A stretch of DNA of 63,917 nt, filler included, from Perkinsus chesapeaki ATCC PRA-425 (GCA_013115145.1; 11 parts of 11 records of this genome joined end to end with filler, not necessarily neighbours in it); one strand, 5' to 3'; positions 1 through 63,917 are shown, counted from the first letter of the whole stretch. Numbers and translations are program-made. Notes: a model not told the origin generated them from the sequence alone.

Positions 1-2271
1 TGGCACCTCCTAGCCACCAATTCGACCAACTCTAGCAGAGTGCCAATCTGCTGCATTGTACGCAGGTCTATGGTTACATTATATTTCCTATTTACCCAAC
101 CACATAGCGACAGCAATGGGCAGCCCAGGTCTTCCAGACGGGTCCCTGGTCCCCAGGAATCTATCACCAGATGGCTTACGAAGGACCTAAGCTGTCGCTT
201 GCTTTTCGCTGCTTCCTTCACCCTGTCGATGAACTCCCTTCGACGGCTTCGGCGCTTGACACCAATAGTAAAACCAGAAATGAAATAACAAATGATAATG
301 GACTCTATCAAAAAACGTGTTGGTATGAGGGCGGACAGGGCGGCCAGCAGGAGGAGGATACAGAGGGACACTGAGCTCGCCCAGGGACACTTCCACGTGA
401 AAAGATTCTTTGTTTTCTCCAACACCACACACGCGCTGAGGATAGCAAGAAGCGTATCTTCTATGTGCTGTTTGAGCTTATTGAACATAACCTCCCACGG
501 TGTTGGAACGGTCGACCGCGGCATGGCCATTACAGGCGTTGGGCTCAGAGAAGGCGACTCTCCTTCGACTGACAGAGTCGATGAGGCTCTTGGGAGGAGC
601 TGGACCGAGAGGACCCTTTGTCGAAGGCCGCTCTCTGATTGAGACCCCAGGGCCTTGGCCACCGGAGCTGGACGAACTTTGGCACCTCTGAAGAGCCTAC
701 GTCGGACGTAACACCAGGCATCACACTCTTTAAGCCAATTACCATCCCCAAAGGTCATAGAGTATTGGTAGCCATTCTCATCGGTAGAAGCATCAACAAT
801 AACTTGCCACGACCAGCAGCTGCCATCGGACATCACCGTCCTGGGCCCTTTACATGGTACGGTCTCGACGCCTCCAGAGCTGCCCACTAGAGTGCTCCAT
901 TGGGGAGGGTCCCACAGTAGGAGATGCTCCGCCGAGAAATCAGCGAACAAAAATAGCCTTCTCTCGCTCTCATAAACGTCCATCCTCTCCCCCGACTCCA
1001 TAGCGTCTCCCACCTTCTCCCACTTGCAGTGTCCCAATCGACGCGTCCAGCCGCTGAGCCTATTACGGACGGCCAGAGCTAGCGGGTGACGCTTGAGGAG
1101 GGAGAGGATGCCCAGGCTGAAGAGGAAGAACAAGGTGTATTCATATAGTTGGATAACCCATATAGACAACCCGACCAGCCATACCGCGGAGACCACGGGC
1201 CGCTCGAAATAGCTTACTGCTTGGATCTTATCGGCGAACCCACGAGCAAGGGAGAAATCCTGCCCGATACGGCGGAAGCACGGCCCCAGAGAGGCATCGG
1301 TGAAGTTATTAAGAGTAAGCTCTTGGGGCCAGCCACACTCCGGACCACGGATAGGCATCAAGTACCGTGACCACACTGGGAAGGACCCTCCGGTAACTTC
1401 AACAACGAACTCTATCCGTCCAATTCTGCTGCCTACTGCTGCTGTCGCCTCCTTCGTATCCAGCGGAGGTTCATAGCTTATTATTTGTGATCGCTGTTTG
1501 GCTACTTCATATAATGGACAATGGACTTCCAGCCCTTTAACCGGCGGACCACGCTCACCTGGTTGCTCCAGCCAGACTGATATCTTTATACAGGAGTTGG
1601 GGTTGCTGTGTATCACAGGTACATCCTTGACCTCTATGGGACAGGAGTCGGCAGCGGCGCTACGGACACTGTAACCAGCATGACCAACCTCTAGTGAGAA
1701 CTGGCTAGCTCCGTGCACTGACACCAGCAGTACCCTGAAACGGCCCAAACCCCCCTCCCTTGCCGTCAGCTCATCACGGCATGCCTCACTGATACGATCA
1801 GACCACTTCCGCATTTCTGTCGCACTGGTAAAGGCGAATGTCAAAGGGTACTTATAGACGTCGAAGGGCACGTAAAGAGTGAGCATGTGCTGGTGGCTCC
1901 CCATTGCCCTAGCGACAGCTAAAGGGTCCCCCGGGGCCACCCAAGCGCCGGCCAAGTCCAAGACCTTACCCTCCATGAACAGTACACTGTGGGCCTTACT
2001 CTCACGGTACTGGATACCTAACCGTACGAACTTTGGCCTCCAGTAGTCTTGTGGGCTGAGTTCTACGATCCGGCTGACCTCTGCTATCCCCTGGGCAACA
2101 TAGTCCCCAAAACCTGGCACCACCAACCCACCCTGACCATCCTTTAATCGACTACCCCCTTCATTGAGTAGCCTAACCAACGAGTGCCGCATAGGCTGCT
2201 TATTACGCAGCTTCATCAGCCTCCCTGACAATACATCGCCGTACCCTTCCGCACTGACCGGCTCCGTCATA
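1..2271 (-). CDS. Multi-exon membrane protein: PH-like N-terminus, PRT_C/reticulon-like hydrophobic segments, DysF (peroxin/ferlin) domain; 3' end runs off the window
   Basis: ATG at 2271. Spliced reading gives WRPKFVRL...AFTSATEMRKWSDRI (PH-like), DVYESERRLF..LLLWDPPQWS and WQVIVDASTDENGYQYS..W..VRRRLF (DysF N- and C-halves), and LEKTKNLFTWKCPWASSVSLCILLLLAALSALIPTRF (PRT_C-like). The last exon is open to position 1, so it is absent from the ORF track. Confidence 0.7.
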
Positions 2272-2354
2272 GTAAAACTGACGATGAGCTTGCCTCACTA
2301 GCACCTCGGAAAACACAAGAAATGATATATATCACAACCACTCCGTTCATGGAA

Positions 2355-3459
2355 TTAGGTCGCCTCCGTGGCAATGAATTGCAGATGGATTGCCTTCCCA
2401 CTGTGGCCCCCTTCCTCACCTTCATCCTCCTTTGTATGTACATACCTAAGAACAATAATACCGCAATTGCCTTCTCCCCAATAGCATCACCTTCCAGCAA
2501 CTGTATGATGGTTTGGCAGCTTCCAATAACCTTCACCATGAGGCTTATTATCTCTAAGCACCACAACAACAATCAGATATCCATGCCTGGCAGTGGCCCC
2601 ACTTGAAGTCCCCGGTGTATCGAAGTCCATTAGGTAAGGTCCACGTGCCGGTAGTGAGGCTACCATCCCTCCATTCCCCTGCTATTGAGGACCCATCCTT
2701 ATACACATAAGTGCCATTACCATGCTTTCGACCGTTACACCAATCGCCTGACCGCCGAATATACCCGGAAAAACGAATTAGATGTTTCACAGGACTTCGT
2801 AAAGGGCAAATTTATAAGTTTGCTCGGCATGTCCTATTCATAATGCTAGCCCATCCTATTCTGTTATCCCCGCGTCTTCCCATCATCAACGACACTTCCC
2901 TGCCGAGGTCGAATGCGCCCTACCTACCCGAGTAGGCGTCTCCATTATTGAACCTATACGTTCCTTGGCCATGCTTCTGACCCTCTTTAAACTGTCCGTG
3001 ATATGTACCGCCTCGAAGACCATGGTCTAAGCAAGCCATTCCGCCACTCAAACAATGTATTGCCATCCTGTTCACCCCCACCACCATCACCAGCCTCCTC
3101 CTCCTCTTCACCCACAGCCTTCTTGCCAGTATACACCAGACGGCCCCTACCGTGCTTTTCATTCTCTTGGAACTGTCCGGTATAGATGTCCCCATTCCGG
3201 TACCAATACCTGTTGCCAGGGACCCTAGTGGTGACAGGCCAATGTACCCTACGTTCCGTGGCCATGTCTGATACCCTCATCGAAGTCACCATCATACACC
3301 TCACCATTGCCGTAAACAGCTCTGGCTCGGCCGGTGAAATCTCTCGACGAGTGCGTTACTAACGAAGGACTACAGTGTTCCATATCAGCCCCACTTACCA
3401 GTGCCATCCTCTAGTGTGAGGCTATACGGGGGCACTTCCTCCTCGCCAGCTTCTGCCAT
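2355..3459 (-). CDS. MORN-repeat protein, radial spoke head 1 (RSPH1)-like, multi-exon
   Basis: MAEAGEEEVPP start at 3459. Repeated MORN motifs: YDGDFDEGIRHGHG, YTGQFQENEKHGRG, YHGQFKEGQKHGQG, GDWCNGRKHGNG, DNKPHGEG. Short GT-AG introns. TAA at 2355-2357. Confidence 0.85.
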
Positions 3460-3634
3460 ATTATTCAAGTCCTATCTTCTTGTATAGAAAGCCAGCACAA
3501 CTCAAGCTATACTAGAAATATAATTTCCATGGGCATGATGACGTCAAGTAGCCTTCACTCGTTCGCTCACCATCAGCCGTCTTGACTCCAATGGATCCAC
3601 CACAAACGTCCGGACCTAGCTAGCACGTCCGGCC

Positions 3635-4823
3635 TCAAGGTGGCTTAGGGGTTACTACCAAGCCATTCCTATAGCAGAATGATAGCAAGCACATCCCTAT
3701 GAGATAGATCGGAAGCGCCAGAGCTAGGTATTGGATCCAGGCAAACTTCAAAGTCTCAAACCCCTCCATTTGATATGACCTGTCCACCTGGGATGTTCGA
3801 CCGTTCACTACCGTCTTACACTGGCTGCTCTGGTATAATATAGCTTATGACAGCAGTGAACTCATTGGAGCTACTGGCTGGAGTATCGGACCTGCCTCGA
3901 CCATATCCCATAAAAATTGGCCATCCCTTACCAGATGTCAGGGAAGGACCTCGTCCCTATCAAAGACACTGCTCTGGCAGCCTGTAGGCCACCCAAGGTG
4001 GTCAAGAAATCACCTCCGCTGCTAGAAGCCTGAAGGGGCCGTTGGCAAGCCGGTATACTGACCCATCTGACCTGGTCAAAGATGCTTTCACTGCTAGCTT
4101 GAAGGCCTTCACTAAGTGCAGTACTCTGTAGAAGGTCCAGACGCAGCCACGCTGTGAGGCCGGAGGAGCTTGGTAGACCGGTTGGCCGAAGGAATTCGGT
4201 ACCGACTACAGTGAAAAGCATCCAACAGCACCAAGCGGCCGTGAGAGCACCAGCTGTATAGGCTAAAAGTTTTCGTTTTTTCGCCAGTTCTATTTTGAAT
4301 TCTCCGATGAAGTGCAATGATGCTACGTCTGACAGATAAGCCGAGCTTCAACCTAAGATACGTCCTTTACCTCCGATGCTTGCATTGACTGCCACTTCGA
4401 GTGTTATTTTATCCTTGGTAGCAGTAGGTCGTACACTAAAGGCCGACCTGGCTAATGGCTGAGCATTGGCCAGCATCTACTGAAGCAGTAAAGGACAGTA
4501 AGGACCCACTACAGTACATAGATGTTATTAGTGAAGGTCACTACAGGCCTTTCATGGTAGGTTGAGGACCTCACCCACAAGGCATCTCCGATCAAGGCCA
4601 GGATAAGCGGTACCTGGGGCCATGGTAGGGGCCTTAGAGAGGCCTATATACTACAACTAATACAGTGATGGCCACTACTAACCATAGACAGTATGCAAGG
4701 GAGCATCGACCTAAGATACTATACCCGGAGTCGTCCTCCGGGGGTATGTGCCTTACTAGTAGCGATAAAGTGAACTGCATGGCCCTCGCTGTAGACCTTG
4801 GCGGGGTGAAAAGGGAATAACAT
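3635..4823 (-). CDS. TMEM231: Ciliary transition-zone protein TMEM231, multi-exon
   Basis: VPLILALIGDALWVRSSTYHERPVVTF near the N-terminus and GFETLKFAWIQYLALALPIYLIG..CYRNGLV at the C-terminus match remembered TMEM231 signatures (KFAWIQY). ATG at 4823, TGA at 3635-3637. Confidence 0.85.
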
Positions 4824-4942
4824 GAGAAAGACTTTGTGGACCGGGACTCTGGCTATCTTGCTTTCTTAACAAATCTTGGATTTTCTCAAGTTGTCGAGAG
4901 CATTTTGGTAACTAGCAATTGTTATTCGCATTTGCTGCAGAG

Positions 4943-6283
4943 ATGTCACCGTTGGATGAGCTCATACCAGAGCTCACTAACCTGCCTTTGGATACGTCTC
5001 GAAGGCAGTCATGCTATGTTACACTCGCTAGGATATTAGGAAATATTAGAGATGATCCTACTGAGGACAAATACCACACCATAAAGAAGTCGGCTAAGGT
5101 AAGGCATATCTCAAGGTTAACCGTGCAAGATACAAAATAGGTTAACTTGTGTACTCGGTATTACTCAACCGAAATACTTTCAGGTGCTCCAAAATTCACT
5201 ATGTGATCCCCATACCGGACAGCTATATAGCCCAGTTATAGGCATATTAAGAGAGGCTGGTTTCAAAGAGACCGTCGATGCCTACGTCTGGGACCCTTCT
5301 AGTGACCAACAACGTAAACGGTCCTCGGTATTTCACCCTTCTTACTCAACCAATTCAGATGAAGCTCTTATTGACGCAGCTGAACGTATAGAGGATTTAA
5401 GGAATGCCTTGGTAGCAGCGTCTCACACCAGACCGAGCGGTACTAGGGCGCATAACGTACCAACGCTTTAGTTCGTATTCACTGTAGCCACTGGCACTGG
5501 TACTTTGGGCTCGAAGCCAGTTAGCGGACAAACACGACAGTTTGCCAGACGGACGGATGCCGAAAAGAAGAGGGCTGCCCAAGAGCAACAGATGAAAAAT
5601 CTGAAGCAGGCGTCTCGGGACAAGTACACAACCAGCTTGCTTCGACGGGGAGACGCCTTCATCAGGTTCTACAACTCCACGACTGTTTTACCCACAACCA
5701 GCAGTGGCACTACACGATCGACGTCCAGCTCCGAATCGCCGGAACGCAGCAAAGAAGATGGCCTGCGGCCAACTAGCTCTGGCAAAACAAAACGAACGGC
5801 ATTTGACTTCGAAAGTCGACAGGCTAGAGTCGACCGTGAACAGCGGGCACAGAACCAACTTACCCAATTAAGAGAGGAACAGAAGCGAAGGTCATAGCCC
5901 GGGAAGGACATGGCTAGAGGTGTCAGAATGCGTTATTAGGTATGAAGAAGCATCAGCCGACCCTAGCACCTTCAACACCGCAGCCTACAGAAAGCCCCCG
6001 AGTATAGCCCCGGGTGGCAGGACGGAGGGCAGTAGCTGGACCAGCTGGATACCATTCTTTGGGGGCTCATCATCATCTCGGGATGGTACGCCTTCACTAT
6101 GTAGTGTTGATAATGATACCTTTTTAGATGACCATAACCGTCGTGGTGGACAGCAGCAGCCTGGTCGACCTAATGTTAAGGGAATCGGGGATCTGCCCAA
6201 ACCTCCTAGAGGCGGCTGAGGTACTAAGGCAGTGGGTGTTACTGGGCGAAGGATAGGATTAATCAGGTTCGGCGGCATGCTAG
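4943..6283 (+). CDS. PUB-domain (p97/VCP-binding) protein with C-terminal GG-UGA-G; candidate selenoprotein
   Basis: TLARILGNIRDDPTEDKYHTIK...GILREAGF fits the PUB consensus. Inferred introns 5099-5183, 5440-5487 and 5891-5939 keep the frame. Ends RPNVKGIGDLPKPPRGG-TGA(6217-6219). The CDS ends at 6219 if TGA is a stop, or 6283 if it is Sec with intron 6221-6266. Confidence 0.85.
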
Positions 6284-6307
6284 ATGTCCGTCCATCTAAG
6301 GCCTGTA

Positions 6308-6376
6308 GATAGCCAGCGAATGATCGTATGGGAGCAAACCACCATAGGCCTCTCATATGTTGAAATGCTAGTTATC
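6308..6376 (+). promoter_or_regulatory. Eukaryotic SECIS element (AUGA/AAA/GA type)
   Basis: Helix I: GATAGCCAGC(6308-17)/GCTAGTTATC(6367-76), 9 of 10 pairs. ATGA at 6320-23. Helix II: CGTATGGGAG(6325-34)/CTCTCATATG(6350-59), 10 of 10 pairs including G-U. Apical AAA at 6336-38, 12 nt after AUGA. GA at 6362-63, with one bulged U next to the core. Confidence 0.85.
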
Positions 6377-6438
6377 GTCACTTCATGTGGCAGGACTTAG
6401 GCTCTTTCTGACACCTCTAGCTCTGTAGCACCATTTGT

Positions 6439-8476
6439 CTATTCTGTACCAATTCGCATAGTCCACGCTACCAACAGTGCGTCCAGTGTACGCCTCCTCC
6501 TCTCCTGCCGGTAGTCTGCCAAACACTCATCGAACGTTGTCTGATTCCTACGTGTTCCCATCTTGTGTTTAGTGTCCCAGAATGGTGCTTCTTGTTGCCC
6601 GCTCAGTCTGTATAATCGCCACTGGTGGGGGGAACTAGGAAACTTAGAAATCCTTGAGAGTTCCGCGGCGCACCATTTTACTGTGACGGTAACGGCTTTA
6701 GTGATATCGTGGAAGAGCCGCCGTTCATTAAGCAGAGGGAGCAAGAAAAGCCTATTGGACTTTTTATTACATCTCCGGTGTATAGGGTGGTAACAGTTAC
6801 CCCATATCCTCTTCCATGGCATTCCATGCCAACTCCGAGGAACTACCGTTACGCTTGGAGATCGTAGTAAGCAGCATCGACGTCTCTCCGGTGGTAGAAC
6901 AGATATCTCACTTAGTGGGATCGGCAGCTGGCAAGGCCTGTGAGGTAGGCTCTAGCTCTCTGCTATGTATACCACTACTTGCCAGTTGTCGTTACGGTTA
7001 ACACTAATGGAATATCCTGTACTGTCTATTGTCCCTCCAGCGGTTGACATTGAAGCATCGCCTGTTGTGGATTTTGGTGGACGGGGAAAGTCATGGTGAT
7101 ATTCGCGCTTGTGGCGGTTTACATGTGCTGATGTTCAGTGACTTCACAGTAAAAGCGGAGGCGGCGGGGTTCGAACCTGTGCCTCTCTGGCTCTTGCTTG
7201 TAGTACTGCACGGCCCCTCCTCACTGTACAATTCTCCCAGGTCCTGCGTGTTGGTCCAGATGAGCCATACCTGCTGGCGACGGCCTGCTTCGATATGCGC
7301 CGATACGTCCAGAAAGCCGCCGCACAGATGTCCGACCATCCCCCGGTCCCGTTTGATAGAATAAAGCTAGCGCTAGCTCCCACCACTGGTCGGATGGCCC
7401 CGTTGAAGCCGAGCATTGCGACATGTTTCAGATTTACCTGGCTCAGTTGAAGTGTCCGTGTTCCTTCGAATGTCGAAGGTCTGCGGCACGGCGCCGCTCA
7501 GACGGGACAAGGCCTCGGAAGCCGTGGAGCCACCGCGGCAGCAGCAGCAGCAGCCCACAGTGGTATGTGCTACTGCAAACGTGGGCACGGAGCCATGGCC
7601 TGGAGGAGAGGAAGAGCATGGACACCCGTATACCGGGGGGCATTCACAACGGAGAAGCGATGGGCTTATGATTAATACTGAGCACGGTCGAGACGGCGAT
7701 CGGGGGAGGTCAATGAGCCGCTCTAGAGGGGGGAGAGCACATAGCACTGGCCTTAGTCCAGGACGGCTACGGCAACGACTGTCTCATAGTGTAGAGGAAC
7801 AACTAAGACGATCTAGGGAAAGGCGAAGGACACTTTCAAGGAGCCTATGTGAACTCGCAACGCTGTTTGGATCCCGATCACTTCTCTTCAGCTCGTCGCC
7901 GGCGTTCGCGGTCTCCTCCTATGTCCGCTCTCGGCCAACTCAACCGCCGCGGTCGAGAACGGTTTGGATCTGTTATGCGTAGGGTGCCCGTTGGCGATAG
8001 GGATGTAGTGTCTGCCAGGTCGCAGCACCAGCGAACACGCTCTACGGCTATCCGCACCCTATCAAGGTGATGGGTCACCTAGGCTACCCTCTACCGCTCC
8101 TTCGCTTCACGACGTTCTAGCTGCTGATGACCAGGACGCCAGGAGGAGAAGGGCATCATTAGGAGCTGCTGTGGGTTACTATTGGAGCTTTGCTCGAGAC
8201 ATCTCGCGCCAGGTGGCCTCCCCTTCTAGCCGTAAGCCGAGCACGGCTCCGTCCCATCGTCGCGTCCCTCTGGCCAAGACATTGTCGTTGATACAGGAAC
8301 TGTCTTCTGAAATTACTAAAATTCAGCGAATGACCGCGTCCAAGGCATCGCGTGGTGCCGCCTTTGGTGGGGAGACGGTTACGTGTTATTGCTGTGGGGC
8401 AGAGGTGGTGCTTGTTAATCGTTAGTTTAGCACAATGATATCTGATCAGGTCCCCATAAGCCGAGCCGACATCCAT
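6439..8476 (-). CDS. Hypothetical multi-exon protein with Ser/Arg-rich low-complexity middle; boundaries uncertain
   Basis: Chain of protein-like minus-strand segments (8159-8476, about 7000-7400, 6439-6822) separated by GT-AG-sized gaps. No family recognised. Confidence 0.45.
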
Positions 8477-8705
8477 GCAAAGAGGCGATGCCTTCGAGTG
8501 CTGCCCAGCGCACTGTCATCAGTCCATGATGTGGCAGGAGCTAGTCGCCGAGTATCTCGGCAAGTTTGGCGTTAGTGCACTGTAAATTGAGTAGTTCCCT
8601 ATTATGTACCATGATAATATCTTTTCCCCCTAAATCCTTCTCTTGTTGTATTCTAGTGTGAGCTACCGCTGATGGGCCTTCTATCAGTTCATTAATCTCG
8701 TTATT

Positions 8706-10039
8706 ATGCACCACGGTTCCACGGGTGTAATAGGTGCAACAGCGTCATTGGTAGTGACGTGTGTAGGCGTTGGTGTCCTGGGTCTACCTAAGGTCATGCA
8801 GCAATCCGGATGGATAGGAGGTTTCATCCTACTTTTCGTAGCAGGCCTGGCCTCTATGTGGATGGCCCGACACTTATGTGACGCCTGTGTTGCCCTGAAG
8901 AAAGGCACCGAGTATCCTTCTTTCCAGGATGTTGGTATGCGAACCTTTGGTGTTGCTGGTAAATTGGCTGTTGTTCTCTGCATGGACATCTTCATGATCG
9001 GCCTTTGTGTAATTATGTTAATCCTATTCGCTCAGAATACAATGCGATTATGGCCTGTTCTCACGCAGGGCTGGTGGGTCCTAATTTACGCTTTATTGAT
9101 GATCCCTTTTGTTTGGATAAGATCAATGAAGCTTATCGGATGGCTGTCCTCTGTCGGTGTATTATCTATTATTGCTACTTGTATAGTTATTATTATAGCA
9201 AGTGCCACCAATGCTGTGAAGGAAGGTGACACGCTAGAATATCACCTTTTTAATGACCAGCTCGGCAGCGCTATGGCCACTCTGATGACCTCGTTCGGCC
9301 TAACAACTATGGTCTCAGCCGTCCTTAATAGCGTTGAAGAACCTAAAAAATTCAATAAGGCTTTAATAATGGCATTCGCCATTGTCTTTACTGTGTACAT
9401 TGGTATCATGGCTGCGGGCTACGCTGGGTATGGTGATCAGATTGCCCAGTATGGTGATATTGTAAGTGCAATATCCACATCAACTGGTAAACTGAATTGG
9501 GCTGGCTATGCTATTATAGTATGTATTCTAGTATTATGCGCTACACACTTCCTAGCTCTTTTCACACCAGTCGCTATGGACTGTGAAAGGCTCATTCCCG
9601 AGAAGGCCAGATTTCATCGTCTACTATCCTATCTTATACGAACTGTTCTTGTGGCGATATGTGCCTTACTAGCGACCGTCGTGCCAGGTGTTATGACGCT
9701 GATTTCTATCCTTGGAGCTATCCTTGGCATGCCATGTGTAAGACAATAGCCGGGTTCGTGATTTAGTCGAGTAGTATTCGAGCCCTGTGGAGTCCTTTCG
9801 CAATGAACGTATATTGTAATAAACTATCTTGGCTATTATATACTACACCCGACATACTTGCTATATGGTCATTATATGTCATTTGTTAGGTAATGTTGTT
9901 ACCTCTATTCTTCTACTGGAAGGCTTGCTTTGTTGATACTGCCGGAATTCGGGCTATTTATTCTGGCAGAGTGATTCACTTCATTGGGGAGATCATCGTA
10001 ATTCTCATCTCAATTTACACTCTAGTTTTCGGCCTGTAA
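8706..10039 (+). CDS. Amino acid transporter (Aa_trans/AVT-type), about 11 TM segments
   Basis: LVVTCVGVGVLGLPKVMQQSGWIGG start motif and alternating hydrophobic segments. Intron 9738-9889 continues into VMLLPLFFYWK. TAA at 10037-10039. Confidence 0.9.
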
Positions 10040-10946
10040 GTAGGGGGAGGTTACACAGCAATCTGGAATCAATCGGGCGACTACTTGATGTTATCAGATA
10101 CCAGACGATTATAAATATGTAATGGCATAGTCCTGATAAGCAAATCGTTGTCAATAGCGGCACATCAACTCTACTCTAAACCTGGGCTATTGCTACTTGT
10201 TACTCTGTTACCTTACTATTTACGGTCGATTGTTCTGCTATACACGCGCTCCAAGCGCTGAATTTTGAGCTCTCCATTCGACACTTGGTGAGACGTTTTG
10301 TCCTTCGTGTTTCGAAGCCCTTGAGCTGTTTTCAATTTCATACCCCACTGTTGGATCCTCTTCTGTTACTCACTATTGTAACATAATTCTGGCCTACTAA
10401 TAGTTGCGTTAATAGTGTCGATAAAACCAGCATATTCGTGAACATAATATAATGTGTTGCAAGCAGAAGTTGGCATTTAATCACTCAATATAGTATTCAA
10501 AGGGCAAGTCCTTTCAAGTCAAATTTGGTTGATGTGGCATGACCCGTATGTAATGCAGCGCTAGAGCTCTAATTCGCTACATTCGATTGACGAACTCAGC
10601 TCGGTACATATAGGCAAAACTCTGTAATCAAAGGGAGAACTCGTACGAGATAAACTGGTGGAAAAGAGGCAAGTTGAGGCACGAAAATCTGACTTACTGA
10701 GAAACAGTTAGTCGGCATCTAACCAGAGATGGATTGCTGGTAAGCATCCAGCCAAAAGTAGTGCAACCGTTCATGTAGCTCCATGGATAGAAGGGACGCA
10801 AACTGATCACTCACGGATGCTCCAAAAAAAGTTTGGGCATCCTCGTAGGAAAATTGGGTTTGCTTGCGGGACGAAAATATGTCCGATAAACCCCGCGAGG
10901 AAGAGTAAACATACAGTATAGTAAAGAAAGAAGTAGACCGAGTCTT

Positions 10947-12965
10947 TTATATAAACAACGGCTGGGACACCGCAGACTCGCGATCGGCGACTCCCTCGGA
11001 GACCGGCAGAGGGGCGACACCAGTCGGTGCGGGAGGCATGTCGCTGGCTTGGTAACCAGTACATTTGTAAAGGTCTGGATTACACTCCGTCTTAGCGATA
11101 CAGTTAAGGCATTTGCTGGTGGCGGGGCCAGAAAGACATTTAAACATGCATTTGTCACGGCCACATTCAACAGATTGGCCGAAGCATGTTGAGCAGGAGG
11201 AAGTTAGTCCACTCTTCTCCAAGCACTTGGTAGTTCCATCAGCACTTCCCCATGCTTGTTTTCCACAGTAGGCTATGTAATTGCTGTAAGCCTGATCATA
11301 GCTAGCCCACAAGTTGTGGTCCACAACACTGCACTCCCCTTGTGCTGAAGGGGTAACTATGCTCGAGGTTGTGGAAGTACTCGTAACGGTAGTTGAGAAT
11401 GTCGAGCTCATCGTGGTAGTGGTTGATGTGGCTATGGTGGTCGTTGAGGTGGCCGTTGTAGTGGCAGGAGTTGAGGTGGTCGTTGTAGTGGCAGGAGTTG
11501 AGGTGGTCGTTGTAGTGGCAGGAGTTGAGGTGCTCGTTGTAGTGACAGGAGTTGAGGTGATCGTTGTAGTGGCAGGAGTTGAGGTGCTTGTTGTAGTGGC
11601 AGGAGTTGAGGTGCTCGTTGTAGTGGCAGGAGTTGAGGTGCTCGTTGTAGTGCTGACAACAGGCAATGTAGTTACAGTCACCGTGGTAGGAGAGATAGTA
11701 GAGGAAGGATAAGCACTGGTAGTTGACGGCAGAGCATCTGTGCCGGTTGGTGCAGGAGGCATGTCAACGGGTTGATATCCAGTACACTTATACAGGGCTG
11801 GATTACACTCCGTCTTCGCGATGCAGCTGAGGCACTTACTAGTCGCAGGACCGGAGATGCAGCTGAACATGCACTTGTCCCGACCACATTGAACAGAGTC
11901 GCCAAAGCAAGTCGAACAAGACGATGTTAAGCCGGACTTTTCCAAGCATTTAGATGTTCCGTCGGCACTTCCCCAGGCTTGTTGGCCACAATAGGCGATA
12001 TAGTTACTATAGGCTTGTCCATAACTAGTCCATAACATATGATCAGCCGAAGTACATTTACCGTAAGGAATTACTGTGGTGGCCACTATCGGGCTAGTTG
12101 AGGAAATACTGCTGCTTTCAGTCGTGGTTGGGGGATAAGTTGACATCGAAGGGCTGGTAGTCGTCATTGTGGTTGTGGTAGTCGTCGTGCTTGTCGTTGG
12201 TGGCATCGTCGTGGTAGGTAAACTCTTGATGGAGGTGCTCGGGTTAGGTGGCAGATCGGCTACCGTGTAACCGGTGCATGTTGAAAGCTCACCGGGGCAC
12301 TTCGAACCATCAATACATTTCAAGCACCAGTTGGAGGTAGCATCCCACATGCATTTGAACCAACACTCATCCTTAGCGCAGCCCTGAAAATCACCAAAGC
12401 AGGTAGTACATGATCCGGATAACTTGTTCATAGGATCATCTAGAAGGCATTGCGATGTCTTTTTAGCGTTGCCCCACTCTTTCTTGGCACAACCCGTGAG
12501 GAAGTTACTGAAGGTCTGACCGTACGAACTCCAGAAATCATAGTCGTTAGCAGAACATTCGCCAAGGGCGGGTAGACGACCGAGAGAGCCAACTGGACGA
12601 GGAGGCAGCTGATCAGACGGGAATCCAGTGCAAGTTTCCAGTTCTCCAGGACACTTCGAGCTCTCAATGCAGCTTAAACACCAATTGGACGTAGGGTCCC
12701 ACATACAGTGAAACCAACATTGATCTTTAGCACATTGCTCGAAGTCACCAAAGCACGCGCCACAGGCACCAGAGAGCGTGCTTTCAGGGTCGTTCACAAG
12801 GCACCGTGCAGTCTTCTCGGCATTGCCCCATTCCTTCTTCGCACAGCCAGTGAGGAAATTGCTGAAGGTAGAACCATACGAACTCCAGAATTTATGATCA
12901 TTTGAGGTACATTGTCCAGCCAGGGCTGCGCCAGCTACAACCGCCAATATAGTCAATCTCATCAT
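10947..12965 (-). CDS. Secreted mucin-like protein with four ~100-aa 8-Cys modules and Thr/Ser-rich linkers (paralogue 1)
   Basis: 672-aa intronless ORF. Signal peptide MMRLTILAVVAGAALA. Module C..D...W...G..FS/YS..C....WG....T..CL....LS..C..CFG....C....C...C......C..C.....C...L..CTG occurs four times. Confidence 0.9.
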   Translation of the reverse strand: MMRLTILAVVAGAALAGQCTSNDHKFWSSYGSTFSNFLTGCAKKEWGNAEKTARCLVNDPESTLSGACGACFGDFEQCAKDQCWFHCMWDPTSNWCLSCIESSKCPGELETCTGFPSDQLPPRPVGSLGRLPALGECSANDYDFWSSYGQTFSNFLTGCAKKEWGNAKKTSQCLLDDPMNKLSGSCTTCFGDFQGCAKDECWFKCMWDATSNWCLKCIDGSKCPGELSTCTGYTVADLPPNPSTSIKSLPTTTMPPTTSTTTTTTTMTTTSPSMSTYPPTTTESSSISSTSPIVATTVIPYGKCTSADHMLWTSYGQAYSNYIAYCGQQAWGSADGTSKCLEKSGLTSSCSTCFGDSVQCGRDKCMFSCISGPATSKCLSCIAKTECNPALYKCTGYQPVDMPPAPTGTDALPSTTSAYPSSTISPTTVTVTTLPVVSTTTSTSTPATTTSTSTPATTTSTSTPATTTITSTPVTTTSTSTPATTTTTSTPATTTTTSTPATTTATSTTTIATSTTTTMSSTFSTTVTSTSTTSSIVTPSAQGECSVVDHNLWASYDQAYSNYIAYCGKQAWGSADGTTKCLEKSGLTSSCSTCFGQSVECGRDKCMFKCLSGPATSKCLNCIAKTECNPDLYKCTGYQASDMPPAPTGVAPLPVSEGVADRESAVSQPLFI
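11455..11643. repeat. 27-bp coding minisatellite, 7 copies (encodes STPATTTST)
   Basis: GTTGTAGTGGCAGGAGTTGAGGTG(G/C)TC units starting at 11455, 11482 ... 11617. Confidence 0.95.
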
Positions 12966-13397
12966 TTCGGCGTAGTTTTATAAGCCAACCACTGACAACC
13001 CTGATCAACAGAGAAAAAAGCTGAGTAGCTAAAGTTGTGTTATGGAGACAGTCGTTGCAAGGTAATCTGCACTGCAGATTCTGCAGAGGGCGTCGTCACC
13101 GAGAACTGCAAAAAAGGTGGCTTCCAAGCGGAAAAAGCATCTAGTATCATTGAAAGTCTGTACCCCAGCAGTGGAGCACCTCCAACACTCGAGGGGTGCA
13201 CGCACCTACCAGCTAGACTATTGACTTTGGAACGCAACCAGCAAACAGTAGGCGGAAAACATTAGTATTCAATGAATACTATTCATCCGTGTAGGTATCG
13301 TACCGCGAGAAGCAGGTACGAAGTCAAGTCGAACTTGCTGGAAAAATTCACAGATACTTTTGCCTTCGGTCGAAAAACGAACCTGTTTTGAAAAAAT

Positions 13398-15074
13398 TCA
13401 ACAGAAGCATGGTGTATCAGTAGCAAAGCAGACATGGGGGACCTGCCAGCACTTGCAGTAGGAACCCGGATGCTCAGATGAACAAGCGGCATCACAAGTG
13501 AGTCTGGGGGTTGACTCGGCAATGGTGGAAAAAGACGGGGTGGAACACGAACAAGGTTGGTGTGTTCCATGACAAACGGGGTCAACCATCCAATATTTAC
13601 AGTAAGATCCATGGAGTATGCTGCTACACTTCCCGTCGGCTCCAGGACAGCTCACGAAGGAGGGAGTTGTTTTGACAACAAAACTTGAAATCGTAGTGGT
13701 CGAGGTGTGCGTCGTATTTGACTCGACAGTAGTCTTTGTGGAAGGCTCAGCAGTAGTCTCTATGACAGTATTCGCAGCCTGGGTATACGGTGGTTGGGTA
13801 GTGGTTGTAGCCTTGGTAGTCGTCGTTGACTCGACAGTGGTTCCCCTACAAGCAATGGTAGTAGGCTCCATAGTTGTGACTGTGGTTGTGAGTGTAGCAC
13901 TGGTAGTAGGCTTCATAGTCGTGGCCGTGGTTGTAGCACTGGGGGTAGACTTCATAGTCGTGGCCGTGGTTGTAGCACTGGTAGTAGGCTTCATAGTTGT
14001 GGTTGTGGTTGTAGCACTGGTAGTAGGCTTCATAGTTGTGGTTGTGGTTGTAGCACGGGTAGTAGGCTTCATAGTTGTGGTTGTGGTTGTAGCACTGGTA
14101 GTAGGCTGCATAGTCGTGGTCTCGGTCATACTCGTCGAAGAGGAAGCTGTTGCCGTGGGAGACGTGATTGGAGTGCTCGTCGTTTCCGGCAAACGCCCGG
14201 TCCCGGTTGGTGATGGGGGCATATCGACTGCTTGGTATCCAGTACACTTATACAGGGCTGGATTACACTCCGTCTTTGCGATGCAGCTGAGGCACTCACT
14301 AGTCGCAGGACCGGAGATGCAGCTGAACATGCACTTGTCCCGACCACATTGAACAGAATCGCCAAAGCAAGTCGAACAAGACGATGTTAAGCCGGACTTT
14401 TCCAAGCATTTAGATGTTCCGTCGGCACTTCCCCAGGCTTGTTGGCCACAATAGGCGATATAGTTACTATAGGCTTGTCCATAACTAGTCCACAGCATGT
14501 GATCAGCCGAAGTACATTTACCGTAATGAATTACTGTGGTGGTCACTATCGGGCTAGTTGAGGAGATACTGCTGCTTTCAGTCGTGGTTGGGGGATAAGT
14601 TGACATCGAAGGGCTGGTAGTCGTCATTGTGGTTGTGGTTGTGGTAGTCGTCGTGCTTGTCGTCGGTGGCATCGTCGTAGTAGGTAAACTCTTGATGGAG
14701 GTACTCGGGTTAGGTGGCAGATCGGCTACCGCGTAACCGGTGCATGTTGAAAGCTCTCCGGGGCACTTCGAACCATTAATACAATTCAAGCACCGGTTGG
14801 AGGTAGCATCCCAAAAGCATTCGAACCAACACTCACTTTTAGCGCAGCCCTGAAAATCGCCAAAGCAGGTAGCACATGATCCGGATAACTTGTTCATAGG
14901 ATCATCTAGAAGGCATTGCGATGTCTTCTCAGCGTTGCCCCACTCTTTCTTGGCACAGCCCGTGAGGAAGTTACTGAAGGTCCGACCGTACGAGGCCCAG
15001 AATTGATAATCGCTATCAGTGCACTGACCGGCAAGGACTGCTCCAAGTTGAACGGCTGCCATGAGACTCTTCAT
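13398..15074 (-). CDS. Secreted mucin-like protein (paralogue 2): two 8-Cys modules, Thr-rich stalk, two C-terminal 4-Cys GSYCK-W modules
   Basis: Likely start MKSLMAAVQLGAVLAGQC at 15074, aligning with paralogue 1. DNA is near-identical to paralogue 1 over 14225-15020 vs 11760-12560. C-terminal modules C..GSYCKYW..VC..PC and C..GSYCKCW..VC..PC. Confidence 0.9.
   Translation of the reverse strand: MKSLMAAVQLGAVLAGQCTDSDYQFWASYGRTFSNFLTGCAKKEWGNAEKTSQCLLDDPMNKLSGSCATCFGDFQGCAKSECWFECFWDATSNRCLNCINGSKCPGELSTCTGYAVADLPPNPSTSIKSLPTTTMPPTTSTTTTTTTTTMTTTSPSMSTYPPTTTESSSISSTSPIVTTTVIHYGKCTSADHMLWTSYGQAYSNYIAYCGQQAWGSADGTSKCLEKSGLTSSCSTCFGDSVQCGRDKCMFSCISGPATSECLSCIAKTECNPALYKCTGYQAVDMPPSPTGTGRLPETTSTPITSPTATASSSTSMTETTTMQPTTSATTTTTTMKPTTRATTTTTTMKPTTSATTTTTTMKPTTSATTTATTMKSTPSATTTATTMKPTTSATLTTTVTTMEPTTIACRGTTVESTTTTKATTTTQPPYTQAANTVIETTAEPSTKTTVESNTTHTSTTTISSFVVKTTPSFVSCPGADGKCSSILHGSYCKYWMVDPVCHGTHQPCSCSTPSFSTIAESTPRLTCDAACSSEHPGSYCKCWQVPHVCFATDTPCFC
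13894..14120. repeat. 39-bp coding minisatellite, about 6 copies (encodes MKPTTSATTTTTT)
   Basis: GTAGCACTGGTAGTAGGCTTCATAGT(C/T)GTGG(C/T)(C/T)GTGGTT units starting at 13894, 13933 ... 14089. Confidence 0.95.
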
Positions 15075-15089
15075 GTTAGGATAACCAGC

Positions 15090-16340
15090 GTCAATGGAAA
15101 GGCGGCGACCCAGAGTGACTGATCGACTACTACTCAGCCGGTAAACAATCCTGCGGGAATTCCTAAATCCAGCCCTAGGTGCGAACATTATATCTCCTGA
15201 CCAAGCTGCATTTCTACCTGGCCGTGGAACCTCTGATTCTATGTGGGAGTTTATCACTGATGCTATCTTGTCTATGAATGATCGCAAAAACTGGTATGCT
15301 CTACAGACGGACATCGCAGGTGCTTTCGATCGGGTCGATCGACATCTTCTACTGATCCGACTAGAGAAGTTTGGCATCCGTGGCAAACTCCTACACTTAC
15401 TACAAAACTACCTTTCCGACCGCCGGTTTAGAGTCGTCTGCGGTGGAGCTCACTCCACACTATTCTCTGAGATAGCTGGTGTCTGCCAAGGTTCTTGCCT
15501 TGGCCCTATTCTATGGCTAATCTACTTTTCACCCATACAGCCTGCTGCTACTATCGCTGCTGGACCCGGCCTATCCACCTACACCTTCGCTGACGACCAC
15601 ACGCAAGGATCTAGCAGCCGCGACCAACTAGATAGAGGAGAATCAGGAGCCCTGCGATTCACTGCTGGTGCCAGGATAACTATGGAACCATCAAAAAAGG
15701 TTCTGAGTTGCTTTACTAACCGAGCTCGCTCTACTGCTGATAGTTGCCCCATCCTACTAGGACTTCGGATTGACCCCGGTCTTACTATGTCCGTACACTT
15801 CGACCATGTTCTCAAGCGAGTTGCCGTGAGAACGGCCCAACTCCTTCGACTCCGACCCTTCATGGACACTGAGCAACTAGGGCGTTGCTTCAAACAGTAC
15901 TGCTGGCCATATTTGGAGTATGGCATGCCTGGTTTTATTCATGCTAGCGAAGCTCAGTTAAAGCGACTTGATGCCTGTCAAGACCGTTTCCTGGAACTCA
16001 CAGGTTGCTCTCTCCCGTCTCTTGGATGGAGGCGACATGTGGGTATAATGACTTGGCTCTACAAAGTTATAGTTCTACACAGAGGTTCTCCCTCTCTCCA
16101 GGCACGGTTCACTATAACTCAAGGACAGAGTCGTTACAATACGCGTTCCACCTCCCGATCGCACTCATACCAACTCGAGATCAGGAAGAAATCAGATGAC
16201 ATAGTCATATGCCGTCGGTGGTGTAGGGCTCTCGACGCATGGAATGCCCTCCCGTCCTCTGTATTTCCTGAAGAGCGCACAAGGATTGATCACTTCAAAA
16301 TAGCCGTATCATTGCTGAATCGTTTTTTGTAAAAAAAAAA
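15090..16340 (+). mobile_element. 5'-truncated non-LTR retrotransposon (LINE; CR1/L2/Jockey-like C-terminus) ending in A10
   Basis: RT motifs QAAFLPGRGT, DIAGAFDRVD, GVCQGSCLGPILW, FADD. C-terminal YNTRS...WNALP..V...FK. Poly(A) at 16331-16340. Degenerate KGGDPE upstream at about 15100. No TSD found. Confidence 0.9.
15241..16332 (+). CDS. Reverse transcriptase, C-terminal part of LINE ORF2
   Basis: 363-aa ORF carrying the RT motifs above. The frame extends upstream to a stop at 15142-15144. Confidence 0.85.
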   Translation: MWEFITDAILSMNDRKNWYALQTDIAGAFDRVDRHLLLIRLEKFGIRGKLLHLLQNYLSDRRFRVVCGGAHSTLFSEIAGVCQGSCLGPILWLIYFSPIQPAATIAAGPGLSTYTFADDHTQGSSSRDQLDRGESGALRFTAGARITMEPSKKVLSCFTNRARSTADSCPILLGLRIDPGLTMSVHFDHVLKRVAVRTAQLLRLRPFMDTEQLGRCFKQYCWPYLEYGMPGFIHASEAQLKRLDACQDRFLELTGCSLPSLGWRRHVGIMTWLYKVIVLHRGSPSLQARFTITQGQSRYNTRSTSRSHSYQLEIRKKSDDIVICRRWCRALDAWNALPSSVFPEERTRIDHFKIAVSLLNRFL

Positions 16341-16820
16341 CCAAATCGCGTTCCCTGGATTTTCGCCAGTATTGCTCTTACTGTCGAGAAGATGCGGCCA
16401 AGTGGGCGCTTTCTAGCATCTACCAGTGTCAATAAAAGCACCGAATACAGCGAGTGCAACGAGTATACTACTATAAGCAGGTCGGTACGATGGAGCAAAT
16501 TCAGCGTTACGCTGAACTTGCTCCATACTGGGTACGTCATGCTGGGTACCGAATGTCGAATGTCGTCACCTTTCAGGTAAATGTCGTCAAATTTGAAGGT
16601 GCCCCCGCAAAGATTCGAGGCCCGGTTTCACTTGTATAATTTGTCGCATCATTGAGCGCCACTGACGTTATTCTGTTGGCGCGAGAAGGGCCGGTGAAGT
16701 ACTATGCTCGAGGAATGCCAAATCGAAATTCTGCGCACGCGTGCTACACCAAGCGTCTCTTCACGTTGAAAATGCGCAAGCGTCGACGGTAGTCTTCAGT
16801 TCAAGCCAGCTATCTTTCGA

Positions 16821-17480
16821 ATGTATTCGTGTGCTAGTCACATCGTACTTGCATTACAAGACTCGTGTATGTTGTGCAGCACAACTTGTGCTCTTGGTGG
16901 GCACGCGTGCCAACTGAGTCAATGGCTAAGCACGTCTTTTGCGTTAACATTTCCTACCGTTCGGGAGGTTGGTAGCACGCGTGGCTCAGGCTCTTTGACT
17001 GTGTTTCCTGGGGTTGGTGATTTAGCGTCTGATATTCTAAGGGTTCTTACTAGCGGTGATATTAAGATGTATGACGTTTTGAGGTTTGCGGGTAAGGACA
17101 AGGAGCCCTTTCCTAGTATCATTGAGGCATGCGTAAGTGTTTGTAATTTACAAATTGTAAACCAGCGGTCGATTAAAGCAGCGAAAAAGGGTGTTAAGTG
17201 GATAGCAGTGAGGAGTCGACTATTTTGAGATGGAGATCAAATTACGTAGCGCGAGGATCATACTGGCATTGGAATATGCCGCCGAACGACATGAGTCCGC
17301 TTTTATGGAGGAGAACGGCAAAGGGAGAGATTTGTTCGAAAAAACTATGACAACGCTAGGACTTACTCCTACCGACCGGATTGTTGCATGAGGAAGTGCC
17401 GCACGGGTAAAAGCAATACGAAGAATTGGGGAATTGGGGACTTTGAAGATAGACCTCGCCGACCACAGCGACTCCAAATT
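16821..17480 (+). pseudogene. Stop-interrupted gag/ORF1-like retroelement relic (tentative)
   Basis: Protein-like frame broken by stops (...KGVKWIAVRSRLF*EMEIKLRSARIILALEYA...). Weak by-eye resemblance to the contig-7 ORF (GISLKWCTRRLLY). Confidence 0.3.
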
Positions 17481-18052
17481 AAAGGCGACGAGAGGAAAAA
17501 CGAGAGGGTAAGCGCTGACAATGGGTGGAGGCGGCTATGAGTTCAGCATTGGCCTTGAATATCATGGTAAATGCACCAGTACTTGCCGTAGGCGAATCCT
17601 GTACCAAAATGCGTGTACCATAAGAGTGGAACTCAGAGCAATTCTGCGTCTCAAGCTCAGTTTAGAGCATGAGGTGCGAGCCAGCCAACCCGCTCCTACT
17701 ATACCCTCAGACTTGAGCATCTCTAACTTGTAATGGTATGCGAAATAGCCTTGTGGTGGATGCTTGTGATGAAAGATACTTGCAAGGTTCGTGCGAAGTT
17801 CCGTCTGAGAACCATCATGTGCCAAGTTACTCGACTCGATTAGATATCGTCAATACCACGGGAACAGGCTGCCGGGAGGCCCACCTGTCGGAAACAATCC
17901 AATACAAAGCTAGTTCGTTAACCATCTGAGGAGTTCCTAGAGACATAATACACATAACGGTATTCGTACACGGCCGCGTCACTGGGGAGACGCGTGGGTC
18001 GCGTGGTTTGAATACCCAGCACGAAATTAACCAGCCCATCATCCCCGGGGGA

Positions 18053-18366
18053 TGTTGAGGGTTATGGGAATGCTAACAGGTATATTCATGAGACTCATGA
18101 GCTGGCCAGGTATTGGGTCGTATTCTAGTATAACGTTTATATTAGTGGGCCTTTAGGCTTGGGTCACCCAAGTTGGGTGGGAGTGCTGGAATCCTCTCAT
18201 CTCTTCACATTACTCTTGCTAAGGTTCCAGCACTACGACTCCCTTACTATCTCCTCGCAGCCTTCTTTTTTCTCTCTATCTAACACCCACACACGTGTTT
18301 GCCCTAGAATACGAGTGATTTGATCCTGTTGTGGCTAAAGTCCCTCTAAGCAGGCCCGAGGCATCA
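18053..18366 (+). mobile_element. Possible LTR (TGTTG...CATCA) preceded by a G-rich purine tract
   Basis: GGGGGA immediately precedes TGTTG at 18053. Ends CATCA at 18366. No partner LTR seen in this contig. Confidence 0.35.
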
Positions 18367-18624
18367 AGACCTGTGAAGACGCGGCGTATCAACCGGACTC
18401 GCCGAAATTGACAAAATTAGCAAAAGAAAGGTTTGCCGAAGCCAGACTCTTGATTTAAGAACACAATCCAGGAAAAGTGGACAAACGGGTGAACAGAAAT
18501 CGCCACTCGTGAAGGCAACAAACCGGGAAAACAAGTAGGAAGTCAATTGGCGAAAATCAAACTTGTTGAAAAATTCACGGATAGTTATACCTTTTATTCG
18601 AAGGTGAACGAGCTTTGAACGCAT

Positions 18625-18778
18625 TCAACAGGAACAAGGCGAATTAGTACCAGAGCAGACGGAAGGAACCTTCCAGTACTTGCAGTAGGAACCCGGATGC
18701 TCAGATGAACAAGCGGCATCACAAGTGGGTCTGGGGGTTGACTCGGCAATGGTGGAAAAAGACGGGGTGGAACATGAA
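18625..18778 (-). CDS. 3' end of a third mucin-like paralogue, cut by the contig end
   Basis: Near-identical to about 13400-13560. Reads SCSTPSFSTIAESTPRPTCDAACSSEHPGSYCKYWKVPSVCSGTNSPCSC*. The downstream flank also resembles 13316-13370. Confidence 0.85.
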
Positions 18779-18878
18779 NNNNNNNNNNNNNNNNNNNNNN
18801 NNNNNNNNNNNNNNNNNNNNNNTTAATTAATTAANNNNNNNNNNNNNNNNNNNNNNNNNNNNNNNNNNNNNNNNNNNN
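18779..18878. other. Artificial assembly linker (44 N + TTAATTAATTAA + 44 N). Identical linkers at 22242-22341, 26730-26829, 43455-43554, 48001-48100, 52272-52371, 54006-54105, 58813-58912, 61702-61801, 62818-62917
   Basis: Ten identical 100-bp N blocks, each containing a six-frame stop oligomer. Confidence 0.99.
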
Positions 18879-19024
18879 TACTCCGCACTAGTAACATATT
18901 TTATATTATATCTCCTCCTCCTACTCCGCACTAGTAACATATTTTATATTATATCTCCTACTCCTACTCCGCACTAGTAACATATTTTATATTATATCTC
19001 CTACTCCTACTCCGCACTAGTAAC
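18879..19024 (+). repeat. 43-bp AT-rich satellite, about 3.4 copies
   Basis: TACTCCGCACTAGTAACATATTTTATATTATATCTCCT(A/C)CTCC units at 18879, 18922, 18965, 19008. Confidence 0.95.
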
Positions 19025-19040
19025 GTATCCCACTTCTCAG

Positions 19041-20879
19041 GGCGGAAGCGTTGTGCCCAAAAGTTGAAGGAACTCGACGAACGGAGGAAGGCCAAGGAAG
19101 CAGCAGCAGCCGCCGCTTCGGCGGTTGTTGTTGAGAGATCCGATCATGACAAGGTCCTCCAGCAGCAACAGCAGCAGCAGTCAGAACCAAGTGGTAGTGG
19201 TTTGACACGAAAGGAGAAAGAGGCTAAATTATGGCGACCGAGCGGAGGGTGGGGTGATGATGAAGATGATGATAATAATAAAGGAGAGGCGACAACAGCT
19301 ACTACTTCGAGGAGGCAACGGCGAGGCACTGGTGGAGGAGGACCGCCCCCGAGTCGAGGGCATTCCACCTCATCATTATATGGAAGATCATCATCGACTG
19401 CGAGTTTTAATATTAGAGGGACGGGGAAGTATGCAAAGGAGACTGCTTATGAGAGGGTAATAGGGGAATTGGAAAATTTTGGGAAAATTTAGAGTATTTT
19501 CCCGGAAAATCTGACTGGTCCCTTCTTTTTGCGCTTTACTTTTTCTTGTGTTTTCAGCGCGTAGAAGATGTGCCGGAGGATAAAAGGAAGGTTGATGATG
19601 AAGATGCGGAGATTGGAGGGAAGAGCGGTATGCAGAAATCAGGCAAAAGAAGGTAGAGTGTATGTTAATAAAGAGTTAGAACAAGGTGATAACGTTTGAG
19701 TCAGGGAGACAGTTGTTGAGGATAATACGCCACAACAGAAAAAAGATGATAACAAGGAGGACGAGGAAGAGGTAGAAGAAGAAGCCTTGGCGCCTGCTGC
19801 TGCTGATGCTGCTGGGCCTCCTCCTATGGCTGAGGAAAGGAGGCGTCACTCTTCGATTGGTGGGACTTTGTCGGCATACGCGGCAGAATTCATACCGAGA
19901 TGCGACAGTGGAGGAGTGAGTTATGATGAACATCACCATCAGCATCATCATCATCATCCTGCACATCATCACTCTCATCATCATGAAGGTAGATCCTCAA
20001 GCTCATCATCAACTTATTACGACCACGAGGATATTAATAATAACCAAATTGCTGGCAGCAGCAGCAGCACTACAGCAATGCAATTTGCTTATCCGCCTCC
20101 TCCCCCTGCTGAGTTCCAAGGGCCATCCTCTACCGGCATCGGCAATGGCGGGGGCAGCAACTGCCAAGAGCATCATCAATCTAATAATAATCATCACCCT
20201 ATCAATTCAAGTGGACCATCGTACCAGAGCTCCCCTCCTCCTCCCGCTCCACCTGTCACCTATCATCAATATTACCCCTATATGAGAGGATTGTCACCAC
20301 CTCCTCAAGTGTCCGGTATGGTATTTACCAGCCCCCCTAGTGGACCCACTCAGCAGCTCGCCAATCAGTATGAGTGTATGATACAACCATACCAACAACA
20401 ACAACAACATCAGTAAGTTGGGGAAAGCGGGAATGTTGGCGGATTTCGGAAACGGAGTCTTTCGGCCCTGGACTTTCTGTTAATGGTGAAAAATACATAT
20501 TTTCCTTTGTTGATTTTCTTCTTTCTTTTTCAGATATTATGGTGGTTACGTTCAACAAGCCCCTGTGTATGAGTATGGTGGGGGGCCACAATCACATCCT
20601 TATGAGTATTATTACACTAGTGAGAATATGCAAGGATATTATCAACAACAAGCAATGCATCACCTTCCTCATCCACAACAACAACCTGCTTCATCACCTG
20701 ACATGAGACCATATGGTTACATGGCAGCAGTGGTAGCTCCTCCTCCTCTTACTAGTGGAAGTATGTCATCATCATCTTATCATGGAGGCATATCACCAGC
20801 AGCAGCACCAGCATCGACTGGGCTCCCGCCCCCCCAACAATCACAGGGGTATGCAACACAACAACAATCGACGGGGTAA
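19041..20879 (+). CDS. 3' part of a low-complexity (Q/H/P/S-rich) protein with a PAM2 motif and a PRRC2/BAT2-like coiled coil; 5' exons missing
   Basis: Acceptor AG at 19039-40, then RKRCAQKLKELDERRK. TLSAYAAEFIP (PAM2-like) at about 19865-19897. Donors at 19457 and about 20413. Last exon ends TAA at 20879. Confidence 0.65.
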
Positions 20880-22145
20880 ACAGCAGCATGAACGTGATAC
20901 GGTGATGTATTAGATAAGAATGATGATGATGATGTTAATAAATATTATAATTACGGTGTTATCATTTATAGTTATATTAATAGATATGTTCTTATAATGA
21001 TAAGTTATATAAACAAGAATTATATAGATTAATATAATGGGAGTATCTGAGTCACCGTTTATTTCTGTACGATTGCAACAACAAGAATTATAAATTTACT
21101 ATTTGAAATTAAGTATAGATATTTAATATAAGTTAGACCTAAATAATACCATTCACTCTAGTAGATTCCAGTAAGGTTCGAAGTAGGATTATGAGGAGGA
21201 GGTAGCACTAGCAGCAGCAGTAGTAGAATAACACCACTTTAAGCTCTTTCTGAAATTACGTCTGTATCCGAGGGAGCATTGAACCTCAATTGGCAAAGGA
21301 AACTAACTTCACCAAACATGTTTGTTGTGTGCGGTGATGAACATCAGTGTGGTGATGCGGCGGCGGCGGCGCTGCCATGAAGCTCGGTTGGGGTTGGTCT
21401 ATCTCATCATTCGGTGTAACTGGGAATAACATTAGGAAATTCACATGAGCGTTTGTGTGGTTTGATATTACTAATCTGTCTTAAATATCCATGCTGGTGG
21501 AATGATATATAAGTCCTTTCTATTTAGATACTTCGCCGCTTCTCCTCCTCCTCCTCCGTTTCAATCAGGAGGCTTACAAGATCCCGCTGCTCATGATGCA
21601 TCATCATCATTAAGGTAAGATAGTTAAATGGGCCGATGGGTAGTGATATTATAACTTGTATAATATGTAGCTAATATTTAACACACGCTGGGGTGGGCGG
21701 GGGAGCTCAGAATGGCGCTCCTAGAAGTAGTTCTCACCATCATCATTGGTTATCATATCATCAGGTGAATTCTCCTCACAATACTGTTTTTCCACGACAT
21801 CGACTAGCATCATCAAGAATAACAACAACAACAACGTGATTTAGCATTGTCATCATCATCAACTGCCGCCGCCGTGTTGTTGTTGTCATCATAGCAGCCT
21901 ACTGTTTCCTCTCTTATGATGATTATTATTATTAGGGTTATTAAACATCACGCACGGTTGTTGTCGTTGGTGTTGTTGTTGCTTATATAATATTGTATAA
22001 CCACCACCCTCTGGGGTGGTTGACTAAAAATTGCTCTACTACTTCTACAATAATAATAACCTTGTTATCTTAATATGTCTTGTGTTTAACATTTATATAT
22101 CAATAGCATCATCAAACGGCGGTGGTTAATCGATTTAACAGATAT

Positions 22146-22241
22146 AAAATATGTTACTAGTGCGGAGTAGTAGGAGGAGATATAATATAAAATATGTTAC
22201 TAGTGCGGAGTAGGAGTAGGAGATATAATATAAAATATGTT
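22146..22241 (-). repeat. Same 43-bp satellite in inverted orientation, about 2.3 copies
   Basis: TAGTGCGGAGTAGGAGTAGGAGATATAATATAAAATATGTTAC is the reverse complement of the 18879 unit. Confidence 0.95.
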
Positions 22242-22509
22242 NNNNNNNNNNNNNNNNNNNNNNNNNNNNNNNNNNNNNNNNNNNNTTAATTAATTAANNN
22301 NNNNNNNNNNNNNNNNNNNNNNNNNNNNNNNNNNNNNNNNNGTCTCTCACTTGTGTTTGAGAAGCGACTCTTATCATCCCCCTACTAAGAGTCCATCTTC
22401 TTTAACCAAGTCTGGCATTGAGTTCTCGGTGGCTACAACAGTACTAGATGAAATGGACGCTAGATTTGACAAGTGTATGCCTCTCAGCTTTCCCAGGTTT
22501 CGTTGCCGC

Positions 22510-23778
22510 ATGTTTCTCCGGAAAGCCATCCTTCAAGTCGCTCTCGTCCTCGCAGCCTATGCTCAAAGCTTCACAGCTCCTCGTGGTTTGTACACTCCAA
22601 GGAATTGGACTACTTCTACGGTTAATCTCAAGCTTAACTTTCTAGATGACGGTACAGTAAAGTACAATATACTTTTCCCTCAAGTTGCGGTTGATACCCT
22701 CGACTCTTTCCCTGTCTCGATGCTCGGTTCTAACATCATCGCCTCGAGAGTTCCCCAATTCCGGATCGACGAATGGTTAGACTTATTTCCGGGTGCCTTC
22801 GAGGAGTTGGGCTTGCGCATTTTCTTCTACGACCCCATCCGTAACAGGATCACCGTCAATGCGCAGGGACGTACATTCGACATCGCCCACACATCTGACC
22901 CTAGCACTGACTTGACTATCCGAGAGCCTATCAAGAGACCGAACGGTATCTACAAGAGTATTGAACAGGGTCTTGATGTGATGATGAATTTTGATGGAGA
23001 TCAGAGCCGTGTTATGTACCACATCAAACTGGAAGATAGGGAGTATCAGTTCCCATTCGGCGTGGACTTTACCATGAGAAGCTATTCTTTGATCGCCACT
23101 TTCATACCACAGAATCAACTCTACGGCCTTCATGGGAGATTCCCTGGTCTTTCAACGGATTACTTCTATACTAACTTGGGCTATGATGCGGAGAACGATC
23201 ACATAACGTTCCTCCTCGACGGCTATCGCATAGTCAACCTAACTAGGGTCCCAGACACAAGGAGTTTGGTGGAAGAGCAGAGACCTGAGTCTCCCGTTGA
23301 TGAACCTTGTGGTCACGGCTGCAGACCCTTTGGTGATTTTTGTATTGATTACAATGACGTCAAAGTTTCGATGAGCTTTAAAGATCAGATCACCACGACT
23401 TTTGCTGCACATTATAAGGGTAAACATCTTCTTGCTAAAGGAGCAAGATATGATGTCTATGAAAAAGCTGATACGGTTATCGTGTCTGTGGATGTTGTAA
23501 ACTCCGAGCTGAATGCCGAGCTGCGCAAGATCAACTGGCGTGGCTTCACTCATCTCAACTTCACGTTCAATCCAGAGGACGATGTTCTTGTGCTGGAGGA
23601 GCGTGGTCTTGTCGCTAACATGCACCTGACATTGGGGTGTGCAGCTGCAGTTGAGACCCCCCCGGAGGAGCCTGAACCAAATCGCAATAAACCGCCGAGC
23701 CCTTGGGATGAAGATGATGAGGAAGATGACGAGTTCACCCAGATTCTTCTCAACATTCTGAGGAAACTCCTTCGCTGA
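22510..23778 (+). CDS. Secreted protein with three ~100-120-aa P-x-G-x-Y repeats and an acidic C-terminal tail (Perkinsus-type orphan family)
   Basis: Signal peptide MFLRKAILQVALVLAAYAQS. Repeats begin PRGLY, PNGIY, PFGDF; the first two end YD...N/D.IT. Intronless, 422 aa. Confidence 0.85.
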   Translation: MFLRKAILQVALVLAAYAQSFTAPRGLYTPRNWTTSTVNLKLNFLDDGTVKYNILFPQVAVDTLDSFPVSMLGSNIIASRVPQFRIDEWLDLFPGAFEELGLRIFFYDPIRNRITVNAQGRTFDIAHTSDPSTDLTIREPIKRPNGIYKSIEQGLDVMMNFDGDQSRVMYHIKLEDREYQFPFGVDFTMRSYSLIATFIPQNQLYGLHGRFPGLSTDYFYTNLGYDAENDHITFLLDGYRIVNLTRVPDTRSLVEEQRPESPVDEPCGHGCRPFGDFCIDYNDVKVSMSFKDQITTTFAAHYKGKHLLAKGARYDVYEKADTVIVSVDVVNSELNAELRKINWRGFTHLNFTFNPEDDVLVLEERGLVANMHLTLGCAAAVETPPEEPEPNRNKPPSPWDEDDEEDDEFTQILLNILRKLLR

Positions 23779-25661
23779 TTTGGACCCCCATACATTGAAA
23801 TGAGAGCTCCCTTAACGCTGCTCTTATAAGTCATTCTTGAACAACTAACAATTCCATATTGTATTCAACTAGAAAGCCCTCAGGCCTGAGGGTCACTGGA
23901 TAGGATTCCTTCAGGCCTCCTTACAGTATTATTGTTGCTATGTCCATCTTGTTCGCTTCTGTCAGCGTAAGCGTGTCATATACGGTCTTATTATTATTCA
24001 TAATTGCCATGCAGATATTTCTAGTTCATCATTATCTGTATGGGAACAACTACACGTCCAACGAAGAAGATTACATAACTTATACGACCTTGGAAGCTTT
24101 GTCACTTCCTTAAGGTTTCTAACTTAACTTTTATTCTGTTTGGTTGTTGAGCGTCAATATGTGTCGGCAGAACTCATATGACTCCCCGTCCCGTAGTGGA
24201 AGAGTTCCGGTGGGTAGGGAGCCTAAAACTACTCCATGTTGTGCAATGGTATGGTAGCAATGCACAATACTACCTTTGTATTTGAAAGCCGTCTTTATAA
24301 ACAACGCACTCCGTGATGGTCTATAATAGAATCTCAAAATGCTTGTTAACCATACTCGACAGGCAAAGTATATGCCAAGTGTCCGCAGCTATACGATACA
24401 GGGACCTTATATTTTGTAAATCAATTAAGGCAGAGTCCTCACTCACTTACGAGGGCTATGGTCAACTGGCAGTCAATAAAACTACACGAGAGTCGCAAAT
24501 CCCTTTTCATGGGCTTCATCGACATACTCAGACCAGCCAGTGTCTGAGATGAAGAGGCACTTTAAAAGTGCTACTTTTAACTATGGAGCACTTATTATGA
24601 GTGCTGACTGTCTATTCCATTGGTGATAAGGGAGCTTAATATTCACCCACTTCACGATGAGCTGCCACAAACCCACTGCAGGTCGGCACCCTATGCTTTC
24701 TTAGTGTACGGGAAGAATAACTTTGAAATAACATCACTATTCTTCGATAACTACTACAACCTAGTGAGAAAGCCCACGCGCCAACTGAGCTCGGGTCACA
24801 GCTTGGCAAGACGGAGCTAGGCCAGACTTTATGAATGAATATCTAACAAGGAGAGTTATCTATGGCCCAATACATAGCCAACGTCTGTGACGCATTGGTC
24901 GAGTGGGTTACCCCACGCGACAAAGTAATTTATCATATGCTCTACCTGGGAACGTGCACCATTACTCATGCTCCAACTTAAACTCCAACCTCGAAGTTCA
25001 CCCAGTAAGTTTATCCGAAACAAGGCAGTGAGCTGCCTCCACACCCTTTAATCAAGGGCCTTCATCCGCGGTGGGTCGCCATGAAGACCCAGTAGCATGA
25101 TTATCAATAACAATCACTTTAGTGGCAATTTCTCACTGAAGTATTGTTGGGTTAGGAGACTCTACCGACCCCGTGGCCCTCTACCGATACGGAACATTGT
25201 GACCTCCATTTGAGTGTAGCTTACAATAGCGACAGCAACCCCAGTGGGTTGGTAGTACTAAACTTATTCTGCGCTCGGGCGAACTCACTGTCAACTTTGC
25301 TGAAGCTTGCTCGACAGCTTGAGCGATATATTGGGGTTTCACAAACTAAGTGATCCATTGAGAGTAACGAAACCGTTTTATAGTGTAGCAGAGGCGGTCT
25401 GTATCCGTATTGGTCTATTAGCATTGATGATTCCTGCTTGTATCTCACTAGTGAGGATTGCGAGCATTAACCGTTGCTGGATTATCTTCATGTTGAGTTT
25501 TATAGTGGTAGAGTGTACACAACATGGACAGCATTTCTACACGGTTTGGGACGTGACTGTGTTGACTTGTTACACACGTTTGACGAATGACATTTTCCAT
25601 GCTTTTGCCTCACTGGAACTCAAAATTATTTCACTCTGCTTTACACACATGAGGACGAGCC

Positions 25662-26660
25662 TTACGTAAAGGACTCGTAGAGGTTTCGGGCTTTGGCATC
25701 TTCGACATGGATTGTCCAGTTCGTACCTACTTAGAAAGCCTAATGTTCGAACATATCACACAATGCGATTTACGTGTCAGAATAATGAAATACGAAACGG
25801 CAATGGTACCGGCACCGGCAACAAATCCCATCCACATCCCGTATACGCCAAAATCATAATAGATCTGCGGAGGAGATAGTATTCGATTGAAGCACCGTGC
25901 ATGGTGGGAACTTACTGTTAGTACATAACCAAGAGGGATCATAACAATATAATAAGCAAATATATTAACGGGGACAGCATAACGTTGGATACCTGAATTA
26001 AGAATATCTATCCCACACCGAGCAGCATGTAGATCACCGAGGCCTTTGAACACTCCTTGCATGCACCCCTGGGAAATATCAAAAGGCAAAAGTGAGATGA
26101 GTAAAGGGCATATCAAGAACGAGGCATACACCGCAACCTGAATAAAGCGTGACTTATGAGTTCAGTGATGCGATATCGACGTGGTCATACTTCTGGTTCT
26201 TTTTTGGTGTAAAAGTTTACGATAGATTGCTGCCATAACAATAAGATGAGCTCAGCTATTAGTATGATAGATCCTCCTAAAACAACGGCTGCTTTGCAGT
26301 ACCTGAATATCGGCAAAGAGAAGATGTGATAATCCAGCATGAAATATTAATCGTATCATACGTGAGGAAAGTCTACTGTACTGATATTCAGTATACCACA
26401 GGGTAAGAAACCTCATCCTTACATCTTTCCGAGGCGTATCTGACTAGCCCCAACAGCACGCCCAACTTTGGCACTAAGTCCAGTCTGAAGTCCGTAGCTC
26501 AGCATGAACATCTAATAGACAGGTAAGGATTCGGCCAACTCATGAAGCATCACTCTGCAGATAGAGTGGTGCACTAATGGTTCTCTTACAATAACGAAGA
26601 TGTTGCACATCGACACGTGAGCGGCTAGTTGATTCGAGTCATGTAATAGGCCTATAACCT
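25662..26660 (-). CDS. MATE-family efflux transporter, 3' half; 5' part lost at the gap
   Basis: Exons read AAHVSMCNIF, FMLSYGLQTGLSAKVG, DISQGCMQGVFKGLG, VNIFAYYIVMIPLGYVL, GVYGMWMG and DWTIHVEDAKARN. TAA at 25662-25664. Confidence 0.85.
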
Positions 26661-27489
26661 GACACAATGTTGAATCACCTGACGACGCTTACGGGGACGA
26701 ATCGTACAAGAGTCGCTATTTCATAAGCCNNNNNNNNNNNNNNNNNNNNNNNNNNNNNNNNNNNNNNNNNNNNTTAATTAATTAANNNNNNNNNNNNNNN
26801 NNNNNNNNNNNNNNNNNNNNNNNNNNNNNATCTACATGAACACTATTCTACTACATCAAATGGGAATATAACACTGGAGCGGAGCGACGGGTTCCACTAG
26901 TTATAACCAAATAAGAGACGTTGATTACATGTATTATCGAGACGGCAATTGACTGGAAATATCGCTCGCCTCTTTAGGGCGGAATACTTGCGAGTACTTT
27001 TGAGCGCATGCTACGGAGAATTCCCGGGTCTCGGGTCAATGCAAATGGTACGCTCCCCATGAATAGCGGGATGTTAACGATTGGTACACATAAAACACGT
27101 ACACTTGCTGTTCAATCTCCATAAATTACGTTCATACTCAACTCGATTGCTTGAAACACGTACACAGTCAGCTCGTTCGCTTCTATTCAGATCATCGGCA
27201 GTTCGACCACCAAAAGTATGTTCACTATTTTCTCGTATCCATGAACTCGGTACACTTGCATTCAGTACACTAAAAGCTCGTACATTTTCGTTCCGTTCAC
27301 CCCCATTCCATACACCAAAATCTCAATCCACACTTTTTTCATACACGCATATCTCGTACACTTTCATTTCGTACACTCAACTGCGGCCGCAGTTGATGCG
27401 GCCGCATCAACTGCCTTTATTTTTCGGCGCTTCAATTCCCAGCTTACTCACCCCAGGCTTTCAGATCTCACACTCCCATGAACTGAAAA

Positions 27490-27580
27490 TACCCCGGGTT
27501 AGATTCGAACCTAGAACCTTGCCCATGTCAGATAGGCTATCTGAGATAGCCCTTATACCACTAGAGCAATCTGACTACAC
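27490..27580 (-). pseudogene. tRNA-derived relic with A-box/B-box-like motifs inside the MITE
   Basis: Minus strand reads TTGCTCTAGTGGTA...GGTTCGAATC. No intact cloverleaf. Confidence 0.45.
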
Positions 27581-27659
27581 AATTTAATGTCGCATTGACT
27601 CAATATTGATCTCCCCAGAAGTGCTAATTGCTCCGCCGTACAGACAAAGTTTGCCGGTT

Positions 27660-27730
27660 ATGTCGCCTCTGGGCATTGAACGCTCAACCTTTGGATTAAC
27701 AAATTAGTGACCTCCCTACTGAACTGAAAA
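27660..27730 (-). pseudogene. Degenerate tRNA-Asn(GTT)-like relic inside the MITE
   Basis: Minus strand reads TCAGTTCAGTAGGGAG...TTGTTAATCCAAAGGTTG..CGTTCAATGCCC, resembling tRNA-Asn; stems are broken. Confidence 0.4.
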
Positions 27731-28846
27731 AAATTCGCATAAGTGTACGAGTCCGAGGAGTACGAAATCAAACTGAACCAAATCTTAGTGTACGACACTT
27801 AGATATGAACAGAATTTTTGTGTACTACTTGGCCCTGAACCTATTTTTGGTGTTATCACATTTTGTCGACAGAGATTTGAGTGTACGGGAATTTGGTGTA
27901 CCAGTCAAAAGTCAAAAATTCCGTGTACGAGCTTCATGTGTACGTAATTTATGTGTACCAATCGTTATACACCCTGAATAGCTGACAATGCGCAGAGGGC
28001 TTGCTTGAAGACTTCAAGTTGAAATTACGATCTCGTAAATACAGAGTAATGTCAGCCATTGTCGATTTCACTTCGACTCAAATCGATACACTGCGCAAGA
28101 TATCCTCAGCAACTCGTTGTTTCTTATGGAACCTCTGTCTTCGGGGATTGAAGAGATGAGACGTGACTGAACCCGTAAGGTTCGACCCGAAGGAACAGCT
28201 GATGCACCGCCAACTTGGCGGCGCCAAGACTAGTTGCGCCAAAACGTCCCGCACGCATTCGTATGCCACCAAGTGTCGCACTGAATTTCGCTAACTTGAA
28301 GAAGTCAATGCTCCTTAGAGCTTGAAGAAACAGAAAACGTGCGACATTTACGCAACTTTCCCCTACCTCACACAGCTTAAAAATCCACGCAAAGGAAATG
28401 ACGCTTTTGTGACAGGAAGTATAGTAACACTGATCACTCGGGCTCAACCAGATACAACATCCAAAAGCTCGTCCTTTTCTCACTAAGCTGATTCAAGGGA
28501 ACCATTGATAGAGCGTTTTTGCATAATTAGCGCCAGAAGCAACTCTATATGAATTGACAGCATAGATTTTCTGATCACTGATTTGACTCTGGTCCGCATT
28601 TCGGAACCCGAAACAACCACGAGCTGATTAGGCGGGGTCAGTCTCAAAACATTCGCGCCCGGGAAGCCCTCTTCAGATCCCGATCTTCCCTGTTTGTTGC
28701 TCGACAGTGCTATCATTCAACGTTACTCGCCACTTGCCGCGCCTTCCCTTTCGATGGTTCATGAATTCATCCGCTTTGGTATTTCGGTTACAAACTCCGT
28801 GGCTTAACGCAAGTTAAAGATATAAATGAAATGGGCATGGATGCAT

Positions 28847-31800
28847 TCAATAGTAGAAACAATTGAAATCTATGCGATTCACCAAATGCTTTAATTCGGC
28901 TCTCATGGCCATGGCGCCAGCGCAGAATCTCTGGAGGTTGCCGAGGAACTCTTCCCGTCTCTCTTGCACTGCCTTTTGGAGTTCAGCAGCTGTTGCATCG
29001 TCGATCAGTGGTACCCTACAAACAAGCAGGCATTCTATAAAGCTTGTAACACAAATACGCGCCAAACCTTACTCATCTTTTTCATCGTCCTCTCGACCAA
29101 CCACTGCGCCGCCAGAAAGGTCACCATAAATCCTCTCCTGCAACGTTGTGAACCTGATAGTGAAGAGGATTTACACCAAACTCTGCCGAGAGGATACCGG
29201 TATATGCCACTGAGGAGCTCATTCAACACGTCGAACACTCTCATCTGTTTCTTCCCGGACACTGTGTCGGTGTGATCCAAGAAATGTCCGGCCATCAGCT
29301 GGGAAAGATAGTCTGAAAGAGTGCTCTGGAAGAGGCAACACTCATCCCCAAGAAGAGGAGCCGACCGGTCGCTGCAGGGGAAGGACTTCATTCACCCTAC
29401 GTGAGCTAGCTAATAGGACCTCGTAAACCAACGCCCGATTTTAGATTGAGGAGGCAGATAAATACACAACAGGATAGGAAGGAAAACCATTACCAGTCGT
29501 AGGAACTCCTAAATGTGAGGCCCATAATTCATTTTAACATGCAGAAATCCCTACTGAGTTCATACGACATAACTGTAGTGATGACGATGAGGCTATTGTA
29601 AACGGGTTAAATGACTAACAACGATGATGAACAAACATAGACCCTCCAGAATATGCACCAGAGATGTTGCAATAGCGGTTATAAAATGAGCTCCCGTTAC
29701 TAACGCGTGAGTCATGGAAAGAATATCTTCTGGTCACCTTCGTGCAGTCTGATGACTTTATCTAGGTCGGCTTCATCTTCACTCGCCAGAGATTCGAGTG
29801 AATCTCGCAGTTTCTGCCAAGCACTGCCAACCACGTTGAACCTGAGAATGATCTTCATCTGAATTATCGCAAATTTGTTGCTCACGAAAAGAATGATCGT
29901 AGCTGCTGCACAAGGTGCCACATTTCATGCCTCAACGCATTACACGTCCGCAGTAAATGAATGACAGCAGTGTTCGATGCAGACGACGGCAAACCTGATT
30001 AGGGATCAAACATTCCACAAAGAGTGCGGCGATTCGATGGAGAGTTCGGTAGGAAATATGCCATTAGTGGAAGAAGCGGGGAACATGCTAAGGCTATCAG
30101 ATTGCCCACTATGACTCGCCGAGTTCAGGGAACGTATCCTGATGAAGAGCCGCCCACCTTTTTGTCTTCGCTGCTTGTTACAGACGGAATTTAGCACCAC
30201 CCGCTGAGCGACCATCTGTTGGCTCCAGGCCACTGACAGCTGCCTCTCTGCTCTATGTAACCTGATAAAGGTTTCCTACTATAATATGATACTTCACCAA
30301 GCACACCCACGCCTCGGGGAAAATTCCTTGAGGCTAGCAAGTGTTCGAAACACAGCGTTACTGGTGCTGAGATAGAATATTGTTATTAAATTTTTATAAC
30401 TATATAACGGCATATACAAATTTGTTACACAGATGAAGAAGCGTTGACAAACATCTCCGAGAATTAATTCGGTGCCCAGAAGACTTCATAACGATAGGAA
30501 GTGAGCCAATGAGCGCGGTTGGTACGATTGCTGCGACGCTTTCTCCTACCTCCAAGATATACTGAACACTTTTCTGTACTTCTGCATTGCAGCCTCGTTC
30601 AGAATAACCGAAACTGGCTGACTTGCCACATAGTCGAGAGAAAACACTTCCCATCCTAAAAAGCAATGCTGCTGCACCGAGTCCTCTACACCATGTCGCT
30701 CACCAGTATCGCTTAGCCCCGGCTTTTCGAGGCGCGCGGTCAGCCGATTGTCGAATTCTTCTTGCTGGTCATCATTCCCGGTCGAGCTTCCCAAGCGTTG
30801 CAAGCGGAGAGCATGATCGGTTAAATCGCGGAAAGTATGAACTCTCAGTCCTGAACAAATAGGCTTGCCATTGGTGATCCCTATATTCTCTAAAGTGCGA
30901 ACTTCCAGCAAATGACAAATATCCTACTAGTGCAACGCGGGTTTCAACTAGTTGTCTATTGTGGCGAGGGCATCACGGAAATGTGTCAAAATGGACATGC
31001 AATGGAAAGTCTTGATGGAAGTTGCTGGAACAAAAATGATCATCAAACGCATTCGCTCCTGTCATTCGCTACCACTCCCTTCGACATGTATTGTGTGTGC
31101 GCTTTTCTTAAGCTTACGAGAATCGCACGCTGGGCGCGCGGTAAAATTGCCTCATGTCAAATATAACAATGAAAGGGCTAATGAAATGGTTGATCGATAT
31201 CTAATTGAGTTCGTCTAGTAAAAATACATATACCCTTCAATTTTGACATCGCAAAGCAAACTATTTCGGGAGACAACTGAGAATTGGTAATTCGCTTAAG
31301 AAAAACGCACACACAATGTCAGGATATCAAAGGCTAGTCGGAGATGGGGCACCTCATAGAGATTTTGTCGCTGATGGCGATACTCTTGTTCGGAAATTAT
31401 CAACATAACGAGCCACAAAGAGTGAAGGTGAATAATACGAGAGCCGTACGGTAACCGATACATTGTTATTAATTCTGGAGCCAGGTTGTTTCAAGCAAAA
31501 CCGCTTGGCGCCGGCGGGTTTCGGAAATTTCTCGGTGCAGTTCTGTTGAGCAAGCCTCGACACTTCGTCGCGGTTAAGGTCTACTACATACAATAAATAA
31601 ACTACACAACCTACGCAAAAATTAGCTATTAATATCTCCTCACCTTGTGCCTTCATAGAAAGATGCTCCATCAGCAAGTCCATCAAATGACCAACGAAAT
31701 CTCCTTGGGAGAGTAGTAGGTACCTGTTACCGTACATCACATCTGGGAGAGCTAAATATTGAATCCATAGAATGCTGGCTGTTAATCTGCCACTTAATCG

Positions 31801-34800
31801 TATAAATGAGGTTGAAAGTTTTGCCAGCATTTTCTAAGTCGGCACACCTTTATCGCCCGTCGTTCGATGCACTGATCATCGAATACACTTGCTGCCGGAT
31901 CGATTAGACCTCAAACTAAATATTAGCCGCTCACGGGTGGCGAGTTTGTATGAAACTGCGGACAAAATCCCAGCCTCTATTTAAACGCTTCTCAGTTCAA
32001 AGTGTGCTACTGTCCGTTTTGACGATAACCGGTCTGAATTCCCTTACTTTTTCACAGCAAGGAGATGATCTTGCAAACGATACTTATTTATCATAAGATT
32101 GAACACCAGAGATGTTTCACGCCTATACGCTTCTTGGACCTGCTAAATCGATCACCAGGGCGCGCGCTTTTGCCTTCCGACCATCTTGCCGAGATTTTCT
32201 GTCGTCGCTGCTCCTCCCGAGTTGTATGAAGGCTGGTCGTGGTCCCCGAGCCAGTCACCTTCACTGCAGCACTGTCGAACGAAATTAATCGACTTGCCAG
32301 TTACAAACACCTGCGGACGAAAGTGCAAAATGTCTAGCGGAGCGATGCAAACCTACTTTGAGAGCGATTTCGTCTGTTATGAGCGATGGAACCTTGTCAA
32401 AATCTATGGTGAACGTTCGAGACCAGATGTCCGAGCAAGATGTAGAGCACGCGTGAAGCTCGGATTCTTCGATGAAGAAATCCACCTCGCCGTTCTTCGC
32501 TATTCTACCTTCACTCTGACAAGAGTTAGATAACAGAAATAACGATGAGGAGTATCATCCGACAGTTTCCGCGGGCTCTCCAAAATTTCTATCGGTCGAA
32601 TTTTTCAAAGCTCCACGCGAACACTGCGCACTTTCGCCGTCTGCTGATAGTGCGAATAAACTACAAAAATCGCGGATTTGAATTCCGGTACGAGGAATGG
32701 CAGCAGCTAATCTTATCCTCCAAGGAAAAGCCACTACAAGAACTCCATACAGAGAATTACAACGCCCAATGGCCACGTGCCTTCACACCTATCAGTGTTG
32801 TGGTGTGTCGATGTCTACAGATCCACAAATGACCATCTTACCAGCCATAAATGCGTCATGTCCACTAAAGGCTGCAAGCTGTATTCAATAACCTCATCAA
32901 GAACACTTCGCAACCGGCAGCCACCGCCGTCTGATGACAAGTACGCCAAATCGATCATCTGAGCGAGCGCTGCATTCACTCACTTTGGACTACAGGCCAG
33001 CGAGCAGCAAGGTCCGCATGGGAGTCTCTGACAGCTATAATTGACGATACCATCGCTCCGCCATTCTTCTCCGACAAACATACTTCTGTCAACCTGAAGT
33101 GAAATGATGCTCTGATGAAATCCTCCTCTCCCGAAAATGTGTTGCGTAAGAAAAAATTTTCAGCCGTATGCTCCCACAGGCGGCTATCCCAATTCGATAA
33201 TATCTTCTCAATTTTCCTCATTACCCTATCTAGTCTGATCCTGCACCTCTGCAGCACAGTCAGATCTGATTTCAAAATTAAGTAACCTCGCACTTGAATG
33301 TACGCTAAACGATATGACAAATATGACAATATTGAGTTCATAGGAGTACGATGGCAGTCCTATTAAACCTATCCAAAAGACTCCTCTCCTAATTAGCCTC
33401 GCAACACTCTTTATGCCAGTCATATTCTACTCTACCACGATCGGTCAAATAGTGATCGATTCAGTAAGTTATCGCGAAAGGGCTCCCTGCTCTTGATGAA
33501 TTATGTCTTGTGTGTGAGAGTTTATAGTCCAACACCGAGAATGGCTTAGTTAGACTATCCATTACATGTGCAACTGCTGCCGGAAGGGTTCAATACCTAT
33601 ACTGTTTGGTCACTGTATGGTTCACCCAGAAGAATGTCACTGGTGCCAAGAGACCTTGCTCCTCCTAGCAGAACGGCTGTATTCGCCGAAGACCTATTAT
33701 GTGTTTTGGTGCATTCGGTCGCCAATTTTTTTCCAATAGGATCTTCAAAATCCCCCTTACTTCTCCAACTCCCGCAGTTGCTTTCCAGGCTGGAAGGCCC
33801 ACGCCTGCAAGTGTTGAAGTGTCCAACTCATGCCCGGCCCACCAATTCGAGATTCTAGGGTCACCGTTAACCTGGAGAGATATTCCCGCGCGCCAAGAAA
33901 TATATTTTTACCTGTAATATTCCATAAGTCGGTCTCTTATTTGGCTTGCGAACGCCGCTGCCGTTCGAGATTGGTTGCCTTCACATGAATCTTCATCAAG
34001 GAGACGGTTAACCCGCTCCAGCAGACGCCTAAGACAGGTCAAACAGGGACTCTGGCTACGCCAAAGAAGATGGGTTCTGCATCTCAAACTGGAGATCGCC
34101 ACTTCTGAGAATTAGCGGTCCGGATGAGGGAAACTCATCACAGGGGTAGCGAATTTCAAGGCCAAGCTGAGCTTAGCCTAGAACTAGGGAACTTAGTAAG
34201 TTCCCCTCCTCGTTGCCCAGCGCAAGCTCGTCGGGATAGGCAACTTATCTACACACTGACAGTGCGACACTGCGGTATTTGCCCACATTTCATTACAGCG
34301 TTGGAGCGATAATACGTTTATTATCAATGAAAAGCCTACCTGTAGATTCCTCCAACCCGACATATTGCCTGACACGCTGATGCATGCCGAGTAGAGAGCT
34401 GAATATCATGTCCATTTGTAACGCCGCCAAACATATAACGTCCCGTCTTGGAATTGAACCTGTGCGGGAAAATGATACTCGGGTTCTCCAGGTAACGTGC
34501 AGAATCTCAACTAACGAAAAATACAAGAGGAAATGCATACCGAACCGAGTAACCCGCAGTTAACCTCGAAAATATCTTAATCGATCAACCGTTTCGTCAC
34601 CTAAAAATGCTTCCGTCGATTCCCTGAAGCACAAATACCAAATCCCGCACGAGCTCTTTCTCGGTTACGCCTAAACAGACCAACTCCACTGCTCGCAAGT
34701 AGCCAATTCCTACCCTTAGCTTCGAGGGCGGCCAGCTCCTTGGAAATGTCATCCTGGCAACAACCCTCCTTTGACGCTCCGAGCAGCAACATATCGCTTG

Positions 34801-35638
34801 CCGCGCTTGGCTTGGCCTTTTGAGGCCGCGCTGACGTTCGAGCGAATGACTCCTGAAATTGCTGACATCAGAGAGATATCGAGGAGTATTGAATGCCCCC
34901 AATGCCGTCTAGGAACGTCTTCTCCAACGCCTTCCTGTCATACCTCTACTGTGTGTGCGAATTTGTTATTATGCAAACTGCCGAACTTTAGTTATCTCCC
35001 GCCGTAGAGCGGCTTGCTCCTGGGAACACCTTCCTGCAGAGCTGGATGAATGCCCGGCTCAGTGGTGAAACTTCAACGATCCCGACCCTTGGCCAAGACA
35101 GTTGTACACTAGTGAATAAAATATATCTCGAGCAGCGCAGTGACGGGCGGTGCCCGCCTCTACTCGGGTTTGGAGGAGGAGGAGGGGTTGAGGGGTGTCA
35201 ACGAGTTTCCGCTTTGGCTGCTCCTCAAGTTCGCTTTCCGTTATTTACAAGAATAAAAAATATCGAAACCTTCAATATTCACTCTGAAATTTCGACTCCC
35301 TAAAATTTGAATTCCTTCATTCACCGTTTTCGGATTGCCGTACGCATTTGTGATATCCATATTATCTACAGCAACTACTGACAAGAGTGCAGGAAAAAAA
35401 GAAATCGATCAAGTAATCGATTTAGTCTCACCACATTTCCTCTGAAGTTTTCCTTGTCCACGGTACCCGTCATCAAGCCCAAAAATCGCAGGACAGCAGA
35501 TATCTCCTTCAAACCGTGAGCGCCTGCCGACTGCAACTGCCTCACATAGCCCTGACACTCCAGAGAGGGCGGCAGCTTACCGCTGCTAATCTCACCTAAA
35601 GGGTCCGGTAACATAGAATTAGGCACTCTCCCAATCAA
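28847..35638 (-). CDS. TUBGCP3: Gamma-tubulin complex component 3 (GCP3/Spc98), many exons; 5' end uncertain
   Basis: Exons read EKELVRDLVFVLQGIDG, FASQIRDRLMEYYR, WTLQHLQAW, DFFIEE..IWSRTF..VPSLIT, RYLLLSQGDFVGHLMDLL, GWEVFSLDY, SAWQKL..DLDKVIRLHE and NRIDFNCFY*. Confidence 0.88.
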
Positions 35639-35969
35639 GCATGCACCCCCGCAATCGACAGTTAAGTAACATGATAGGAAGTAACTTGAGCCTTTACTAA
35701 TTCATTGTATCTTCCGTTATTGAATAACGGTCATAGGCGTCGCCCATAACCGTTATTAATATTTATTTTAATTAAACTTCAAGAATATATTCAATCCTCA
35801 TTATTATTATATATATTAATCCTACCAGGTGATGAGCTATAGAATAATAACACAGTCGAAACTGGATATCACTTTCAATCTTCAAATGCATTCTGACGAT
35901 TCCATTCTCACCTTCTCCAAATCTTTCTTAGTAAAGTTTACTGATGCATTTCTGCTACTAAGTATTTCC

Positions 35970-36095
35970 GTTTTTCCGAGATTTTTCCCCGCTTTACCGA
36001 GATTTTTCCCCGCTTTTCCGAGATTTTCCCCCTTTTTCCGAGATTTTTCCCCTTTTTCCGAGATTTTTTCCCGTTTTTCCGAGATTTTTCCCGCT
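35970..36095. repeat. 20-21-bp pyrimidine-rich tandem repeat, about 6 copies
   Basis: Repeated TTTTCCGAGATTTTTCCCC(G/C)(C/T). Confidence 0.9.
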
Positions 36096-36957
36096 TCTAC
36101 TGCGTACAAATCCACGTTATTATTAATTTCAGTACCATTGGCCACAACATCACATCAAATTTCATCCTTTCCTCGACGACCAATACTTACGCGCTCTAAA
36201 TCGTTCCCTTCTTTCGAGTGATCGAATCAAATTGGTGACCACGGATGTCTCTGGAACCTCTCCGATACCTGTGTCGGCTTGGTTGCACAATAGCGGTGAA
36301 ATGGCCCTGAAATAATAATAGCTTTGTACCCAGACGATCCCCCTCGAGTGGTTTCGGTAGTAAAAACAACCAACTAAGGATGGAGCTCCAGCTTAAATGG
36401 GCGTTGGGGCGAGCACGGTGGAGGAGCGGCATCGAAGCCGAGGTTCGACGCGAGTTATTTTCAACATACGGGAGAGCGTGGGCGACTAAAGTCCTTTACG
36501 ATATGTCCGTGGTAGAGTCTAAGAGATAGTCCGCAGAACACAGGGTCGGAAACTTGGAGACGTTCATTTTCCTCACCAGTGGTATCTGTCATTCACTGAC
36601 TCGTGCCCTAACTGATCAGGCATGCCCATCAGATCAGCAATCAACATACGAATGACTGAAGGGGCGTCGGGGTTATCAGATAAAGGAGGAGGAACCATGT
36701 CGTAAAATAACTTACAGCTCCACGAGTCCAGAGGCCATCTAGCTCACACGTTCTCGGAATTCGGAAAAATGTTCCTTAAGCGGTAAATAATGAGAAATAT
36801 TCTAAAAGATCATTTCCTACTGTAGAAACATATATAATAGCATACTTATCATCTTCAATATATCTCACTTCTAAAATAAGAACCAACACCAATAATAAAC
36901 GTCCAATCGATCCCTTCTAGAAACGACTGATCTTCCCCTACGACCTTCTGCTCAAAG

Positions 36958-39900
36958 TTAGTAGTAATAAAACGCGCTCTTGCCAGTCACAGTAGTAAAC
37001 AGGCTATCAACGGTCAAGCCAGATTTATTGAACTTCAACGCGGCACTGTCAACTATAACATCTAGGTAGGACACATCAGGACATGCCAAAGGACTTGGTG
37101 CCGAGAACACTTCTCGAGATTTTACGTCTGGTTCTCTGAAACAACAAACACATTCGTAAATAGGCGAAGAATCCTTTTCAATGCCAGCTGAAGGGAGACA
37201 TACTGGAGAACTGGAAGAATAGTTCTTGTGACTCGATACATGCCCGATTTCACACAGTCCTATGAGTCCCATCAACCAGGTCGATTCCCACAAATATGTC
37301 TATTCTTCTGAAACTAATCTGTCTCAAATTGCGTGGTTATATGAGCTCATCAGTTTGACACTGCTGCCAGCGGGATGCCAGATAAACCTCGATAATGCTT
37401 ACACAGACTTACTTCCCAATCTCTCCGGGACTTCACAATTTTCATTATCTCTTCCCTTGGCCGGCGAGTAACATCCATCAGTCCTCTCAAATCCTGCGAA
37501 AATTGGGAAAAATAGCGGAGCGATGCACTTTGGTTTTCATTCCGACCTCCAAAGTATCTTTTGGTGGCGCTAAAGCCTGGGCGAATTTTCCTTGGATGTC
37601 TTCCGGCAAAAACGCCAGAGACTTCCGATCGATTTCCAGCAGTTCGCAAACCGCCGATGCGACAACCACATCGAGTGAAGACCTCGGCAGAGCCTCGCCG
37701 GACTGGGAAGCTGCGATGATCAAGAAGGCGCTGGACGAGAAATTTTGCCTTAAAACGTTACAGCTCGGAAAGCAAAGCTAAGAATCGAGGGGCGTTCTTA
37801 GTGTAGATAGAAATGTTCCAAGTAGCAGATGAAGTATCAGTTGGCTATAGTTGTGGTCACCAGAGGACGTCAAGGCGTGAGTAAGTGATAAAGTAGGGAA
37901 CAAAATGTGTAACACGACGTAGGTTATCATTGGGAGTATCGTTAGAAGGCGAACAATATCAAACACGGTACAGTAAAAGTGGAACAGTACGAATTGAGTT
38001 TAACAAAATAATAGCTGATAGTCAATTTATTATGCAGGTTTTAACAAAGACGAAACAAAAGCAAAAGATGTCCAAGAGCTGAATATTGAATTCACATAAC
38101 GATACAGCCTCCTCACCTTCAGTCGATAAGGCGGTCACCGCAGCATCGGAACCGAACCAGTCGCCGGGGAACACTCTGGGAGCGACATAGCCAATTGGAG
38201 GAGCCGCTGACTTACGTATCCAGAATCATACTGGAAGGCACTGATTTAGAGTGGTTAGTGTACGAAATAGAGGCTGCGCATTTACCACTGACAAGTACGT
38301 AACTGAGGAGGAGGAAGGAGACACGTAACACAGAGAATATAGGAATGTATTGCGGAAATGATACGATATAACATGGCGTTAGAAGATGAGCTCTTCTAGG
38401 TTGAAAGCTACAGTAAAACTCTATAAGAGACATTATAACACGTATATAATTACCGCCAGACATTATAATACTACAGTAGATTAGTCGTACACTTGATAGA
38501 CATTATTATTATAGAAATCTCAGAATTTCACAAGTGATAAATGTAAGTAATTGATGAAATTGAATGTACTGTAATTAAGTAAATGATTTTTTAAGTGATT
38601 GATGAAAATACTGCCAGTAATATCAATAACAGAAATGGCAGCTGCGAGCGTATATCGTCACACTACCGAACCTCGCCAATTGTTTTACAGTGCGAAGAAT
38701 ACCGAGTTCTCAGTACAACCGCAAAGTCTTCCTGGGTATATGGACAAGTTTGCTGATAACTTATCAGTGATTAGGCAGCATGTTAAAGTGAGCTATAGAA
38801 TGAATGCTTATTGGCGCCAGTCTCACTAGACGCCGAGCTCCGGCGTCGCACGCAGAAGATCCACCCAAACAGGCGGCCTACAACGCTTTCGGAGAAGTGT
38901 TTCGCTCCACAATGACGTCTCCCATAGAGTGAGACGTGATGCGTAGGCTATTAACAAAGGGAATCATTTTGTAGGATAGCTTCACCACCTCGGGCCCGAG
39001 AACCTGAACCAATAGAACTTAGAATTTGATAAGCAGCTGAAAAACCCCCTTGCTCGGTCTCATGCGAGCACCATACCGGAGGCAGTGACGGAACTCGAGA
39101 ATGTATCACTGAAACCCATCTCCTATCCAACTATGGGTCAATTATACCTCCACACTACACCATTTTCACCTCAAAGTTCACATTGGTATTCCAGGATGTC
39201 ACGCACATTGCATCACTCAGTGGCCAGTTATACGCGAAATAGTGGAAGCTTCGCTGCGAATCTCGTATAACAGTAAAACCAATGCTGACCAGAGAGTCCT
39301 GCTGTAACATCATATGTTCAGCCCAGAAAGAGTGTATATCAAGTTCCCCTGTTTGCAAGATCACATCTTCTAAATTTTCTATTGCATATCCAGGCACACA
39401 TTCTAATCCTCAAGCAACACATTTGTGTTCAAGCGTGAATGACACCATACTGCTGGCATCGTGAGACCCTCGTCTCACCGGAAGATTCTTCAAGACTCTG
39501 AGGACCCCAGCAGCCTCTCCTTTCGACATTTCCTCCATCTCACTAGAGTACTCATCTTGCAGTCGACAAAAGCTGCAATGCGAAAATCGATCACCGCGCT
39601 GATCAGGTATATCTTACGTAAGAGAATCAATCTCCAATAAATAGGTATCTTCCTGTGCTCGTATGGTTGCCATGCGCGGGCGAGGAGCACCACCACCCGC
39701 ATTTGAGAACTCCCCGAACGACTGGCCATCGTAAAGGGTATTCAGTAGCAGTTCGGGACAGCTTCGGTCCTTCGGATTCTCACTCCTGATCAAGATGTCA
39801 CGCGCAACGAATATATATGTCATTCCTCACCTTAAAATGTAAACACTGCCCGAAAGGATAACGTAGACTTTCGTGCCGATGTCTCCTTGTCTGAATACAG

Positions 39901-41790
39901 GCATTGATTTCACAATCCCGCTTAAGGCGCTGTAGCGGAACTGGCAGCTATTGTGATTTGGTTAGTACCAATTATAATACATTGGACTTTGTAAGTTGTC
40001 CAGCTCTAGTTTTTCGGAGACAAAAAGGGCCACCAGGGGGAACAGAAGAGAGTGACGAGCCTCCTGCAGGGTCAAGTATCGAATCGTGAGAAGCAAAGAC
40101 CCTATGCAGCGTAGGCTACGGTCACGGAGCAGATCCCCAACACAAGAAACTGGGGTTGCCGGGCAACTGTTGCCCTGGATTGGGCGTCACTGTAGTGTCA
40201 TCTTCTCAAAGGGTTGGTTTAACTCCGACACTGGGCGACAGCTCAGCTGGGAAGAGTCAAAGACACCAGAATCGTAACGCAAACGAACCGGCTCTCACTG
40301 GTCAATGAATCGATTAGCGGGACTTCATTTCAAACAGTTAGTTTAGAGTAATATTATAGAGTCCGTATTAAAGACACCGATTTATTATGAATCTCTGGCT
40401 CTTCCATCTGCCGAATTCGGCGATCTCGTCTAGCTTCATGCCCGTGTTCGAGAACAGCTGGGCGCCAGTGCTTCTCATAGTGTGAGTGGTGTATCGGTCC
40501 TCGATCTCAGACTCTCCCCTGACTGTAAAAGTTCTCGCATATCGTCCCCCAAACGGTCGTACACCAAGTCGAATAGAGTGCCCCGGGATAGTCACTGACA
40601 ATCGTATACCAACTGTAAAGAAGCAGTCTTTGAACAGGGCAGACCGATTCACATCTGCCTTTTGTCGCAGCAGCAGCCAACGACGACTGTCTCCCCACTG
40701 CCGAATTGATCAGTCTTTGATAGTTTGATGAAGATCGCTACACAAAGGGTCCTCTTGGTATAGTGAAGCTGTACGTGGGGTCCACTGTAATCCAGTAAGC
40801 TCTCCGAGACGGACATGTAGCCCACCACACGCCTCTTTTTAGCTCAAGGGATCAACGAATCTTGAGTAATATTCAATATTCCCTGAGTACCACGGTTAAT
40901 ACCTAGATTCACTACGTTCGATGAACAATCAATATGATTGTGCAACATTGCGATACAATGAAACCGGGTTCCATTGTAGGCGGTCATACCGTGAACGGTG
41001 GTCCCTGGCCCGTCAGTAACGGGCCGTCACGGTAGCAAACAGCGAATATAAGATGCCGTAGTCGGTTAATAAGCTACCGCTCGGACTACCAACGTCACTG
41101 ATCCAGTGATGCCTCAGGAGTTCTCTCGACCACCAGCCTTAGTCATGGACTGATACTCCACTAAAATTCGCGCTGCTGAGCGGTCCTCAGTTCGGCTGTT
41201 CGACTGTTCGCAAAAACCGTCCGAGCAGTACCTCACGCCGAAGGAGTCTGCACGGACTCAAACGGCTTTATGGGGCGCACTCACCTGCTCACTTCCATCA
41301 CAGTGATGGCATCACTGCCTGAGTCACATAGTGGGGTTTAAACTTGAAGAGTTACACAACTTCACAAAGAGCTCCAGCGATAACAGCTGGTAAATTGTGC
41401 ATATTATTTCCGCAGGCAAAAGGCAAAATGTGCCGGAAGAAGCTGTGCGAAATAATAAATGTTTTTCCCCAAATTTCCCTCTGACAAGTCTTACCTGAAC
41501 ACATCCTGATTAGACTTGAATTCGACAAGGTTAGCTTCTTCAATTAGCGCCCGGGCTTGTCGAGGATGGAGTCTCAGAAAAAACGGCAGAGACGAGACGC
41601 TAGCTAGTATTTCACTCGCAGTCGAGCTTGTGCTAACATTAAGAATCTTTCCTACGGCAGTCTGCCGTCGGCAGAAACACCCTCAAGATTTACTTTCGGG
41701 CTTCCGCTTTCTCGACCTTCAGTTGTTGAAAGAGTTGAAGGACCGTTTGCAGGCTGTGGTACGATAGAGGCGTCCACTTCTCCTCCGACA
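36958..41790 (-). CDS. Multi-exon protein with at least two cyclic-nucleotide-binding (cNMP) domains; both ends uncertain
   Basis: Domain 1: EFKSNQDVFR|QGDIGTKVYVILSGSV (intron 39891-41494) then LYDGQSFGEF..PRMATIRAQEDTYLLEID. Domain 2: SMGDVIVERNTSPKAL|YVLVSGKC..RVFPGDWFG. Confidence 0.75.
40368..40850 (-). mobile_element. Degraded tyrosine recombinase (DIRS/Ngaro-like YR element relic) inside an intron
   Basis: HVRLGELTGLQW (catalytic Arg motif), frameshift, SKTDQFGSGETV, stop, then YTTHTMRSTGA...IAEFGRWKS (H-x-x-R and GRW motifs). Confidence 0.8.
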
Positions 41791-42422
41791 CTTCGTTCGA
41801 GCCTCCTATCGAATCGACCTGCCAATACGATATTGATTAATCCCGTCAGTAGAGCCCGTTGAATTCGTGTTCCCCAAAGGACGTAGTGATGCACTCCAGT
41901 CCCAATCGTTCGCTCGCTGGTACATCATGGACTTGTTTGGGTATTCTAGATGAAGTCGATTTAACTTCTAACAGACATCTCCCGACATAGTTCAAATCAA
42001 CATCAACTTAACAGCTTCCCCGTGAACCAACATCAAATTCCGGTAAAACGATTTTCGAACCCTCTATATAATCATTTTTTAATTGCAAAGATTCCCCCCC
42101 CCACTCCACCGCACCTCCTCGCTCAACCCTGCATGTTGCCCTTCGACATGATTGCCTGCATCATCACAAGAACCTACATCTTCATCAGCGGAAAGCTAAA
42201 TAGATTGAACAACTCAACGGACACGTCTGCTGATTTATTTTCGTACTCGTTGTGCTCGATCTAGAGTGCGGATGGCGTTGGGAAGCTCTCCGAGTACCAG
42301 ATGAGATTCTGCCTTCATGCGGAGAAGTCGCTCGCCAATATTCGTGGACTAAGTTGCAAAATGGTATTGTAGTGTAAACACCAGAGCTTTCGCGAACGTG
42401 ATGAGCATCACAGCAATACCAA

Positions 42423-42495
42423 GCCTTCTTAGCTTAGTTGGTAGAGCACCCGCTTAGTAAGCGGGAGGTCGTCGGTTCGACTCCGGCAGAAGGCT
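42423..42495 (+). tRNA. trnT-AGT: tRNA-Thr(AGT)
   Basis: GCCTTCT...AGAAGGC acceptor stem, anticodon arm CCCGC-TTAGTAA-GCGGG, GGTTCGACTCC T-loop, 73 nt. Confidence 0.97.
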
Positions 42496-42993
42496 TTGCC
42501 GAACCACTCTTGCATTCTATCTCCTCCATGGCGCTAAGCGCCATAGTCTTATGCATCTGGACCCCGGCTTAAATCGGGACGCATATCATACACGCATTCA
42601 AGACACGGATAAGCTACATGCTTAGGGCGCACCATTCCCACCTTGTTTCCTATAAAATCATCCAGTCTGTCATCACTGATCAGATCCAGACATTTCCGTG
42701 CCCATCGAAGGGCACAATAACACTCGGCCAGCAAGACCACCACATTGCCGTCTCCAGGTGTCTTCGCGAGCAGTCTAAGGAATAACCAGCATTTCGCACC
42801 GCATCTCGCCCCTACCGCTCACTCTTCAAGAAGGCCACTCGCAGTCAAATAGTCGTCGCGGTCAAGCAGTCGTTTGGCGTCGTCGAGAATATTTTCTTCG
42901 GAAGGAAGCTCGATCCGCTCTAACAGAAATCTCTACCGAGTACTAAGGTCACATAAAGAAGGTCGGAATAATAGCAAAGATAAGAATCCAACA

Positions 42994-43056
42994 ACAAAAC
43001 GCAGAGTAAAGGGATATCGGCGAGTCTCGCCGATATCCCTTTACTCTGCGTTTTGT
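42994..43056. repeat. Perfect 31-bp inverted repeat with a 1-nt centre
   Basis: ACAAAACGCAGAGTAAAGGGATATCGGCGAG-T-CTCGCCGATATCCCTTTACTCTGCGTTTTGT. Confidence 0.98.
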
Positions 43057-43379
43057 CAGGGCGAGATCATTTCTCATCAGCGCGTGCTAGCTCAGTTGCT
43101 CATGTCATCGACCAGATTGCCTAGCCGGGTTCCGAAATCCTTCCCGCTGAACAAAATGTGATTTCGTGAAAATGATTCGTATCATTTATATAGGCAAAAA
43201 GCTATGTATTACGAAAAGCAAGGTTATTACGAGTCCAGCGGATCAGAGGGGCTCACCTGGGGTATCACGATCGACGCCCGGGAGAGAGTCTTGAAAGCTT
43301 AGTTCAGATATGAGTTAGGAGGAACAACAGGGAAGAACATCTATACAGAAGAGCATTTGAAGAAGAGAGAGTGGGAACA

Positions 43380-43454
43380 CAAAATATGTTAATAGTGATA
43401 CGGAGGAGGAGATATAATAGAAAGGAGTTTGATAGGAAATATGTTACTAGTGAT
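43380..43454 (-). repeat. Diverged copy of the 43-bp satellite at a contig end; a related AT-rich repeat starts the next contig (43555-43640)
   Basis: AAAATATGTTAATAGTG..CGGAGGAGGAGATATAATA and ATATGTTACTAGTG match the 22146-22241 unit. Confidence 0.7.
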
Positions 43455-43793
43455 NNNNNNNNNNNNNNNNNNNNNNNNNNNNNNNNNNNNNNNNNNNNTT
43501 AATTAATTAANNNNNNNNNNNNNNNNNNNNNNNNNNNNNNNNNNNNNNNNNNNNAATGTTATTATATAATGTTGTTCGATTGTCCTTTATTTTTACACTA
43601 GTAAAATGTTATTATATAATGTTGTTCTATTATCTTTTATTTCTTTCATTCTTGCACGGGTAAAATGTTATCATTTTCCATATCATTTAAGACGCAATAT
43701 CGCTCTCTGCTTTGAATCTTCCGGCCTCTAAAATTTTCATCGGAAGTGTTTTGTTCCGGGTTGGATGCCTTCTTGTTAGGGCTCGTTGCAAAG

Positions 43794-46700
43794 GCTCGAG
43801 AGATACTCCAAGACGAAGAAAATGTGAAGCCGGTGCGATGCCCCGTAACAGTTGTTGGAGATATCCATGGACAATTCCATGACCTGCAGGAGATGTTCCG
43901 TATCGGTGGTTGTAATAAAGAAGGGGGTGGTAGACAATAATGTCGATACTGAAGGTTTGCTGCGAATGCTTCGTGGAAATTTGTGAAATCTATCCCGAGT
44001 TGGGGAAGATATTGAATTGTTGGAAATAAATTGCTGCTGCGTAAGAATGAGTGCAAATACTTTCCGGCAAGAGACTAGGGAAATGATTACCATTTCGGAA
44101 CACACCGAAAAGGGGTTCGCGATAAGTCCTTATAATAGGATTTCAAGCGATATAAACTGTATAATGGATGATCAATAACTTGTGCACATTACAGAGAGAT
44201 ACTTTGTGTTAAGAATGTACCCCATTATTAGCTATATAGCTCTAAAATATATAGGTGCTGTATAGGAATGCTATATAATATAGCATTCAAAGATATATAT
44301 TAGAAGGTTTAGGTATGTATAGGTATATAATAGAAGGTGTAAGTAGGCTAGTGTGTAGGTATGAAGGGTAATACAGCAGATATGATTTTTATATAGAATC
44401 ATCAGTGTTGATTCAACACCATCTATCTATTATAGGGACGCATGCAGAATGGGGAATAACTATGAAGTAGATTTCATCAATCTACTATATCTTTCTGTTT
44501 CTATAATATATGATAGACTGAATGCGTAACTATTGTAGTGGAAATGTTCCGTATTGACGGAAATGGCTTGAAAGGGTGATCATCGCGTTCATTGTCGCAT
44601 TTCGCAGGTTTATCCCATTTTGTATACGATAAATGATTCTCGAATGGCTTTACCTTAGAGAGCTCGTTACTGTTAATATAAAATATTTCCAATGCGATAC
44701 AATATTCACAAGTGGAGTGGGTTAACATTACGTGTGTTTGTTGCAGTTCCCCCGGATACAAATTACCTATTCTTGGGTGACTACGTTGATAGAGGATACT
44801 TCAGTGTGGAGGTTGTTAGCTTGTTATTGGCTTATAAAGTGAGGTGGAGCTCACTCTGAGCTTTTAAGTATCTTGCGTGGTTCAAGGTTAGATACCCCGA
44901 CCGAATTACTATACTGAGGGGCAATCATGAGTCGCGTCAAATTACGCAAGTTTATGGATTCTATGATGAATGCCTGCGGAAGTACAACACTGCGAATGTG
45001 TGGAAAATGCTTACCGATGTAAGTGGAGAATTTCGTGGCGCGTGACGGTGGTGTCAGTTATTCGATTACTTCCCGCTGACGGCGTTGGTTGAGAATTCTA
45101 TCTTCTCAATGCATGGTGGATTATCTCCGAGTATTGATAGCTTGGATGATGTTAGGCAGATTGATAGAGTGCAGGAGATACCACATGAAGGTTATAATGG
45201 GGGAAACATTGAAGGGAAAAAGGGGAAACATTGAAGGGAAAAAGGGGAAACATTAAATGGAAAAAGGGGAAACATTAAAGGGAGAAAGGGGGGTATGCTT
45301 CTTTCCCATGGCTTCCGCATTCTCCTCATAAAATCTAGGAAATTCTTGAAAAAATACTTTCAATCGGAGAATTCGGGACGTAGAAGGTTCGGGGCCATTC
45401 ACTGTTTTCATCGTCTCAGCAGTTGTCGACATCACTCAGGAGAGATACCTGTTTTATCGAAATTGTTTTCTCGGCGAAATTTTTGAAATCTCGGAAAAAT
45501 TGATCATCATGTTGAATTTGCATTGGCCTTGGGATTTGTGCAATCTCTGGAAATTTGGTATGAAGTGGTAGGATGATTATTTCCTGATAAAAAATCGACT
45601 CCGTAGTGACCTCGAACTGGTGACAGTTATTGTTAGCAGAGAGATGACGGGCGACTCCCATCACTGTTGGGAAACCGAGTTGGACTATGACTGGTTTCAT
45701 ACCGACTTTTCCCCCATGGCGGAAGTTTTGCTGGTGCCATTTCGAATGTATTGTGATTGCTTGCAAAACTTGCTCGACCGGCATACCGACATCTTCGGGG
45801 GGTCTCCTAGTGCCATTTCAGAAGTTACCAGATTATTAAGTTCTTCAAGCAGTTTGCTTGCAAAGTTCGTTCATACCGACTTTTTCTCTGATCAGGCCCC
45901 ATGTGTGATCTTCTTTGGTCTGATCCCGATGATCGTGGTGGATGGGGGATATCACCGAGGGGAGCTGGGTATACGTTTGGTCAGGATATATCTGCACAAG
46001 TAAGCTGGGAAAGATGATATCAGACAACTATTAGTAATTGTCAACTTTTTTAGTACTAGGAATTTTCTAATAGGAAATACCCTTGCTTTTGTGGTAAAAA
46101 GTGACACATTGCCGCGGATTTGCCGGGTTACGTGCGCTCCTACTGTGGTGAACGTCTGGTGATCGTCTACCACTTTTTCGGAAATCTACTGGGCGTTCCA
46201 CATTGCAACTTTCAGTCTGTTCTGTGTGTCCACTAATACGCAACTACTAGCCCGGATCTCTCAATCCGAACGAAGGAGTATTCATGACAGGATGTCATGT
46301 AGCATCACGTAATCGATCGACCATTTCACGTACATGCCAGACCAGTTATATCAATACTTATATGTACTTATAGTATATATTGCTCACATTTTTTCCCGTT
46401 TTCTCCCATGAAATCGGTTCATCATGTTCACTTTTCATTTCTTAGCTTTTCTTTCGTTTTCAGTTCAATCATCACAACGCGCATCTTTAGATGTCGCGGT
46501 AAAATACAGTACGCGACATCTGAAGATGCGTAAAATTCGTAAACGTTTTTACGAAATTTTTCCAGCGGGTTTATTTGTTATTTTGCAGCTTCTTTCTTGT
46601 TCTCAGTTCAATCATCATAACGGTTTAAAGTTGGTCGCCAGAGCTCACCAACTTATTATGGAAGGCTATAACTGGAGCCACGAGAAAAATGTTGTGACCA

Positions 46701-47459
46701 TTTTCTCCGCGCCGAATTACTGTTATAGGTGAGGGTTCGGGAGTTTCTGTCTGGGGTGATGGGATCTGGTTGCTCAGGTGCGGCAATCAAGCGGCTGTGA
46801 TGGAGCTGGATGAAAATATGAAGTAAGGACGATTAAATCCTTGCTGGTTCTTGGGGATATGCTAACAACATAGGGAGTCGCAGAGGAGCAAATTGCCTTG
46901 CCAGTTTTCTCGCCAATTCGCTGTGGGAACACTCTTTTGTGCACTAGATGGGCCCCTGCACAATATGCGTATTCCATATCATCCGCATCTCTAGATCTAG
47001 ACTCTAGAGGACAATTTACTCTTGGTAGAGTCCCCCGCTATCTCCTTACTCCTTTCTTTGCTGGAGTATTGAAATATGAGATCTTAGTAGAGTCTTTCTG
47101 GACATTTTGCATGTAGGCGACGTTGTTAAGATGTAATTGCTCGGCTTTTCTTATCGGCCAAATCGGTTTGTTATAGAACGGTTTTCTCATGATCACCGGA
47201 AAGTTCGGCTCGAAGGGAATTATGTGATCAGCATATTAGTGGAGCGCTTGCTATTCGTGAGAGTGAAAGGAATCATAATTTTCGGGATTCGATTTCGCTC
47301 CCTGGTGGAATTTCAGATTATGGTCTGGTAACCTTTGTGCTTCTCCTGAATGGTCGGTTTGTATGTCTCATTCGCAGATACACCTTCCTCCAATTCGATC
47401 CTGCCCCGAGACGTGGCGATCCAACTACAGTGCGCAAACTGCCCGATTACTTCCTATAA
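43794..47459 (+). CDS. PPP2C: Serine/threonine protein phosphatase 2A catalytic subunit; first exon missing at the gap
   Basis: Exons give [63 protein letters not shown]|CGNQAA (PP2A rather than PP4) and the tail LPDYFL*. TAA at 47457-47459. Confidence 0.95.
45199..45292. repeat. 22-bp intronic tandem repeat, about 4 copies
   Basis: GGGGAAACATTGAAGGGAAAAA units. Confidence 0.9.
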
Positions 47460-49169
47460 AAATAAGGCGCAAACTGACGCTTTGAAAGCTCGTCAAACAT
47501 CAGTCGTTTCGGTTATCAGTAAAATATAAAAAACTTTTGATGTGTATAGATAATATTTCAAGATTTGTGTCTGTGATTTGTTGTCAACAGTGGGCCGTAC
47601 AATGAAAAACAGGGAAAACGCGGAACTATCGTGAAGGCAATTATTCAGCAAGAGCTCCTCTGTATCATCACACGGTCTCAGCGACGGGGCTACAAAGTCG
47701 ACGAATCAAATTTAAAAGACACAGAGCATAAAGTATACCGCCTTCTCATTGGTGCGTTACGCAATAAGGAACTCTAATGGATCTATACAGGCCCGGCCTG
47801 TCAGGCCGCCATGGAGTCGCCTGCCGGTATGGCGGCTGCAAGAGATACCATATTAGAAGAATTAATTTCAGAACTGTTTCAATAATGTTTTGATAAAACA
47901 TGAATATTGGCTTGGAAGGGTATACGATAGTATGCCGGGTGCGCACCGCACCCGAAAGACTAATGCCTGAGCACACAATCCCACCACAGCGCACAACGCT
48001 NNNNNNNNNNNNNNNNNNNNNNNNNNNNNNNNNNNNNNNNNNNNTTAATTAATTAANNNNNNNNNNNNNNNNNNNNNNNNNNNNNNNNNNNNNNNNNNNN
48101 GCGTGCAACTCCTTGTGATATGCCGCTAAGATACTTAAGCGCGCTACTGTATCATACTAGCACCTTTACTTAAGTTTATAAGTTAGTTACAACTTCATTA
48201 ATCACAACCACTATAGTTGTGTTCTTAATATTGGCACACAGACGCGGGGAGCGGTCTTCTTACTCGCTGATCTGCCAGACTTAACTCTCCCAAGAACTTC
48301 AGCCAAGACCGGACTGCAGCTGCGACGCAGCTGCTGCGTATGTTTTTGCAGTCCCACTCCGACATTAATATCACTAATGGTTCCCGAATTGCCATACAAA
48401 GTAGACGCAAACTACAATCTTTTTCCTTTCCTCTCGCAGACAATAATCATTGCTGAACAATGGGGCGGCTCGATGACGGAAAAAGACAATGTAGAAGAAC
48501 AATCTCCCAAGTTTGATATAACCAGGTCGTATCAAATCTTCCTTGCTGTTCAATTCCGTGCTTCGAGCTCCCTCTCCCATTGTTAAGCTAGTTCGCGGAC
48601 GAACAGTTAGGATTTTATAATAACAATAACCGTACGAATAATACTGAGTATTATGAGTATTAAATACTGATAGAATATAAACATTGACACACTTTCACAC
48701 CTTCATGATTTAGTTCCCAACAGTTTGAAACTGTTAAGCAAGTTCGCCAGTATCACCACCCTCATCTCAAATTAAGATTCTCAGTACTATAATCTCCTCG
48801 TATATCAATATCCCTCGTCGGCCAGTGATCAATGCTGAGCATTGAATGCTCACCTTAGCCTACCACACTTACATACTTACCACACACTAGTTAGTCCCCA
48901 ATAAAAGGTTATGTTAGGGATTTCACTTCAATCTGGTGGAGTTTACCAGCTACGCCAAATTTTGACACTTACTATAGCGTGATCCACTCGAGTCAAGCTA
49001 TTTGACAGAGTTAACATGACTCATAATACTTAGCCGACTATAGATTGCACTCACTTGGTGCCTTAACTGCTCAGGAGGTCGCCTCGACCAAGGTGATAAT
49101 CAACGTTGCACTACAGCATTTCCCGGTCATGTTTCCGACATGTGTACTGTTATTTCCGAGATACCGCAG

Positions 49170-49315
49170 GCAAATATCCGGCGCGTCACAATTATTTCCG
49201 ACCAGCACCCATTTATCCGATTCGGTCATGTGCAATATCCGACGAATACGGTCATTCTAATATCCGCACAATTCGTGCATCTCAAATATCCGACTATCAT
49301 TCAAATATCCGATAG
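49170..49315. repeat. Cluster of six (A/T)(A/T)TATCCG motifs
   Basis: AATATCCG(A/G/C) or TTATCCGA recurs about every 18-37 bp. Confidence 0.6.
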
Positions 49316-49591
49316 CCTACTTTCCAATGTCCGTGGGCGCGCGCTAATCCACGGGAATCTTCTTGAAAGCATAGCGGAGCGTTGCGGTGGTGAAATCGAC
49401 GAAAGATCAAGAGAGTGAAACACCCGATGCCCCGTCACGCACGCGCAATGTTTCGACACAACGTGTCGGTCGCATGCGTGCAATATCTTAGCGACGCCGA
49501 TCGATATGACGAGCACGAAGCTGTTGCCAACAACCATGTTTCACGCGGAGCAGAAATGTACCGCTGGCATAGGTTGATTATTTTATGAGTC

Positions 49592-50497
49592 TGTTATGAC
49601 TGAACTCTAGGGACTAGTAGTCCCGGACTACGGTGTAAGGGTCTGTGGACCCGGTGCGGCCGAGAAATCGGCTGCCCCAATTACTAGTGTCTGATCGGCC
49701 AAAGCCGACGCAGGGTTCATCGTTGTGAGAGTGCGAACTTTCGCTGATGGCCCTAAGTGGTAAACTTATCGCCCATGGTGACAGAGTGATATGATTTCAT
49801 TTGACGTTGCTTCGTGGTTGAGCGATTGACCATGACAATGTTGTCCGACGGTCTCGGCTCAGGACATTTGCATGAGTGCCTAAACTGGGCAGTTCGACCG
49901 TCCATAGTTCGGTGGCCGTTAGAGGTAGCGAGACATGGAAGAGTGAAGTTGCTTTGTTCTTACCAGTTGAGTTATTCAGTGCATAACAAATCAGATGAAA
50001 CTTCTGTCATGAGATCTGCGATGAAAAGAGGGATAGTGTGTATCTTGAGAAGACTCGCAGTCTGAAGTTGTTTGACTATGTCAACTCCTGCAAGCGGTGA
50101 AGTCGCTGATACAAAGGGTGACTCGCTTACCTGGAACATCTTGCTAAGCCTTGGAACACCTCCAAACGCTGCTGGTCTAATTTTTGAGGCGGTGACAGCT
50201 GCCGGGTTAGACCGTTTAGAGTTCCTGGCCAAGATTGGCGATGATGATTGGAAAGGTATCGTCAAAGATTACTGTGAGGGTCCTCCAATTGGACCGGCTA
50301 CTCAGCCACTCGCTAATTCCACGACAGCAGAGTCGTCACCTCCCTCTGGGCGTGCACTTTCGTGCGCCCCAAAAATATCTCGCCGCGCCCCACGTGTATC
50401 CTCGAATCTGTCAAGGTATAGGGTGTCGAGGACAATACCAAGTGTAGATATCACAGGTATAACTTGTAGAAAACGCGAATCAAAACCTTGCACCTAA
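49592..50497 (+). mobile_element. Possible LTR retrotransposon 5' end (TG...CA, PBS-like TGGTGACAG, gag-like ORF 50072-50497)
   Basis: TGTTA at 49592, GCCCA ending at 49775 and followed directly by TGGTGACAGAG. The downstream ORF is of unknown family. No second LTR. Confidence 0.3.
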
Positions 50498-50992
50498 TAC
50501 GCACTTGTACGGGGACAAGAAGCGTCAAGTTAATACGAATAAAACGTATACTTACGTACACGATCCGTGCACTTATACGAGTATATTGCAGCACCTAAGC
50601 TATAGCTAGCCTAGCACAGCTCAGCCACAAGATACGTTACTCAAAGTCGTCACAATAATTGTCTACCTAATTCGGGCCAAAGGTTTTCTAGGCGCGTGAC
50701 GGAGCATGGCGCGTGACGAACGAATTCATCCCACAACACCTCCTCCCCGCAAAACGTTAGCACGGATAAGTATACAAAAGCAGCAAAGAATACAAAATCA
50801 TCATCATCATCATTCTAATTATTCATCATCTACACCAACAAGACATAGTGCAAGTCACTCATAACGGGCCGAACTGAAGCTATCATTACTGACCTTCTCG
50901 TGAGCGGATATCCTCATCCTTCTTGGACCAGCGTTCTAGAACGGGCCGAGCAATATCCTCAAAGTTACCGGAGACCTGAGATCAGCCATAGT

Positions 50993-51781
50993 TCAAAGAA
51001 TAGCGCTCTGATCCTCGAAGAATCTCCAGGCCGAATGAGACTCGAAACACTCATGATCGATGAAGAAATAGGGAAAAATGCCGAGTCGACCGCGATTGGC
51101 ACGGCCAGGTAAAAATCCCTGATTAGAACAATGACCTCCACTAGCAAAATGTTTGCGGATACTGTATATCTGAGCCTCAGCAGTCAACCCAGACGTACTA
51201 ACCACACACGTGCAAACATCGCAGAAATAGGCGAGGTCACGTGACAAGAAGAAACCACACGCATACGCCCTCAGGGCCAAATCGTCCTTTACGGAGTCGT
51301 CACGGGCCGAATCACAGCAGGGAACATCAACAATGGACTTGTTGAAAGCGGCAACGGAACATAACTCCACAGAGGCGTCGTCCCAAAGGAATGGCTGACC
51401 CCATGACTCAGCTAGCACCTCATTTCTGACCCAAGGGAAACCCCAAGAGATCAGAGAACGTAGAGCACCACTGACAGAGCGGGCCGAAAACCATTTCGGG
51501 GAGAACTCAGCAGTACTTCCAGGGGCAACATTATATAGCTGACCATTGCGATCGTGCAGCTTACGGGTACGACCATCATCACCAACCACAGCACGAGGAC
51601 GACGATTCACACCAAGACCAACGAAGTCCTCAGAGGAGTGGTCATACTGACGGGCCGAACGAGGCGTAGGCGGATCTTCTTGACGAATAGTCTCGAGGAA
51701 ATGATACATATCACTTCCACGATTCTCGGGTCTAACACCCAAGATCACTTGCAGCGAATGCAGAATACCGTTTGACGACAT
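50993..51781 (-). CDS. Intronless orphan protein with a C-terminal C2H2 (matrin/U1-like) zinc finger
   Basis: ATG at 51781. Motif YFCDVC-x19-RKHFASGGH. 262 aa. Confidence 0.6.
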   Translation of the reverse strand: MSSNGILHSLQVILGVRPENRGSDMYHFLETIRQEDPPTPRSARQYDHSSEDFVGLGVNRRPRAVVGDDGRTRKLHDRNGQLYNVAPGSTAEFSPKWFSARSVSGALRSLISWGFPWVRNEVLAESWGQPFLWDDASVELCSVAAFNKSIVDVPCCDSARDDSVKDDLALRAYACGFFLSRDLAYFCDVCTCVVSTSGLTAEAQIYSIRKHFASGGHCSNQGFLPGRANRGRLGIFPYFFIDHECFESHSAWRFFEDQSAIL

Positions 51782-52371
51782 CAAATAGAAGCCTGAAACG
51801 CCAATCAAAAACCAGCTCGAGGACCAATAACCTACGGGCCGAAGGCGGTTAAATGCGAATCAGCAACGTCGGATCGGGGAAAACGAACGGTTTCAGATAC
51901 AACCAATTCACGCGCCGCACAACTGGCACGGTTGCACGCATGCACACAATGTGCACGTCACGCGAATTACAATTACAAAATACTGAATTAATACGGCCTC
52001 TACTGTATCATCCGAAGGTAGACACAGGAGTCCTAATCGAAAGGAACGATCCTTGACAAGCGCTTACAACAATTGTGCACAAATATAACAATTTCGCGAA
52101 ATTAAAATTAGCACGCGTGTACAGGAGACAACAGCATTGTCTACATAAATAATTACACAAATTCAACGGTCAAACTCACAACTGTCAGGCCGAAGAAGAG
52201 CGAATCGCTACACACACACAAGATACGTATCATACAGTCAGCTAGCCATTATGCGACACAGAGCAAGCTGTNNNNNNNNNNNNNNNNNNNNNNNNNNNNN
52301 NNNNNNNNNNNNNNNTTAATTAATTAANNNNNNNNNNNNNNNNNNNNNNNNNNNNNNNNNNNNNNNNNNNN

Positions 52372-53738
52372 TCAGACTGTGAAGTAGTAGAAGAGCCACG
52401 AGAATATTTCCCATCACTGGGAGACTGCAATTCACTTGTAGTAAAGAGGCCTTTAGAAGCCTCAGGAGAAAACCATGACCGGCCAGAGGAACTATCATAA
52501 GGTTTGGAATCTTGGTCATAACGAGACCGTTTCCTACCATGCTGATTATGGCGAGATGCCTTAGCATGCTTCTGAGGGAAGGAAGACTTTTTGTTGCTTA
52601 ACTTCAAGAACTTGTCCACAGTAGAGTATCCACTGCGCTTAGCCAACTTAGATAAATCGGACATGAAGGTATCGGGGTCGCCAGTCTCGGCACATTCAAT
52701 TTTGTTGATAAAAGCCGCGAAGCCGAGATCAGCATCATCATAAATAGGAGTGGCCCGCAAAAGGGCGCCATATAAAAGACGACGAGTACACCACTTCAAA
52801 GAAATACCAGACGAATGGGAGGCCAGCCTAGCATGGATACGCCTCTCTTGTTCAACAGTTCGAACCATACTGTTACCACGCTCAATGGATTGAGGTAGAG
52901 ATGCCCAACGCTTCAAGAGATAAAGAGGATGCCTAAGGTTAGGAAGTTCCAGCTCCTGAACCTCTTGCAGGGTTACCTCTGCCTTATCCAAAATAGACTG
53001 ACAAACGGCGACGAACTTTTGATACAATTGACGTAACTTCTCGCTAGTTGACGATGATGACGATGATGCAGATACCAGTGAAGACCCATCGGCTTCAGCA
53101 ACTACAGGAGTAAAGTCAAGTTTCTGAATATGCATCCAACAGAGTACATCAGATTTTAGACTGAGCTTCGTCTGGTCAGAAGACAACGCTTTAGCCAACA
53201 GGGTTGTCTTAATAACATCGGCAACTGGTCTTGGTAAGAAACCGGCATAGGCAAGTAGACGAATCGGAGCAGTGCTTCCCACACACTCTGAAAGAGATAA
53301 TGACAAGGCCCTATTAAAGCGCTCATAAGTAAACTTATGACCATCACTCTTAGAATCAACAGCATTCCACAGTGTCGGGTCGTAGTAGGCGTCTCGGTGC
53401 GGCGGAATCTTCCAGGCAGAGCTGAAACCAGAAAGGCTAGCACCAATCTTAGAACCATTAGTCCCAATAAAGAAAAGATTCTCTAACGCGGGTGAATGAA
53501 TGGCAAATCCGAGAAGTTCCTCGCAAACTTTCAACGGGGACAAACCAACCAACTCACTTAGGGATGATGATATTTCGCTTCCATCATCCTTAAGGGTAGA
53601 ACGGGCTGCATCACGCAAGGCCGAAGAAAACATTTCAGGAGGGGTTTTAGAGAAGAGGAGCCCGGACGGTGCACCATGCTGTTGATCGCCGGTTCCCCCT
53701 TCCCCGCTAACTCCTGGAACACTAGAACTTGTAGACAT
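52372..53738 (-). CDS. Intronless orphan ORF of at least 455 aa, possibly retroelement gag/ORF1; runs into the gap
   Basis: Long stop-free ORF with helical middle and basic/Ser-rich C-terminus. No catalytic motif recognised. Confidence 0.65.
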
Positions 53739-54890
53739 TACGAAACAGTAATACAGTAGATAAGTAGAGAGTTAACTAGCCAGAGACATAGCAGAACGCA
53801 CAGCTTATCATCTTAGCGTTAACTAATCGATCATACGGGCGAACGCCATCTACACAATGGGGAATGAATAGGTTTGCCGATACGACACGGGTCAACGGTC
53901 ACGGTGACATCGGGTGCACTCCGCTAAGTTTTGTGTTAGGGTTAATGACGACAATACCAGTTACTGTCCAAGTTCTATAAGATAACGCAAGCCAATAACC
54001 TTAACNNNNNNNNNNNNNNNNNNNNNNNNNNNNNNNNNNNNNNNNNNNNTTAATTAATTAANNNNNNNNNNNNNNNNNNNNNNNNNNNNNNNNNNNNNNN
54101 NNNNNATGCATTAGATATCTCTTCAAGTATCGCTCGCCCAAAGATATTGCACAATTTATGCGCAGTGCGACGCATCAAGTACAGCGCGTGGTGGGCCACC
54201 ACTGGTGGCCCAGATTACAGTAAGATTCTTAGCGTTAAACTTTTCACAGCGAAACGTTTTAAAAGAAAACTGACACCTATCAAGACCGTGCCTTCAGGTC
54301 GAGAGTTACGTCACGTGTTCGTGACACGAAAGTGTGACCATCGGCGCAAATTGAAAGATAGGTTATAGGCGCTGATTGATAGAAGCTCCATCATTAAGCT
54401 TCTATGCCAGCAATGCCAGATTGCACTGTGATCTTGCGAGTGTCACAATGTCACGATGTAAGCCAGTCTTACAGTGTGACTGACAGTGCCTGAATATCTC
54501 ATGAACATGGTGCTTTTCTCAAACTCCAAAATAGTTTTGACACAAGAGTCTTGTGACAAGACTACTCGACGGATTTGTCAGATACAAATTCCCTTTATTC
54601 AGCTTTAACCAGCTCTCGAAATTGGCTTTGAAAACCAGTGCCAGAGCCGGTTTTCTCGAAAGTTTGATGAAAGTCCTGATCAGCCACCGAGATCCTTTCT
54701 CATTCTGAGTCCTCCATTCTTTTTATCGAGGAAGTTCACACGTCCCGGAGTTGTGGAGGCCGTTCTTCTAGGAGTCGCAATTTCACCAAGTCTCGCTCTC
54801 GCCCGCCCGGCACCGCAGATCTCGATCCTCTAATTTTCAAACGAGGGCCGTTTTACGCTGGAGGGTCACGAGTCGTAGATCGTGAGTCCC

Positions 54891-54957
54891 TGACGTATAC
54901 TGGTATAACTTATACCAGTATACGTCACTTTAAGTTTACGGTATAAGTTATACCGTA
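54891..54957. repeat. Twin palindromes sharing core GGTATAA(C/G)TTATACC
   Basis: 18-bp arms 54891-54927 (centre C) and 10-bp arms 54937-54957 (centre G). Confidence 0.95.
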
Positions 54958-55371
54958 TAAGCGATTATTTGTGGGTATGGATTATCAAAATATAAGGGGG
55001 CCCTATAGGGACCTCGGAAGAGCTGTTGATAGAATCACGAAGAAGTAGAAGAGCATATCCTCGGGATATAATTCTGCTCTTTCCATTCCCGGAACGAATA
55101 GAATCGTTCACGGCGGACATTAGTTATGATAAATGCGGAAATTTTTATCTCAATGAATGTAATTGGTGGCTACCAAAATAAGCCTCGTATACACTTTGCT
55201 CGTGCCCGTGCCTGCAGGCTTCGGTAGGAGTGTGGGCGCCAATGTCAGTCACATTATGTGGCACATTGAATGTGTTCGCGTTACGCGAATCGCGTATACT
55301 ACTGTATGCGCCGTATAGCACTGGAGTTGGACTATGCATTGTTGAGAGAACCTCCAAAGGCCGCCCCTATG

Positions 55372-55510
55372 TTTCCGGGTAATGCCGGGTGATGACGGGG
55401 TGCCCGGTTACTGCCGGGTAAGTCCGGGTAGCATCGCGGGCTGCCCGGCGAATGCCGGGAACTGCAGAGTAAAGTTGCGGCCCGCCCGGCAGTTGCCGGG
55501 CAGTTGCCAG
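55372..55510. repeat. Degenerate GC-rich CCGGG array, about 11-bp period
   Basis: About ten CCGGG/CCCGG motifs in about 140 bp. Confidence 0.7.
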
Positions 55511-56130
55511 TTGTAATCATCCTTCCAGATCGTCAGCCACCCAGAGCAATGCCCAGTGAGCATAACTCAGTATGAAATTGAGATCTCCTCGAAACTTCCT
55601 TTAAACGTTTTCATCCAAAAGTCGAGGGCTTCAGTTTTTGAAGAGCACTGTTTTGCGTGCTCAAGGTTTCCAGTGATTTCCAGAGACTCCGTGAATTTCC
55701 GGAAATCTATGAAGTTTTCACGGAACTTCCCGCGCACGCATGGAAGTTTCCGTTTTTGATGAACCCTGCCCTAAAAGAAGTGGCACTTAACACGACAGTG
55801 CTCTCGAGTCGAGACTCTCGACATGCGCTCGTGACTGTGTCACCGTGACAAGTGGTGGGAAAGTGTGACCGCTTAGGAGAGAGTGCGTGAAGGAGAGGAG
55901 CGTGAGTGAACCGCCTAGAACCTATTCCGGCAGGTGGGAATAGAAGTTTGCGAAATCATCAATGCTAGCTGAGCTTACGTTGCACAGTGAGTTGGTACCC
56001 TTACTGATTGAGGATCATCGAATATTGCATATATTGTGGTGCAAACTCAAATTCCAGGTAACAAATGTTCGCGAAACCTGTCGTACGAAAACTCTTCTCG
56101 TACTCTTGAGCCTTCAAGGTAATTTTGGAA

Positions 56131-56553
56131 ATGAAAGTTATCCATATCTACATCGTGATGCTAAGTTGGCTGCATGTAGCAGTGGGTAAGCCTTCCCCCC
56201 CTAGTGGTAAATATTACAACAAGCTCAATGATGCTCTTTGTGTGGAAACTAGATGGGTTGATATGATGACCGAAGATCTATATCTGTATGTGCGTTGTGG
56301 CGGTGACGAGGTATGGTCTCTCGAGTTGCTAATGGATATGCCTTCACCCAATCGATACAAACTTGCCCCCTCAAGTGAGGATCACTTTAAGTTGTTTCTG
56401 AAGGATATGGGAGATTTCTGTCGAAAACGTGTGGAGCTGAAAGACGATGATTTGCGCATCTATCTACATGATACAAAGGAGAATGCACTTGATACGAAGT
56501 TCCAGGGTGTTTCCCTAACTCTTGCTCCAGGATCGTGCGAAGATGCTGAGTGA
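56131..56553 (+). CDS. Small secreted protein (140 aa), P-x-G-x-Y orphan family, 4 Cys
   Basis: Signal peptide MKVIHIYIVMLSWLHVAVG, then PSPPSGKYY. Intronless. Confidence 0.8.
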   Translation: MKVIHIYIVMLSWLHVAVGKPSPPSGKYYNKLNDALCVETRWVDMMTEDLYLYVRCGGDEVWSLELLMDMPSPNRYKLAPSSEDHFKLFLKDMGDFCRKRVELKDDDLRIYLHDTKENALDTKFQGVSLTLAPGSCEDAE

Positions 56554-58661
56554 CATTGGTGCACTGGCTCAGCTAATCATCCATCGCTACGTAACCTGTG
56601 TCTACATCTTATACTACAGTGTTGACCATATGATACGGGCCATATTTCTTGTTATTTTTCATATTCATGGCGATACTGAACGTCGCCTGAATGATGAAAA
56701 CTGTTGTGTGATGTTACATCATCATGTACACCTGTATCATGTATGTGTCATCATGCATATCCATTATATAATCATTCAGGATTGGCAAACCATCAGGCTG
56801 ATTGTACCAGCTATAACACATGCACTTCAATGCTTGTGCTTTTCAATATCCTGCCTATGAGTTCCCTAGTCACTTAGCTCTTGACTGACATCGTTACCAC
56901 CTTGTAGCTTTGAGTTGGTTAAATAAGGTTAACTCAGTACACTCCGGTTCAGCCCACCAGGGATATATGCTTATCTAGCTTTGTTTTGCGCTGGTGTTCG
57001 TAGCTTTCGGATGGAAAGAGAAATACACAATTGATTTAAAGATCACCGAAAGCTTCGATGCAAATACTGACTGTATAATACAGTAATTTATACTGTAGAT
57101 GGCTAGATTAAAGCCATCGGCTGAGAGGGGGCGATGATCGCCCGGCGATCCGTCGGCACTACCGACTCGGTAGCACCGGCCGACCGACTCAGTACCTCAA
57201 TTGAATACGGAGTATCGAGACTCCCGATTCGGAAGGCTGCCAGTCTTGTTGCAAACCATGTGACATGGGCAGTCCATGTTTTCGCACGCTACCATTTTCT
57301 CATCAAATTCGTCCAATGATAACAAATCGTAAGTTGCGATTCGTAAATTACGAATCGTAATAACTGAGTTATTATAACTCTCCCACCGCTACTTATAATG
57401 AGAGGGTGTCACCCTCGGGGTGGTCTGGCCCAGACCGTCTGGGTGAAGGGGCCAGACGCCGCTGTTTGCTGTCTTGGCAAGCGAACAACTTGCTGGCTTA
57501 TATCAAACCTTAGCCTGCAGAGTGTGTTGCCCAGACGGGCAATACGGGATAACGGATAACGTCCCAGTGGATAACGTCACAGTGTAGATGGAACACTACT
57601 GTACCGCTGTATGAGGCTGTTTGATGTGGCCGGTTTGTTGTTGATGATTAGCTATTATATTTTCAAAGTACCGCTGTATGAGGCTTTAGCAAAGCCGCTT
57701 CATGATCGATTTATACTCAGGCGTTTTTTATTTGAAATAAATTATTTCTTGTTTCTGGCTCAAACATTATGACTATACGGACTAAATCAGCGATCATCCG
57801 GGCAGAACTAGTGCTGACTTAGCACTGCTACATATGAACAAGTCCCCAGATGCCGTACCGCGACATCTCTCTTGTGCGACACCCGTTATGCGTGCGTGCC
57901 ACGGACTGTGGCCCACGGTTTCTTTGCTAATTTTAAGGTAAGCTGCTGACCGTTGCATCTGTAGCAGTGGCCGTCTTAGTCGAAGATCTCCATACCCTTC
58001 CGCAGCAAAGAGGCTTGAAATGACAATAGTGCAGCAACAACTACTGAAAAATCTACACCCCCGTTATTGGCGCACATCCTCGTGCGCCACCCGCTCGAAT
58101 TGTAGGCCAATGGTTGTGCATGCGTGCTGGAAGATTCACGTCTTCAATGAGATGTGAATCTTCACATAGTGAGCTCGAAAGGACAATAAAGCTCTCACCG
58201 CCTCATGCTCGCTATCATGAACGAACGACCAGCAGGAGGGGTTGATCAAATCTTCTACACACCTTCAAAAAGTGCATCTACAAGCGACGGAGCTTTTGGA
58301 AGGTGTCACACCAAGGCGGTGACACCAACTGACCAAAACAACTTCAACGACCGGCTACCTTATCGTCGAACTGCTCATAGGCGCTATCAAACAAACGGTC
58401 CGTACTCAGGACTGATAAGCTTCGGGCGCTTTGCCTATCCAAGGTTCCGAGTTTACCATGATTATGTTTAATAACCTATTGTGCCATATACGGCCAAACT
58501 CGCCAAATTGTGGAGCCTCGTGCGCATGCGTGCACCTAAGGAGTCGCTAAACAGCATGCCATAAAACGCCATGTGAAGGGCTTTTGACCTGTCATTGCTA
58601 GAGGCCGCGCTGAATCAACTCACCTCAGGTTTAACTTCTCTCATTATTTCGTTACTTGACT

Positions 58662-58812
58662 ATGCTATCTGTACTTATGTTCCTTATCGCCCTCGTGGGT
58701 GATACTTTGGCTTTCAAGCCAAGCAACATGCGCATGCACGTGTCAACTAGGAATTTCTGTAACAAAGATGTGAAGGATGTCCACGGTAACCCTGCTCCCT
58801 GTGGCAAGTCCA
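58662..58812 (+). CDS. 5' end of a secreted protein, truncated by the gap
   Basis: Signal-peptide-like MLSVLMFLIALVGDTLA; frame open into the linker. Confidence 0.5.
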
Positions 58813-58992
58813 NNNNNNNNNNNNNNNNNNNNNNNNNNNNNNNNNNNNNNNNNNNNTTAATTAATTAANNNNNNNNNNNNNNNNNNNNNNNNNNNNNNNN
58901 NNNNNNNNNNNNCGTATTTGCCGTGGAGTTTTTCACATGCTTTTGCGAACTAACTTACACATGAACTACATAGAAGGCATAATCTGATCGGT

Positions 58993-59064
58993 TCCGCGGT
59001 AGTATAGAGGTTAGTATTCCTGCCTGTCACGCAGGAGACCCGAGTTCAATTCTCGGCCGTGGAA
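58993..59064 (+). tRNA. trnD-GTC: tRNA-Asp(GTC)
   Basis: TCCGCGG/CCGTGGA acceptor stem, anticodon arm CCTGC-CTGTCAC-GCAGG, GAGTTCAATTCTC T arm, 72 nt. Confidence 0.95.
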
Positions 59065-59174
59065 TTCACGTTTTGCTTCAGGACGTATTAGACCCGCGCA
59101 ACATTGCAAATTGTAATTGACCATCAGGATATGCCAACCTCCCGGCTGAGGAGCGGTCAATTCAGTGCGCATTT

Positions 59175-59250
59175 CTCGTTCTGTCTCCGAGATTCGAACC
59201 TTGACCTACGCTATGAGAGACCACAATCCAAACCAATGACACTATTATCA
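59175..59250 (-). pseudogene. Degenerate tRNA-Glu(CTC)-like relic
   Basis: Minus strand reads TAGTGTCATTGGTTTGGATTGTGGTCTCTCATAGCGTAGGTCAAGGTTCGAATCTCGG. A/B boxes present, stems broken. Confidence 0.45.
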
Positions 59251-59401
59251 CCTCAGTTTCTGAGGTGATTTTACCAGATTTTTTTTGGGTGAAGGAACAG
59301 ATGACGGTTGGTTTCTTGAAGATTAGTTTATCTTTAGGTTTCCTCAGGTGTCTCGGAAGAGTGCAAGAAATGCAAATCTCATTTTGAGGGCACGGTAAAG
59401 G

Positions 59402-59833
59402 GTGATGAGAGAGAGAGTAGATCATGAAAATGCGGAAGATGTGGTTTTGGTACCCCTACCAAATGAAGGAATGAATGAGTTATCAACATATACTTCTACC
59501 AGTGATCTCGAAGGTGCTTTGTCTTACTTTTATTGTGCGTATGGATTGTATTTAGATGAAATATCCCGGTTACCTATTGAGGCTGTATTGGATATCGCCG
59601 TTACCTGCGCTAACCTGGGTTTTTATAATGTTTGTATACTTTTACACTATGCTCGAAGCTATGGTTTCTCTGCCATCGAGACTGTAGTCGAGGCCTGCAT
59701 GAATCATACTAAGGCGGGAGTGCCGAATCACGCTGTTGATCAAGGAAAGCACGGCTATCCAAATATTAACAAGCCTATGTTTATACGGAAATCGACAGAC
59801 ACGGTAAGAAGTTGTTGCCGATTAACTACGTAG
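59402..59833 (+). CDS. Hypothetical ORF or pseudogene fragment
   Basis: 143-aa ORF with protein-like composition; no family recognised. Confidence 0.3.
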   Translation: MMRERVDHENAEDVVLVPLPNEGMNELSTYTSTSDLEGALSYFYCAYGLYLDEISRLPIEAVLDIAVTCANLGFYNVCILLHYARSYGFSAIETVVEACMNHTKAGVPNHAVDQGKHGYPNINKPMFIRKSTDTVRSCCRLTT

Positions 59834-61184
59834 TTCTCTACACTTTGATTTTAAGTTCTACTCAGATACTTGAGGAAAGCTCTAGACGTGACAAGGCTAA
59901 GAAGAGAAATCGTGATGAAGAAATTACACCTAAGCCTAGGAAGGTCAGTATGCATTTGAGTGGTTTTACTGTGTTCGAGCACGTGATAGGCATACCGAGA
60001 AGTGTCGGGTGCCCTTTTCGGAATTAGTGAATCGAGACAGACCGAGAGGAGAGCTGACCCAATACCTGGCCAAATTTTCAACAAGCCAAATTATGGACAT
60101 GTAAGTTTATTTCGCTTCAGATATGTTCAGTGTTTGCTCATGCTCAGCCGTCTAATTTTAAGGAGCAGTTAACGGTGCAAAATCGGAACCGGAAGAAGAC
60201 TGGAAAACGTAGACAAAGTGTATTTCAGCCAGTTGAAACAATTATTACTATATTTTAGGTTGATAAAGAACCGGATAAAGGATTACGGGAGTTGCAAGAA
60301 GTTCCTAGAAACTCTAGGGTTTCCTTTGTATTGTTTTCACAAGTTATCTGTTACAACTTTATTAGTGGAGTGTTTAGTTGGACCTAGTAAAGTCGGCACT
60401 TTGTGTCGAGATTAGTTTACTTTGCACCTGTGAATTTACGTTTATAAGGTAAATAAGTGGTTTACGAAACAAGTATTAACTATTAAGTTTAATCTGACGA
60501 CACGTCAGGCGGGTCCGTGTATCATCAGTTTTCTACCCTCTATTGACCACTAACACAGTAATATTACGATCTTCAAAGGAAAATTATACAAATGAGTATA
60601 CTAGTTGAGGAACAATATATTTTACTTAGGTACATTAAGACTACTAGATATTAGTAAATAGTCCAACTATGATTTAACTTTTCTACATTTCCCATCGACT
60701 TTCCCTTCAGACTTTCTTGGACGACTCCCCAGCACTCGGCATATGCCCATACTCGTCTTTTCTTACCCGTTAACGGGCACAAGTTGTCACCGGTAATTGT
60801 TAACTCTTCGCCGTCACGTAAACCTTGTATGTGCTAGTAGCGAAGGTCCTCATCCTCTGTGTCTGAGTCATCTCCGTCAACCGATGGATCTTCATCACAC
60901 CAACAATCTTCTATCTTGGTCACTTTATATCTCTGCCGCGTGTTGTGCGGGAGACAAGTTGTGCCAAGAGAATACCTGGTCACCTACGGCTACTGGCAGC
61001 ATAATGTCAAAGGGAGAATCGGATATGGTATACCCGACTAGGGACTCGAAGGGCTTCACCAGCAAATAGATTACTCAATTAGGGACTTCACAACCGAAAA
61101 CCTTCTTAAGGCATAAAGGAAATAAAGAACAAACTGACAAACATAATCTGCAAGACACAATAAAGTTTGCCAATTTCTGAGTGA

Positions 61185-61286
61185 TTGGGTCTGAAGCACT
61201 AGCGTCAAATCGAGCAAGCTACGCTTTGAAGCACTAATCGATTTTTAGCGTAGTGTGATCGATTTGACGCTAGTGCTTCAACCCAA
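61185..61286. repeat. Fold-back element with perfect 22-bp arms
   Basis: TGAAGCACTAGCGTCAAATCGA (61192-61213) and its reverse complement (61259-61280), extendable by TTGGGT/ACCCAA. Inner CTACGCT/AGCGTAG pair. Confidence 0.9.
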
Positions 61287-62917
61287 ACTCTTGTGAAACA
61301 TTATTCATAAATTTATTTGTTAGGTTTTCTTTTTATGCCTTACCGCAATAACCATAACCAACGTCGGGCAAGGCAATGGGCAAATCGCCATAATAGCTCA
61401 GGCGGCGTAAATGAAAGCCAGCTGATGGCGCTGGCTGGTTTCTGTCGTACATTGCTACGAGAAACCAGTTGGGCCAGCGCCCAGATGAGCGGCGCCGCCC
61501 CGGTATCTGCTCCCCCTAACCATTTAGGCTAAGTAATTAGTTGCCAGGCGAGTTATCATTTAGGCGAGGACATTTAGGCCTTCTCGAGAGTAGGCCAAAT
61601 AAGCGAACCGGATAAAACATTTCATTTTTCGCAGTATAGGTGTTGAGGGAAACCGTACCTCAGGAACCATTGGGTGTAGAGGTCGAGAGCTGTGGTCGCC
61701 GNNNNNNNNNNNNNNNNNNNNNNNNNNNNNNNNNNNNNNNNNNNNTTAATTAATTAANNNNNNNNNNNNNNNNNNNNNNNNNNNNNNNNNNNNNNNNNNN
61801 NTGCATTGGTTGATCCTAGTATTAGTACTAGTTGATTGATGCTCCTACTGAGTATAATCAGTAGTAGTAGAGCCTACTACCGAGAATCTATGGTTAACAC
61901 AGCCTAGAGCTATTCACTTAGCCTAGAGTGTTCCGGCCTTTTGATTTTTGTCATTACCCGAGTTCGAATTTGATAACTTACGCGGTGTAGGACTAACCTC
62001 TAACCAACATGCCATGGTGGAATTGAATAAGAGCTCAAATATTCTGTTTATACATATTCATCAGGGTTCTATTAAATGGATTAAATGGATACAAACAGAC
62101 TATACAATATAGGGGTACTATGCGTAGGAGTGATGTACAGTGATGTACAGGAGACTATGTGGAGAATCACGTTGTCCGAGAATCACGTTTCTCAGTCCAC
62201 TGGGAAGCTGTCGCGAGGCTGAACGAGTCGCTCAGAGCGACGAGCGATGGCTCTTCAGTTCCAAATCGTAAGTGCTGATCGGAACTTACTGACCGAAGCA
62301 TCGACGTGATGCTCCGATCTACTTGAGCTCATTGTCGGTCAGAAATTCTGACTCAGAATCAGCTGCGAGAATCTACGTGAGATCGTATTCAATGGTGTTT
62401 TCATTGGATGTCACCCAAGTTGCCGCCACTCATTTGATGTCATGCATGAGGCCCATGCAGCATGGGTATAGTATACGCTGTATACCCTATTGCGGACTAT
62501 CTGGGGAATACTGAGCAAATAACACCCCACAATAGTGGGCCTTAGCATTAAGCCTCTCTCAATAAGCCTCCGGAATGGCAACTCCAGTAATCGGAATACA
62601 AATGGCTTCCCAGCCCCACCCACCTGATCGCTTACCCCGTCACCCGTTCGTCACTTGGCCTGTCTTCTGGGATCCCAATCACTATTACTGATGTGGGGTT
62701 CGGGGTCCCAGAGTATGAGGTTGGAAAAGCAAGTGACACTTGCAAACCGTAAGACTACTGCTATCCAAAAAGTACAAGGGTGAATATAACCTCGATACTG
62801 TAGCCGTGTTATTGTTCNNNNNNNNNNNNNNNNNNNNNNNNNNNNNNNNNNNNNNNNNNNNTTAATTAATTAANNNNNNNNNNNNNNNNNNNNNNNNNNN
62901 NNNNNNNNNNNNNNNNN

Positions 62918-63212
62918 GCCCTTGGGCTCAAAACCCCCGGACCTAATGACGGTCTGGGAGGGAGAGGTGGGAAGAAAGGAGTCGGGACGTCAGCGCGGAT
63001 ACCATCCTCATCTCGCCAGGCATCTAGGTGACTGTGCCATGTGCGCCGCGCTCTGGTGATCGATTGTCTGTGAACAGCTATCCGCCTACTTTACGCACGC
63101 ACACCACCCTCCGGTTGCTGAGTGCGCCTCATAAACTAGGCGGTCCGTGCTCACCAGACGAGGGGGGGAGGAGCGCGCGACCGGCCCTGCGAGGGGTTTT
63201 GAGCCCAAGGGC
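62918..63212. mobile_element. MITE-like element with perfect TIR of at least 20 bp; left end cut by the gap
   Basis: GCCCTTGGGCTCAAAACCCC (62918-37) and GGGGTTTTGAGCCCAAGGGC (63193-63212). TSD not testable. Confidence 0.6.
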
Positions 63213-63917
63213 ACTCAGCTAGGTCCGCCGTCGCTCGCGCCCGCCGCTTAGCTGTAGATTATTATAGCACGCTTGCACATACTGTGTGCCACGTAGACTG
63301 CGCAGAATCCTACAACACGCTTACCCTATCATCTGCCATAGTAGTTCTCATTTTTTAACGAGCTTAGAGCGGGAAAGGATCGCTCGCATGACGGAGTACT
63401 TGTAGGCAGGCAGAGACTCTCTGCTCCTGCCAGAGACCAGCATGTCCAGGAACACTGGAGTGGGCCAAAAGCGTTTCAAGCGACCGAGAAGTGAAACCAC
63501 GTCAACACGCGTGCAATGTTGGAGGTGTTGAAGGTATTGGCCATAGCTGACACATAGCAGAGTATCTGAATCTTATTGTTGTTCTGTATACACCACTCGT
63601 CAGAAGCTGTGTTGGTACCTTGCGTTCTACCAGTAACAGAAGAATTACCCTTGCTCGCAATAGAGGATCCTATCGTAACACGCGTGCCAATTGGCACTGC
63701 CCATGGCGTATTGGATTTAAAAGTTTATTAGCCCTCGGCGGTCTAGGTCTGCCCCGACCTTGCCTCTCCACTGCCACCGTGGCAGTGCAACGGACTCAGC
63801 TACGCCACTGATTCTTATCAGGTTGGTCTCCTCTGGGGTGGAGGAGACATGTTAATGCTTTCTTCCTTCTTTCGGGGGAGGGCATGTACTCTCTAGAGTA
63901 GCTTGTTCGACGGGCGT

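What the first reader, a model, noticed from the sequence alone, without database searches (positions are those of the whole stretch)
4943..6376. Candidate new selenoprotein: soluble PUB-domain protein with C-terminal GG-U-G and a canonical SECIS
Seen: the gene ends ...RPNVKGIGDLPKPPRGG-TGA-GG. 101 nt after the TGA sits AUGA-N12-AAA...GA, with a 10/10 helix II and a 9/10 helix I. Established: SelK and SelS carry Sec in a Gly-Gly-U-Gly tail after a G/P/R-rich disordered region; SelS works with p97/VCP in ERAD; PUB domains bind the p97 C-terminus. Inference: this is a Sec-containing p97 cofactor with no visible TM helix, combining a PUB domain with a SelK/S-type tail. I do not recognise this architecture among known selenoprotein families. 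A gene finder would annotate the UGA as a stop.
Basis: partly seen in the sequence, partly recalled or inferred. Interest (0 to 1): 0.93.

Follow-up and report, generated by a model that had tools for sequence, protein, structure and literature searches.

The report
Unannotated PUB-domain selenoprotein gene in Perkinsus
A gene of the shellfish parasite Perkinsus chesapeaki, annotated as stopping at a UGA codon, very probably reads that UGA as selenocysteine and makes a PUB-domain protein with a short selenium-and-sulfur tail. The find looks real, but a PUB-domain selenoprotein family has already been listed in algae.

Summary
The window is Perkinsus chesapeaki contig JAAPAO010000654.1. A multi-exon gene starting at 4943 encodes a PUB domain (Pfam 43.4 bits), helical segments and a disordered G/P/R-rich tail ending PPRGG-TGA(6217-6219)-G. 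A SECIS-shaped hairpin lies at 6308-6376.

Orthologous loci in P. marinus and P. olseni keep the TGA and the hairpin. AUGA, AAA and GA are invariant, there are no indels, and 5 stem pairs change on both sides.

After TGA-G comes a GTA donor, then a poorly conserved stretch of 46, 51 or 114 nt, then YAG and a conserved mini-exon. The protein therefore ends GG-U-G-[S/P]-A-A-C, with stop TAG/TAG/TAA. After splicing, UGA-to-AUGA spacing is 54-56 nt in all three species.

Caveats:
- Rfam SECIS models give no hit.
- No RNA data exist.
- Selenium incorporation is untested.
- Two of five residues that PUB domains use to bind the p97 C-terminus are replaced (Tyr to Ile, Asn to Ala), so p97 binding is doubtful.

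The architecture is not unprecedented. Jiang et al. 2020 list a "PUB domain-containing protein" among the 39 of their 42 algal selenoprotein families not flagged as novel. Verdict: a real, misannotated selenoprotein gene, and a new member or variant of a known kind.

The parts
4943..5098 (+). Exon 1 (ATG at 4943). Carries the first half of the PUB domain.
   Evidence: Reproduces annotated protein P0001 exactly when spliced. Pfam PUB hit on this exon alone, E = 1e-6.
5000..5363 (+). PUB domain coding region (residues 20-97), interrupted by introns 5099-5183 and 5314-5358.
   Evidence: Pfam PF09409, 43.4 bits, E = 3.3e-11. Aligned to UBXD1 PUB (6sap), Ile31 and Ala51 stand at the pocket positions of Tyr181 and Asn201.
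5184..5313 (+). Exon 2
   Evidence: Donor GTAAAC, acceptor TTTCAG.
5359..5439 (+). Exon 3
5488..5623 (+). Exon 4
5666..5890 (+). Exon 5. Contains the conserved long helix FDFESRQARVDREQRAQ...EEQKRR.
   Evidence: AF2 helix at residues 211-249, pLDDT 80-88.
5940..6085 (+). Exon 6. Contains the conserved motif GSSWTSW(I/L)PFFGGSSSS.
6128..6220 (+). Exon 7. Disordered G/P/R-rich tail ...GRPNVKGIGDLPKPPRGG, the Sec codon, and the first base of the following Gly codon.
   Evidence: The annotation ends this exon at 6216.
6217..6219 (+). In-frame TGA, proposed selenocysteine codon.
   Evidence: TGA is kept in P. marinus (L001 7376) and P. olseni (L003 4461), with synonymous changes in the flanking codons.
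6221..6266 (+). Proposed terminal intron, 46 nt, phase 1 (GTACTAAG...TTAATCAG).
   Evidence: GTA.TA donor and YAG acceptor are conserved. Length is 46, 51 and 114 nt in the three species. Pairwise identity is only 22-35% with many gaps, against 72-88% in the next exon. No RNA evidence.
6267..6283 (+). Proposed exon 8: (G)GT TCG GCG GCA TGC TAG, giving G-S-A-A-C-stop. Stop codon at 6281-6283.
   Evidence: The three species give GSAAC*, GPAAC* and GPAAC*. Three of four variable sites are synonymous or preserve the stop (TAG/TAG/TAA).
6308..6376 (+). Type II SECIS element: helix I, AUGA 6320-6323, helix II 6325-6334 with 6350-6359, AAA 6336-6338, mini-stem 6339-6340 with 6347-6348, GA 6362-6363.
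   Evidence: MFE fold. Alignment of three species has no gaps. 90.9% of cells pair, against 29-44% with slid partners, and 5 pairs change on both sides. Only hit of an ad hoc SECIS scan in the piece. Rfam gives no hit.

Best explanation
This is a selenoprotein gene of Perkinsus chesapeaki (locus FOL47_009413) that the annotation truncates at its Sec codon.

Gene and recoding:
- The gene has 8 exons.
- UGA at 6217-6219 is recoded to selenocysteine by a type II SECIS in the 3'UTR (6308-6376).
- A 46-nt phase-1 intron (6221-6266) splits the Gly codon directly after the Sec codon.
- A 17-nt last exon ends the protein as ...PKPPRGG-U-G-S-A-A-C (327 residues).
- In the spliced mRNA the SECIS core lies only 54 nt after the UGA and 36 nt after the true stop.

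Product: a soluble protein with an N-terminal PUB domain, two helical segments, and a disordered G/P/R-rich tail. The last six residues hold a Sec and a C-terminal Cys.

Inferred function: a scaffold in the ubiquitin/Cdc48(p97) network whose flexible tail acts as a redox centre through a Sec-Cys selenenylsulfide. This is the same logic as the SELENOS tail.

What is shown: conservation of the UGA, the splice sites, the mini-exon and the SECIS. What is inferred: splicing, Sec insertion, the redox role and the binding partner. Binding to the p97 C-terminus in particular is doubtful, because two of the five pocket determinants are replaced.
For: - Gene model: it reproduces annotated P0001 exactly up to the TGA.
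- Orthologous loci L001 (P. marinus) and L003 (P. olseni) keep PKPPRGG-TGA-G|GTA, with synonymous changes around the TGA.
- Beyond the TGA, all three have a GTA.TA donor, a divergent stretch of 46/51/114 nt (22-35% identity, many gaps), a YAG acceptor, and then a block that is 72-88% identical and reads G[S/P]AAC-stop.
- Three of the four variable sites in that block are silent or keep the stop. The true stop varies (TAG/TAG/TAA) while the TGA never does.
- Without splicing, the P. olseni frame stops after 5 codons and the P. chesapeaki frame is shifted. Only read-through plus splicing explains the conserved block as coding.
- The other introns of the gene are 42-49 nt (one is 85 nt) and have similar donors.
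- SECIS: no indels over 81 columns; AUGA, AAA and GA invariant; 90.9% of cells paired against 29-44% with slid partners; 5 pairs with changes on both sides, matched by 7 of 500 shuffles. RNAalifold recovers the same structure.
- Spliced UGA-to-AUGA spacing is 54/56/55 nt despite the different intron lengths.
- The SECIS pattern is unique in the piece, with 0.03 expected by chance.
- Sec trait in the genus: the supplement of Mariotti et al. 2015 lists 'SPS.1.selenocysteine.Perkinsus_marinus'.
- PUB domain: Pfam 43.4 bits.
Against: - Rfam release 15 gives no SECIS hit at E <= 10 for the element in any of the three species, even on stretches of 121-141 nt.
- The fold energy is not exceptional (z = -1.2).
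- Only three related species were available, so covariation counts are small, and the mini-exon has only four variable sites.
- No RNA run holds the gene. The terminal splice, the 3' end of the mRNA and expression are therefore unverified.
- The spliced UGA-SECIS spacing of 54-56 nt sits at the bottom of the 51-111 nt minimum reported for a mammalian SECIS (PMC8659212).
- The Sec machinery of P. chesapeaki itself was not examined.
[quoted passage not shown] The tail matches no SelK or SelS profile.
Confidence: 0.8

Rival explanations
1. The UGA is an ordinary stop, as annotated. The protein ends ...PPRGG. The hairpin, the intron-like stretch and the 17-nt block are conserved 3'UTR features with another role, such as mRNA stability, localisation or 3'-end formation.
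For: Rfam SECIS models do not recognise the hairpin in any species. There are no expression data. Conservation of a stop codon across three congeners is not surprising in itself. The mini-exon has only 4 variable sites.
Against: - The hairpin has every SECIS hallmark (AUGA, N12, AAA, GA, helix lengths, mini-stem) with compensatory changes and no indels.
- A 3'UTR intron starting 1 nt after a stop, with conserved splice sites and a downstream block that varies only at synonymous positions and ends in a movable stop (TAG/TAA), is hard to explain without translation.
- The genus has a Sec-type SPS2.
Confidence: 0.1
2. The UGA is read through, but without selenocysteine. The hairpin would stimulate near-cognate decoding (Trp, Cys or Arg), as in the stem-loop-dependent UGA read-through without Sec described in Drosophila (a reference cited in PMC6394959).
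For: The comparative evidence shows translation past the UGA. It does not show which residue is inserted.
Against: The element has the specific SECIS core (AUGA...AA...GA) that SBP2 reads. A GG-U-G context next to a Cys is typical of Sec tails. Perkinsus marinus encodes a Sec-containing SPS2.
Confidence: 0.04
3. Sec is inserted but there is no terminal intron. The unspliced frame is translated, which in P. chesapeaki adds 30 residues (GTKAVG...KACR) up to TAG at 6310, running into helix I of the SECIS.
For: No RNA data prove the splice. In P. marinus the 51-nt stretch is in frame and open, so both forms end in PAAC.
Against: The unspliced extensions are unrelated in sequence and length between species. 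The P. olseni extension stops after 5 codons. Indels of 1 and 4 nt shift the frame. The stretch is 22-35% identical, like an intron.
Confidence: 0.05

Closest known systems
Algal 'PUB domain-containing protein' selenoprotein family (Jiang et al. 2020, BMC Genomics 21:699, PMC7539508)
   Same: A PUB domain combined with selenocysteine. Reported as one of the least widely distributed Sec families in algae, and not counted among that paper's three novel families.
   Different: The paper gives no sequences, Sec position or architecture in the text held here, and its database could not be reached. Whether the Perkinsus gene is homologous outside the PUB domain, or has Sec at the same place, is unknown. 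Perkinsus was not among the 137 algae surveyed. No relative outside Perkinsus was found by sequence search.
SELENOS (VIMP)
   Same: A p97-network protein with a helical segment, a disordered G/P/R-rich tail, Sec next to Gly-Gly near the C-terminus, and a partner Cys in the tail that can form a selenenylsulfide. SELENOS is listed as a p97 adapter in PMC10641518. The SELENOS tail features are from general knowledge.
   Different: No transmembrane helix (KD19 maximum 0.48). No conserved VIM: the Ala-Ala of the candidate stretch is not kept in the orthologues. No Pfam Selenoprotein_S match. The candidate contact module is a PUB domain, which binds the p97 C-terminus, rather than a VIM, which binds the N-domain. 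Here the Cys lies 5 residues after Sec. In human SELENOS it lies upstream of Sec (from general knowledge).
SELENOK
   Same: A P/G/R-rich disordered tail ending ...GG-U-G.
   Different: No N-terminal TM helix. No Pfam SelK_SelG match. The protein is much larger and has a folded PUB domain. The tail continues to a C-terminal Cys.
PUB domains of UBXD1 and PNGase (bind the p97 C-terminal motif)
   Same: Pfam PUB match above the cut-off. Asn184, Tyr194 and Lys198 of the YxxN(x)9Y and K/RxxN motifs are kept as Asn34, Tyr44 and Lys48.
   Different: Tyr181 is Ile31 and Asn201 is Ala51 in all Perkinsus orthologues. In UBXD1, Y181A and N201A weaken binding about 8-fold and 5-fold (PMC6995525).
SPATA2 PUB domain
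   Same: It lacks the first pocket Tyr (Val in SPATA2, Ile here). SPATA2-PUB does not bind PIM peptides and binds the CYLD USP domain instead (PMC6995525).
   Different: There is no sequence evidence of a specific relationship. The Perkinsus domain keeps the second Tyr and the Asn.

Membership tests
Eukaryotic selenoprotein gene | In-frame UGA conserved as UGA (or Cys codon) in orthologues | tested here: met
   TGA is kept in P. chesapeaki, P. marinus and P. olseni, with synonymous changes in neighbouring codons.
Eukaryotic selenoprotein gene | Coding-type conservation downstream of the UGA | tested here: met
   After a conserved GT..AG intron, the sequence reads G[S/P]AAC-stop in all three species. 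Three of four variable sites are silent or keep the stop. The sample is small: 5 codons, 3 species.
Eukaryotic selenoprotein gene | SECIS-form hairpin in the 3'UTR (AUGA, unpaired AA, GA, helices I and II), maintained by compensatory change | tested here: met
   invariant core, no indels, 90.9% of cells paired, 5 pairs changed on both sides. Its location in the 3'UTR is inferred from the gene model, not from RNA.
Eukaryotic selenoprotein gene | Match to a curated SECIS covariance model | tested here: not met
   Rfam release 15 gives no SECIS family at E <= 10 for the element of any of the three species. SECISearch3 was not available. No Perkinsus positive control could be run.
Eukaryotic selenoprotein gene | Sec machinery in the genome (tRNA-Sec, SBP2, eEFSec, PSTK, SecS, SPS2) | not testable with these tools
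   The whole genome was not searchable. Literature only: a Sec-containing SPS2 is predicted in P. marinus (Mariotti et al. 2015, supplementary file 28). There is no tRNA in the window.
Eukaryotic selenoprotein gene | Selenium in the protein | not testable with these tools
   Needs 75Se labelling or mass spectrometry.
PUB domain (PF09409) | Profile match above Pfam's gathering score | tested here: met
   43.4 bits against a 34.3 cut-off, residues 20-97, profile positions 3-78 of 82.
PUB domains that bind the p97 C-terminal PIM | YxxN(x)9Y pocket plus K/RxxN carboxylate clamp | tested here: not met
   The gapless phmmer alignment to UBXD1 PUB 6sap gives I31-xx-N34-(x)9-Y44 and K48-xx-A51. The first Tyr and the clamp Asn are replaced in all four Perkinsus sequences. 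Determinants are taken from PMC6995525.
SELENOK / SELENOS | Sequence-profile membership (Pfam SelK_SelG, Selenoprotein_S) | tested here: not met
   No hit at E <= 1 or E <= 10 for the last exon, the tail, or residues 120-321.
SELENOK / SELENOS | Single N-terminal transmembrane helix | tested here: not met
   Maximum 19-residue Kyte-Doolittle mean is 0.48.
SELENOK / SELENOS | Disordered G/P/R-rich C-terminal region with Sec in a GG-U-G context | tested here: met
   The tail reads ...GRPNVKGIGDLPKPPRGG-U-G. pLDDT is about 30 over residues 253-321.
Algal PUB selenoprotein family (Jiang et al. 2020) | Homology to its members and the same Sec position | not testable with these tools
   The family is only named in the paper's text. 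No sequences are in the supplement held. The probable first description (Gobler et al. 2013) is not held.

The most novel reading that the evidence does not exclude
The Perkinsus protein is not homologous to the algal PUB selenoproteins outside the PUB domain. On this reading it is an independent, Perkinsea-specific invention of SelS-like logic: a soluble adaptor of the ubiquitin/Cdc48 network carrying a terminal Sec...Cys redox pair. Its degenerate PUB pocket would point to a partner other than the p97 tail. Its mRNA would combine two unusual features: an intron splitting the codon right after Sec, and a conserved UGA-to-SECIS spacing of about 55 nt, at the reported lower limit.
Probability: 0.3. 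Interest if true: 0.7.

Novelty: new member of a known kind. Interest (0 to 1): 0.55.

Why it matters
- Annotation. It corrects three Perkinsus genomes. P. chesapeaki truncates the gene at the Sec codon. P. marinus and P. olseni fuse it to the next gene.
- Selenoproteome. It adds a selenoprotein to a parasite of commercial shellfish whose selenoproteome is not described in the papers searched here.
- Biology. It gives a second, soluble link between selenocysteine and the Cdc48/p97-ubiquitin machinery besides the membrane proteins SELENOS and SELENOK. Its Sec-x4-Cys terminus invites a direct test for selenenylsulfide redox chemistry.
- Gene finding. It is a useful test case. The Sec codon is followed 1 nt later by an intron, the true C-terminus is a 17-nt exon, and the SECIS sits about 55 nt from the UGA in the spliced mRNA. 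Rfam SECIS models miss the element.

Tried and rejected
- Rfam with permissive thresholds, on the whole piece and on 121-141-nt stretches of all three species: no SECIS hit, only chance CRISPR-repeat and Ocean-VII matches.
- RNA evidence: no RNA run holds the gene. The two small RNA runs of the species laid nothing on it.
- Protein searches. The last exon alone found nothing. Exon 5-type sequence against 1.84 billion representatives found only the gene itself and P. marinus. The full protein and a 4-sequence profile found only Perkinsus.
- Metagenome scans, by protein pattern and by SECIS core pattern: nothing.
- AF2 with a 4-sequence alignment gave mean pLDDT 53, and the Foldseek hits were helical-bundle noise. 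The structure was not used.
- ESM Atlas gave only weak leads (scores 0.72-0.90) to small PUB proteins of haptophytes, chlorophytes and molluscs and to PUB+VHL proteins of diatoms. It returns no ids, so these could not be followed.
- A VIM-like stretch (KKRAAQEQQ) was rejected because the Ala-Ala is not conserved in the orthologues.
- The unspliced 30-codon extension was rejected because it is not conserved.
- Gobler et al. 2011 and 2013 are not held.

Full report
**What the window is.** The annotated protein P0001 (321 aa, 'hypothetical protein FOL47_009413 [Perkinsus chesapeaki]', UniRef 'PUB domain-containing protein') is encoded on NCBI contig JAAPAO010000654.1. That contig is 18,778 bp, exactly the length of the piece. 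Contigs of two DNA runs of the same organism reproduce 4900-6700 with no differences across the TGA and the hairpin.

**Check of the observation.**
- ATG lies at 4943. The frame ends ...RPNVKGIGDLPKPPRGG, then TGA at 6217-6219, then GGT.
- AUGA lies at 6320-6323, then 12 nt, then AAA at 6336-6338. GA lies at 6362-6363.
- The minimum-free-energy fold of 6290-6390 is the SECIS form. It has helix I (6308-6313/6371-6376 and 6315-6318/6366-6369), a symmetric internal loop AAUGAU/UUGAAA, a 10-bp helix II (6325-6334/6350-6359), and an apical region with CAAA and a CC/GG mini-stem. This is the type II layout.
- The energy alone is not special (z = -1.2).
- A simple SECIS-pattern scan of my own found this as the only hit on both strands of the piece, against 0.03 expected per first-order-Markov randomisation. 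The thresholds were chosen after seeing the element.

**Gene model.** Splicing 4943-5098, 5184-5313, 5359-5439, 5488-5623, 5666-5890, 5940-6085 and 6128-6216 reproduces P0001 exactly.
- Introns are 85, 45, 48, 42, 49 and 42 nt, with GTA-type donors and YAG acceptors.
- Pfam places a PUB domain at residues 20-97 (43.4 bits, cut-off 34.3).
- No 19-residue window exceeds a Kyte-Doolittle mean of 0.48, so there is no TM helix.
- A low-confidence AF2 model shows helices in the PUB region, helices at 145-171 and 211-249, and no structure from 253 to the end.

**Orthologues.** Only Perkinsus relatives were found.
- P. marinus Pmar_PMAR013674 (P0002) and P. olseni FOL46_007030 (P0003) both have gene models that leave the true tail and run into the next gene downstream.
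- A partial P. olseni model (P0004) is cut by a contig end.
- Their loci (L001, L003) align with the window across the tail and beyond.
- All three read PKPPRGG-TGA-G, with synonymous differences in the Pro, Arg and Gly codons and an unchanged TGA.

**The missed intron and the real C-terminus.** Immediately after TGA-G all three species have GTA(C/A/G)TA.
- What follows is poorly conserved: 22-35% pairwise identity, many gaps, and lengths of 46, 51 and 114 nt.
- It ends in YAG. Then comes a block that is 72-88% identical: GT TCG GCG GCA TGC TAG, GT CCA GCG GCT TGC TAG and GT CCG GCG GCA TGC TAA.
- Spliced, the proteins end U-G-S-A-A-C, U-G-P-A-A-C and U-G-P-A-A-C.
- Of the four variable sites, two are third-position synonymous, one switches TAG to TAA, and one changes Ser to Pro.
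- Unspliced, the P. olseni frame stops after five codons and the P. chesapeaki frame is shifted. Only UGA read-through plus splicing makes the block coding in every species.
- In window coordinates the intron is 6221-6266, the last exon is 6267-6283 and the stop is 6281-6283.
- The splice is inferred. No RNA run holds the gene.

**SECIS conservation.** An 81-column alignment of the three elements has no gap.
- AUGA, the AAA and the GA are invariant.
- On the structure I specified, 90.9% of cells form standard pairs, against 29-44% when the 3' partners are slid by 1-3 columns.
- Five pairs carry changes on both sides, for example A-U/G-C, U-A/C-G, A-U/U-A and G-C/C-G. Seven of 500 shuffles reach that number.
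- RNAalifold predicts the same structure on its own.
- In the spliced mRNA the distance from UGA to AUGA is 54, 56 and 55 nt, although intron lengths differ by 68 nt. This is at the bottom of the 51-111 nt minimal spacing quoted for a mammalian SECIS (PMC8659212). It is unusual but conserved.

**Against.** Rfam release 15 reports no SECIS family at E <= 10 for any of the three elements, even when only 121-141 nt are searched.
- I weigh it as a sensitivity failure rather than a rejection, because the covariation evidence is independent of any model. I could not run a Perkinsus positive control or SECISearch3.
- The Sec machinery could not be searched in the genome. The only support is the supplement of Mariotti et al. 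2015, which lists a Sec-containing SPS2 prediction in P. marinus (AAXJ01000359.1).

**What the protein may do.** PUB domains bind the C-terminal Leu-Tyr-Gly of p97 (PMC10641518).
- Blueggel et al. (PMC6995525) define the pocket as YxxN(x)9Y plus K/RxxN. They show that Y181A and N201A weaken UBXD1 binding about 8- and 5-fold. They also note that SPATA2-PUB, which has Val for the first Tyr, does not bind the motif.
- The gapless phmmer alignment of P0001 to UBXD1-PUB gives Ile31, Asn34, Tyr44, Lys48 and Ala51 at these five places.
- Ile31 and Ala51 are invariant in the Perkinsus sequences.
- The 'p97 cofactor' inference therefore rests on domain family only and is weakened. A different partner is possible.
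- The tail resembles SELENOK and SELENOS in composition and in GG-U-G, but matches neither Pfam profile. It lacks their TM helix and ends in a Cys five residues after Sec.
- A Sec-Cys selenenylsulfide on a flexible tail, as in SELENOS, is the most economical functional guess. It is inference only.

**Novelty.** Jiang et al. 2020 (PMC7539508) list 'PUB: PUB domain-containing protein' among 42 algal selenoprotein families. They describe it as one of the least widely distributed, and it is not one of their three novel families.
- The paper's text and the supplement held here give no sequence or Sec position. The likely first description is not held.
- A PUB-domain selenoprotein is therefore not a new kind of thing. 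Whether the Perkinsus gene belongs to that family or is an independent variant cannot be decided here.
- Weak ESM Atlas leads point to small PUB proteins in haptophytes and chlorophytes. These fit a shared family but prove nothing.

**Verdict.** This is a real and conserved, but misannotated, selenoprotein gene. Confidence is about 0.8 for Sec decoding with the spliced tail. The C-terminus, the p97 claim and the novelty claim need correction.

Noticed in passing
L001:6001-8482 (P. marinus) and L003:3001-5822 (P. olseni): The public gene models P0002 and P0003 join the N-terminal part of the PUB gene to exons of the next gene downstream, skipping the Sec tail. In the window that neighbour starts near ATG 6816 and reads ...ELPLRLEIVVSSIDVSPV.... 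Both models look like fusions of two genes.
   Followed up: partly
window 5107-5148, 5876-5936, 6364-6424: Short stretches inside intron 1, inside intron 5 and just 3' of the SECIS have 3- to 13-fold higher word depth in DNA contigs. Many other contigs end or begin there. They appear to be short sequences repeated across the genome.
   Followed up: no
window 6389-6399: A motif (G/A)CAGGACTT, about 13 nt after the SECIS, is nearly identical in all three Perkinsus species, while its surroundings diverge. It may be a 3'-end or regulatory signal.
   Followed up: no
window 10947-12965 (-) and 13398-15386 (-): Two neighbouring long ORFs encode paralogous proteins. They have repeated Cys-rich modules (CTS.DH.FW.SYG...C.GY) separated by long Thr/Ser/Pro-rich mucin-like runs. 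There is no Pfam match.
   Followed up: partly
window 15241-16332 (+): An ORF with a reverse-transcriptase domain (RVT_1, E = 1.7e-13). Probably a retroelement remnant.
   Followed up: partly
window 413+1942 to 2881+1942 (about 2355-4823, -) and 8706-9749 (+): Gene order is conserved in all three species: a MORN/TMEM231-type gene upstream on the opposite strand, then the PUB gene, an unnamed gene, and an Aa_trans amino-acid transporter.
   Followed up: no
window 6020-6085 (protein motif GSSWTSW(I/L)PFFGGSSSS): A short aromatic and hydrophobic motif in the otherwise disordered region is strictly conserved among the Perkinsus orthologues. It is too short for a TM helix. It may be a binding or membrane-associating motif.
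   Followed up: no
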